A DNA stretch of 46,493 nucleotides, from contig CAYRKK010000001.1 of assembly GCA_964424875.1 (NCBI GenBank), forward strand, positions 1-46,493. Direction: 5' to 3'. Position 1 is the stretch's first letter. Each line of letters opens with the position of its first letter. Positions 1 to 46,493 of the stretch are shown one piece after another. The DNA is from Candidatus Woesearchaeota archaeon. GTDB taxonomy: Archaea; Nanobdellota; Nanobdellia; Pacearchaeales; GW2011-AR1. Below the pieces are notes generated by a model. The model had not been told where the DNA came from. It saw only the letters and a program-made list of their open reading frames with translations, and did no database searches. The position numbers and the translations under genes were made by a program.

Positions 1-32
1 CCGAGCAAATATCTCCAATAATCCTAAATCAT

Positions 33-932
33 TTAAATTGTATTCAAACCCCCCGACGGAGCGTGTCTAACAATTAGTAAATAAATGCTAATTGTTTTAT
101 TATTAACCCTAATTAATAACTTAACTTGATAACTTATAATTCTTCCGAGAGTTCTTACTTGCATAACTTCCTCCTTACAGGCTTTAAATCTATCTCCAAA
201 TTCATTAGTTAAACTTCCAAACAGACTTTCTCCTCTTCCTCTTTGCCTATAACCGAGCCTGTTTTCAATTAGCCAGTAAAGTTTTCTAGCTTTTCTTCTC
301 CAATAACCATCTGTTCTTCTTTTGTTTGGACATACAATAGGTTCATATCCTTTATTAAACATAACTCCTATCGCTTTGTTTGCATCATACCATGCATCTG
401 CATAAAGTTTACCTGTTCCAGGAGGCAAACATTCTTTCACTGGATCATGTACACTATTAGTTAAAAAACTTACTCCAATTGGATAAATTGTTCCATCTAC
501 AATCCTATTAGCGACGTGAATCTCTACTTCTTGTTTATTCCAAGAAGTAAATTTTGTTGCATCAACAAAAGTAAATGTTTGTTTACATAACTTATCTAAT
601 AACTGCCCTGCTCTTGAGATAATCAATTTTAAACATCTCACAATCTCTGGCTTTTTCTCCCAATAGCTTATCACAGAATGATCTACTCTTTCTCCAATAA
701 CAAGCCTGCTTAATCTCACTTCTGCTCTTCTTAAACTATTTTTCTCAAGTTCTTTAAGAATGATTAATTGAGCATATTCAGTAGGATTATGTTTTGGATT
801 TCTCCCTCTTCCCTCCTTTTTTCTTATTAAGTGCTTACATAATCTTTTCACATTATGAAGCACAAGATTTATATTATTTATTTCTGTTGTCCATCTAGCT
901 AGCATATTAATCACCTCCTTTATGCTAAACAA
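33..932 (-). CDS. DDE transposase (IS4/IS5-like)
   Basis: Candidate catalytic D in FVDATKF and in YADAWYD. A Y-x2-R-x3-E signature (YRQRGRGE) is typical of IS4/IS5 transposases. The ORF reads through the left inverted repeat and the target duplication before stopping in flanking DNA. Confidence 0.8.
   Translation of the reverse strand: MFSIKEVINMLARWTTEINNINLVLHNVKRLCKHLIRKKEGRGRNPKHNPTEYAQLIILKELEKNSLRRAEVRLSRLVIGERVDHSVISYWEKKPEIVRCLKLIISRAGQLLDKLCKQTFTFVDATKFTSWNKQEVEIHVANRIVDGTIYPIGVSFLTNSVHDPVKECLPPGTGKLYADAWYDANKAIGVMFNKGYEPIVCPNKRRTDGYWRRKARKLYWLIENRLGYRQRGRGESLFGSLTNEFGDRFKACKEEVMQVRTLGRIISYQVKLLIRVNNKTISIYLLIVRHAPSGGLNTI
50..58. repeat. Left target-site duplication CCCCCGACG
   Basis: Identical 9-mer at 975-983, immediately outside the other IS end. 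One further C is ambiguous between the inverted repeat and the duplication. Confidence 0.7.
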
Positions 933-974
933 ATGAGGTGAGCTAGCTATTTAATTTTATTTTTAGACACGCTC
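59..974 (-). mobile_element. Insertion sequence of the IS4/IS5 DDE superfamily, about 0.9 kb
   Basis: Perfect 11-bp terminal inverted repeats: GAGCGTGTCTA at 59-69 and TAGACACGCTC at 964-974. They enclose a single transposase ORF and are flanked by a 9-bp direct repeat. Confidence 0.75.
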
Positions 975-983
975 CCCCCGACG
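975..983. repeat. Right target-site duplication CCCCCGACG
   Basis: Identical to 50-58. A GC-rich 9-mer is unlikely to recur by chance in this AT-rich DNA. Confidence 0.7.
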
Positions 984-986
984 CAA

Positions 987-996
987 ATTTTATAAA
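987..996 (+). promoter_or_regulatory. Putative archaeal TATA box for the AI-2E transporter gene
   Basis: TTTTATAAA-like box about 25 nt upstream of the ATG at 1019, suggesting a leaderless mRNA. It lies 4 nt beyond the IS target duplication. Confidence 0.35.
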
Positions 997-1018
997 CAAC
1001 TATTATCTTATAATACAT

Positions 1019-2074
1019 ATGTTAGATAAAGATAATTTCAAAGAGTTATTGAATTATATATTAGTCATTGGACTTTTTATAATAGCATTCATAGTTATAA
1101 AACCAATAATTTTTGCAATAATTTATGGAGTCTTATTTGCGTATGTTCTTTATCCAGTTTACAAATACACTTTATCAAAAATAAAAAATGAAAATGCTTC
1201 TGCTTTTATTATTTGTATGGGATTATTATTTATCCTTCTTATTTTTACTAGTATAATCTTAGGTTCTTTATTAAATCAAGTTCTTAGTCTTTATTCGTCT
1301 TTACAAAAAACAAATTTAACAAATATAATACAAAGCTCCCTCCCTGATTTCTTTTCCTCTGAACTTTCAACAAACATGGTAAGTTCAATAAACTCTTCTA
1401 TTTCAAAATTACTTGCTAAATTTGCTAGCAGTATTGGAGATTTTGTTTTAGATCTTCCTTCTTTTATTCTTCAAATACTTGTAGTATTTCTTATTTTATT
1501 TTATTCTTTAAAAGATGGAGAAAAAGCTTTTGAATATATTAAATCTCTATCTCCTTTAAAAAAAGAAGTTCAAGAAAAATTCTTTCAACATTTTAAAAAC
1601 ATAACAAAATCTGTTTTAGTAGGCCAGATTGTTGTAGGAATTTTTCAAGGAATAATTGCAGGAATAGGTTATTTTATTTTTGGAGTTCCAAATGCCCTTT
1701 TATTAACTCTCTTAACAATGATTATTGGAATAATTCCTATAATTGGACCATGGCTTGTTTGGATTCCAATTGACATTTATTTATTTGCAATTGGAAGAAC
1801 AGGGGCAGGATTAGGCCTTCTTATTTATGGATTATTTTTAATCAACTGGATTGACACAATAATAAGACCTTTAATAGTTTCAAGAAAAACTCAAATAAAT
1901 CCTGCAGTTATTTTAATTGGAATGATTGGAGGACTTTTTGTATTTGGAATCCTAGGACTTATTTTAGGTCCATTGATTTTAGCATATGTTTTATTAGTAA
2001 TTGAAATATATAGAAAACAAAAATTCGATGAAAATATAATCTTTAAAAAAATTGATGATTTTAAGAAACATTAA
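1019..2074 (+). CDS. AI-2E family (PerM/UPF0118) membrane transporter
   Basis: Polytopic membrane protein with the family-typical segment GIIPIIGPWLVWIP and the expected overall length and topology. Confidence 0.75.
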   Translation: MLDKDNFKELLNYILVIGLFIIAFIVIKPIIFAIIYGVLFAYVLYPVYKYTLSKIKNENASAFIICMGLLFILLIFTSIILGSLLNQVLSLYSSLQKTNLTNIIQSSLPDFFSSELSTNMVSSINSSISKLLAKFASSIGDFVLDLPSFILQILVVFLILFYSLKDGEKAFEYIKSLSPLKKEVQEKFFQHFKNITKSVLVGQIVVGIFQGIIAGIGYFIFGVPNALLLTLLTMIIGIIPIIGPWLVWIPIDIYLFAIGRTGAGLGLLIYGLFLINWIDTIIRPLIVSRKTQINPAVILIGMIGGLFVFGILGLILGPLILAYVLLVIEIYRKQKFDENIIFKKIDDFKKH

Positions 2075-2191
2075 TTTACTAAAACGTCTCAACAACATTT
2101 TTATACTCTTTTCTATTATTTTATTTATCTTATTAAAAGAGGCATCTTTAAAGAAAAGTTGCTTTAAGAAAACTATAGGTTGTCTTGGAAA

Positions 2192-3673
2192 ATGAAACTA
2201 AGAATAAAAAAACTAAATTTTTTAACAGGAAAACCAGTCTGCATGATTCATGAAAAAACAGCTAAAAAAATGAGCTTGCATGTTGGAGATAGAGTTTCAA
2301 TTAAAAATAAAAAGAAAAACATAATCTCAGTTATAGATACTATTTCAAAAATAATAACTCCAAGAGAAATTGCCGTCTCAAGAGATATTATCCAATATCT
2401 TAATCTCAAAAATAAAGAAATTGTTAATATAAATATAACAAAATCTCCACGTAGTATATCTTTAATAAAAAAGAAATTAAGTGGCCAAACTTTGAAAAAA
2501 CATGAAATAAAAGAAATTATAGAAAATATAGCAAATAATTCTCTAACAGAAGTTGAAATTGCATTTTTTGTTTCAGCAGTTTATATTCAAGAAATGTCTT
2601 TAACAGAAACTAAATATCTTACTCAAGCAATGATTGACACAGGAAAAAAATTAAAATTAAGCGGGAAAGTTGTAGATAAACACAGCATCGGAGGAATAGC
2701 TGGAAACAGGACAACCCCAATAGTTGTAAGCATTTGTGCAGCAGCAGGACTTAAAATACCAAAAACATCTTCAAGAGCAATAACAAGTGCTGCAGGAACA
2801 GTAGATGTAATTGAAACAATAGCAAAAGTTGATTTTTCATTAAATGAAATAAAAAAAATAATTAAAAAAACAAATGCTTGTTTAGTCTGGGGAGGAGCTT
2901 TAGGTTTAGCACCTGTTGATGATAAAATAATAAAAATAGAAAGAATAGTAAGTATAGATTCAACTACACAAGTATTAGCAAGCATTTTATCAAAAAAAAT
3001 TTCAGTTGGAAGCAAATATATATTGATTGATATTCCTTATGGAAAATCTGCAAAAGTTTCAAAATTACAAGCAAAAAAATTAAAATTAAAATTTATAAAA
3101 TTAGCAAAACAATTTAATCTAAAACTTGAAGTTGTTTTAACTGATGGAACTGAACCAATTGGAAATGGAATAGGTCCTGTTTTGGAAATAAAAGATATTT
3201 TAAAAGTTTTAACAAGAACAGATTCTCCAAAAGATTTAGAAGAAAAATCAGTTTTTTTAGCAGGAGAATTATTAGAACTTGCAGGAAAGGTAAAAAAAGG
3301 TAAAGGCATAGAAAAAGCAAAGGAGATTCTTGATTCAAAAAAAGCTTTTGAAAAATTTAAGCAAATAATAAAAGAACAACAAGGGGATATTAATAAATTA
3401 AACAAATTTAAAGAACAAATATTCCCTCATGTAATAAAAGCAAAAAGAAAAATTAAAATTAAACATATAAATAATAAATTAATCAATCTTCTTGCAAGAT
3501 ATGCAGGATGTCCTGAAGATAAATTAGCAGGAATTTACCTTCATAAAAAAAAGAATCAGATTGCAGAAAAATCAGATAAAATTTTAACTATTTATGCAGT
3601 TTCAAAAGAAAAATTAAATCATGCTGTTTATTTTTATAATAAAAATAAAGAGAAGGTTGTTGAGTTTTGGTGA
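2192..3673 (+). CDS. deoA: AMP phosphorylase (archaeal-type thymidine phosphorylase homolog)
   Basis: About 490 aa with the N-terminal extension typical of archaeal AMP phosphorylases (MKLRIKKLNFLTGKPV...). It has a pyrimidine-nucleoside phosphorylase core (SIGGIAGNRTT, TSSRAITSAAGT). ATG at 2192 is preferred over the TTG at 2180. Confidence 0.8.
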   Translation: MKLRIKKLNFLTGKPVCMIHEKTAKKMSLHVGDRVSIKNKKKNIISVIDTISKIITPREIAVSRDIIQYLNLKNKEIVNINITKSPRSISLIKKKLSGQTLKKHEIKEIIENIANNSLTEVEIAFFVSAVYIQEMSLTETKYLTQAMIDTGKKLKLSGKVVDKHSIGGIAGNRTTPIVVSICAAAGLKIPKTSSRAITSAAGTVDVIETIAKVDFSLNEIKKIIKKTNACLVWGGALGLAPVDDKIIKIERIVSIDSTTQVLASILSKKISVGSKYILIDIPYGKSAKVSKLQAKKLKLKFIKLAKQFNLKLEVVLTDGTEPIGNGIGPVLEIKDILKVLTRTDSPKDLEEKSVFLAGELLELAGKVKKGKGIEKAKEILDSKKAFEKFKQIIKEQQGDINKLNKFKEQIFPHVIKAKRKIKIKHINNKLINLLARYAGCPEDKLAGIYLHKKKNQIAEKSDKILTIYAVSKEKLNHAVYFYNKNKEKVVEFW

Positions 3674-3682
3674 GTGGGATAA

Positions 3683-3696
3683 ATGCCCCCACGATT
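3683..3696 (+). repeat. GC-rich direct repeat ATGCCCCCACGATT, copy 1
   Basis: Perfect 14-mer repeated at 5971-5984, with similar flanks (GGxTAAx upstream). Confidence 0.8.
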
Positions 3697-3755
3697 TTTT
3701 AAACTTCAAGTTTAAGAAATTTGAGAGGAATTAATTTATTAAGAACGACTATAGA

Positions 3756-4232
3756 TTAACCAATTATTTTCTTAATTTCATCTCTTGCCTTGTCGATTTC
3801 ATCAAGAGTTATAGAATTTATTTTATTCTTTATAGTTAGAATAAATTCGCTTAATTCTCTACTATTAATCTCAACAGGTCTATTTTTAAGATAATATTGA
3901 TTGTCTATTCTTAACTCTTTATCATCTTCAAGTTTTTTAGAGCAATCTTCAGGAATTATTTTAATTTCTTCCAATAACTTTGCTATTTCGATTGTGCAAT
4001 CATGTATTTCACACTTAATCCCTAGCTTTTGAAGTAAAGCGTAAATAGAGAAGTATTCAGAATAGTACTTTGTAGTTGCCAGCCACATATTTGATTTGCC
4101 TTTAATGTCCTGCAAAACAGAAAGAGTTTCTTCTGCACTTTGTAGATATTCTCTTGCTAAATTATCATTGGATTTATCTATTTTTAAACCTGCAGATTGC
4201 TTACAACACCATTTTAATTTTTTAACATCCAT
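3756..4232 (-). CDS. HEPN-domain protein, partner of the adjacent nucleotidyltransferase
   Basis: All-helical protein of about 158 aa that overlaps the upstream MNT-type gene by 19 nt, the classic HEPN-MNT arrangement. No clean R-x4-6-H motif was seen (RIDNQYY instead). Confidence 0.55.
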   Translation of the reverse strand: MDVKKLKWCCKQSAGLKIDKSNDNLAREYLQSAEETLSVLQDIKGKSNMWLATTKYYSEYFSIYALLQKLGIKCEIHDCTIEIAKLLEEIKIIPEDCSKKLEDDKELRIDNQYYLKNRPVEINSRELSEFILTIKNKINSITLDEIDKARDEIKKIIG

Positions 4233-4771
4233 TTTATAATTTCTTCAGAGTCTTGAACTATTAAATGTTTCTTTTTTATTTCTTCTTTTAGACTTAGGCC
4301 TATTTCCCCTAATTTTTTTAAGTTAATCAAATGAAATTTTATATTATGTTTTTTTTCAAATTCTTTAAATTTATTTTTTTCAAATTCTTTAATGATAATT
4401 AAATCAATATCATTTGCATTTTTCAAATCAACAGAAGCAGAGCCAAAAATAATAACTGGATTGTTTGACTCATGCAAAAAAGAAACTATTTCTCTTAATA
4501 ATATTTCTTTAGAGCATTTTTTTATCAATTTATTCTTTTCAACTAAAACAAGATAATCTATAATTAAAGGATTAGAATAATTTAATTTGTATAATGTAAG
4601 CCTGCCTTTAATCTGTTTTACAACCACTCCCTCTTTTTCAAAATTACCCAGATATATCCTTGCTGTTGGATGCGGCATTTTTACTTCTCTTGAAATCTCT
4701 GCAAGATGTACCCATTCTTCTTTAAAAAGTAATGGTTCTAAAACTGACAATACTGTTATATTAATAACCAT
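4214..4771 (-). CDS. Minimal nucleotidyltransferase (MNT) with an N-terminal winged-helix domain
   Basis: G-S-x(n)-D-x-D signature in FGSASVDLKNANDIDLI, with an N-terminal wHTH-like region. ATG at 4771 is preferred over the TTG at 4816. Confidence 0.7.
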   Translation of the reverse strand: MVINITVLSVLEPLLFKEEWVHLAEISREVKMPHPTARIYLGNFEKEGVVVKQIKGRLTLYKLNYSNPLIIDYLVLVEKNKLIKKCSKEILLREIVSFLHESNNPVIIFGSASVDLKNANDIDLIIIKEFEKNKFKEFEKKHNIKFHLINLKKLGEIGLSLKEEIKKKHLIVQDSEEIIKWMLKN

Positions 4772-4937
4772 ATTGTTATAAATATAACAGTAGTATTTAA
4801 ATGTTTTGTTAGGCAAAAAATTTAAAAAGCATATATTTTATTATATTAATACCCCCCTAGGGGAAGAGTTCTGTGTAGTACTTTTTATTACGAAATTTAT
4901 AACACATTTTGATACACAAAGTGTGATACTTTTTGTA

Positions 4938-5792
4938 TTACTTTTTTCTTGCTAGATATTGGACAAAAAGGCTTTTTTCTTTCTTTTCTTCTTTGAAATT
5001 GTGATATACCTTTTCTATCACAAAATCCTTACTAAGTATCTCAATCATATCTTGTTGGTAAATTGGGTATAAGTCTAATTTGCTCCATTTCTTATTTTTC
5101 TGGTCATAATAATGAATAACAACAACCGTGTCACTTATATAGGCTGGGAAAGCAATTATATCCTTTTGGAATCCATGATAATAAACCGTGTAATCAAATG
5201 AAAAGTTCTCAAGAATTTTTTCCTTAGGTAAATTTGTTAGTGATCTAATGTAATCATAATTTCTAGAATCAATAAACAAATATCCTCCTTTTTTTAAAAG
5301 GCTAGCAAATTTATCAACAACTATTTGCTGAGCTTTTTTTGTGTATTCTCGAGTTCCTCCACCTATATAAGTTAGAGAGTTTCCTGTTAAAAAACCAAAA
5401 TCAAATAAATGGGTATATGGAGGTTCTGCTTTTGGTAAATCTAACCAATTAGCTTTATGAATAATCACTTCTGGTTTATTTTGTTTGAATAATCTATCCG
5501 CTTGCCTAATAAACTCGTCATCTACCTCATTTGCTTCAGCACCATCTAAATGATAGTTTCTTTCTTTTAGCCCTTGTATAATCCCGTTTAATTCTGTTCC
5601 TCCACCAACACCAAAATCAATAACACTTTTTAGTTTACGTTTAATTATCAAGTTAAGGAAAAAATCTCTTTCTTCTTCTTTTATGTTTCCTTTAAATTTA
5701 GGATAAATATATTTTTCCCAGCTAACAAATTTAAAATCAGAAAATTCTTCTATTGGGTTACTAACATATGGGAGAGTATTAACAAATGACAT
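4938..5792 (-). CDS. Class I SAM-dependent methyltransferase (glycine/sarcosine N-methyltransferase-like)
   Basis: Motif I VIDFGVGGGTE. Also ANWLDL and GNSLTYIGGG segments reminiscent of GNMT-type enzymes. ATG at 5792 is preferred over the CTG at 5873. Confidence 0.65.
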   Translation of the reverse strand: MSFVNTLPYVSNPIEEFSDFKFVSWEKYIYPKFKGNIKEEERDFFLNLIIKRKLKSVIDFGVGGGTELNGIIQGLKERNYHLDGAEANEVDDEFIRQADRLFKQNKPEVIIHKANWLDLPKAEPPYTHLFDFGFLTGNSLTYIGGGTREYTKKAQQIVVDKFASLLKKGGYLFIDSRNYDYIRSLTNLPKEKILENFSFDYTVYYHGFQKDIIAFPAYISDTVVVIHYYDQKNKKWSKLDLYPIYQQDMIEILSKDFVIEKVYHNFKEEKKEKSLFVQYLARKK

Positions 5793-5970
5793 TCTATTAA
5801 AGTAAATATATTGTCCTTTTAAAAGATTTCCAATAATCAATTTAGGAAAACTCGGGGAGCGTTGAACCAGCAAAATTCAGTAAAAAGCTCTCAAAAATGT
5901 GAAAAAAACACGAAATGGATTTCCGTCGATAAAACGAAAAAACTATGTGAGATTATTAACCTTAGGTAAC

Positions 5971-5984
5971 ATGCCCCCACGATT
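5971..5984 (+). repeat. GC-rich direct repeat ATGCCCCCACGATT, copy 2
   Basis: Perfect copy of 3683-3696. Confidence 0.8.
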
Positions 5985-6025
5985 ACTTAATCCCAAATAT
6001 TAACTCCCCTATAACAATTACATCA

Positions 6026-7747
6026 TTAATACAACAACTTATGCACAGAATTCAAATATTTAATATGCTCTCTTCGAATATCTTTTAATTCTGTTATGTT
6101 TCTTTTAGCTTTTTTAATTAACTCTGCTCCTTTTTGACCACTAAGGAGCTTAGGCAAAATAACATAATCAGCACCTTGTTTATATAATTCTAAAGCCTCA
6201 CTTATTCTCGAAGCAACAATGACAATTACTGCCTTTGGATTTATTTTTCTTGTTTTTCTAATTAATAGCATATTATCTTCAAAATCGGGAATAGTGCTCA
6301 CAACAATTTTAGTATTTTTAAGATTTATTTTATCTGTAATTTCTTCATGCATAAAATCACCATAAATGCAAGGGATTTTTTTATCAATTAAACTTTTAAT
6401 TATCTCAGGATTATAATCCACAACTAAAATATCTTTTTTATCTTTTTCAAAATCTTTTAAAATTAAACTTCCCATCCTATGGCATCCAAATATTACCACT
6501 CCTTTTTTATTAATATCAATAAATTCTAATTCTTCTTTTTTTGATTTAATCCCTTCAAGAATATTTAATGGCCAGGCAAACCAATTAACTAATCTTTTTT
6601 CATAAGTTATTAAATAAGATGTAAAAGACATTGTTAAAATAGTTAATAAAACAAGAGTACTAAACAATCCTGAACTAATATGTCCTAAACCAAATCCTAA
6701 GGTAACTATAATTAATGAGAACTCACTTGTTTGCGCTAAAGCATTCCCAGTTAAAAACGCAGTTCTTTTCTTATATCCAAAAATTCTTACAAGAAACATA
6801 AGTAACAAAGGTTTTAGGATTATAACAAGTCCTAATAAAACAAAAAGTAAAAAAACAAAATTTTTTGATATCATGCTTAATTGCATCCCTAATGAAACAA
6901 AAAATATTACTGAAAAAAATTCTCTTAGTGAATTAATATTCCCCTGAATTTCTGTTTTATAATCTGAATTAGCTAAAGCAACACCTGCAAAAAAAGCACC
7001 AATAATTAAAGACAAGCCAGAAAAAAAAGATCCAATTACAAATAAGAACAAAAAAGATATAGAAACCAAAAGAAGCAATTCACGATTCTTAGCTGCAGAC
7101 CTAAAAATAGGATTAGCAATTTTTGATAATATAAATGCAATGACTGCAAATACTGCCGCTTTCCCCAATACAATTGAAATACTATTAAAAGAAAAATCAC
7201 TTGAAAGAACAGTTAATGCAATAATTGCAGCAATATCCTGAATAAGTAAAATACCAATAATAATCCTTCCATGCAGACTATTAATTTCTTTTCTTTCAGC
7301 TAATAAAGTAACAACAATCATAGTACTACTAAATGCAACAACTAATCCAATATAGATAGGAGCTTTTCCAACAAAACCCATCCAACTTGAAATCAAAAAA
7401 CCAATAAAAAATAACAAGACAATTTGCAATATTCCTCCAATAGAAGAAACTTTTCCAACCTCTTTTAATTTTTTAAATTTAATTTCTAAACCTGCTGTAA
7501 AAATTAAAAATGCAATACCTATCTGTGAAAGAGAAGTAATAAGTTGAGGATCTTTAATTAAACCTAAAAACAAGGGGCCAATAAAAATTCCTGTTAAAAT
7601 ATATGCAGGGATTAGTGGCTGTCTCGATAGTCTTACTAGAAAAGCAAAAATAGTAGCAATTATAATTAAAACCCCAATTTCGGTTATGATTACTAACTCT
7701 GAAGGAACTCCTGCCATAAAACTCTGTAAAAAATTAAATATTATCAT
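6026..7747 (-). CDS. CPA2-family cation:proton antiporter (Kef-type) with a C-terminal RCK/TrkA-N domain
   Basis: About 12 transmembrane segments followed by a Rossmann-like segment (VVIFGCHRMGSLILKDF). Confidence 0.85.
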   Translation of the reverse strand: MIIFNFLQSFMAGVPSELVIITEIGVLIIIATIFAFLVRLSRQPLIPAYILTGIFIGPLFLGLIKDPQLITSLSQIGIAFLIFTAGLEIKFKKLKEVGKVSSIGGILQIVLLFFIGFLISSWMGFVGKAPIYIGLVVAFSSTMIVVTLLAERKEINSLHGRIIIGILLIQDIAAIIALTVLSSDFSFNSISIVLGKAAVFAVIAFILSKIANPIFRSAAKNRELLLLVSISFLFLFVIGSFFSGLSLIIGAFFAGVALANSDYKTEIQGNINSLREFFSVIFFVSLGMQLSMISKNFVFLLFVLLGLVIILKPLLLMFLVRIFGYKKRTAFLTGNALAQTSEFSLIIVTLGFGLGHISSGLFSTLVLLTILTMSFTSYLITYEKRLVNWFAWPLNILEGIKSKKEELEFIDINKKGVVIFGCHRMGSLILKDFEKDKKDILVVDYNPEIIKSLIDKKIPCIYGDFMHEEITDKINLKNTKIVVSTIPDFEDNMLLIRKTRKINPKAVIVIVASRISEALELYKQGADYVILPKLLSGQKGAELIKKAKRNITELKDIRREHIKYLNSVHKLLY

Positions 7748-7901
7748 TTTATTCCTCTTCTCTTTATATTAACAAAAATCCCTTATATAAAAACATTTCT
7801 AAACTTTACTTTCATTAACTATACATATCTTTCTAACTCAACTCTATCATACAAGTTTTTTTAAATTGATAATATTTCTAATAAAAATAATAAAACTCAA
7901 A

Positions 7902-8210
7902 ATGGAATATAAACCTCAAAACATCACCCAACAACTAGCAGATTATATAAAAAATAATTTAAAAAAAGGATATACTATTGATTCTCTTAAATTCTCTTTA
8001 TTTAATCAAAGATATTCAAAAATATCTATTGATAATGCAATAGAACTTATGAATAAACAACTTGCAGAAGAAATTCCAAAAATCAAAGAAAAACCTCAGA
8101 TAACTTATAGAATAATAGTTAATGATTTAGATTCAGAAAATAATGCCCCTTCCGAAATAATAGTATCAAATCAAAAAAAAAGTTTTTGGAAAAAATTGTT
8201 AGGGTTTTGA
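7902..8210 (+). CDS. Hypothetical small protein
   Basis: Intact ORF starting MEYKPQNITQQLADYIK. No domain recognised. ATG at 7902 is preferred over the TTG at 7866. Confidence 0.45.
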   Translation: MEYKPQNITQQLADYIKNNLKKGYTIDSLKFSLFNQRYSKISIDNAIELMNKQLAEEIPKIKEKPQITYRIIVNDLDSENNAPSEIIVSNQKKSFWKKLLGF

Positions 8211-8227
8211 AATTGATAAAGGTGTTA

Positions 8228-8308
8228 CGCCGTCGCCCGGAATCGAACCGGGAAGCCCGTAAAGGCACTGGTCTCAAGCCAGTTGGAGTACCATTGTCCC
8301 ACGACGGC
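8228..8308 (-). tRNA. tRNA-Ser (anticodon UGA)
   Basis: Hand-folded cloverleaf. Acceptor stem GCCGTCG/CGACGGC; anticodon stem ACTGG/CCAGT with loop CTTGAGA. A 14-nt long variable arm; T arm CCCGG-TTCGATT-CCGGG; discriminator G. CCA is not encoded. Confidence 0.9.
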
Positions 8309-8332
8309 ATAATAAAAGTATAAGAATGTAGC

Positions 8333-8340
8333 TTTTAAAT
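8333..8340 (-). promoter_or_regulatory. Putative TATA box for tRNA-Ser
   Basis: ATTTAAAA on the minus strand, 25-32 nt upstream of the tRNA 5' end. Confidence 0.35.
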
Positions 8341-8438
8341 GTTTTTGTGTTGATTAATCCTCACAATTACCAACCCAGAATTATTAAAGCCCAACTACAG
8401 CTAAGCCCATCTCTGTTTAGTTTAAAATTAAAAACAAA

Positions 8439-8735
8439 TTAACCAAACAGAGCACTCAAACCTTCTGCTGCAGCTTCTTTCTTTTCTTCTTTAGGAGCTT
8501 CTTCTGCTTTTGCTTCACCATCTCCACCAGCTACACCACTAGAAACAGCTACGCCAGCAACAACAGCATTTTCAAGCTCTTTGTCTATATCTACATCTTT
8601 CAAGCTTACAACAAGGCTTTTCACTTTGCTTTCATCTATTTCCACACCAGTTGCCTGAAGAACTTTTTTAATACTTTCTTCATCAACAGGTTTTCCTAAC
8701 TTGTGCAACAGCAAAGCTGCATATACATATTCCAT
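8439..8735 (-). CDS. rpl12: Ribosomal stalk protein P1 (archaeal L12)
   Basis: MEYVYAALLLH start, an Ala/Gly/Glu hinge and the conserved C-terminal EGLSALFG. Confidence 0.9.
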   Translation of the reverse strand: MEYVYAALLLHKLGKPVDEESIKKVLQATGVEIDESKVKSLVVSLKDVDIDKELENAVVAGVAVSSGVAGGDGEAKAEEAPKEEKKEAAAEGLSALFG

Positions 8736-8736
8736 T

Positions 8737-9315
8737 TTAAGGTCTTTCCTCCTGTTTATTTAATTGAATTTGAAATTCATCTTCTTCATCTAAGAATATC
8801 TCTTCTCCACCTAAAGTTAAAATATTCTCATAATCTCCTCTTAAATCTTCCAATTCCTTAAGCGCTAAATTTTCAATTCTATTATTTCCTATTAAATATG
8901 CTTTAACAGTCATTCTATAAAGTTCTTCATTTAATTCTTTTGCTTCTTGAAAATCCCATCCTCCAACTGCTTCTCCAAACTCTTCTTTAAGTTGTTGATA
9001 AGATTCTCTAAAACTTCTTGGTTTTATTTCCTCTGATTGATTTAGTTGAGCATTTTTTAATTCCCTTAATATTTTTGCTTGTTCACCTAAATACTTTAAT
9101 TCTTCTCCAACTAATTCTTTTTCTTCTGAATCTTTTAAATCAAAATATAATTCTAAAAGTTTATCAATATATGGCCCATTTGTTCTTAATGCCTTTTCAA
9201 CATCAACAATAGTTTCCCCTATTTCTTGATAATGATTCTCTCTAACTTCAGGCAATCCCTTTATAAAATCTTCAGGCAATCTAGCTATTAATCTTTCTAA
9301 TAATTGTTTATTCAT
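8737..9315 (-). CDS. Uncharacterised Glu-rich helical protein inserted between P0 and P1
   Basis: 192-codon ORF in AT-rich DNA. Its ATG overlaps the P0 stop (ATGAATAA), and its TAA lies 1 nt before the P1 ATG. Confidence 0.6.
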   Translation of the reverse strand: MNKQLLERLIARLPEDFIKGLPEVRENHYQEIGETIVDVEKALRTNGPYIDKLLELYFDLKDSEEKELVGEELKYLGEQAKILRELKNAQLNQSEEIKPRSFRESYQQLKEEFGEAVGGWDFQEAKELNEELYRMTVKAYLIGNNRIENLALKELEDLRGDYENILTLGGEEIFLDEEDEFQIQLNKQEERP

Positions 9316-10180
9316 CTTTCTCTGCCTCCTTATTTTCTTCTTTAACTTCAACAGGTTTTTCTTCATCACTCCCTTTTTCTTTCTCCTCAACTTTTCCATC
9401 CTCTTTAATTTCTTCACTCTTCTCTAAATTTCTTAATGCTTCACCTTCTAAATTCGCCTTACTTAATAAATATCCAATTGTATCTTTACAATAATAAACA
9501 ATCTTTTGAGAAAATCCAAGTGCCTTAGAACTAGCAATCTTCAATTTTTCTACAACACTTCCTGTATCAACATTAATCTCTGCATAGATTTTCTCATCTT
9601 TAATATCATAAATAACTAAGGGTTTCAATCCAATATTAAATGGTTGAATATTCAATTTTTGTAACAAAGAAGCAACATTACTATTAATCCCCTGCCCTTT
9701 ATTTACAACAACTTTTGAAACTTTAATTGAAATTTTTCCTTCTTCAACAGCAATCTTGATTCCTAAAGAACCTAATTCACTAATAGCAGGCCCTGGGACT
9801 AAATCAGTCGGTCCAGCTTTAATCTCAATATCATCAGTAGCTATTTGTCCTGCTTTTGCAAAAACAGGAGTTTTTTTCTTAGATAAAATTCCTGCTAATT
9901 CAAAACCTTCTATATCTGAAATTACAAATGCATAATCAGATTTAATATATTTCTCCAAACTCAAAACAGAATCTTTTTCTAATTTTTTAATTACCCTTAA
10001 CATAATATTTTTCTTTGCTATTTTAATTAAAGCAAGTTTCCTGACTGATTTTTTAATTTCATTAAATTGTTTTGAAGGTAAACTCTTGATTGAAACTATC
10101 ATTAAAGTTCTAGCATTTTTTATTTTCTCAGCTAATTCTTGAACTTGCTTTTGTTTTAAATTAATTGAGTCTGATACCAT
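9308..10180 (-). CDS. rpl10: Ribosomal protein uL10 (P0)
   Basis: The N-terminal L10 domain and its position between L1 and P1. The C-terminus is a Lys/Glu-rich tail ending KEAEKDE. Confidence 0.9.
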   Translation of the reverse strand: MVSDSINLKQKQVQELAEKIKNARTLMIVSIKSLPSKQFNEIKKSVRKLALIKIAKKNIMLRVIKKLEKDSVLSLEKYIKSDYAFVISDIEGFELAGILSKKKTPVFAKAGQIATDDIEIKAGPTDLVPGPAISELGSLGIKIAVEEGKISIKVSKVVVNKGQGINSNVASLLQKLNIQPFNIGLKPLVIYDIKDEKIYAEINVDTGSVVEKLKIASSKALGFSQKIVYYCKDTIGYLLSKANLEGEALRNLEKSEEIKEDGKVEEKEKGSDEEKPVEVKEENKEAEKDE

Positions 10181-10189
10181 TTTATCTTC

Positions 10190-10831
10190 TTATAAATCCA
10201 CTTTCACAACTTCACCCATTGTAAATTTAATTTTAATATTTCTAATATTATCTTTTTTTCTTGGAAGAGTTTCTAAAATTTTATTATAAACAACTAAAGC
10301 ATTTTCTACAACAGCTTCATCAATTAAGGATTCTTTTCCAACTCCAATTTTAATACTTGGTTCCTTAACCATAATTCTTACACTCAAATTAATTTTTTTA
10401 ATAAGTTCTTGAATTATTTTTTCATCTTCATTAGGTAAAACACCTAATTGAGGAGAAGGCATCTTGCCAGCAGGACCTAAAATTCTACCAAATGAAGTAG
10501 CAATAGCAGGCATTAATTTTGCATTTGCAATAAAAGAATCATATTTCTTAACTAATTTTTTAATATCTTTTTTTTCTTTATATTTTCCAAAATCATCTTT
10601 TTTAATTACATCAATTAACTTTGAATCTTTTTCAAAAAATCCTGCAACTTTCTTATCTTTAATCTTGTTTGGAAGCTCAACAAATAAATTAAAAGCTTCT
10701 TTTCTAACATCAAAATCTTTTAGATTTATAATTAAGTCCACTGTTTGATCAAATTTCCTTTCCTTCCTTTCCTTATTTTCAATCTCTCTAAGTTTTTTCA
10801 CAGCTTTGAGAAATTTTTCTTCTTCTGCCAT
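10190..10831 (-). CDS. rpl1: Ribosomal protein uL1
   Basis: Typical L1 length and sequence (FDQTVDLIINLK, GRILGPAGKMPSP), directly upstream of P0. Confidence 0.9.
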   Translation of the reverse strand: MAEEEKFLKAVKKLREIENKERKERKFDQTVDLIINLKDFDVRKEAFNLFVELPNKIKDKKVAGFFEKDSKLIDVIKKDDFGKYKEKKDIKKLVKKYDSFIANAKLMPAIATSFGRILGPAGKMPSPQLGVLPNEDEKIIQELIKKINLSVRIMVKEPSIKIGVGKESLIDEAVVENALVVYNKILETLPRKKDNIRNIKIKFTMGEVVKVDL

Positions 10832-10917
10832 TTTATTTCATAATCTCCTTAACTTACTACCTATGCACTTAAACTTCAAGAATTTTGAAGCTAAATGATG
10901 TAGTCAATAGTTAAATA

Positions 10918-10943
10918 GGGGATGGGGATGGGGTTTTTAAGGG
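10918..10943 (+). other. G-quadruplex-forming motif GGGGATGGGGATGGGGTTTTTAAGGG
   Basis: Four G-runs of at least 3 with loops of at most 7 nt, in the divergent intergenic region between rpl1 and the cytidylyltransferase-like gene. Confidence 0.5.
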
Positions 10944-11021
10944 TTTTGGTTTTTGATTTTTGAAAACAAAAATCTTCCTAACCCCAACAAAATTTAAATA
11001 TAATAAAATCCATATAAATAC

Positions 11022-11522
11022 ATGATAATTGATTTAACAAAAACAAATAACAGAGAAGAGGTTGAAAAATATCTTGCTGAATTAAAAACACAAAAAAAAG
11101 TAGTGACAGTTAGTGGTTATTTTGATCCCTTGCATCACGGACATATTGAACTTTTTAAACTTTCAAGAGCCTTGGGAAATCATTTAGTTGTTATTATTAA
11201 TAGTGATAAACAAACAACTATGAAAAAAGGTTTTGTATTTATGCCTCATGATGAAAAAGCAAAAATAATTGTAGAATTAGGATGTGTTGATGATGTTTTT
11301 ATAAGTATTGATGAAGACAGAAGCCAATGCAAAACATTGGAATTTATTAAACCTCATATTTTTGCAAATGGTGGTGATAGATTTACTTATGAAGTACCTG
11401 AAACACCTATTTGCAGACAACATGGAATACAAATAATTGATGGAGTAGGATCAAAAATACAAAGCTCTTCAAAATTAATAGAGCAATCAAAACAATTTCT
11501 TGAAGATAAAAATAATAAGTGA
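11022..11522 (+). CDS. Cytidylyltransferase-like nucleotidyltransferase (RibL/TagD/RfaE-domain-II-like)
   Basis: HxGH motif in SGYFDPLHHGHIELF and a Rossmann-like size of about 165 aa. Confidence 0.7.
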   Translation: MIIDLTKTNNREEVEKYLAELKTQKKVVTVSGYFDPLHHGHIELFKLSRALGNHLVVIINSDKQTTMKKGFVFMPHDEKAKIIVELGCVDDVFISIDEDRSQCKTLEFIKPHIFANGGDRFTYEVPETPICRQHGIQIIDGVGSKIQSSSKLIEQSKQFLEDKNNK

Positions 11523-11666
11523 CATCCCAACACATAAATGTGTGAGCTTCCTCATTATCTTTTTAAGAATACCGCTAGAACTACTCTCCAAATCTTAACC
11601 TGTGTAGTGTTAATGATACCCCATTCTTAAGAACAAGATAAATTTAAAAACTATTTATTCTTAAGA

Positions 11667-11709
11667 TTTATATAGAGAATTTTGAAAAAGTTCAAAAATC
11701 AAAATTCTC
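11667..11709 (+). promoter_or_regulatory. Putative gap promoter: TATA box plus a perfect 11-bp inverted repeat
   Basis: TTTATATA at 11667-11674 is followed directly by GAGAATTTTGA (11675-11685), 13 nt, then TCAAAATTCTC (11699-11709). The repeat spans the predicted transcription start. Confidence 0.4.
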
Positions 11710-11778
11710 TAAGAAGAACTTTGATGCGATTTCCTTCGGAAATGTCAACCATTCAAGGTTCTCTATAAAGAGGTGAAC

Positions 11779-12758
11779 ATGAAAGTTGCAATTAATGGTT
11801 TAGGAAGAATTGGAAGAACTGTTTTAAAATTGGTTTGGAAAAAGGAGTGAATATTGTTGCTGTAAATGATTTAACAGATTCCAAAACATTGGCTTATTTG
11901 ATAAAATATGATTCTGTTTATGGTGTTTATGATAAAAAAATTAAAATTAAAAACGATTTTATTGAAATTAATAATAAAAAAATAAAAATCTTAAAACAAG
12001 AAAATCCTGAAAATCTGCCTTGGAAAGATTTAGGGGTTGATGTGGTTGTTGAATCAACAGGAATTTTTAAAGATAGAGAAGGTGCTGAAAAACATTTAAA
12101 AGCTGGAGCAAAAAAAGTTTTAATATCTGCTCCTGCAAAAAATCCTGATATTACAATAGTCCCTGGTGTTAATGACAATAAATTAAAAAAAGAGCATAAA
12201 ATAATTTCTCTTGCAAGTTGCACAACAAATTGTTTAGCACCTGTTATTAAAGTTCTTAATGATAGTTTTGGTGTTAAAAAAGGTTTTATGACAACTGTTC
12301 ATGCTTATACTGGTGGGCAGAATATTATTGATAGTCCTCAAAAAAAATTAAGAAGAGGAAGAGCAGGAGCTATTAACATAGTTCCAACTACTTCAGGAGC
12401 TACAACAGCTGTTGCCGAAGTTATACCTTCTTTAAAAGGGAAATTAGATGGATTAGCTCTCAGAGTTCCTGTTGCTTGTGGAAGTATTGTTGATTTTGTT
12501 GCCGAATTAAAAAAAAGTGTTACTAAAGAACAGATTAACAAAGCATTTGAAAAAGCTGCAAATAAAAAAATGAAAGAAATTTTAAAATATACCGAAGAAG
12601 AATTAGTAAGTTCTGATATTATTGGAGACTCACACTCTTCAATTGTAGATGGATTATCAACACAAGTTAATGGAAATTTAATTAAAGTTTTAGCTTGGTA
12701 TGATAATGAATATGGTTATAGTTGCAGGATGGTTGATGTGATTAAGATGGTTGGGTGA
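11779..12758 (+). pseudogene. gap: Type I glyceraldehyde-3-phosphate dehydrogenase with a -1 frame break after codon ~17-19
   Basis: The N-terminal MKVAINGLGRIGRTVLK (the NAD-binding GxGRIG) is in one frame and stops at TGA 11848-11850. The rest (EKGVNIVAVNDL ... SCTTNC ... WYDNE) is in the -1 frame from 11835. SD GAGGTGA precedes the ATG at 11779. Confidence 0.85.
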
Positions 12759-12820
12759 GTTATTCAGTTAAATTTAAAATATCTTTATTCTTATATAATA
12801 AATAAAAAGAGGTTAAGATA

Positions 12821-13744
12821 ATGTATGATATAATAATTATTGGTGCTGGACCAGCAGGAATAACTGCTGCAATATATGCAGCTAGAAGAAAGCTAAACTT
12901 CTTAGTTTTAAGTTTAGATATTGGAGGGCAAATGTCTTGGAGTTCTGATGTTGATAATTATCCTGGTCTGCCTGATTTACCAGGAGTAGATGTTGTTGAA
13001 AAATTCCAAAAACATATGAAAGATTATAATATTAAAGTAAAGCAAGAAGAAGTTATTAATGTTCAGAAAAAACTCAGGACTTTTGTTGTTAAAACAAAAA
13101 AATTCAGCTATGAAGCTAAAACAGTTTTAATTGCTTCTGGAAAAAAACCAAAAAAACTAAATGTTCCTGGAGAAGAAGAATTTTTAGGTAAAGGAGTAAA
13201 TTACTGTGCAACTTGTGATGCTCCTCTTCAAAAAAATAAAATACTTGCAGTTATTGGAGGGGGAAATTCAGCTTTAGATGCAGCTAATTTTTTAAGCAAA
13301 TATGCAAAAAAGATTTATCTTCTTGATGTAAACTCAAAATTAGGAGGAGAGCCTGTTTTAAGAGACAAGGTTTTAAAAAACAAGAAAATTACACATATAC
13401 CTGGTGTTAAAGTTCTAGAAATTATTGGAGAAAAGTTTGTTAATAGTCTGAAGTACATTCAAAATAATCAAAACAAAATTTTAAAACTAGAAGGAGTTTT
13501 TATTGAGGTCGGATTAGTTTCTAAAGCTGATTTTATTAAATTAGTTAAAAAAAATAAATGGGGAGAAATAATGATTTTCAGAAGTACCAAATCACATGAA
13601 GAAAATCTCACAAGTGTTCCAGGAATTTTTGCAGCAGGGGATATTACAGATATTCCTGCAAAACAAATAGCTGCCGCAGTTGGAGAAGGTTGTAAAGCAG
13701 CTTTAGCTATTTTTGATTATTTAAATAAATATAAACTTTCTTAG
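12821..13744 (+). CDS. trxB: Thioredoxin reductase
   Basis: FAD motif IIIIGAGPAGITAA, redox-active CATC, second dinucleotide motif VIGGGNSALD, and GDITD. Confidence 0.85.
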   Translation: MYDIIIIGAGPAGITAAIYAARRKLNFLVLSLDIGGQMSWSSDVDNYPGLPDLPGVDVVEKFQKHMKDYNIKVKQEEVINVQKKLRTFVVKTKKFSYEAKTVLIASGKKPKKLNVPGEEEFLGKGVNYCATCDAPLQKNKILAVIGGGNSALDAANFLSKYAKKIYLLDVNSKLGGEPVLRDKVLKNKKITHIPGVKVLEIIGEKFVNSLKYIQNNQNKILKLEGVFIEVGLVSKADFIKLVKKNKWGEIMIFRSTKSHEENLTSVPGIFAAGDITDIPAKQIAAAVGEGCKAALAIFDYLNKYKLS

Positions 13745-13777
13745 AAAGACAAGTTTAATCAAAGAAAAAAGAAAAAA

Positions 13778-14908
13778 ATGAAAACTCTAAATGATTTTAA
13801 TTTTAAAGAAAAAACAGTTTTACTTAGAGCAGATTTAAATTCTGATGTTGTTGGAAAAAAAGTTTTAATAAGCGAAAGAATAAAAGCAAGTGTAGAAACA
13901 ATAAAAGAATTAAAAAAGAAAAAAGCTAAAATTGTTGTAATTGCTCATCAAGGAAATCCTGGAAAATCTAATTTTCTTTCTTTAAAACAACATTCTAAAC
14001 TTTTAAACAAATATACAAAAATTAAATTTGTAAAAGATATTATTGGTAAAAAAGCAGAAAAAGCAATAAAGAGTCTGAAACCAGGACAAGCTTTGCTTTT
14101 GGAAAATATTAGATTTATTAATGATGAGTTTCATCCTGAAAAAGCTCAGAAAAATAAACTAACAACCACATTATCAAAATTATGTGATGTTTATATTAAT
14201 GATGCTTTTTCTGTTTGCCATAGAAAACATACTTCTATTGTTTCATTTCCAAAATACATGAAAAGTTGTGCTGGCAGATTATTAGAAAAAGAAGTCAAAG
14301 CATTAAAAAAAATTAAAATTAAAAACTGTCTTTATATTCTTGGAGGAGCAAAACCTAAAGAAAACATAAGATTATTAAAAGGAAAAAATAAAATTCTTGC
14401 ATGTGGATTATTTGGCCAACTCTGCATTATAACAAAAGGGAAAAATCTTGGGTTTCAAAATAAATATTTAAAAGATGACTTGCCTTTAGTAAATAAACTA
14501 AAAAAGAAATTAAAAAATGTGCAAACTCCTGTTGATTTTGCTATTAAAATCAATAATAAAAGAGTTGAACTAGCTTTAGAAAAATTTCCAAGCAAATATG
14601 AAATTTATGATATCGGCAAAAAGACACAGGAAAAATATATAAAAGTAATAAGAAAAGCAAAAGCAATTTACATGAAAGGCCCTGCTGGATATTGTGCTGA
14701 TAAAAAGTTTTGCAAAGGTACAAACAAGATATTAAAAGCAATTGCAAAAAATAAAGGTTTTAGTGTTATTGGTGGAGGGCATTTAAGTGATGCTATTGAA
14801 AAATCAAAAATAAATAAAAAAAAGTTTAATCATATCAGCCTAAGTGGAGGAGCATTATTAAGATATATTGCAGGAGAAAAACTTCCTGGTTTAGAGGTGT
14901 TAAACTAA
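13778..14908 (+). CDS. pgk: Phosphoglycerate kinase (archaeal type)
   Basis: LLRADLNS, VIAHQGNPG and LLENIRF motifs, with glycolytic gene context. Confidence 0.85.
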   Translation: MKTLNDFNFKEKTVLLRADLNSDVVGKKVLISERIKASVETIKELKKKKAKIVVIAHQGNPGKSNFLSLKQHSKLLNKYTKIKFVKDIIGKKAEKAIKSLKPGQALLLENIRFINDEFHPEKAQKNKLTTTLSKLCDVYINDAFSVCHRKHTSIVSFPKYMKSCAGRLLEKEVKALKKIKIKNCLYILGGAKPKENIRLLKGKNKILACGLFGQLCIITKGKNLGFQNKYLKDDLPLVNKLKKKLKNVQTPVDFAIKINNKRVELALEKFPSKYEIYDIGKKTQEKYIKVIRKAKAIYMKGPAGYCADKKFCKGTNKILKAIAKNKGFSVIGGGHLSDAIEKSKINKKKFNHISLSGGALLRYIAGEKLPGLEVLN

Positions 14909-14979
14909 AACCCTGACAATAAATTAAAACCTTAACAATAAACTAAAATCCTAACAATAAACTAAATTCTGACAAATTA
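14904..14979. repeat. Four tandem 19-bp repeats (consensus ACTAAAAYCYTRACAATAA)
   Basis: Units at 14904-14922, 14923-14941, 14942-14960 and 14961-14979, the last degenerate. They begin within the pgk stop region and sit upstream of the pfkB-family gene. Confidence 0.8.
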
Positions 14980-15029
14980 GAAAAGCTTTTTAATAAGGAT
15001 TGTTTTATTTAATAATAAAAGAGGTAAAA

Positions 15030-15962
15030 ATGTTTGATATAATAACTTTTGGAAGCGGAGTAGTTGATGTTATAGTTGATACTGATTTGAATGAAAAAGG
15101 AAAGTTTATGTGTTATGAAGTTGGAAGCAAAATTCTTTTAAAAAATTTAAGATTTGATATTGGTGGAGGTGGAACTAATACTGCTGTGGCATTTTCAAGA
15201 TTAGGATTAAAAACAGGATGGATTGGAAATATCGGAAAGGATAATAATGGAAAAGAAATATTAAAAACCATTAAAACAGAAAAAATAAAATTCCTTGGTA
15301 AAATTAAAAAAAATGCTGTAAGCGGTTATTCAATAATCCTTGATAGCAAACAGAATAATAGAACTATTTTAACTTATAAGGGAATTAATGACCAGCTTTC
15401 TTTTAATGAAATTGAATTAAGAAAAATTAAAACTAACTGGTTATATTTTACATCTGCTTTAGAAAAAAGTTTTGAAACTCAGAAAAAGATTGCTAGACTT
15501 TTTAAAAAGAAAGGGGTAAAATTAGCATATAATCCAAGTGAGTATTTGATTAAGAGAAAAGATTTATCTGGTTTGTTAAAATTAACAGATATTTTAATAT
15601 TAAATAAACAAGAAGCAGAATTATTATTAAAAAAGAACAAGATTAAGGAAAAAGATTTGTTAAAAGGATTAAGTTATTTAGGACCAAAAATTATTGTAAT
15701 CACTGATAAAAATAAGTTGATTTCATGTTATGATAATCAGGAAGGGAAAAATAAAAAATATTATCTAAAACCAAATAAAATTAAAGTTGTTGAAAGAACA
15801 GGTGCAGGAGATGCTTTTGCTTCTGGATTTGTTGCTGGATTAATTGTTGATTGGAGCATTGAAAAATGTTTGAGACTAGGTTTAAAAGAAAGTGAAGCAG
15901 TTATAAAACATTTTGGAGCTAAAAATGAATTATTAAGGATGAGGTTGAAAAAAAATGTCTAG
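15030..15962 (+). CDS. PfkB/ribokinase-family sugar kinase
   Basis: GGGGTN motif and C-terminal TGAGDAFASGF. SD GAGGT at 15021-15025 precedes the ATG at 15030. Confidence 0.75.
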   Translation: MFDIITFGSGVVDVIVDTDLNEKGKFMCYEVGSKILLKNLRFDIGGGGTNTAVAFSRLGLKTGWIGNIGKDNNGKEILKTIKTEKIKFLGKIKKNAVSGYSIILDSKQNNRTILTYKGINDQLSFNEIELRKIKTNWLYFTSALEKSFETQKKIARLFKKKGVKLAYNPSEYLIKRKDLSGLLKLTDILILNKQEAELLLKKNKIKEKDLLKGLSYLGPKIIVITDKNKLISCYDNQEGKNKKYYLKPNKIKVVERTGAGDAFASGFVAGLIVDWSIEKCLRLGLKESEAVIKHFGAKNELLRMRLKKNV

Positions 15963-16056
15963 AAAGATTATTAATGTTTTACAAAGAATCGGAATTGCAA
16001 TAGGAATAATTGCAATTATAATATTAACAATAATAAATATGGGTAATTGGATATGA
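15955..16056 (+). CDS. Micro-ORF, 33 aa, single-pass membrane peptide
   Basis: MSRKIINVLQRIGIAIGIIAIIILTIINMGNWI. Its ATG overlaps the kinase stop, and its stop overlaps the next ATG (ATGA). Confidence 0.35.
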   Translation: MSRKIINVLQRIGIAIGIIAIIILTIINMGNWI

Positions 16057-16229
16057 AAAACTCACAAATCTTAAATATAATTGCAGCTATGATAGGTATA
16101 TCTCTTATGCTTTATTGGATTACTAGAACAAGTGGAACTGATTGTTTTACTTGGTTTGATTATACAGCAAGTTTTAGTTCATTATTTATTAATCTGGGTA
16201 TAAATATATTTGCTGCAGTAGGTAATTAA
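16053..16229 (+). CDS. Small membrane protein, 58 aa
   Basis: MKNSQILNIIAAMIGISLMLYW..., with two hydrophobic segments. It is chained to the flanking micro-ORFs. Confidence 0.45.
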   Translation: MKNSQILNIIAAMIGISLMLYWITRTSGTDCFTWFDYTASFSSLFINLGINIFAAVGN

Positions 16230-16230
16230 A

Positions 16231-16362
16231 ATGAATAAAGAAAAAACAAAAAAAGATGAATTAACTATTTTTGAAATAATTTTATTAACACTGGGTTCTT
16301 TGTTTTTATTAGGAGGTTTAGGTTTTTTGATTTATGCTTTAAAATTAAGATTTTTTGGATAA
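16231..16362 (+). CDS. Micro-ORF, 43 aa, single-pass membrane peptide
   Basis: MNKEKTKKDELTIFEIILLTLGSLFLLGGLGFLIYALKLRFFG. It starts 1 nt after the previous stop and ends 1 nt before the fba ATG. Confidence 0.35.
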   Translation: MNKEKTKKDELTIFEIILLTLGSLFLLGGLGFLIYALKLRFFG

Positions 16363-16363
16363 A

Positions 16364-17119
16364 ATGGTAAATTTAAACAAACTACTTAAAAAAGGAAAAG
16401 CATTGTTTTTAGCTTATGACCAAGGTTTAGAACATGGGCCAAGCGATTTTAATGATAAAAATGTTAATCCTCTGTATATTTTAGATATTGCAAAAAAAGG
16501 CAAATATAATGGAATTATATTTCAAAAAGGAATTGCGGAAAAATATAATAAGGAAATTAAAAAAAGCAAAGTTTCTTTGATTATAAAATTAAATGGAAAA
16601 ACTAATTTAGTTAAAGGAGAACCAATTTCTCGTCAACTCTGCACTGTTGATGAAGCAATTAAATTAGGGGCCATTGCTGTAGGTTATACTATTTATATTG
16701 GAAGCAAATATGAAAGTATTATGATGCAAGAGTTTGAAAAAATACAAAGAGAGGCACATTCAAAAGCATTGCCTGTAATTGCATGGATATATCCTAGAGG
16801 AAAAAGCATTAAAGGAAAATCAAAAAAAGAATTAATAGCTTATGCTTGTCGTTCTGGTTTAGAACTTGGTGCTGATATTATTAAAATTAATTATAATGGA
16901 AAAACTAATGATTTAAAATGGGCTGTTAAATCTGCTGGTAAAACAAAAGTAGTTATTGCAGGTGGTGTTAAAAAAAATGAAAAAGAATTAATTAAACAAG
17001 TTAAAGATATTATGGATACAGGTTGTATTGGATTAGCAATTGGAAGAAATATATGGCAGTCAAAAAACCCTTTAGAAATTACTAAAAAAATTAAAAACAT
17101 GATTTGGAAAAACCAATAA
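16364..17119 (+). CDS. fba: Archaeal class I fructose-bisphosphate aldolase (DhnA family)
   Basis: LAYDQGLEHGP and the IIKINY region with the Schiff-base lysine context. Adjacent to tpiA. Confidence 0.8.
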   Translation: MVNLNKLLKKGKALFLAYDQGLEHGPSDFNDKNVNPLYILDIAKKGKYNGIIFQKGIAEKYNKEIKKSKVSLIIKLNGKTNLVKGEPISRQLCTVDEAIKLGAIAVGYTIYIGSKYESIMMQEFEKIQREAHSKALPVIAWIYPRGKSIKGKSKKELIAYACRSGLELGADIIKINYNGKTNDLKWAVKSAGKTKVVIAGGVKKNEKELIKQVKDIMDTGCIGLAIGRNIWQSKNPLEITKKIKNMIWKNQ

Positions 17120-17122
17120 AAA

Positions 17123-17752
17123 ATGAAACCAATAATAATTATAAATTTTAAAACTTATAAACAAGGCAAGAAAGTAGTTGATTTAGCAAAAAAAATTGAA
17201 AAAGTAAGTAAAGATATTATCATAGGGGTTCAGGCAAATGATATTTATGAAGTTGCTAAAGCAACTAAACTAAAAGTATTTTCAGAACATGTTGATTATT
17301 TTAAACCAGGAAAATATACTGGTTATATTATTCCTGAAGCTATTAAAAAAGACAAGGCTGTTGGAAGTTTTTTAAATCATTCTGAACATAAATTAAAATT
17401 TGATGTTTTAGTGAAGAGTATTAAAAGATGCAAAGAAGTAAAATTAAAAACTGCTGTATTTGCAAAAGATTTAAAACAAGCAAAAAAAATTGAAAAACTT
17501 AAACCAGATTTTTTAATTTATGAACCTCCAGAATTAGTTGGAGGAAAAGTTTCAGTAAGCAATGCAAAACCTGGAGTGATTAGCAAGATAAAGAAAAATC
17601 TTAAATGTAAATTTCTTGTTGGTGCTGGAATTAAAAATAATGAAGATGTTAAAACAGCTATAAAGTTAGGTGCAAGTGGAATTGCTGTTTCAAGTGGGGT
17701 TGTGAATGCAAGGGATCCTGAGGGGAAGTTAAGGGGGTTGTTGGAGAGGTAG
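17123..17752 (+). CDS. tpiA: Triosephosphate isomerase (short archaeal form)
   Basis: INFKTY, LNHSEH and YEPPELVG motifs, in about 209 aa. Confidence 0.85.
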   Translation: MKPIIIINFKTYKQGKKVVDLAKKIEKVSKDIIIGVQANDIYEVAKATKLKVFSEHVDYFKPGKYTGYIIPEAIKKDKAVGSFLNHSEHKLKFDVLVKSIKRCKEVKLKTAVFAKDLKQAKKIEKLKPDFLIYEPPELVGGKVSVSNAKPGVISKIKKNLKCKFLVGAGIKNNEDVKTAIKLGASGIAVSSGVVNARDPEGKLRGLLER

Positions 17753-17894
17753 AGTTTGGCTTTTAAAAGAGGGTTTTGATGTTAAATGTCCTGACTGGAT
17801 AGAATCCCTTTTCTCTAATAATTAGAGATTTTATTTAGTATGTTAAAATATTAATGGATGAGTTGTTTTAATAATTTTGTACAATTCTTCAATT

Positions 17895-18881
17895 TTATTT
17901 ATTTACTTTTGACCTTAAAATTTCTTTATATGCCGGCATCCATGTTTCATAAATCATAATAAGATGTTCTTGGTTTCTTACAACCTCATGAAATTTCTTT
18001 CTTAGATCATTGATTATTTCATTAAACTTTTGATAATCTTCTACTACAAATTCTAACTCTGCCTCCCATGGTGCAATGCTTCTAATATAATATTGTGAAC
18101 TGGGTTGATTTTGCATCCATTGAAAAAGTCTTTCTTCATCCTTCTTAGATAATTTTTTGAAATAAACTATTGCTTTATAGAATTCTAATCCTAAAATATT
18201 AAGATCAACAGAAACTCTATAACTAAGAATTATCTCTTTTTCTTCTAATTTTTTAATTCTCGAACGAACTATGTCAATAGTCGATTTAACTTTTCTTGAT
18301 AACTCTAATAAAGAGATTCTTGCATCATTAGCTAAAATATCTAATATTCTGTAATCTAACTCATCAATTTTATTATCAACAATATTTCCTGCAAAAATAA
18401 CATAGTTACTTGGCGAATCTTCTAAGAAAATCCGTTTATTATACTGTCTTGTATCAACCATAGTACCAAGAACTTTACTAACAATTAGGTGTTGCCATTT
18501 AGATAATAATGAGTTAATTTTTTCATAATAATCTGTAATGTTTTTAGAAAGGATGGCAAAAACTAAGTCAAAAGCTCCATCAGAAATTCCCATCCAATAA
18601 ATATCTTTATTTTCCTTTAATTCCTTAAAAAATTTCTCTCTTTCTTCTGGGACATTTTCCAATTTTAAATATGCTTTAAACATATAGTATCCAAGTTTAT
18701 TGGGGTTAATTGATGTGATAAATCCTGTAATGATGCCCCTTTCTTGTAATTTTTGAATTCTATATCTAACTGTTTCTCTTGATTTATTGGTTTTCTTAGC
18801 TAATTGAGTATCTGAAATTCTACAATTTTTATCAAGTTCAGTTAATATCTTTCTATCTGCTAAATCTAATTTTATTTTCAT
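17895..18881 (-). CDS. Tandem-duplicated Lrp/AsnC-family transcriptional regulator
   Basis: Two HTH_AsnC-like modules (DLADRKILTELDKNCRISDTQLAKK... and LDYRILDILANDARISLLELSRK...), each followed by a RAM-like region. Divergent from the radical SAM gene. Confidence 0.8.
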   Translation of the reverse strand: MKIKLDLADRKILTELDKNCRISDTQLAKKTNKSRETVRYRIQKLQERGIITGFITSINPNKLGYYMFKAYLKLENVPEEREKFFKELKENKDIYWMGISDGAFDLVFAILSKNITDYYEKINSLLSKWQHLIVSKVLGTMVDTRQYNKRIFLEDSPSNYVIFAGNIVDNKIDELDYRILDILANDARISLLELSRKVKSTIDIVRSRIKKLEEKEIILSYRVSVDLNILGLEFYKAIVYFKKLSKKDEERLFQWMQNQPSSQYYIRSIAPWEAELEFVVEDYQKFNEIINDLRKKFHEVVRNQEHLIMIYETWMPAYKEILRSKVNK

Positions 18882-18997
18882 ATATTAACAAATTGAGGAT
18901 TAATATATAAATCTTTCCATAAATTGGTTAAAATAAGCTAAAAACTTTAATATACTTCTAATGAGTATTAGTATTAACTAAATGGTAGTAAAATAAG

Positions 18998-20587
18998 ATG
19001 AGTTTAGAAAAAATAAGCACGGAAACTGGAAATGATGAGAGAAATATAGATGGAGCTCCAAATTCTGCTTCAAGAATAAAGTCCTTATTTTTAAGTTCTC
19101 CATATCCCGGAGATCAAAAATTTGGAGGACAACCAACAGGCGCCTTATATTCATTAGCAACCTTAGCAGATAGAAAAGAAAAGGAATGTGGATCAAAAGA
19201 AGGTGTTAGAGAAGACATTGAAGTTTGGTGTCCAAAAGGAACTCCTGATTTTGAGGGTTCTGATCTTGAAAGAAAGTTAATAGATTATGTTCAAACTAAT
19301 AAACCTAAAGTAATTGGTATTAGCACATTTAGTGTTTCTTATGATAATACCCGAAGAATTAGAGATCAAGTAAAAAGTATTTCTCCTGAAACAGTAGTTG
19401 TATTTGGAGGAGCTCATGAAGATAATTCTGTTAAAGGATATAGGGAAAGGGGAGAAATAGATGCCGATTTTGTAATCGCGGGAGATGGAACTTATCTTTT
19501 GGATGAATTGCATAGGACTATTGAGCTTAATCCTGAAGATACTGTTGATGAAATAAAAAAGAAAGTTCAAGAGAATAACAGGTTTAGCGAATTACCGGGA
19601 GCAGGAGTTTTAATGTTTAATACTTCTGATAGATTAAGAGAGATAATAACAAAAAGGGATCCTCTAAGATTAGATCAATTACCAATAATTCCAAGATATT
19701 TAATTGAAAATGAAGATGCATCTGCAAGACAGTTTAGTATTTTTTGGGATAATAAAACTGCTCAAGTAATGGTCGGACAAGGATGTCCTTATGGATGTGG
19801 ATTTTGTAGTGAAGGGATTAAAAAAACTTGGTATGCTGAAGACTCACCAAGAGCAGTCAATCCAGCGAGAGATTTAACTCATGTAGAAACTGAGTTAGAA
19901 CAATTAAAGGATTCAGGATATCAGAGCATATTTTTTGATGATAGCACTTTTTTTGCAAAATCTAAAGATTATATGACTGGATTAGTTAAATTACTAAAAA
20001 AATATGATTTTGAATGGGGATGTCAAACAACTCAAAATTCTGTCCATAATATTGAGGGTCTGATCCCTGAAATGGTTCAGTCAGGTCTTAAATATGTTTA
20101 CATGGGTATTGAGCACTATGACGGCCAGATGAGAGATTCATTTGGAAAAAGTATTGGTGGTGGTAGTAAGTTTAATGGACATGCTGTTGAAGATACATTG
20201 AAAATTCTTAAAGATAATGGAATTAGCACAGGACTTTCCTTAACATTTGGTCATCCTGATCCTGAATCTCCAGAAGAAGAAACAAGAGAGACAATGACTA
20301 CTGCATCGTATTCTATTGCCAGAACTACAGAATTGATTGAACAGTTTCCAAATATTCAAGGGGTATCCCTTAATTTGATAACTTACCATCCTGGAACTCC
20401 AAATAGTGAGAGATATGAAAGAAAGGTAGGGGTTGTTGACTATACCTCTCATCCAAATAAAAGAGAACCTTTCACAAAGTTTGAAGAAGGAATTGGTAAC
20501 CATGCGAAGGGTATGACTGAGGAATTAGCACAACATATTCTTGATTATGCTAAAGAAAAAATTCCGGAGGATAGACTATGGATATAA
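18998..20587 (+). CDS. Cobalamin-binding-domain radical SAM enzyme
   Basis: B12-type Rossmann region (KVIGISTFS ... VVVFGGAHED) followed by the CxxxCxxC cluster motif GCPYGCGFCSEG. Confidence 0.85.
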   Translation: MSLEKISTETGNDERNIDGAPNSASRIKSLFLSSPYPGDQKFGGQPTGALYSLATLADRKEKECGSKEGVREDIEVWCPKGTPDFEGSDLERKLIDYVQTNKPKVIGISTFSVSYDNTRRIRDQVKSISPETVVVFGGAHEDNSVKGYRERGEIDADFVIAGDGTYLLDELHRTIELNPEDTVDEIKKKVQENNRFSELPGAGVLMFNTSDRLREIITKRDPLRLDQLPIIPRYLIENEDASARQFSIFWDNKTAQVMVGQGCPYGCGFCSEGIKKTWYAEDSPRAVNPARDLTHVETELEQLKDSGYQSIFFDDSTFFAKSKDYMTGLVKLLKKYDFEWGCQTTQNSVHNIEGLIPEMVQSGLKYVYMGIEHYDGQMRDSFGKSIGGGSKFNGHAVEDTLKILKDNGISTGLSLTFGHPDPESPEEETRETMTTASYSIARTTELIEQFPNIQGVSLNLITYHPGTPNSERYERKVGVVDYTSHPNKREPFTKFEEGIGNHAKGMTEELAQHILDYAKEKIPEDRLWI

Positions 20588-21831
20588 AAAAAGATTTTAA
20601 GGCAGACTGTTATGTTCAAAACAAAAGTCTGTTTAATAGATATAGAAATTATGAAATAGAAGATGAAGAAGTAGTTGATTTTAATCACGCCTCTTTAGCA
20701 AGACCTTATAAGGAAGTTTTCGATGCATTACAAAAAAGTCTTCCTTCACAAGCAAGACTTTATGCAGGTTCTATAGTGGGCATAAATGACCCGACAAAGG
20801 TACTTTTTGGAAGAAATACAACTGAAGCATTAAGTTTAACTTACTGGTTAGCAGGAGTTAAAGAAGGAAATGTAGTATTAACTGATGCAGAAAATGAGTC
20901 AGTTCTTAGAATTTATAGGGAACATAGAGATCATGGAAATACTAATAAAAGCGACGGATGGTCAACTTTTGCAGATGATGTAATCTCTGAAGATTATGAG
21001 GGTATTAGCAATAGTCATGTTACTGGAACATCAGTTAGAACATCAAAGTTTCTTGGAGAATATAATCCTGAATTAATATTAGATCAAGTTGATGAAAAAA
21101 CCAAGTTAGTATTAGTAAGTCATGTTGTTAGAAATGATGGAAGGATTATAGACATTGAAGAGCTGGCAAGAAAGGTTAAGGAAAAAAATCCGGACACATA
21201 TTTTGCAGTAGACGGAGCACAAGCATTAGGTAATCTTTCAAGAATAGATTTTAATGAATTAGAAGAAGCTGGAGTTGACTTTTATGCAGCAACACCTCAT
21301 AAAACATTAGGTAGTTATCCTTTAGGGATCTTATATGTTGGAGAGAGAGTTAAAAAAAGGATAAATGAATTGAATGGAAAACAGCCGACTGAACAAATTA
21401 TAATGGATGGCATGATTCCTTATGATTATAATATTCCTTCTAATGTTGATTCCGTACTTAATCCTCTTAGATATCTTAGTTTGATTACTACAATAGACGC
21501 CTTAAGAGAAAAAGGGTTTTTAAAAGACAGTGACTTTTCAGAAAAATCTAAACAGATTCAAAGAATAAAAGATTCATTTTATGAAAGATTGAAAACACAA
21601 AATGCAGAAATACTTAGTGAAGGAGAAGAGTATTCTCCTGCAATAGCCTCATTTAGATTTAATGGTAGAAATAATGCTAAGGTAGTGAGAGATCTTCAAG
21701 AACAAGGAGTGTTTTGCTCATATATTTCTGAATCAGATAATATTCGAGTTTCTTTTGAAGTGACAAATAATGAAGGGGATATAGATAGATTTTTTGAAGA
21801 ACTAAAAAATAACCAACATCAATTTTTCTAA
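20578..21831 (+). CDS. Class V (fold-type I) PLP-dependent enzyme, cysteine desulfurase / aminotransferase-like
   Basis: FAVDGAQALG and ATPHKTLG (candidate PLP lysine). Its start overlaps the radical SAM stop by 10 nt (ATGGATATAA). Confidence 0.8.
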   Translation: MDIKKDFKADCYVQNKSLFNRYRNYEIEDEEVVDFNHASLARPYKEVFDALQKSLPSQARLYAGSIVGINDPTKVLFGRNTTEALSLTYWLAGVKEGNVVLTDAENESVLRIYREHRDHGNTNKSDGWSTFADDVISEDYEGISNSHVTGTSVRTSKFLGEYNPELILDQVDEKTKLVLVSHVVRNDGRIIDIEELARKVKEKNPDTYFAVDGAQALGNLSRIDFNELEEAGVDFYAATPHKTLGSYPLGILYVGERVKKRINELNGKQPTEQIIMDGMIPYDYNIPSNVDSVLNPLRYLSLITTIDALREKGFLKDSDFSEKSKQIQRIKDSFYERLKTQNAEILSEGEEYSPAIASFRFNGRNNAKVVRDLQEQGVFCSYISESDNIRVSFEVTNNEGDIDRFFEELKNNQHQFF

Positions 21832-21900
21832 CATTATTATTAAGAATTGATTAATTCCCAGATATAACTTCAAAACATCGCCCCAAACCAGCCCCTTTAT

Positions 21901-21966
21901 TTCACCCAACCACATCACTAATCTTTTCAATCAAATCCATAGCTGTTAAAGAAACTTTCTTTTTTT
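21901..21966. repeat. 66-bp direct repeat, copy 1 (relic of the nnr 3' end)
   Basis: TTCACCCAACCACATCACTAATCTTTTCAATCAAATCCATAGCTGTTAAAGAAACTTTCTTTTTT. It matches 22657-22722 apart from about 4 mismatches. Confidence 0.85.
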
Positions 21967-22518
21967 ATTTTTCTTCCTCCAAAAGAACTTATTTGCAATT
22001 TTCTTTGTTATATATCTACATCTATCAACTTCATTAATCAAATTTCTTGATGCAATTTCATCAAACGAAACCATCTCTATTTCCTTATTCTTATCTTTAA
22101 CATATTTTGCCAACTGAGAAAAATCACCATCTCCTGAAAATAAAACTGCTTTATCATATTTGTCTTCCCAAGCATGATTAAGCATATCTAAAGCTAGATA
22201 AATGTCATCTCCTTTTATTGTATAATATTCTTCATCCTCTTTAGTAAATCTTTTTTGCCTTTTACATAAGATAACTTCATATTTAGGTAGTTTTCTTAAT
22301 CTTGCAAGTAGTTTCTGCTGTTCCTTAAATCTTCTTGGATTAACTTCTTGTTTCAGTGAAGCATTGTAATAAAAAATATTCACTATTTTATTTTTGCCAA
22401 CAATCATTTTGATATAATTTTCAAAATCAAAATGATAATCTGAATATTTTGGATGTAGAGATTTCAAACCATAAACAAAGTTAGCACCATCAATATAAAT
22501 AGAAATTCTTTTTGCCAT
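21946..22518 (-). CDS. NYN-domain (LabA/DUF88-like, PIN-related) putative ribonuclease
   Basis: ISIYIDGANFVYG and VLFSGDGDFSQL motifs. The last ~7 codons and the stop lie inside repeat copy 1. Confidence 0.8.
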   Translation of the reverse strand: MAKRISIYIDGANFVYGLKSLHPKYSDYHFDFENYIKMIVGKNKIVNIFYYNASLKQEVNPRRFKEQQKLLARLRKLPKYEVILCKRQKRFTKEDEEYYTIKGDDIYLALDMLNHAWEDKYDKAVLFSGDGDFSQLAKYVKDKNKEIEMVSFDEIASRNLINEVDRCRYITKKIANKFFWRKKNKKRKFL

Positions 22519-22523
22519 TTTGA

Positions 22524-22600
22524 AAAACCGGTATTACCAAAGTAATAGCCGGGAACACGCTTGCGGTATGTCTGAAGACTTAAGGCAATACCTGTTACCT
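22524..22600 (-). ncRNA. Structured leader or candidate small RNA upstream of the NYN gene
   Basis: On the minus strand there is a nested hairpin, GGTAT...GTC-TTCA-GAC...ATACC (22565-22592). A 10-bp bulged hairpin follows, CCGGCTATTAC-TTTG-GTAATACCGG (22528-22552), then TTTTT and the ATG 4 nt later. Confidence 0.35.
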
Positions 22601-22656
22601 TAATATTCTCAAGATACACAATTATTTAAGCTTTTCTATTATCTGACACCAACCCA

Positions 22657-22722
22657 TTCACCCAACCACATCCCCAATCTTCTCAATCAAATCCATAGCT
22701 GTTAAAGAAATTTTCTTTTTTG
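22657..22722. repeat. 66-bp direct repeat, copy 2 (functional 3' end of nnr)
   Basis: Encodes the C-terminal ...KKKISLTAMDLIEKIGDVVG of the dehydratase gene and matches 21901-21966. Confidence 0.85.
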
Positions 22723-23503
22723 TTAATTCACCTGCTTTTCCATTTATATAAGCAGATGCACAAGCTGAATCAAATAAATCATTTCCTTGAGCAATTAAAG
22801 AACCACAAATGCCTGCTAAAACATCTCCTGTTCCACCTTTAGTCATATAAGGATTTCCGGTTTTATTTATTGCAGTTTGTTTACCATCACTGATTATATC
22901 TACATTACCTTTTAGAAGAATAGTTGTGTTTAATTTTTTTCCAGCAAGTTTGACTTGTTTTATTTTTTCATTTAAATCATCTTTTAATTTTATTTTTGTC
23001 AGTCTTTCAAATTCTTTTTCATGAGGAGTAAAAACAAAATTTGAAAGATTTATTTTTTTATTTAAATTCTTTAAAGCATAAATTGCATCTGCATCTATAA
23101 CTCCCAGTATTTTTATTTTTTGCAGATAATTCTGAACTAATTTAATTGTTTTTGGATTTTTTCCAATACCTCCACCCATAACAAATCCTGATTTATTTTC
23201 TGATTCATTTAATAATTTTTTTAAATGATTATTAGTTAAGAAAGATCCTTTTAATGAAATAGTTATTAAATTAGGTGAAAATTTTGCAATCATATTTGCA
23301 GCTCTTTCAGGAGCGGCAATTTCAACAACGTCAACTCCTGTTTTTAGACAAGCTGTTGCTTGTGCTGCAAGTGCATTTAATGCAGGAGCTCCTGAATATT
23401 TTTCACAACCTCCTATAACAAGAAGTTTTCCAAAATCTCCTTTTTTAGAATTTTTAGGTCTAGGTTTGTAGACTTTTTTAAGAATTGAATTATTGATTAT
23501 CAT
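22658..23503 (-). CDS. nnrD: ADP/ATP-dependent NAD(P)H-hydrate dehydratase (YjeF C-terminal domain family)
   Basis: GKLLVIGGCEKYSGAPALNALAA and GGTGDVLAGICGSL motifs. Confidence 0.85.
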   Translation of the reverse strand: MIINNSILKKVYKPRPKNSKKGDFGKLLVIGGCEKYSGAPALNALAAQATACLKTGVDVVEIAAPERAANMIAKFSPNLITISLKGSFLTNNHLKKLLNESENKSGFVMGGGIGKNPKTIKLVQNYLQKIKILGVIDADAIYALKNLNKKINLSNFVFTPHEKEFERLTKIKLKDDLNEKIKQVKLAGKKLNTTILLKGNVDIISDGKQTAINKTGNPYMTKGGTGDVLAGICGSLIAQGNDLFDSACASAYINGKAGELTKKKISLTAMDLIEKIGDVVG

Positions 23504-23552
23504 TATTATAAAAAGTTTTTATTAAATATAAATCTATTGTATATTATTAATT

Positions 23553-24296
23553 TCACAAAACAGCTGTCCAACCACCATCAACTATTATTTCTGCTCCAGT
23601 CATATATGAAGAAGCATCAGAAGCTAAAAATACTACTGGCCCAGCAATATCAATTGGCTTGCCTGTTCTTGCTAAAGGAATTTTTAAAAGCATTACTTGT
23701 TTTGTTTTTTTATCATTTAAAATGCTTTGAGTCATTGCTGTTTCTATAATCCCTGGATGAACTGAATTTACTCTGATTCCTTTATTCCCAAATTCTCCCG
23801 CTAAAGATTTTGTCAAAAGTCTGATTCCTCCTTTAGTTGAACAATAAGCTGCAGCTTGTGAATAACCTATAATTCCTGCAACAGAAGATATATTAATTAT
23901 GCAAGCTCCTTTTTTCATATGTTTCAAAGCTGCTTGAGAACAAAGAAAAGTTCCTTTTAAATTTATATTAATTGTTTTTTCCCAGTCCTCTTCACTTAAT
24001 TTTTCAGTAGCTCCTGGAACAAAAACTCCCGCATTGTTAACAAGCACATCAATTTTTTTAAATTTTTTAATTGTTTGATTAATTAAATCTTCAACTTCAT
24101 TTTTATTTGAAACATCTGTTTTTATAAAAATAGATTTTCTTTTTAATTTTTTAATCTGATTCACTGTTGCATTTCCTGGAATTATATCTGAAACAACAAC
24201 ATCTGCACCATGTCTTGCAAGTTCTACTGCAATTGACTGCCCAATACCTCTTGCAGCACCAGTAACAATAGCAACTTTATTTTTAAGATTAAACAT
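23553..24296 (-). CDS. Short-chain dehydrogenase/reductase (FabG / glucose-1-dehydrogenase-like)
   Basis: TGAARGIGQ cofactor motif, NNAG, and the catalytic YCSTK (YxxxK). Confidence 0.85.
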   Translation of the reverse strand: MFNLKNKVAIVTGAARGIGQSIAVELARHGADVVVSDIIPGNATVNQIKKLKRKSIFIKTDVSNKNEVEDLINQTIKKFKKIDVLVNNAGVFVPGATEKLSEEDWEKTININLKGTFLCSQAALKHMKKGACIINISSVAGIIGYSQAAAYCSTKGGIRLLTKSLAGEFGNKGIRVNSVHPGIIETAMTQSILNDKKTKQVMLLKIPLARTGKPIDIAGPVVFLASDASSYMTGAEIIVDGGWTAVL

Positions 24297-24363
24297 TTTC
24301 CTCTTTTATTAAGATAAAAGAATGGTTAGATATTTAAAGGTTATTGTTTTTAATTATTTGAAA

Positions 24364-25179
24364 ATGGGGAAAATAATAGCAATTGATTTAGGAGGAACTA
24401 ATCTAAGAGTATCTTTAGTTAAAGGAAATAAGATTCTTAAATATATAAAAAAAGAAACTCCTAAAACAGGAAAAGAATTAATAAAAGTTCTTTTTGAAAA
24501 TATTGGCCATTTGATGGATAAAGATGTTATTGGGATTGGAGTTTCAAGTGCAGGCCCTCTTATTAACGGCATTATTAAAAATCCTCCTAATCTCCCATTA
24601 AAGAATTTTAATTTGAAAAAAGCTTTAGAAAAAAAATTTAAAAAGAGAGTTGAAGTTGAAAATGATGCTGCATGTGTTGCACTTGCTGAAACAAAATTAG
24701 GGTGTAAAAAAAGAAATTTTTTTATTCTTACCATTGGCACTGGAATTGGAGGAGGGATTATTATCAATGGAGAATTATACAATGGAGAAGGTTATGGTGG
24801 AGAATTAGGGCATATTATTTTAGATAATGGCAAGGATTTTGAAATACTTTGGAAAGAAAATAAAAAATCAATCTCTAAATATTTTGGAAAAAATTCATTA
24901 GTAAATGACTTGATTAAAATAAAAAATAAAAAATCTAATGCAATATTAGAAAAAATTTCAGATGATTTTGGAAAAGCCATAGGTTCTTTAATTAATGTTT
25001 TTGATCCTGAAATAGTTATTTTAAGTGGAGGAATTAAAGAAACTGGAAAAACATTTTTAAATAAAATAAAAAAGAAAACTAAAAAATATGTGATTCTTCC
25101 TAAAGATATTAAAATAAGCTGGACTAAATTAGAACATCCTGGAACTCTTGGTGCAAGTTTGCTTATTCAGAAAAAATGA
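24364..25179 (+). CDS. ROK-family sugar kinase (glucokinase / N-acetylhexosamine kinase-like)
   Basis: IAIDLGGTNLRV and GTGIGGGIIING motifs. ATG at 24364 is preferred. Confidence 0.8.
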   Translation: MGKIIAIDLGGTNLRVSLVKGNKILKYIKKETPKTGKELIKVLFENIGHLMDKDVIGIGVSSAGPLINGIIKNPPNLPLKNFNLKKALEKKFKKRVEVENDAACVALAETKLGCKKRNFFILTIGTGIGGGIIINGELYNGEGYGGELGHIILDNGKDFEILWKENKKSISKYFGKNSLVNDLIKIKNKKSNAILEKISDDFGKAIGSLINVFDPEIVILSGGIKETGKTFLNKIKKKTKKYVILPKDIKISWTKLEHPGTLGASLLIQKK

Positions 25180-25880
25180 AGATTATAAAAACAAAAGATT
25201 ATAAAGAGATGTCAAAAAAAGCATCTGAAATTATAATTCAAGAAATTAAAAAAAAACCAACTCTCACAATAGGTTTTGCTTCTGGAAAAACTCCTTTAGG
25301 TTTATATAAAAATCTTACAGATTCTTATAAAAAAAGTAAAACTGATTTTTCAAAAATTAAAGCTTTTAATTTAGATGAATATTATCCAATAAAAAGAAAC
25401 AATAAAAAAAGTTTCCACTACTATCTAAACAAAAATCTTTTTAATTATATTAATATTAAAAAAACAAATATTAATCTTTTAAATAGTGAAACAAAAAGTC
25501 CTGATAAAGAATGCAAAAATTACGAGAATAAAATAAAAAAAAATCCAATTGATATTCAGATTTTAGGAGTAGGAATTAATGGACATATTGCATTTAATGA
25601 ACCAGGCTCTAAACTAAATTCTAAAACAAGATTAATAAATTTATCAAAAGAAACAATAAAAATTAATAAATTAAAAAATTCAACTAAAGCATTAACAATG
25701 GGGATTAAAACAATAATGTCTGCAAAAAAAATAATTCTTTTAGCATCTGGAAAAAATAAAAGGGAGGCTGTTAAGCATTTGTTAAAAGGCAAAGAAAATA
25801 AGAATTGGCCTGTTACTTATTTAAAGAAACATAAAGATTTAATTGTTATTATAGATAAAGGTGCAGGTTGTTTTTTGTAA
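25176..25880 (+). CDS. nagB: Glucosamine-6-phosphate deaminase / 6-phosphogluconolactonase family
   Basis: FASGKTP, FNLDEYY and GVGINGHIAFNEPGS motifs. Overlaps the ROK gene stop by 4 nt. Confidence 0.8.
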   Translation: MKIIKTKDYKEMSKKASEIIIQEIKKKPTLTIGFASGKTPLGLYKNLTDSYKKSKTDFSKIKAFNLDEYYPIKRNNKKSFHYYLNKNLFNYINIKKTNINLLNSETKSPDKECKNYENKIKKNPIDIQILGVGINGHIAFNEPGSKLNSKTRLINLSKETIKINKLKNSTKALTMGIKTIMSAKKIILLASGKNKREAVKHLLKGKENKNWPVTYLKKHKDLIVIIDKGAGCFL

Positions 25881-25935
25881 ATCCATAATTTTATCTTTCC
25901 ATTAAATTTAAAACTGCTATTCTCCTTATTTATGA

Positions 25936-27030
25936 ATGGAAATAAAAAAAGAGGCATTTAAAAAAGCAAAAGAAGTTTTAAAAAGTTGTTCAACTCCTAA
26001 TGGGTTTTATGCATCAGGTGGAAAAAAAGGTTATGATGCAGTTTGGGCAAGAGATTCAATGATTACTTCTTTAGGAGCAAGTTTATTATCTGAATTTAAA
26101 AAACCATTTGAAAAAAGTATTATAACTCTTGCAAAAAATCAATCAAAAAAAGGACAGATTTCTAACTGTGTTGATAAATGGTCTGAAAGAAAACCCCATG
26201 TAGATTATCAATCAATTGATTCAACTTTATGGTATATAATTGGACATTTTATTTATAAAAAAAGATTCAACAACAAATTATTTAAAAAATATAAAAAATC
26301 AATTAAAAATGCAATTCAATGGTTAAGTTATCAAGATATAAGTGAAGATAATTTATTAGAGCAATTACCTACAACAGACTGGCAAGATGCATTTCCTCAT
26401 AAATACGGGCACACAATAAACACTCAAGCATTGTATTATAAAACATTAAATTTAATTGAAAAGAAAAAACAAGCAATAGAATTAAAAAAAGGAGTTAATA
26501 AAAATCAAGAGATTTGTTTATGGAATAAAAATTATTATTATGCTTATAGATGGAAAAACCATAACAAGTATAAGGAAATTGGAGATTGGTTTGATTCTTT
26601 AGGTAATTTACTTGCAATAATTTTTGATTTAGCTGATAAAAACCAATCTTTGAAAATTATTAATTATATAAAAACAAAAAAAATAAATCAACCTTACCCT
26701 GTAAAAGCAATTTACCCCTCAATAAAAAAATCAAGTAAATACTGGCAAGATTATTTTTTAGATTGTGATGCAAAAGAAGTAAATCATTATTTAAATGCAG
26801 GGATTTGGGGATATGTTGGTTGTTTTTATATTCTTGCCCTAATTAAATTAAAAAAATTCAAACAAGCTGAAAAAGAACTTAATAAACTTGCAGAATTAAA
26901 TCTAAAAGCAAATTTTCCAGAATGGACAAATCCAATAACAAAAGAATCTCATGGAAAAATGCAAGCATGGGAAGCAGGAATGTATATTTTGGCTTATGAA
27001 TCATTTAAAAATAAAAAAATCTTAATATAA
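25936..27030 (+). CDS. Six-hairpin (alpha/alpha)6 glycoside hydrolase, GDE_C / neutral-invertase-like
   Basis: GFYASGGKKGYDAVWARDS and DWQDAFP segments typical of amylo-alpha-1,6-glucosidase / GH100-like folds. Confidence 0.5.
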   Translation: MEIKKEAFKKAKEVLKSCSTPNGFYASGGKKGYDAVWARDSMITSLGASLLSEFKKPFEKSIITLAKNQSKKGQISNCVDKWSERKPHVDYQSIDSTLWYIIGHFIYKKRFNNKLFKKYKKSIKNAIQWLSYQDISEDNLLEQLPTTDWQDAFPHKYGHTINTQALYYKTLNLIEKKKQAIELKKGVNKNQEICLWNKNYYYAYRWKNHNKYKEIGDWFDSLGNLLAIIFDLADKNQSLKIINYIKTKKINQPYPVKAIYPSIKKSSKYWQDYFLDCDAKEVNHYLNAGIWGYVGCFYILALIKLKKFKQAEKELNKLAELNLKANFPEWTNPITKESHGKMQAWEAGMYILAYESFKNKKILI

Positions 27031-27040
27031 CAAGATAAAA

Positions 27041-27108
27041 AAGGAGGCAAACTTAGGAAAGGTGACTTGTTAGGAAAACCTAGGTTTTCATACGATTTGC
27101 ATACGAAT
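27041..27108 (+). promoter_or_regulatory. Conserved leader element, copy A (upstream of the GH130 gene)
   Basis: AAGGAGGCAAACTTAGGAAAGGTGAC, then hairpin GAAAAC-CTAG-GTTTTC (27074-27089), then ATACGATTTGCATACGAAT before the ATG. It is collinear with 45695-45778. Confidence 0.5.
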
Positions 27109-28329
27109 ATGGTAAAAGTAAAAAAAGAAAAAATTTTAATTAAACCAGGAGATATAGCTCCTTCATCTTCAAAATTAAAGGTTATGGGAGCTTTTAATCC
27201 AGGAGCAATAAGATTGCCTAATGGAGAGATAGTCCTCTATGCAAGGATACTTGAAAAATTAATTACAACAGAAGATGAAAATTATTTTTACTCTCCAAGA
27301 ATGATTGGAAAAAAATCTTTTAAATTAAAAATTGAAAGATTTAGAAAAGATACAATAAAACATGGTTCTGATCTTGATTTTATCTTTAAAGATGGAACAA
27401 AAAGACTTACTTTTATTTGTCATTTAAGAAAAGTTGTTTTAGATAAATCAGGTTTTAATATAAAATCTATTGAACAAAAACCAAGCTTTTATGGATTAGC
27501 ATGGGATGGAGAATTAGGAGTCGAGGATCCAAGAATAGTGCAAATAGGTAAATTATATGTCATGACTTATGTTAGTTTATCAAGAACAGAAAATATTTCT
27601 ACAAGCTATGCAATTTCTAATGATTGTAAGTATTGGTATAGGAGGGGATTAATTTTTGGAGAACAAAATAAAGATGTTGTTTTATTTCCTGAAATAATTA
27701 ATGAAAAATATGTTGCATTTGAAAGACCAGAAGGAAGTTTTCAATTTACACCTCCCCATATTTGGATTTCATATTCAAAAGACCTTGAATTTTGGGGTGA
27801 TAAAAAACCCTTCACACTTTCCAAAAAAGGTGATTGGGATTCAGGAAGAGTAGGAGCAGGACCTCCTCCAATTAAAACAGAAAAAGGATGGTTGTTTATT
27901 TATCACGGAATATTAAATTATAAAAATAAAATAAAAATAAATGAGATAATTAAAAGAATGGAAATTTCAGATTCAATCTCAGGAACAATCAAACCAACAG
28001 ATGTTATATACTGTGTAGGAGCAGTTCTTTTAGATTTAAAAAACCCTAGAAAAGTTATTGCTAAAACAAAAATTCCAATACTTTTTCCAATGAAAAAGCA
28101 TGAAATAGGAACTTTTGAAGATAAAAGAGTAGTCTTTCCAACAGGATTAGTTTTAGATGAAAGTAAAAAATATATTTTATTATATTCAGGTGCAGGAGAT
28201 TTCATAACAACAATAAAGAAAATAAGTTTAGATAAAATTTTCAAGAAGTTGGGAGTTTGGGATTTTTCTCAACATATTTTTTCAACTCCCTCAAATCAAC
28301 ATCATAAGCCCTTACAAAACTATCATTAA
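27109..28329 (+). CDS. GH130-family beta-mannoside phosphorylase/hydrolase
   Basis: GAFNPGAIRLPNGEIVLYARI and GVEDPRIV motifs of the 5-bladed propeller GH130 fold. ATG at 27109 is preferred over the TTG at 27067. The 3' tail overlaps the convergent gene by 89 nt. Confidence 0.75.
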   Translation: MVKVKKEKILIKPGDIAPSSSKLKVMGAFNPGAIRLPNGEIVLYARILEKLITTEDENYFYSPRMIGKKSFKLKIERFRKDTIKHGSDLDFIFKDGTKRLTFICHLRKVVLDKSGFNIKSIEQKPSFYGLAWDGELGVEDPRIVQIGKLYVMTYVSLSRTENISTSYAISNDCKYWYRRGLIFGEQNKDVVLFPEIINEKYVAFERPEGSFQFTPPHIWISYSKDLEFWGDKKPFTLSKKGDWDSGRVGAGPPPIKTEKGWLFIYHGILNYKNKIKINEIIKRMEISDSISGTIKPTDVIYCVGAVLLDLKNPRKVIAKTKIPILFPMKKHEIGTFEDKRVVFPTGLVLDESKKYILLYSGAGDFITTIKKISLDKIFKKLGVWDFSQHIFSTPSNQHHKPLQNYH

Positions 28330-29266
28330 CATGACAATATAATAATCCTTTATCCTTACTTCTTTTAATAAAATCACTTGCAAATGTTATTGTTGTTGCA
28401 TCAGGGTCTTCAAATAAAGGTTCTGAAGATATCCAAGGAATCTCTCCTGTTTTAGGATTAAAAAGAATTAGGCCTGGATGGAATTTTCCATAACTTACTT
28501 TATTTCCTATTTTCTTAGAAGGAGCTCTTCCATTAATTATTCCTACAAAAAGTCCTTTAATTTGAATAGGTAAAAAACAACAAGGAGATAAATGTCCCAT
28601 AACCCAATCATATTTTAATTTTTTAGGATCTAAAATTATTTTTTCAAAATTCCAATTATCCTTAAGATTTTTAGATTTTATTAAAGAAATCACTGACACC
28701 CCTTCAGTTTTATTTTGATTTTTAATAATTCCCATTTCACTTAAATGAAAATTTCCAGGTGAAATAGCAATCTCCTTAAATCCACAAATATCTTTGTTAA
28801 TTGGACCTAACAAAGGGGCTGTTGCTTCCAAATTATCTAGTCTCTTTCCTTTAGCATGCCCTAAAAAAATTGCATACTTTTTTTTATCTTTTAATTTAAA
28901 AGGAATTGTAAAATACAAATGCTTAATTCCTTTTTCATTATAAATATCAGGATCTTCTAGTCCAATAAAAAATCTATCTTTTTTCTCTAAGTTTTTAATA
29001 ACTTCATCAATACCTTTAATCTTTAAATCACAAACTTTTTTCCAATTTAGTAAATCTTTACTTTCAACAATTATCAATTTACTTTTATCTAAATATCCAG
29101 AAACATCTACATTGCCTTTTCTCTTTACAATCACTCTTGCCACTCCTGAATAAGGATTTTTTGATTTTTTATCAACAGCAAGAGCCATAACAGGATTTTT
29201 TCCAGAAACATTTCCCAAAGCAGGCTTAACATACATACTAACAATAGAATTCAACTTCTTTTTCAT
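28241..29266 (-). CDS. Second GH130/DUF377-like beta-propeller glycosidase (divergent)
   Basis: GLEDPDIY resembles the G-x-EDPR motif. Size and context also support the call. Confidence 0.4.
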   Translation of the reverse strand: MKKKLNSIVSMYVKPALGNVSGKNPVMALAVDKKSKNPYSGVARVIVKRKGNVDVSGYLDKSKLIIVESKDLLNWKKVCDLKIKGIDEVIKNLEKKDRFFIGLEDPDIYNEKGIKHLYFTIPFKLKDKKKYAIFLGHAKGKRLDNLEATAPLLGPINKDICGFKEIAISPGNFHLSEMGIIKNQNKTEGVSVISLIKSKNLKDNWNFEKIILDPKKLKYDWVMGHLSPCCFLPIQIKGLFVGIINGRAPSKKIGNKVSYGKFHPGLILFNPKTGEIPWISSEPLFEDPDATTITFASDFIKRSKDKGLLYCHVNDSFVRAYDVDLRELKKYVEKNPKLPTS

Positions 29267-29296
29267 AAAAACAAAAAAACTTCTAATTATTTAAAC

Positions 29297-30436
29297 TTAC
29301 TCCAAACCCAACTTCTCCTTAGTTATATCTAACATTCTCTTAGAAGTAATTCTATAATCAAGATTTTCAACAACATGTTTTCTTCCTTCTTCACCCATCT
29401 TCCTGCACAATTCAGGATCACTTAACAATCTCAGAGTATATTCTTTCAAGTCATTAATATCTGCTCTATATCCGAAGGTTTTAGGTTTATCAAATTTAAT
29501 TATTTGTTTTGTAGCAAACCCCATGCTAGGATGTGCCCATTCTTCATCTAATAAAACTTCTTCAGCAACTCCTGCTAAAAATCCTGTTTTATTATGAATT
29601 ATTGTTTCAGAAGGGCCCATTTTATTTATTGAAATAACTGGTTTTCCACAGGCCATTGCTTCTACCTGAATCATTCCAAAACCTTCTATTCTCGAAGGTG
29701 CAGCATAGATATCACATGCATTTAAAACATTTACCATAAATTCTTGTGAAAAAGCATCATCAAGAAAAACAACTTTATCTTGCAATCCTAATTCTTCAAC
29801 CAATCTTTCTTCTTTATCTCTCCAATCATTTGCACACTCGCTTGGCCATGATTTGCAAACATATCTCCAATCTTTAAAATCTTTATTTAATTCAGCAAGT
29901 GCTTTAATCATTTCCTGTGCACCTTTTGAAGTAACATCTCCTCCCATTGTTAAAATCATTTTTTCATTATCTTTAACACCAAGCATTCTTCTTACAGCAA
30001 GATTAGTTTCTGTTTCATTTATTGGCTTAAAAAAATTAGTATCAATTCCTATATGTGCTGGAATTATTTTGCTTACATCTACACCATCCCTTTCATAAAT
30101 ACTTCTAACCCATTTACTTGTTGTAAACATTAAATCAAGTTTATTAAATTCTTCTTGATAATTAGCAACCCATCCATCTGCATTAAACCATGGGACAGGT
30201 TTAATTCCAAACTTAAGGGGCTCTTGTATTATTTCAGGAACATTTCCCCAAAAACCAACACCAAAACAAACATCAGGTTTTAAATGTCTTAAATAAAATT
30301 CTTTTTGTATATTCCCTATAGGATTGCATGGAATAGCATTAATATTATTTTTTAACAAACCTCTATAGAGCAAATCTCCTTGCAAGCTTTGTCCATCAGA
30401 TTCTACAGGATAAGGATATAAAACTAAACATTTCAT
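29297..30436 (-). CDS. GT4-family glycosyltransferase
   Basis: PSRIEGFGMIQVEAMACGKPVIS (the E-x7-E region of Glycos_transf_1). Confidence 0.8.
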   Translation of the reverse strand: MKCLVLYPYPVESDGQSLQGDLLYRGLLKNNINAIPCNPIGNIQKEFYLRHLKPDVCFGVGFWGNVPEIIQEPLKFGIKPVPWFNADGWVANYQEEFNKLDLMFTTSKWVRSIYERDGVDVSKIIPAHIGIDTNFFKPINETETNLAVRRMLGVKDNEKMILTMGGDVTSKGAQEMIKALAELNKDFKDWRYVCKSWPSECANDWRDKEERLVEELGLQDKVVFLDDAFSQEFMVNVLNACDIYAAPSRIEGFGMIQVEAMACGKPVISINKMGPSETIIHNKTGFLAGVAEEVLLDEEWAHPSMGFATKQIIKFDKPKTFGYRADINDLKEYTLRLLSDPELCRKMGEEGRKHVVENLDYRITSKRMLDITKEKLGLE

Positions 30437-30444
30437 TTTAAATA

Positions 30445-31035
30445 TTATTCAACTTCTGTATCAAAAGTTTCAATTTTTCCACAGCTTTTTTCTTCAAATC
30501 CTCCTTTCTCAAATCCATAAATTTCTATTATCATTTGCTTTTTCTTTAAAAATTCAATCTCATTTAGATTTATAAGCTTATTTGCATTTGAGTTATATAT
30601 ACAATATCCTTGATAATTATTATTTTTTGGAATATAAGAAAAGAAAAATAATTTCCTGCATTTAATCTCTTTATTTTTAATCATTTTTCTAACTGCTTTA
30701 TGAATTTCTTTATGTTTTATATGTCCATACTCTCCATTTCTACCATGTGTAAAAATATAATCATATTCTTTATCTGCAAATTTTAAAATCCTATTAACAA
30801 TTTCTGATATTTCAACAGAATTTAAGTCTTCATCTTCTAAATTAGAAATAAAACTTTTTGCATTCAACAATTCGCAAGCTTTTCTAAACTTAGGAGCTCT
30901 ATCATTATCCTTTTTTCTACATAAACTAATTATTGTAATATCCCATTTATTTTTATTTCTTAACAAAGTTCCACCCATCCAGATTGTTTCATCATCAGGA
31001 TGAGCAACTATAACCAACACTTTTCTTTTTTCCAT
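30445..31035 (-). CDS. PIG-L/LmbE-family N-acetylglucosaminyl deacetylase
   Basis: VLVIVAHPDDETIWMGG motif plus downstream His residues. Confidence 0.8.
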   Translation of the reverse strand: MEKRKVLVIVAHPDDETIWMGGTLLRNKNKWDITIISLCRKKDNDRAPKFRKACELLNAKSFISNLEDEDLNSVEISEIVNRILKFADKEYDYIFTHGRNGEYGHIKHKEIHKAVRKMIKNKEIKCRKLFFFSYIPKNNNYQGYCIYNSNANKLINLNEIEFLKKKQMIIEIYGFEKGGFEEKSCGKIETFDTEVE

Positions 31036-31102
31036 AAAAACACAAGGTTTTTAATTAAATAAATCTTTAGTAATTAATAAAAGAGGTAAAATAATAAAAA
31101 GA

Positions 31103-31948
31103 ATGATAATTAAAAAAGTAAGAGCTCCTGTAAGAATTGATTTTGCAGGAGGAACAACAGATATAGAACCTTTTACAATTAAATATGGAGGAGCTGTTTT
31201 AAATGCATCAATTAACAAATATATTTTTGGAGAGCTTACAGCTACAAATAAAAATGTTAGTTTAAAATATTCTGGAAATATTCCTACATCAAGTGGTTTA
31301 GGAACTTCAAGTTCAATGAGTGTTGTCTGGGTAGCATTAATCACTAATTTAAAGAACAAACAAAAAATTGCAGAAGCTGTTTTCAAAATTGAACAATCTA
31401 TTAAAGAATCATCATCTAATGGAAAACAAGACCAATATGCAGCTGCTTTTGGAGGAATAAATTTCATGGAATTTAAAAAAAATAATGTCATTGTAAAACC
31501 CTTAAAATTAAAAAAAGAATTAATAAAAGAGTTAGAACAAAAACTTGTTTTAGTTTATTCAGGAGCTTCTCATTATTCTGGTTCTTCAAACAAAGCAGCT
31601 ATTGATAATCTTTTAAAAGGAAAAAACATAAAGAATCTTTTAAAAATAAAAAAAATTGCTATTGAAATGAAAAATGCTTTATTAAAAAAAGATTTAAATA
31701 AATTTGCTAAATTAATGAATAAAGAAACAGAAGAAAGAGAAAAACTTTCCAATCTCACAGTTTCTCCTCAATTGAAATCAATAATCTCTAACGGACTTAA
31801 AGCTAATGCAATTTCTGCTAAAGTGTGTGGAAGTGGAGGAGGTGGCAGTGTTTTGTTTTATACAGATAATAGGGAGAAACTTATTAAAAGATTTAAGAAT
31901 AAAGTTATTGATTTTAAATTTGATTTTCAAGGATTGAAGTGGGTGTAG
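31103..31948 (+). CDS. GHMP-family sugar kinase (HddA/fucokinase-like)
   Basis: RAPVRIDFAGGTTDIEPF and PTSSGLGTSSSMSV (GHMP motif II). Confidence 0.75.
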   Translation: MIIKKVRAPVRIDFAGGTTDIEPFTIKYGGAVLNASINKYIFGELTATNKNVSLKYSGNIPTSSGLGTSSSMSVVWVALITNLKNKQKIAEAVFKIEQSIKESSSNGKQDQYAAAFGGINFMEFKKNNVIVKPLKLKKELIKELEQKLVLVYSGASHYSGSSNKAAIDNLLKGKNIKNLLKIKKIAIEMKNALLKKDLNKFAKLMNKETEEREKLSNLTVSPQLKSIISNGLKANAISAKVCGSGGGGSVLFYTDNREKLIKRFKNKVIDFKFDFQGLKWV

Positions 31949-31994
31949 TTTATATTTTTTTAAAGATAATATTTCCAATTAACAATTTTTATTT

Positions 31995-34211
31995 CTAACC
32001 TCTCATCCTCTTTACTTCTTCTAAAAAAATTCTTGAAATTAAATAAGAAACAGTTGATTCTGCTCCTTGATTAAAATTAAGAGAGTGTTTTCCTAAACCA
32101 TCAAAACAACCTCCTGTTGCTTCATCATAGATCATTTGATTTAAATGATTATATCCTAAAAACCAATTAAAAGAAATAACAGCCTTCTCATAATAATCTG
32201 AATTCCCAGTAACTCTATAGGCTATTAAAAAAGCCTGCACCATCGAAGAAGCATCAATTGGCTGTTGGTCAAAAAAAGCTCTCTCATTATCTCGATTATA
32301 CCATCCTTTTTCTCCAATAGGATTTAATTTTTCATTAATTATACACAAATCTGAAAGAAATTTTAAACTATCTTTTCCTATTTTCAAATACCTCATATCT
32401 CCGGTGATTTCATATGCTGAGAATAATGCTTCTGGAAGTTTTGCATTTGCATAAGTTAAATAAGGTTCAAACCATTTCCAATTTTTAGACGATTCATTAT
32501 TATAAAGATTAACTAAATCATTAGCAACTTCTTTTATTTTTACAAATAAAGTTTTATTTTTAAATTCTTTATAATAATGAGCAAGACCTATTAAAGCAAA
32601 AGCTTTTGCTCTTGGAGATTTTAAATCAGATACTTTTTCAAAAGAACATTCGATTAAACTTTTTGCTTTTTCAATTATTTTCCAATTTTTTGATTTATTC
32701 ACTGCAAAACCTAATGCCCATATCATTCTCCCAAAAGAATCCTCACTATAAGGGTTTGTTTTTTCTTCATTGTTTTTATGCTGATTTTTAAAATTCCCAT
32801 TTCCATCTCCAGCATTTTCAATAAAATCAAGATAAATATGGGAAAGCTCAAAAGATTCTTTAGATTTAAAAATCTGATTATGTAATGATGAAAAAATAAG
32901 TGCTCTTGAATTATCATCTAAAGTATAACCGGAATTTCTTGAAGGAGAAGTATGACTTGCAAATTGGATTATTCCAAAATCATCTGTTAATTTTTTAATA
33001 TGCTCTAATTTAATCTCAGGAAACTTTTCAGTTGTTTCTTTTCTTAGTTTCACAACTTTATTAAATATTTTTAAATAACTTAAAGCAACATTAGACCAAG
33101 TCATTTGTCTGCTGAAAAAATAAGCATTTTCTTCAATATTTTTTTTAATAACAGGATTAGAAAGTATTTTTTCTATAGCATTAGTAAATGATTCTGGATT
33201 TTTTAATTTTACAATAATCCCTCTTTCATCTGAAAGAATTTCTTCAGCATAAATAATTGGAGTTGAAATAATAACTTTCCCACAACTAAGAGCATAAGCC
33301 AAGGTTCCACTTGATATTTGTGCTTTTTCAAGATTTGTAAACAAGTAAATATCAGTAGCTAATAAATAGTCTAAGATATCTTTTAATTCAAGATATTTAT
33401 TTACAAACCTTACATTGTTTTCTAATTTTAAATTTTTAATAAGTTCTTCAAGCTCCTCCCTATACTTCACCCCATCTTCTAGACTTGCTCCAGGATGAGT
33501 TCCCCCAATTATAAGATAAAGAAGATTGGGATGTTTTTTTATTAAGGGAGTTATTGATTTAATTGCATATTCTATACCTTTTCCTCTGCTCAACATACCA
33601 AAAGTAGATAAAACTATTTTATTTTTCAAATTTAATTTTTCTTTATATTTTTTTGTATCTTGAAAAGCAACATTTGGTACACCATGGTGAATCATATGTA
33701 TTTTTTCCCTTTCTATTTTATAATCTTTAACAAGTATATCTATTGCAGAGTTAGCAATAACAACAATGGCAGAAACTCTTGAAGCTATTGCTCTAACAAT
33801 TTTTTTTCTATATTCATCAGGATTTGAAAGAACAGTATGGAAAGTTATAACTGCTGGTTTTTCAAGACATTCTAAAAAAGGAATTAAATAACCCCCATAA
33901 TCTCCTCCAAAAATTCCAAACTCATGTTGAATTGATACAATCTTTATTTCATCATTATTATTTAGTTTTTTTGCCATCTCAATATAATCTTCAATATTTT
34001 CTTTATTCATTTCAAAAATAACTTTTTTTGGGTACTCTTGATGTTCATTAGGAGAATTTAAAGCAACTACATTTGATTTTAATTTTGGATTGAATCTTTT
34101 ATCCATTGCATTAGAAAGGTCCCTTGTAAAAGTAGCAATCCCACATTCTTTAGGAGGATAGTTACTTAAAAAACATGTTTTTAACGACGTGATATCTGAT
34201 ATGATTTCCAT
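31995..34211 (-). CDS. GT4 glycosyltransferase fused to a C-terminal (alpha/alpha)6-barrel-like domain
   Basis: The N-terminal ~390 aa are GT4-like (STFGMLSRGKGIEY). The C-terminal ~340 aa have helical-repeat glycosidase-like features. Confidence 0.7.
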   Translation of the reverse strand: MEIISDITSLKTCFLSNYPPKECGIATFTRDLSNAMDKRFNPKLKSNVVALNSPNEHQEYPKKVIFEMNKENIEDYIEMAKKLNNNDEIKIVSIQHEFGIFGGDYGGYLIPFLECLEKPAVITFHTVLSNPDEYRKKIVRAIASRVSAIVVIANSAIDILVKDYKIEREKIHMIHHGVPNVAFQDTKKYKEKLNLKNKIVLSTFGMLSRGKGIEYAIKSITPLIKKHPNLLYLIIGGTHPGASLEDGVKYREELEELIKNLKLENNVRFVNKYLELKDILDYLLATDIYLFTNLEKAQISSGTLAYALSCGKVIISTPIIYAEEILSDERGIIVKLKNPESFTNAIEKILSNPVIKKNIEENAYFFSRQMTWSNVALSYLKIFNKVVKLRKETTEKFPEIKLEHIKKLTDDFGIIQFASHTSPSRNSGYTLDDNSRALIFSSLHNQIFKSKESFELSHIYLDFIENAGDGNGNFKNQHKNNEEKTNPYSEDSFGRMIWALGFAVNKSKNWKIIEKAKSLIECSFEKVSDLKSPRAKAFALIGLAHYYKEFKNKTLFVKIKEVANDLVNLYNNESSKNWKWFEPYLTYANAKLPEALFSAYEITGDMRYLKIGKDSLKFLSDLCIINEKLNPIGEKGWYNRDNERAFFDQQPIDASSMVQAFLIAYRVTGNSDYYEKAVISFNWFLGYNHLNQMIYDEATGGCFDGLGKHSLNFNQGAESTVSYLISRIFLEEVKRMRG

Positions 34212-34398
34212 TATTTTTCCTCTTTTAAAAATTAAGGAAATACGTTTTTATAAATATTTGTATAAATTATATTTTTTATATAATCCAGATTTTATGCTTA
34301 TAGAATTCAAAATTAACAAAATTTTTTAATTATCCAAACATTTAAATATATTATATCAATAGTAAATATATATTGTAAACAATAAAAAGGAGGTAAAG

Positions 34399-34557
34399 AT
34401 GAAGCAACCAAAAACAAAAAAGCAGTGTGATATAAGAATTAAGTCTCTTAAAAAACAGCTTAAAAATACTGAAGTGTTAAAAAAGAAACTTAATACAAAA
34501 AAACCTACAAAGAAAAAACCAGCAAAAAAGAAAGCTGCTAAAAAACGAAAAAGATAA
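34399..34557 (+). CDS. Small, highly basic Lys-rich protein (52 aa)
   Basis: Strong SD AAGGAGGT 5 nt upstream of the ATG. Sequence MKQPKTKKQCDIRIKSLKKQLK...KKAAKKRKR. Confidence 0.4.
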   Translation: MKQPKTKKQCDIRIKSLKKQLKNTEVLKKKLNTKKPTKKKPAKKKAAKKRKR

Positions 34558-34569
34558 TTTTTTTATTTT

Positions 34570-35046
34570 TTATTTTTTTAAATTAAATTTTTCCCCTCTT
34601 TCTAATTTTTCTAATTCTTCAAGATATTCCTTCACCCTATTAATTATTTGAGGAATAATAAACTTTTCAATATTATTTTCAAAAATTTCTTTTAAACATA
34701 ATTGCTCTATTAAATAATAGTCATTACTATTCTTTTCAATAATCATAGCATCTCTAAGTCTCTTCAATTGTCGTCTAATATTTGATTCAGCTAACCCTCT
34801 ATTATCGAGACTATATTTTTTTCTAACCTCTTCAGCCCTTTTTCTAATCTCCTCACTACTTAGTTTTCTTTTATTCTTATTTGCCCCTATTAAAACCATT
34901 AAAATATCAACAATAACATCTCGTGAATCTCCAAGCTGGAGTAATCCTAAAGATAAACATATTTTTCTAATTAATTCTCTTTTTTCTAAACCAAATGGTT
35001 TTTCATATTTTCTTAAAGTTATTTCAGATAATGGAATGTCTTTCAT
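34570..35046 (-). CDS. Putative winged-helix transcriptional regulator (conserved archaeal hypothetical)
   Basis: Helical N-terminal region with a wHTH-like pattern (RELIRKICLSLGLLQLGDSRDVIVDIL). Confidence 0.4.
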   Translation of the reverse strand: MKDIPLSEITLRKYEKPFGLEKRELIRKICLSLGLLQLGDSRDVIVDILMVLIGANKNKRKLSSEEIRKRAEEVRKKYSLDNRGLAESNIRRQLKRLRDAMIIEKNSNDYYLIEQLCLKEIFENNIEKFIIPQIINRVKEYLEELEKLERGEKFNLKK

Positions 35047-35116
35047 AATCTCTACCTCTTTATAATATAATTAATACCACATATAACCTTATAAATATAT
35101 TTCCTTTTTTTACAAT

Positions 35117-35464
35117 ATGGAATTAATAGCATTACTTGGAACAGGCCAAGGAACATGGGGGCAAGTTGCAGGTGTAATTAATCATGGAGATTGGGATAAT
35201 ATAATTCTTCTTGGAGATGATTTTGCAAAACAATTCAATGTTCAAAAAGATTTTGAATTTATAGAAATAAAAACAAACTCAATTCTTGAATTAAAAGATG
35301 AAATAATGCAAAAACTTAAAGGAAAAACTAAAGGAACCGAAGTTGCCCTTTCAATTGCAAGTGGTGATGGAAAACAGCACATGGCTTTAATCTCAGCCCT
35401 TCTCTCACTTCCTGTCGGAATTCGTTTCACAGTTTTAACTAAAGATGGGTTGGTGTTTATGTGA
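35117..35464 (+). CDS. Hypothetical small alpha/beta protein
   Basis: Intact ORF with LLGTGQGTWG and ASGDGKQHMAL segments, a weak resemblance to Rossmann-like ligand-binding folds. Divergent from the wHTH gene. Confidence 0.45.
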   Translation: MELIALLGTGQGTWGQVAGVINHGDWDNIILLGDDFAKQFNVQKDFEFIEIKTNSILELKDEIMQKLKGKTKGTEVALSIASGDGKQHMALISALLSLPVGIRFTVLTKDGLVFM

Positions 35465-35501
35465 ATATTTATAAACTCCTAACTTTTAATAATTAAACAA
35501 A

Positions 35502-35717
35502 ATGAGAGATGATAAATTAATCCTCCCTTTTGAAGAACTTAAAGACTTACAGAGGGGTCAAGAAAGAACCTTTGATTTCAAGGAACATCAAGAGCTTCCT
35601 AGAAACGCTGTTTTAATTGATAGAACTGGCGGAGAATATTACAGTGCTGAAAGACTCTCAATTCAATCTTTGGGAGATTCATTAATAGCAATTTACAGAA
35701 TAGTTGAAGTTTATTAA
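35502..35717 (+). CDS. Orphan 71-aa protein, Arg-rich relative to neighbours
   Basis: Intact ORF whose stop overlaps the convergent taw1 stop by 4 nt. Hand count 7 Arg against 3 Lys. Confidence 0.4.
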   Translation: MRDDKLILPFEELKDLQRGQERTFDFKEHQELPRNAVLIDRTGGEYYSAERLSIQSLGDSLIAIYRIVEVY

Positions 35718-36676
35718 ATATTTTTTATCTTCATCTTCTTTTTATCTTTCCCAATCAAAACAACTTTAGAAAATTTATGCTCATCTAAAATCTTATATCC
35801 TTCACCTAATTCATTGACAATTTTCTTAGCATATTCTTTTACTTCTTCATGACTCGGCATCATTTCATAACCTAATCTTTGACGAGAAAAACCAACACTA
35901 ACAAACCCCTTCACCTCAATAAAATCAGGACAAGCTTTTTTTATCAACTTAACATAATCTTTAACTTGTTCTGATTTCATATTTAAATCTTTAACTAATG
36001 TCATTCGAATAACTGTTCGAGTCTTGTCTTTCAATCCTTTTATAATTTCTAAACTTTTATTAAATTTTTTCCAAGCATTTTTAACAGAGCTTTTATGCCA
36101 CTTATCAAATAATTTTTCATTAGGAGAATTTAAACTAATATAAAGCTGAGTTGGCAACTGTTTATTTTTAGATAATTTTTTCAAAACTTCAGGACATAAT
36201 CCATTACTAACAACAAAACTTGTCTTCCTTTTTTTTCTTAATTCAGAAATCAACTCTCCTATCTTAGGATATAAGGTAGGCTCACCAATTAATGAAATAG
36301 CAAACTGCATTGGTTCTTGAGCTTGTTTTAATTTTTTAAAATTAACTTTTGAATTTCCTTTAAAACCAGTTAATAATTTTCTCTGTTGTTTAATACAATT
36401 GTCAATAATTTCAGAAGGAGAATCAACCTTTTTACTATCCACAACTTTAGAAAAATCAATTTCAATAGGTCTCCAACAATGCAAACATTTATTTTGACAT
36501 CCAAGCCATGGAGACATTTGACAACATAGATGACTTTTAATTCCATAAAACTTTTCTTTATAACAAATCCCTTTATCAACTAAAGATTTCTGTGTCCATC
36601 TACATATTTTAACAACACTATTTTTTCCAACAAATCTATGCCCTTGTTTCTCTAAAACTTTTTTTATGTTTTTCAT
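35714..36676 (-). CDS. taw1: tRNA 4-demethylwyosine synthase (radical SAM, Taw1/TYW1)
   Basis: CYKEKFYGIKSHLCCQMSP and CQNKCLHCWRP cluster motifs characteristic of Taw1. Confidence 0.85.
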   Translation of the reverse strand: MKNIKKVLEKQGHRFVGKNSVVKICRWTQKSLVDKGICYKEKFYGIKSHLCCQMSPWLGCQNKCLHCWRPIEIDFSKVVDSKKVDSPSEIIDNCIKQQRKLLTGFKGNSKVNFKKLKQAQEPMQFAISLIGEPTLYPKIGELISELRKKRKTSFVVSNGLCPEVLKKLSKNKQLPTQLYISLNSPNEKLFDKWHKSSVKNAWKKFNKSLEIIKGLKDKTRTVIRMTLVKDLNMKSEQVKDYVKLIKKACPDFIEVKGFVSVGFSRQRLGYEMMPSHEEVKEYAKKIVNELGEGYKILDEHKFSKVVLIGKDKKKMKIKNI

Positions 36677-36727
36677 GAAGATAGAGAAGAAATCTATTTT
36701 AAAAACCTATTCAAAAAATCATTTTAA

Positions 36728-37069
36728 TCATAAAAATCCCTCTTCTCCTAAATTTCTTAAGACACTCTTAATTTCATCAATAACCTTTTGTTGTGTTTTC
36801 TTATCAGACATCATGACAAATTTTATTAAAAGATCTTTTAATTCTTCAGATTTCAAAAGTTTTATTTTAAATCCATCAACAATAAAATAAAATCGATAAG
36901 ATTTATATCTTAATTCTTTAATTAAAATCCTCCCAACACAACTAACTGGTTTTCCTTTTTTAGGAGAATCCTTAAGAGAGTACATTAATTTAATAATTTT
37001 AATAGATTCTTTTTTGAATTTTTTATTAATTTCTTCTTCTAATTTTTTTGTTATTATCACCCTTGCCAT
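36728..37069 (-). CDS. RelE/ParE-like type II toxin
   Basis: KELRYKSYRFYFIVDG resembles the RelE core. It overlaps the upstream antitoxin-like ORF by 13 nt. Confidence 0.5.
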   Translation of the reverse strand: MARVIITKKLEEEINKKFKKESIKIIKLMYSLKDSPKKGKPVSCVGRILIKELRYKSYRFYFIVDGFKIKLLKSEELKDLLIKFVMMSDKKTQQKVIDEIKSVLRNLGEEGFL

Positions 37070-37263
37070 CTTTTTTTAGCATTTGACAGGGCTTCATCTA
37101 TTTTAATGCAATCTTCTTCACTCATTAATAAATCTTGCAATTGTCTCTCTTTTGCACTTTCAAGTAAACGCAAAATTATTTCTGTATAAGTTTCTCCTTT
37201 ATTCCCAAATTCTTGAATATCCTCCTTTAAAGGTTTTGGTATAGCAATAGTTGTAGTTTCCAT
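37057..37263 (-). CDS. Ribbon-helix-helix-like antitoxin
   Basis: TTIAIPKPLKEDIQEF...YTEIILRLLE pattern, at the first position of a two-gene overlapping module. Confidence 0.55.
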   Translation of the reverse strand: METTTIAIPKPLKEDIQEFGNKGETYTEIILRLLESAKERQLQDLLMSEEDCIKIDEALSNAKKRWQG

Positions 37264-37491
37264 TTTTATAACAGTTATAATAATTATAATAATTATAGTT
37301 TATAAAGATTTTGGTGGTTTTGAATTGGAATGCCCCTGTCGAGATAAGGTGGGCATGGAAATGATTGTTAAAAAAATATTCATACTAGGAGTAAATAATC
37401 AAATGATTGTTTATTTTCTTCTAAAATTAAGATATTGTGTGTAATTTCTTTTTTGTACTATCTAAATAAATTATAGCGAATAAATTCCCGA

Positions 37492-38346
37492 TTAGGTTTT
37501 TGCTCTAATAGAAACTAGAACCTGTCCATAATCTCCTTGTTTCCTATCATAACTTGAAAGATATTCTTCTGGAAAAATATCAACATTAAAACTCCTTCCT
37601 TTCTCATCTGCAAGTTGTAATATACGGGGGCTCCATTTTCTAAATTCTTGTAATCCATTAACAAGTCCTTTCTTGCCATTAAAAACCTTTGAATAGGCTG
37701 TTCCTTCATCATAAATCAAATCACCTTCTTCTAAAAATAATAATTGCGTATTATCTCCTATTAATGAAGTAATTGCCGGATGTGGAATATTTCCTCCTAT
37801 CTTAAGATTAGCATACTCTCTTTTTTCATGATGAACTCCAATTGATAGAAAATGAGCTCCTGCAATCAAACTTGGAAATCCTTTTTCATCAATCAAGGTA
37901 TTGACATTAGGAATTTTCATATCTACTCCTGAAGATTCTGGATGTTTTAATCTTCCTTCAAATCTCATTTGTTTTGCTATTAATATGTTTTCTAAATTGG
38001 CTTCATCAATAACTTTGCATAAGTTTCTATAATAACTAAATTCTCCTTCAACAACAATAATAGGTAAATCCATATGGGGTAAAGCAAGTCTTGAAAATTC
38101 TTCATAAAGAGATAGTGGATGGCACCTTTCAAATTCTTTTTCAAAATCACCTGATGTTCCACAACCTGGAAATGGATTTTTATTTTGAGTTTGTAGATAT
38201 CTAAATGCAATTTCTTTAATTCTTTTATGATTAGAACTTACAGCACTATCTAAATCCGTACCTCCATCAATTGTTTTCTTACAAAGGGCTGAAAATATTT
38301 CTATAGGTCCTACTGGACCAGGCCCTAAAAATAATGAATAATTCAT
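37492..38346 (-). CDS. Orphan 284-aa protein of unknown function
   Basis: Long intact ORF with atypical composition (Gly/Pro/His/Arg-richer), flanked by unusually long intergenic regions of 228 and 295 bp. Confidence 0.6.
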   Translation of the reverse strand: MNYSLFLGPGPVGPIEIFSALCKKTIDGGTDLDSAVSSNHKRIKEIAFRYLQTQNKNPFPGCGTSGDFEKEFERCHPLSLYEEFSRLALPHMDLPIIVVEGEFSYYRNLCKVIDEANLENILIAKQMRFEGRLKHPESSGVDMKIPNVNTLIDEKGFPSLIAGAHFLSIGVHHEKREYANLKIGGNIPHPAITSLIGDNTQLLFLEEGDLIYDEGTAYSKVFNGKKGLVNGLQEFRKWSPRILQLADEKGRSFNVDIFPEEYLSSYDRKQGDYGQVLVSIRAKT

Positions 38347-38641
38347 ATTGAATTATAAAAATAACCCCCATTTTATTTTTATTATCCTTTGACTTCCTAA
38401 TCTTATTTCTTCTTGTTTCTTCAAATCCATTTTATTATTTTATCACAGAACTCTTTTTCCCTTTAGGATTAACTATCTACTCTAACATATACTTTTAAGT
38501 CTTTCTATAGGGCAAACAATCAGATGTTTATTTAGTAAATTTACTGCATAAATACTCCTAGTTTTTTAGAGGGTAGATTATTTTCTTAAGCTGTATAGAT
38601 TATCTAAAATATCTTAATTGTCTAAATGCTCCTGCTGAGCA

Positions 38642-40186
38642 TCAAAACATCGCACTAAACCAACCTAACATCAAAACCAACAAAGCACCTAAAATTAAAT
38701 AAGTAGCTAACTTAAACATAATTTGAGCAAACTTCTCACTACCTGTAATGGCCCAAATACTTAACATAAACATTCTTCCTCCATCAAAAATAGCAACAGG
38801 CCACATATTAATTAAAGCAACACTTAAATTAATTAAAGCCAGCCACCAAATTAAATTATAAATAAAAACAATTAAATCAATATTAAATCTTGGTTCATAA
38901 AAAGTAGCAGGTTTTTTGAAAAAATTAAACATATCTGCAACTGTTCCTAAAACTTTTTGATTTGTGTTCATAAACCCAATTCCAATAACAGCCTTTTTTT
39001 TAACCTCAATATTCTCATTTCCACTTTTTAAACTATAGAACTCTCCTTCTAATCCTTCATACTGATTTGAATCCTCAGCTAATATAATTTCATACTCTAA
39101 TCTTTCTCCTTTCCCTTTAACATCTTTTGTAATAATCTTAACTTTATCACCAACATCATAATCTTTTAATATTAATGCTAAATCATCATGATCTGTAATC
39201 TTAATACCATTAATCTCAATAATAGCTCCCCTTAAACCAGCATTAATAGCAGGCAAATCTTCATACAATGCAACTTTTTCTAAATCTTCTTCTAAACTTT
39301 TTTCTAATTGAACCTTAAAATTTTCAATAGAAATATAATATGTTTTTCCATCTGCAACAATCTTAGTTAATTCCAAGGTATTCCCATTACCTCCTAAAAT
39401 TAAATCATCACTAAGATTGTTCTCTTTAATTATATTTAATAAACCTTGAGCAGAAGCATCATTTACAACTTTTCCACCAACCATATTAATAGAGTTAATA
39501 TTAACTATCCCAGGAGTATAAGTATTAAATATTGCACCAGCAGGAATATATGTTAAAACAAAAAATACAGATAATAATAAAAAAAACAAAATAGCTAATA
39601 TAAGATTAGTAAAAACACCTGCAGATAAAATAGCAATTTGTTGATATTTTGATTTTTTCTCCATTTGTTTTTCATCAGGTTCAACAAATGCAGCTAAAAA
39701 AGGACCTAAAAAACCAAAACCAGTTGTTAAAATTTTAACATTATATAGACGAGCAATTATTCCATGAGCAAATTCATGAAAAATAGCAATAACTGCAATT
39801 GCAATAATCCAATAAGTAAAATAAAAAGGAGGTAAAAAATCAATTTTAAAAGCTTCAGGTAAATAAGGGATTAAGGGCATTAATGGAGGAATTTTAATTG
39901 CTTTAACAATTTCCGGAACAAAAAGATAAATATAAACTAATTTATATAAAAAATACATCATACTTGCCATAAGCAAATATCCACAAACAACTCCAATAAA
40001 ACCTAAAACAGAGAGGGTCTTTTTATATTTTTCTCCAACATAATTAATAAATTTTACACCAACCTGAGTTCTATAAAGATACATAATTCCTTCTCTTTTT
40101 AAATTCTTTTTTCGTTTCCACAAAAAAATCCCAACACCTAAACTAAATATTATTAAAAAAGTTATATCATATATGTAAAAGCTCAT
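38642..40186 (-). CDS. Site-2 protease family (M50) membrane metalloprotease with a PDZ-like insert
   Basis: The HExxH in FHEFAHGII lies within a transmembrane segment. Multiple TM helices and a central soluble domain. Confidence 0.8.
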   Translation of the reverse strand: MSFYIYDITFLIIFSLGVGIFLWKRKKNLKREGIMYLYRTQVGVKFINYVGEKYKKTLSVLGFIGVVCGYLLMASMMYFLYKLVYIYLFVPEIVKAIKIPPLMPLIPYLPEAFKIDFLPPFYFTYWIIAIAVIAIFHEFAHGIIARLYNVKILTTGFGFLGPFLAAFVEPDEKQMEKKSKYQQIAILSAGVFTNLILAILFFLLLSVFFVLTYIPAGAIFNTYTPGIVNINSINMVGGKVVNDASAQGLLNIIKENNLSDDLILGGNGNTLELTKIVADGKTYYISIENFKVQLEKSLEEDLEKVALYEDLPAINAGLRGAIIEINGIKITDHDDLALILKDYDVGDKVKIITKDVKGKGERLEYEIILAEDSNQYEGLEGEFYSLKSGNENIEVKKKAVIGIGFMNTNQKVLGTVADMFNFFKKPATFYEPRFNIDLIVFIYNLIWWLALINLSVALINMWPVAIFDGGRMFMLSIWAITGSEKFAQIMFKLATYLILGALLVLMLGWFSAMF

Positions 40187-40292
40187 TTTAATCTCCTCTT
40201 GTTTTTATTACTAGATAATCTTGATTTATAAATATAAGTATTTTAATTTAATATCTTAAATCCTATTCATTATTAATTACATAAAAATACTC

Positions 40293-40457
40293 TTACTTCT
40301 TCCTCACAGGTCTAAACGCCCTCTTCAAACATTTTCTACATCTAATCTTACCTTCAATAATTTTACGAGGATCTGCCCTAATTTTAGACTTGCAATTCTT
40401 GCAGACAAACATGTTTTTATACAATCTTGCTTGCGTTACTGGTAATTTTGTTGCCAT
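40293..40457 (-). CDS. rpl40e: Ribosomal protein eL40 (L40e)
   Basis: 54-aa ORF absent from the ORF track: MATKLPVTQARLYKNMFVCKNCKSKIRADPRKIIEGKIRCRKCLKRAFRPVRKK, with a CxxC...CxxC zinc ribbon. Confidence 0.8.
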   Translation of the reverse strand: MATKLPVTQARLYKNMFVCKNCKSKIRADPRKIIEGKIRCRKCLKRAFRPVRKK

Positions 40458-40481
40458 TTTAAAATATATAAAAAACCTTTT

Positions 40482-40871
40482 TTAAATCTTCCTCTTAATT
40501 ATTTTAGCTCCTTCAACATCCCAATACTCTACTTGATCTCCTTCTTTTAAATCTTCTTTTAATTCTTCAGGAATAACTATCTCTAATGTTTCAAAACTTT
40601 CTAAATCCATAACACTTGCTTTATCACTTGAAATGGATAATAATTGTGCTTTATTTTTATTAATCAAAGGAACATCTAATCTATCATGCCCACTCATTGC
40701 AAAAACCTTTTTTTTACCATCAATAATCCCAATAGCTTCAATCCTGCATTTAGCATGCCCATGCTTTCCTGTTTTTGAAATATCATTAGAACGAACAATA
40801 CAAGCCACATCATCAACAATAATTGCACTTCCTTGTCTAGCCTCTGTTGCATTAATTAATTTAAATGCCAT
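40482..40871 (-). CDS. eif5a: Translation initiation factor 5A
   Basis: Hypusine-loop motif SKTGKHGHAKCR and an OB-fold C-terminal domain. Confidence 0.9.
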   Translation of the reverse strand: MAFKLINATEARQGSAIIVDDVACIVRSNDISKTGKHGHAKCRIEAIGIIDGKKKVFAMSGHDRLDVPLINKNKAQLLSISSDKASVMDLESFETLEIVIPEELKEDLKEGDQVEYWDVEGAKIIKRKI

Positions 40872-40927
40872 GTTTAATAAATTAAAAATGTGTTTATAAA
40901 ACTTTGGTAAATTTATCCAATAGAAAA

Positions 40928-41561
40928 TTAAGTTCTATAAAATTCTCTTACAGCTTGAGTTATTTTCTCCAAACCTTCCTCCTCTGATCTATAAAATATA
41001 CTTGGATGTTTTTTTAAATCAAACTCACTTGTAACTTCAATTTGAGAATCTTGTCTATAAAAATAAATTCTTGGTTTTTTTGATTCCATGGCACACCCTC
41101 CCACTAATCCCATTATAAAAGAAGGAAGCCCATCAGGCAAAAGAAGTGAAGGAGTTTCTGCATCAAATAAAATCAAATCACAAAAAGGTACAATCCTTCT
41201 TCTCATTATTTCAATAAGCTGGCTCCCAGACCATTGATTCTTCTTTTTTTCATAACCTCCAGTTATTCCTCTACCTTCTAATTCTCGATTTATTCCTTCA
41301 TTAATAGGAGAACCACTTAAAACACTTCCCCCCTTCTAACATTTTTCCATAAGTTTCTTGAAACAATTCTTCCTTTGTTAAATTTCTTTTTATTTCTTTA
41401 TGTGGAAGAAATAATCTTTTTCTTAAGTCTATTAATGAATCTGCAATTTGTCCATAAAAATCAAATCTTTCTCCATTTGTTTCACATCTTTCATAAGGAG
41501 CTGCTAAAACAACTTCAAATCTTGAATTATAATCCTCTCTTGACATTTGTTCATCAACCAT
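40928..41561 (-). pseudogene. Orphan gene of about 210 codons split by a 1-nt frame change at a C6/G6 homopolymer
   Basis: ORF 41301-41561 and the frame containing ORF 40928-41206 are both open across 41301-41335. Deleting one G of GGGGGG (plus-strand C-run 41328-41333) fuses them into one reading frame. Confidence 0.5.
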
Positions 41562-41653
41562 CTTAAAACAAATTTTAAATCCTATAAAAAGATTATTATT
41601 CCCAATTATAAATATTCCAATAATCTTTTAAACCCTTATTTCAGTCTTTAATC

Positions 41654-42454
41654 ATGGAAAAAAACAAAATCCAAAAAAATGATTTTATTGAAATAGAATT
41701 TACAGGAAAAGACCCAGATAATCAGATTTTTGATACAACAAATCCAGAAGAAGCAAAACAAATAGGAATACAAAATCCAGAACAAATAAAATCTATGATA
41801 ATCTCTGCTGGAAATCAAATGCTTTTAAAAGGTTTAGATGAAGCAATTTTAGATAAAGAACTAAACAAAGAATATAAAATACATCTTGAATCAGAACAAG
41901 CTTTTGGAAAAAGAAACCCCCAACTAATGAAAACTTATCCATTATCAGCTTTTAAAAAAAGAGAAATAAATCCTTATCCAGGATTAGTCCTTCAACTTGA
42001 CAACAATATTGCAAAAGTTATCTCTGTTTCAGGAGGAAGAGTAATGATTGATTTTAATAATCCTTTAGCAGGAAAAGAAGTTGATTACACCTTTAAAATA
42101 ACAAAGAAAATCACAAATGACAATGAAAAAATAAATGCCCTTCAGGATTTCTTTTTTAAACAAAGATTTGATTTTAATATTAAAGAAGATGAGAAAACAA
42201 AATCTAAAAAAATTGTTTTTAAAGATGAAAAAATTAAACCCCTCGTTGAAATGATGGCTCAAAAATTTAAAGAAATAACTGGAATGGATTTTGAGGTTGA
42301 AGAAAAGAAAGAAGAACTTAAGAATAAAGAGAATAAACAAGAAAATAAAAATAAAGAAGCTAAAGAAGAGTCTAAAAAAATTGAGGATAAAAAGGAAAAC
42401 TCTAAGAAAGAAAAAGAAGAAGGAAAACAAGAAACAATAACTACAAAACAATAA
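41654..42454 (+). CDS. FKBP-type peptidyl-prolyl isomerase (archaeal long form) with a Lys/Glu tail
   Basis: The motif is DFIEIEFTGK...IFDTT...GLDEAILDK...NPLAGKEVDYTFKI, followed by a low-complexity KE-rich C-terminus. Confidence 0.8.
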   Translation: MEKNKIQKNDFIEIEFTGKDPDNQIFDTTNPEEAKQIGIQNPEQIKSMIISAGNQMLLKGLDEAILDKELNKEYKIHLESEQAFGKRNPQLMKTYPLSAFKKREINPYPGLVLQLDNNIAKVISVSGGRVMIDFNNPLAGKEVDYTFKITKKITNDNEKINALQDFFFKQRFDFNIKEDEKTKSKKIVFKDEKIKPLVEMMAQKFKEITGMDFEVEEKKEELKNKENKQENKNKEAKEESKKIEDKKENSKKEKEEGKQETITTKQ

Positions 42455-42485
42455 TTATTTTAAACTCTTAATTATTCTAAAAAAT

Positions 42486-42845
42486 ATGGAAGATAGAGAT
42501 TCAAGAAGGAAATTAAGTCAAGAATTAATAAGGATGTTGGGAGAAGGAGTTAATTTTTATTTGTGTGATGATGGCAGAGTTTTACATGTTTTCGGAGGAG
42601 GTTTAACAGGAGATAAAAGATGTTTTAGACAAGAAGATTATTGGGTTTTTCATAAACAAGAAAGAGCTGGTAGCTTAAGGTGTATTTATGAAGGATCTAC
42701 TAATGAACTAGTTGTTCTTCATCTAGAAATTTATGGAGAAACTCCATTATCTGTTAATGGAAAAAAATGGTATTCTGGAAGGAACTTTGAGCAACAAAAA
42801 ACTTGGACAAGCAGAGATGATTTTATTATTCCTCAAGTTGCTTAA
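42486..42845 (+). CDS. Orphan 119-aa protein, Arg-rich relative to neighbours
   Basis: Intact ORF between FKBP and ftsZ. Hand count 11 Arg against 6 Lys. Contains Trp, Cys and His. Confidence 0.5.
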   Translation: MEDRDSRRKLSQELIRMLGEGVNFYLCDDGRVLHVFGGGLTGDKRCFRQEDYWVFHKQERAGSLRCIYEGSTNELVVLHLEIYGETPLSVNGKKWYSGRNFEQQKTWTSRDDFIIPQVA

Positions 42846-42947
42846 TCATAAAAAAGAAGGGACTTCAAAACAACTCTAAATCATAATCTTCCAAAGTACA
42901 TATTAAGATTTAACAATCTTTAAATATCAATCCCCTTTCTTTTTCAA

Positions 42948-44216
42948 ATGGAAGAGGATTTTGAAAAACAAGATTATCTAAAAGAGGAATCAGATAATCC
43001 ATGGGAAGAAACATCTGAAAAACAATCAAGTTCATCAGATGATTATTCTTATAAACCTGATAAAGAAACTTCTTCTCAACCACCCATATCTTCTTTTCCC
43101 AAGCCTTCTCCAATAACACCTGTTTCTCAACCAAGACCTTCTTTAATAATTGATAAATCATCAGAACTTTCAGAAATAGATAGAGAATTAGAAGAAATAC
43201 TTAAAAAACAACATGCTAAAGTAAAAGTCTTTGGTTTAGGAGGTGCAGGAGGAAATACAATTTCAAGAATGAAAGAAATTGGAATTAAAGGGGGAGAGTT
43301 TATTGCATTAAACACAGATGCTCAAGATCTTTTATATTCAAATGCAGATTATAAGATTTTAATTGGCAGAGAATTAACAATGGGCTTAGGAGCAGGTTCA
43401 AATCCCAAAATTGGAGAAGAAGCAGCTCATGAATCAGAACAAGAAATCAAGAAAAAATTAGCAGGATGTGACATGGTTTTTATAACCTGTGGTTTGGGCG
43501 GAGGAACAGGAACAGGAGCAGCACCAGTTGTTGCTCAATTAGCAAAAAAACAAGGAGCACTAACAATAGGAGTTGTAACCTTGCCATTTACAATTGAAGG
43601 AAAAAAAAGAATTGAAAACGCAGAATATGGTTTAGAAAGATTAGAATCAATTGTTGACACTTTAATTGTAATACCAAATGATAAACTATTAGAAATTGCC
43701 CCCGAATTACCCTTACAAACTGCATTTAAAGTAGCAGATGAAATTTTAACAAATGCAGTAAAAGGAACAACAGAACTTGTAACAAAATCAGGTTTAGTTA
43801 ATTTAGATTTTGCAGATGTTAAAGCAGTTATGGCTAATGGAGGAGTTTCTTTAATGGGAATGGGTGAATCAGATTCCGCTAACAGAGCTTTAGAAGCAGT
43901 TGAAAAAGCATTGTCTAATCCTCTTTTAGATGTTGATATTTCAAATGCAACAGGAGCTTTAGTTAATATTATTGGAGGGAATGATATGAGTTTAGATGAA
44001 GCTCGGGCAATTATTGCAGCAGTTGGAGACCAACTTTCTCCAGATGCTAAAATGATTTGGGGAGCTCAATTATCCCCTGAAATGGAAAAATCAATTAGAG
44101 TTATGATAATAATAACTGGTGTAAAATCAGCCCAAATTACAGGAGGAGTTTTACCTTCTGATTTACAAAAACAAGTTGAAATGGGAGATGAGTTGGGAAT
44201 AGAGTTTTTGGAGTAG
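42948..44216 (+). CDS. ftsZ: Cell division protein FtsZ with a ~85-aa Ser/Pro/Glu-rich N-terminal extension
   Basis: GLGGAGGN and the tubulin signature [12 protein letters not shown]. Confidence 0.9.
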
Positions 44217-44310
44217 ATGCCCTGATTGAGTGTTCATTACTTCTTAGGAATAAAGAATCAGATGGTATTATAAAGAGTAGTTCATAGATTATTTTTTTGA
44301 ATCATGAACC

Positions 44311-44664
44311 TTGGAAAATAGAATAGAAGAGCGTAGAAAGGAATTATTTGCAATAGCTAATGCTTCCGGATTCCCAGAAGAGGGATCCAATCATGTAAAA
44401 CATATATCTGGAAATTTGTTGAATGGTTTAAGTTGTGTTATTCAATTAGTTTATGAGTTTAATGATCCAAGATATGCTGAAGAGGATTTACCAATATCAG
44501 ACAGAGAAATAGGTGAATATTTATTGCTCTTAGAAGAGTATGATGATTATAGGGAGGGAGAGTTTAACAATTCAAATGGTTTCTTTCCAGATATACTTGA
44601 TTTTGGATCAGATCATGGTGCCCATCATTATGTTACTGAATCAAGATCAAGATTAGAAAAATAA
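44311..44664 (+). CDS. Orphan 117-aa acidic protein (TTG start)
   Basis: Intact ORF between ftsZ and secE. It has no in-frame ATG, so a TTG start at 44311 is required. Hand count 8 Arg against 3 Lys. Confidence 0.4.
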   Translation: MENRIEERRKELFAIANASGFPEEGSNHVKHISGNLLNGLSCVIQLVYEFNDPRYAEEDLPISDREIGEYLLLLEEYDDYREGEFNNSNGFFPDILDFGSDHGAHHYVTESRSRLEK

Positions 44665-44732
44665 AATCCCTCAAAACATTTAAAAACTACTCTCTCCATT
44701 TATTTTTACTAAACAAACAAAGTTTCCATACG

Positions 44733-44906
44733 ATGTTCAACCTAAAATCATTTTCAAAACAATGCCTAAGAGTCTGGTATCTTTTGAAAAAACCAGATAA
44801 AAAAGAATTCACAACAATTTCAAAAGTTTCTGCAATTGGATTAGGCTTAGTAGGTTTAATTGGTTTTGCAATAGCATTAGTAATGGAATTTTTCAGATTA
44901 TCATAA
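44733..44906 (+). CDS. secE: Protein translocase subunit SecE (Sec61-gamma)
   Basis: 57-aa ORF absent from the ORF track: MFNLKSFSKQCLRVWYLLKKPDKKEFTTISKVSAIGLGLVGLIGFAIALVMEFFRLS. One C-terminal TM helix; canonical position upstream of spt5. Confidence 0.75.
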   Translation: MFNLKSFSKQCLRVWYLLKKPDKKEFTTISKVSAIGLGLVGLIGFAIALVMEFFRLS

Positions 44907-45020
44907 CATTTATAAACCCTAAATTTTAAATAATCTTATGGCTTCTATAATAGTTATTAATTAGCTGGAGCCCAATAGTAAAAATAAACAAACTGCAAAT
45001 CAATCTTAGGAAATACAAAA

Positions 45021-45593
45021 ATGATATTTATAATAAAAGTAACAACAAATAAAGAAGACAGAGCATTAGAATTAATCTCTGACAAAATCCATAAGAAAGA
45101 ATTGCAAGTATACTCTTTAGCACGTCCTCATGGGCTTAGAGGTTATATTTTCTTAGAAGCAGAAGACAGAGATTCTGCAGAAGAAGCAGCTTATAATTTA
45201 CCTTATGTTAAAGGAATTATTGGTAAAACAGTTTCTTATGATGAAATTAAAAACATGTTAGAACCTGTTTTAGAAGAAATTAATATTGAAAAAGGAGATA
45301 TTGTAGAGATTATCGGAGAACCATTTAAAAAAGAAAAAGCAAAAGTAATCAGAATTGATAAATCAAAAGGAGAAGCAGTTGTTACTTTATTGGCAGCAGT
45401 TGTTCCAATTCCTGTAACAGTAAAATTAGATAATATAAAAGTTATAAGAAGAGAAAAAGAAGAAACAGAAGAATCAGATTCTAAACCAACAGGTGAAATA
45501 GAAGAAGAAACAATTCCATTAGGAACAGACGAACCAAAAATAAACAATGAATATCAAGAACCAACAGGAGGATTAATCCCAGATGATTATTAA
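45021..45593 (+). CDS. spt5: Transcription elongation factor Spt5 (NusG) with an acidic C-terminal extension
   Basis: NGN domain (IFIIKVTTNKEDRA...GYIFLEA) and KOW motif (GDIVEIIGEPFKKEKAKVIRID). Confidence 0.85.
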   Translation: MIFIIKVTTNKEDRALELISDKIHKKELQVYSLARPHGLRGYIFLEAEDRDSAEEAAYNLPYVKGIIGKTVSYDEIKNMLEPVLEEINIEKGDIVEIIGEPFKKEKAKVIRIDKSKGEAVVTLLAAVVPIPVTVKLDNIKVIRREKEETEESDSKPTGEIEEETIPLGTDEPKINNEYQEPTGGLIPDDY

Positions 45594-45694
45594 AAATCAT
45601 CAGTTAAATTTATATAATCCATAATTAATCTTTTTAAAATCAACAAACAAAATGAAAATAAAACCAATAAGTAAAATAGAAGATAATCAACTGA

Positions 45695-45778
45695 AAGGAG
45701 CTAACTTAGGAAAGGTGACCCTTTAAGGAAGGTTGACTTATTAAGGAAACCGAGGTTTCCTTACGATTTCATACGAAA
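45695..45778 (+). promoter_or_regulatory. Conserved leader element, copy B (upstream of rpl11)
   Basis: AAGGAGCTAACTTAGGAAAGGTGAC, then an internal near-duplicate AGGAAGGTTGAC. The hairpin GGAAAC-CGAG-GTTTCC (45745-45760) follows, then TTACGATTTCATACGAAA before the ATG. It is collinear with 27041-27108. Confidence 0.5.
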
Positions 45779-46444
45779 ATGAAAATAAAACTTTTAATCG
45801 ACGGAGGAGACATGAAACCAGGACCAACAGTTGCTCAGCAATTAGGTCCAATGGGGATAAACATAGGAAAAGTTATTTCAGATGTAAATGAAGCAACAAA
45901 AGAATTTAAAGGAATGAAAGTTCCTGTTGAACTTGATGTTAATGAAAAAACAAAAGAATTCACAGTTCATACTTCTTCACCACCTACTTCAGAATTATTA
46001 AAAAAAGAACTTAACTTAGAAAAAGGCTCTAACAAACACGCAGAAATAAAAGTTGGAAATGCTTCTATAGAAGAAGTAATTAAAATTGCAAAAATAAAAC
46101 ATCCAAATATGCTTGAAAAAAATTTAAAAGCAGCGGTTAAATCAATTCTAGGAACCTGTGCTTCAATTGGAATCTTAGTTGAAAACAAAAATCCTAATGA
46201 ATTAATTCAAGATGTTAATAAAGGAAAATTTGACAAAGAAATTTCAGAAGAAAAAACAGAAACCTCTCCTGAAAAAAGAAAAGAATTAAGCGATTATTAT
46301 GCAGAAATTAAAGCAGCTCAAGATACTAAATTAGCAGAAAAACAAAAACAAGTTGAAGAAGCTGCTGCTAAAGCAGCAGAAAAAGATGGAAAAAAGGAGA
46401 AAAACCAACTGAAGGAGAAGCTAAACCTGCTGAAACAATTGTGA
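45779..46444 (+). CDS. rpl11: Ribosomal protein uL11 with a ~65-aa Lys/Glu/Ala-rich C-terminal extension
   Basis: GGDMKPGPTVAQQLGPMGINIGK and SSPPTSELLKK motifs. Confidence 0.85.
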   Translation: MKIKLLIDGGDMKPGPTVAQQLGPMGINIGKVISDVNEATKEFKGMKVPVELDVNEKTKEFTVHTSSPPTSELLKKELNLEKGSNKHAEIKVGNASIEEVIKIAKIKHPNMLEKNLKAAVKSILGTCASIGILVENKNPNELIQDVNKGKFDKEISEEKTETSPEKRKELSDYYAEIKAAQDTKLAEKQKQVEEAAAKAAEKDGKKEKNQLKEKLNLLKQL

Positions 46445-46493
46445 AACCTACTGAAGAAAAAAAAGAAGAAAAAAAATAAAAGAGTTTTAACAA

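Follow-up and report, generated by a model that had tools for sequence, protein, structure and literature searches.

Gene order and core promoters at the locus

The window, by which we mean the whole 46,493-nucleotide stretch of Candidatus Woesearchaeota DNA analysed here, carries a run of housekeeping genes near its end: aIF5A (40482–40871, minus strand; Pfam IF5A-like_N and eIF-5a; syntenic in congeners at 64–77% identity), an FKBP26-type peptidyl-prolyl isomerase with a Lys/Glu tail (41654–42454, plus strand; Pfam FKBP26_IF and FKBP_C; synteny genus-wide and order-wide), ftsZ (42948–44216, plus strand; Pfam Tubulin and FtsZ_C; present in 49/49 genus genomes), secE (44733–44906, plus strand; Pfam SecE; syntenic with congeners), the Spt5/NusG gene (45021–45593, plus strand; Pfam Spt5-NGN) and the gene for ribosomal protein L11 (45779–46444, plus strand; Pfam L11 N-terminal and RNA-binding domains). 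This order is kept in 30 loci of the genus (48 congeners) and in 27 genomes of other genera.

Orphan ORFs lie between these genes, o1 (40928–41561, minus strand) between aIF5A and FKBP, o2 (42486–42845, plus strand) between FKBP and ftsZ, and o3 (44311–44664, plus strand) between ftsZ and secE; Pfam searches confirmed the neighbours that an initial sequence-only reading had assigned to them. That reading also had every gap in the stretch filled, but an ORF was present at three of the five junctions from aIF5A to L11, with secE|spt5 and spt5|L11 empty. The further orphans that it listed elsewhere in the window are o4 (8737–9315, minus strand), a 193-aa ORFan squeezed between rpl10/P0 and rpl12/P1 (both identified with Pfam), o5 (35502–35717, plus strand), a 71-aa ORFan flanked by a conserved 115-aa gene and Tyw1, and o6 (37492–38346, minus strand), a 284-aa ORFan flanked by a RelE-like toxin-antitoxin pair and an S2P protease. 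The observation that the orphans carry no recognisable domain held up, as none of them (o6 included) gave a significant match in Pfam, NCBIfam, PHROGs, PADLOC or a PDB sequence search, and searches of the corresponding syntenic regions in congeners gave no homologue of o4, o5 or o6 (six congeners for o4).

Across the genome the TATA signal lies at -29 to -22 from the ATG. The core promoter of ftsZ, AACAATCTTTAAATATC (42912–42928, plus strand; PWM score 4.97, shift 0), is conserved in the genus, with about 25 congeners sharing a gCAATAATCTTTAAATA element at -38 to -22 of the ftsZ ATG, and it is still present 3' of the o2 insert. Likewise, the genus-conserved TATA element of secE, CATTTAAAAAC (44677–44687, plus strand), is kept right behind the o3 stop codon, and most congeners show aatTTAAAAACCC in the alignment of the secE upstream region. 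In the congener alignment both promoters stand directly upstream of their genes regardless of any insert. The backbone appears not to be an operon in the present lineage: most of its genes have their own promoters, in leaderless or short-leader placement.

The junction ORFs individually

The o1 gene is an accessory gene of about 210 codons that a +1 frameshift splits into ORFs of 86 and 92 aa (the halves being 40928–41206 and 41301–41561, both on the minus strand). The frameshift, which had been noted from the sequence, was borne out in two ways: deletion of one G from a G6 run (plus-strand C-run 41328–41333) fuses the halves into a 210-codon frame, and an intact 159-aa homologue adjoining aIF5A at the same junction in a congener (G023; L033, 2868–3347) aligns to both halves across the frameshift site (E 8e-16). 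Identity between o1 and this homologue is 27–46%, against about 87% for ftsZ. An assembly made independently from a different sample has exactly this o1 sequence, and a promoter in register with the start codon (ATG) of o1b ranks, by PWM score, among the highest 2.6% of random sites. Relative to the intact homologue the frame is interrupted, and the gene appears to be already decaying through a homopolymer frameshift.

The o2 product, a soluble protein of 119 aa, comes from a very rare family. Searching 5.8e9 proteins by words returned o2 itself only, while a full HMMER search of 1.84e9 representatives added one 62%-identical and one 30%-identical relative, with the invariant family motifs FGG.LTGD, Q.DY and GK.WY; scans of genome contigs with the 62%-identical relative (P0003) gave no match, and the family had one marginal match among 400 genomes of the order. 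A homologue was located on a Hainich groundwater contig (L056, 1260–1613) of a different archaeon, between rpS2 and 16S rRNA. Further assemblies containing o2 were either identical or chimeric at one end. The distribution is patchy, with another location in another lineage, and the DNA composition is host-like (codon log-likelihood 0.56, inside the host in-frame range). Upstream lies a promoter region (42455–42485, plus strand) with the TATA-like element TTATTTTAAAC (42455–42465), which scored 4.97 at shift 0; only 2.5% of random sites rank as high, and 64% of long host genes score lower. The element ends about 21 nt ahead of the start codon (ATG), a spacing that makes a leaderless transcript probable. 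The single-sequence AlphaFold model was of low confidence (pLDDT 47) and too poor for a fold search.

The o3 ORF encodes a very acidic (pI 4.6) 117-aa ORFan without relatives in 5.8e9 (5.8 billion) proteins. Its signals for expression are weaker than those of o2: the only start codon is TTG, the protein has no Met, and its TATA element (44267–44275) lies about 40 nt upstream, out of register, with a predicted leader of about 15 nt. From these three features, the expression of o3 is uncertain. A possible SH3 domain was considered and dropped, since the PDB matches were sub-threshold (E 0.3–0.6), Pfam gave no SH3 match at E≤1, and the single-sequence AlphaFold model was all-helical and of low confidence (pLDDT 45), likewise inadequate for searching by fold.

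Coding status and composition

The ORFs scored as coding in frame only. Their lengths exceed those of shuffled sequence (P 0.0005–0.0025) in this 28% GC genome, and the in-frame codon log-likelihoods, from 0.36 (o5) through 0.41 (o3, whose other frames reach at most -0.7) and 0.45 (o6) to 0.60 (o4), compare with 0.47±0.16 for host genes and an off-frame mean of -1.25; no off-frame control attained the orphan values. Promoters in register were found for o1, o2 and o5 (the last with a TATA score of 5.10 at shift -5), all within the top 2–3% of random sites. Coding signatures, the lack of which the sequence-only reading had named as grounds for giving up its proposal, are present.

These data bear on the proposal that the ORFs are non-functional, that is, chance or relic frames or recent de novo births in expanded intergenic DNA. 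The absence of ATG, Met and an in-register promoter from o3, its lack of a homologue anywhere, the frameshift in o1 and the low-confidence AlphaFold models of o2 and o3 would all suit it. We consider it very unlikely in view of frames far longer than in shuffles, codon log-likelihoods central to the values of host genes read in frame, canonical promoters at o1, o2 and o5, the conservation of o1 across species, and the o2 motifs conserved in relatives at 30–62% identity.

The composition of the orphans had been described as different from that of the host, and at the amino-acid level this is correct. The hand-counted Arg:Lys ratios of 11:6, 8:3 and 7:3 for o2, o3 and o5 were accurate, and the orphan R/(R+K) of 0.62–0.73 falls in the top 4–9% of same-size ORFs (genome median 0.27); the triosephosphate isomerase used for contrast (17123–17752; Arg:Lys 4:41, R/(R+K) 0.09) is an extreme comparator. 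At the DNA level the description failed: GC3 is 0.14–0.18, the same as in flanking genes, of the 29 Arg codons that o1, o2 and o3 contain together, 27 are AGA or AGG, as is usual in the host, and the codon log-likelihoods are host-like. A foreign origin deduced from composition was accordingly rejected, with GC, GC3, codon log-likelihood and Arg codons all resembling the host. Across seven syntenic regions the median R/(R+K) was 0.30 for singletons versus 0.22 for genes common to at least three genomes, so that variable genes in general show Arg enrichment, to a milder degree. The residents of the window are predicted to encode cytoplasmic proteins that are small, soluble and acidic, poor in Lys and rich in Arg.

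Family, paralogue and mobility searches

The sequence-only reading had suggested that the orphans might form a single dispersed family, mobile or serving host interaction, which in its full form would target housekeeping junctions. Some features point that way: the shared bias (R>K, acidic) and junction location, the existence of mobile DNA in the genome (a DDE transposase at 33–932, R:K 27:26, the sole transposase seen), and the occurrence of the o2 family at a different housekeeping junction in each of two lineages. The proposal nevertheless fared badly at each of its parts, and we regard it as extremely unlikely. The orphans share neither pairwise nor profile similarity (BLASTP E>0.01 for every pair; hhalign probabilities ≤1.1%), and tblastn of each against the 1.12-Mb assembly (75% complete) returned only itself, so there is no paralogue on which dispersal could be argued. 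Their borders have no significant direct or inverted repeats and no shared recombination sites, no transposase, integrase or recombinase domain occurs within 34.5–46.5 kb, and neither PHROGs nor PADLOC gave a match; the orphans do not have the character of a mobile genetic element, be it IS, MITE, integron cassette or integrative element. As for host interaction, no signal peptide was predicted in any orphan, and no hydrophobic segment fitting secretion or membrane anchoring was found that would suggest a surface protein.

Two candidate sequence features were also set aside. The inverted repeat flanking o3, AGAGTAGTT / AACTACTCT, is 9 bp long, and repeats of at least 9 bp flank 12% of random genes, so it does not qualify as a terminal repeat. 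The motif ATGCCC(C)TG near o3 and o6 showed no consistent link to the orphans, as the window has 18 copies of the hexamer, spread over both strands and many of them within genes. The window had no Rfam matches.

Junction occupancy in related genomes

Neither o2 nor o3 was found in 24 same-genus and 16 same-order genomes. In G063, the closest relative with a tight arrangement, the junctions that bear orphans here contain no ORF and have gaps of 102–149 bp. Relative to congeners, the orphans are therefore insertions into a conserved backbone, as had been proposed. The same reading had allowed that orphans conserved in place with host-like codon usage would be ordinary lineage-specific genes; the codon usage is indeed host-like, but o2 and o3 were not found in any of the 40 relatives.

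The view that repeated insertion at these junctions is unusual was not upheld. Among the congeners, which are related and incomplete MAGs in which about 10 junctions were sampled, FKBP|ftsZ was occupied at 8/25 loci and ftsZ|secE at 11/25, roughly one-third to one-half of the congeners. Junctions are also filled in other genera of the order, where ftsZ|secE gaps measure 31–860 bp. Occupancy was lower at aIF5A|FKBP (3/15) and secE|spt5 (2/14), and nil at spt5|L11 (0/8) and between a zinc-ribbon gene (40293–40457) and aIF5A (0/10). Gaps vary from about 60 to 1330 bp over the 30 genus loci, and 21 inserts have the orientation of the backbone against 6 opposite. The same pairs of core genes thus bound variable intervals in many genomes.

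Mapping presence and absence at the same junctions, a check that the sequence-only reading had proposed, revealed variable filling by different, mostly unrelated genes; at FKBP|ftsZ and ftsZ|secE the occupants are mostly unrelated between species, which amounts to turnover. They range from 60 to 282 aa, many being 100–120 aa. Alongside dark ORFs they include an HTH_17 protein, a methyltransferase, a PCD and an SPFH protein, as well as one that is a cytidine deaminase by sequence motifs only. Small families also recur at single junctions: one FKBP|ftsZ family is common to five species (29–66% identity), and others are shared by two species at secE|spt5 and by two at aIF5A|FKBP. Given the five-species family and the pairing of o1 with its homologue in G023, part of the occupancy pattern reflects vertical inheritance with loss.

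Extended to all orphans, vertical descent would make them positional orthologues, ancestral small junction genes that have evolved too fast to be recognised, and hence old lineage genes instead of insertions. The low identity of o1 to its homologue at the same junction when ftsZ is so well conserved, the families restricted to single junctions, the many co-oriented occupants of 100–120 aa, and the host-like codon usage and promoters are all as this explanation would have it. We nonetheless think it rather unlikely. Many congeners have gaps too small for a gene (as in G063), the occupants differ widely in size and include distinct folds (PCD, SPFH, methyltransferase and, by motifs only, cytidine deaminase), hhalign probabilities of the o2 family and o3 against every junction occupant of congeners did not exceed 5.4%, and a relative of o2 sits elsewhere, at an rpS2|16S junction.

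Interpretation and significance

Coding, host-like and mutually unrelated ORFs occupy junctions that vary in content through the genus and the order, beside backbone promoters that have been retained. The reading that we prefer, with a probability of roughly 70%, is that the orphans are real, independently acquired, species-specific 'dark-matter' accessory genes residing in turnover hot-spot junctions of an order-wide backbone. Since the core genes have their own promoters, inserts fit the gaps from a stop codon to the next promoter, and the junctions would tolerate them and act as hot spots of gain and loss; DNA could enter after a gene's stop and ahead of the following promoter and cause no polar damage. 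Species would in this way come to carry different, mostly unrelated genes at the junctions, usually co-oriented with the backbone. Acquisition may have proceeded by recombination through the conserved flanks, drawing on a gene pool common to related AT-rich archaea, and the residents would have remained in AT-rich genomes long enough to acquire host codon usage and host-type promoters. Our best guess for the proteins is a niche-specific or conflict-related function. The pattern is one of ordinary genome flux and not of a new mobile gene family, and it reveals no new mechanism or system.

A bolder proposal is that the orphans are single-gene, promoter-carrying cassettes exchanged among AT-rich DPANN-type archaea, without an integrase, at a small number of housekeeping junctions by recombination at conserved core-gene and promoter flanks, and supplying fast-evolving conflict-related or host-interaction proteins; we hold this to be highly doubtful. 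The context for it is an o2 family found at two housekeeping junctions in two lineages, and inserts whose position is in every case after a stop codon and ahead of a conserved promoter.

On the preferred reading of accessory-gene turnover, the locus offers a clean, small-scale case of a streamlined, symbiont-type archaeal genome that keeps an ancient housekeeping order yet exchanges genes. For annotators of this lineage, ORFans within 'operon-like' clusters should be treated as real genes and not artefacts, and an Arg:Lys skew does not reliably mark DNA as foreign. For sampling the flexible genes of these uncultured archaea, the junctions surrounding ftsZ are convenient sites.

Comparison with known systems

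The 'morons' of lambdoid phages are single genes with their own promoters inserted between conserved, co-oriented genes. The junction ORFs resemble them as one-gene, own-promoter units lying between a stop codon and the signals of the next gene, with presence varying among relatives, but they sit in a cellular chromosome, with no prophage context, terminator evidence, PHROG match or DNA-level compositional deviation.

Oliveira, Touchon and Rocha (2017; PMC5635113) described hot spots of gain and loss between core genes, without recognisable mobile elements, using a statistical definition within bacterial species. The present junctions likewise have the same bounding core genes, contents that differ by turnover and not by nested loss, and no integrase or transposase; however, the comparison here runs across the species of an archaeal genus and its order, each insert is one small gene, and 'hot spot' is a candidate label drawn from about 10 junctions. 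Makarova et al. (2019; PMC6393860) reported archaeal dark-matter genes and islands, especially abundant in DPANN, with some DPANN families 'typically in house-keeping context'. The orphans share with these their short, narrowly distributed, unannotatable proteins and a small AT-rich genome, but the reported families span many DPANN genomes, whereas o2 and o3 are ORFans at the level of the species and stand singly between core genes, not in one contiguous island.

Finally, ftsZ-secE-spt5 and L11-L1-L10-L12 are recognised conserved archaeal clusters (PMC10833476). While L11 is split from L1-L10-L12 in the present lineage and the junctions are leaky instead of tight, the same backbone is found here, extended upstream by aIF5A and FKBP and conserved order-wide.

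Housekeeping backbone and orphan ORFs

The assembly holding the window (1.12 Mb in 130 contigs, 28% GC, 75% complete) carries two FtsZ genes; together with its small size and relatives of groundwater type, these suggest an archaeon of the DPANN type. Pfam searches agreed with the housekeeping gene names assigned in a sequence-only reading of the window: aIF5A (40482-40871, minus strand) and, on the plus strand, an FKBP26-type isomerase (41654-42454), FtsZ (42948-44216), SecE (44733-44906), Spt5 (45021-45593) and L11 (45779-46444). That every gap between these genes holds an orphan ORF was overstated, but three of the five junctions from aIF5A to L11 are occupied, by o1 (40928-41561, minus strand; aIF5A/FKBP), o2 (42486-42845, plus; FKBP/ftsZ) and o3 (44311-44664, plus; ftsZ/secE). 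These orphans and three others, o4 (8737-9315, minus), o5 (35502-35717, plus) and o6 (37492-38346, minus), were all found where they had been placed, and their description as lacking a recognisable domain held, as none gave a meaningful match in Pfam, PHROGs, PADLOC, NCBIfam or PDB sequences.

Coding status and expression signals

Codon usage and upstream signals argue that the orphans are genes, with o3 the least certain. For an AT-rich genome such as this, stop-free runs of 118–135 codons in the three gaps were rare in shuffled sequences (P 0.0005–0.0025), and the in-frame codon log-likelihoods of the orphans (0.36–0.56, trained on long host genes) were in the range of host in-frame chunks (0.47±0.16), while off-frame chunks averaged -1.25 and virtually no off-frame control reached the orphans' scores. 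The regions upstream of 458 long genes revealed a sharp TATA signal at -29 to -22 from the ATG, an A-rich (BRE-like) element at -36 to -32 and no Shine-Dalgarno signal, from which it follows that leaderless transcripts probably dominate. Scored with a promoter matrix built from this TATA signal, o2 (4.97), o1 (4.95) and o5 (5.10) fell within the top 2–3% of random sites and equalled FKBP and ftsZ. For o3, TTG is the sole possible start and the protein contains no Met; its TATA lies at 44267-44275, predicting a leader of about 15 nt. It is chiefly o3 that gives any weight to the view that these are non-functional ORFs, which, set beside the codon statistics, we regard as very unlikely. AlphaFold models of o2 and o3 were of low confidence (pLDDT 47 and 45), and an SH3-like reading of o3 rested on a weak signal and was not upheld.

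The earlier description of 40928-41561 as frameshifted proved accurate: removal of one G from its only G6 run (plus-strand 41328-41333) converts ORFs of 86 and 92 aa into a single 210-aa frame. A second assembly, made independently from a different sample, has this G6 run as well. The read-through product found nothing in a word-indexed protein search, and tblastn located a homologue in one same-genus genome (congener) that is intact (159 aa), adjoins aIF5A and aligns with both halves (E 8e-16). The o1 ORF would show the loss side of a cycle of gene gain and loss.

Composition and tests of mobility

The hand-counted Arg:Lys ratios of 11:6, 8:3 and 7:3 (o2, o3 and o5) were correct, as was the contrast with triosephosphate isomerase (17123-17752; 4:41). 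A foreign composition was not borne out at the DNA level, where the orphans were indistinguishable from host genes: GC3 was 0.14–0.18 against 0.10–0.19 in neighbours, codon usage was host-like, and nearly all Arg codons were AGA or AGG, which is also the host pattern. At the protein level the orphans are indeed Lys-poor and Arg-rich, with R/(R+K) of 0.62–0.73 against a genome median of 0.27, placing them in the top 4–9% of similar-size ORFs. The isomerase comparison inflates this contrast because genes for translation and glycolysis are at the most Lys-rich end of the range. In seven syntenic regions, about 48 kb long, median R/(R+K) was 0.30 for genes found in a single genome and 0.22 for those common to at least three genomes (Mann-Whitney p ~1e-6, on non-independent data). 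The variable gene pool as a whole therefore shares the Arg skew, in a milder form. A DDE-type transposase at the contig start (Pfam DDE_Tnp_1; 33-932, minus strand) likewise has an Arg:Lys ratio of 27:26.

The proposal that the orphans form a dispersed mobile or host-interaction family found little to sustain it. All-against-all BLASTP and hhalign detected no mutual similarity, the orphans had no paralogues in the 75% complete assembly, no significant repeats were present at their borders, and none contained an export-type hydrophobic segment; they are predicted acidic soluble proteins (pI 4.6–6.3). We give this explanation almost no credence.

Other variable segments of the window

Between Tyw1 and S2P there is an insertion (36728-37263, minus strand) consisting of a RelE/ParE-like toxin of 113 aa and, upstream of it, a small partner of 68 aa. 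Paralogues of the toxin occur on contigs C58 (59% identity), C72 and C3. A 14-bp direct repeat, ATGCCCCCACGATT, at 3683-3696 and 5971-5984 brackets a 2.3-kb segment (genes 3756-5873) missing from the syntenic regions of congeners, which looks like a bounded island. Some 23 kb (~11022-34400) of sugar and glycolysis genes, including triosephosphate isomerase, and a radical-SAM/PLP cassette separate L1 (10190-10831) from the gene at 34570-35046. In five congeners L1 and the matching gene adjoin each other; compared with the rest of the genus, the segment represents either an extensive rearrangement or an island.

Junction occupancy across the genus and order

The FtsZ loci of 30 of the 48 congeners preserve the order aIF5A-FKBP-ftsZ-secE-spt5-L11, with spacers of about 60 to 1330 bp. 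Counting as occupants ORFs of at least 60 aa with a host-like codon score, and the window among the loci, FKBP/ftsZ was occupied in 8 of 25, ftsZ/secE in 11 of 25, aIF5A/FKBP in 3 of 15 and secE/spt5 in 2 of 14, while spt5/L11 (0/8) and the junction between a zinc-ribbon gene (40293-40457) and aIF5A (0/10) were empty. Tyw1/S2P was occupied in four of five, but in two of these (G005, G049) the conserved genes found here at 34570 and 35117 had been relocated to the junction, so the occupants are no novel inserts. One congener (G063) had an insert at none of the junctions. From FKBP to spt5, 21 occupants were oriented with the backbone and six against it. In 27 genomes from other genera of the order the gene order was identical, with ftsZ/secE spanning 31 to 860 bp.

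Occupants were largely unrelated from species to species, apart from a few small families restricted to one junction. Among ten larger occupants scanned with Pfam were a pterin-4a-carbinolamine dehydratase, an SPFH protein, a methyltransferase and an HTH_17 protein; in the remaining six, no Pfam domain was recognised. Neither o2 nor o3 was detected in the 24 same-genus and 16 other genomes searched, and where six congeners are syntenic with the window they contain no equivalent of o4, o5 or o6. The o4 ORF (193 aa) is wedged between the two ribosomal stalk genes: its start codon (ATG) and the stop of rpl10/P0 overlap by 8 nt, while 1 nt separates its own stop from the rpl12/P1 ATG. Such tight coupling suggests co-translation with the stalk proteins; in congeners this junction measures about 0–315 nt and lacks an o4 homologue.

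No relative of o3 was found among 5.8 billion protein clusters. A word search with o2 returned only itself, and a full HMMER scan of 1.84 billion representatives yielded two relatives of equal length (62% and 30% identity) sharing the invariant motifs FGG.LTGD, Q.DY and GK.WY. A contig from Hainich groundwater (L056) carries a copy of the more distant type (1260-1613), with an in-register TATA upstream and in DNA of about 32% GC, between rpS2 (2-829, minus strand) and a complete archaeal 16S rRNA gene (1987-3423) that is followed by a tRNA. The family profile gave one marginal match in 400 genomes of the order. The o2 family is thus real, very rare and patchily distributed, and the housekeeping junction it occupies differs from one AT-rich archaeon to another. 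In one short assembly with an identical o2 (L054, an ENA ERZ27248954 contig; 1-98), the 5' end of FKBP is divergent although the adjoining sequence is otherwise the same; this may be a variant from a strain in the same community or a chimera produced in assembly.

The main competing explanation, that the occupants are old positional orthologues diverged past recognition, accounts for o1 and the small junction-restricted families, but leaves unexplained the empty junctions, the range of occupant sizes and folds, and the relocated o2 relative; we consider it unlikely. Taken together, the data fit a reading of these core-gene intervals as hot spots of gene turnover.

Insert positions relative to promoters

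Alignment of upstream regions showed that the ftsZ core promoter, gCAATAATCTTTAAATA at -38 to -22 of the ATG, is nearly invariant genus-wide, and located the secE TATA, aatTTAAAAACCC. The window retains the former just 3' of o2 (42912-42928) and the latter just 3' of o3 (44677-44687); each insert therefore sits after the stop codon of the gene upstream and ahead of the promoter of the gene downstream. The o2 gene also carries its own promoter (42455-42465). Judged by these promoter positions, the backbone cluster would be a row of separately promoted genes and not one operon, which may be why its serial interruption is tolerated.

The observation behind the sequence-only reading was largely right, and its interpretation only in part. 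DPANN archaea have a particularly high frequency of 'dark-matter' genes, which are short and narrow in distribution (PMC6393860), and genes of this sort populate the proposed hot spots in the window, a further case of genome dynamics of a known kind.
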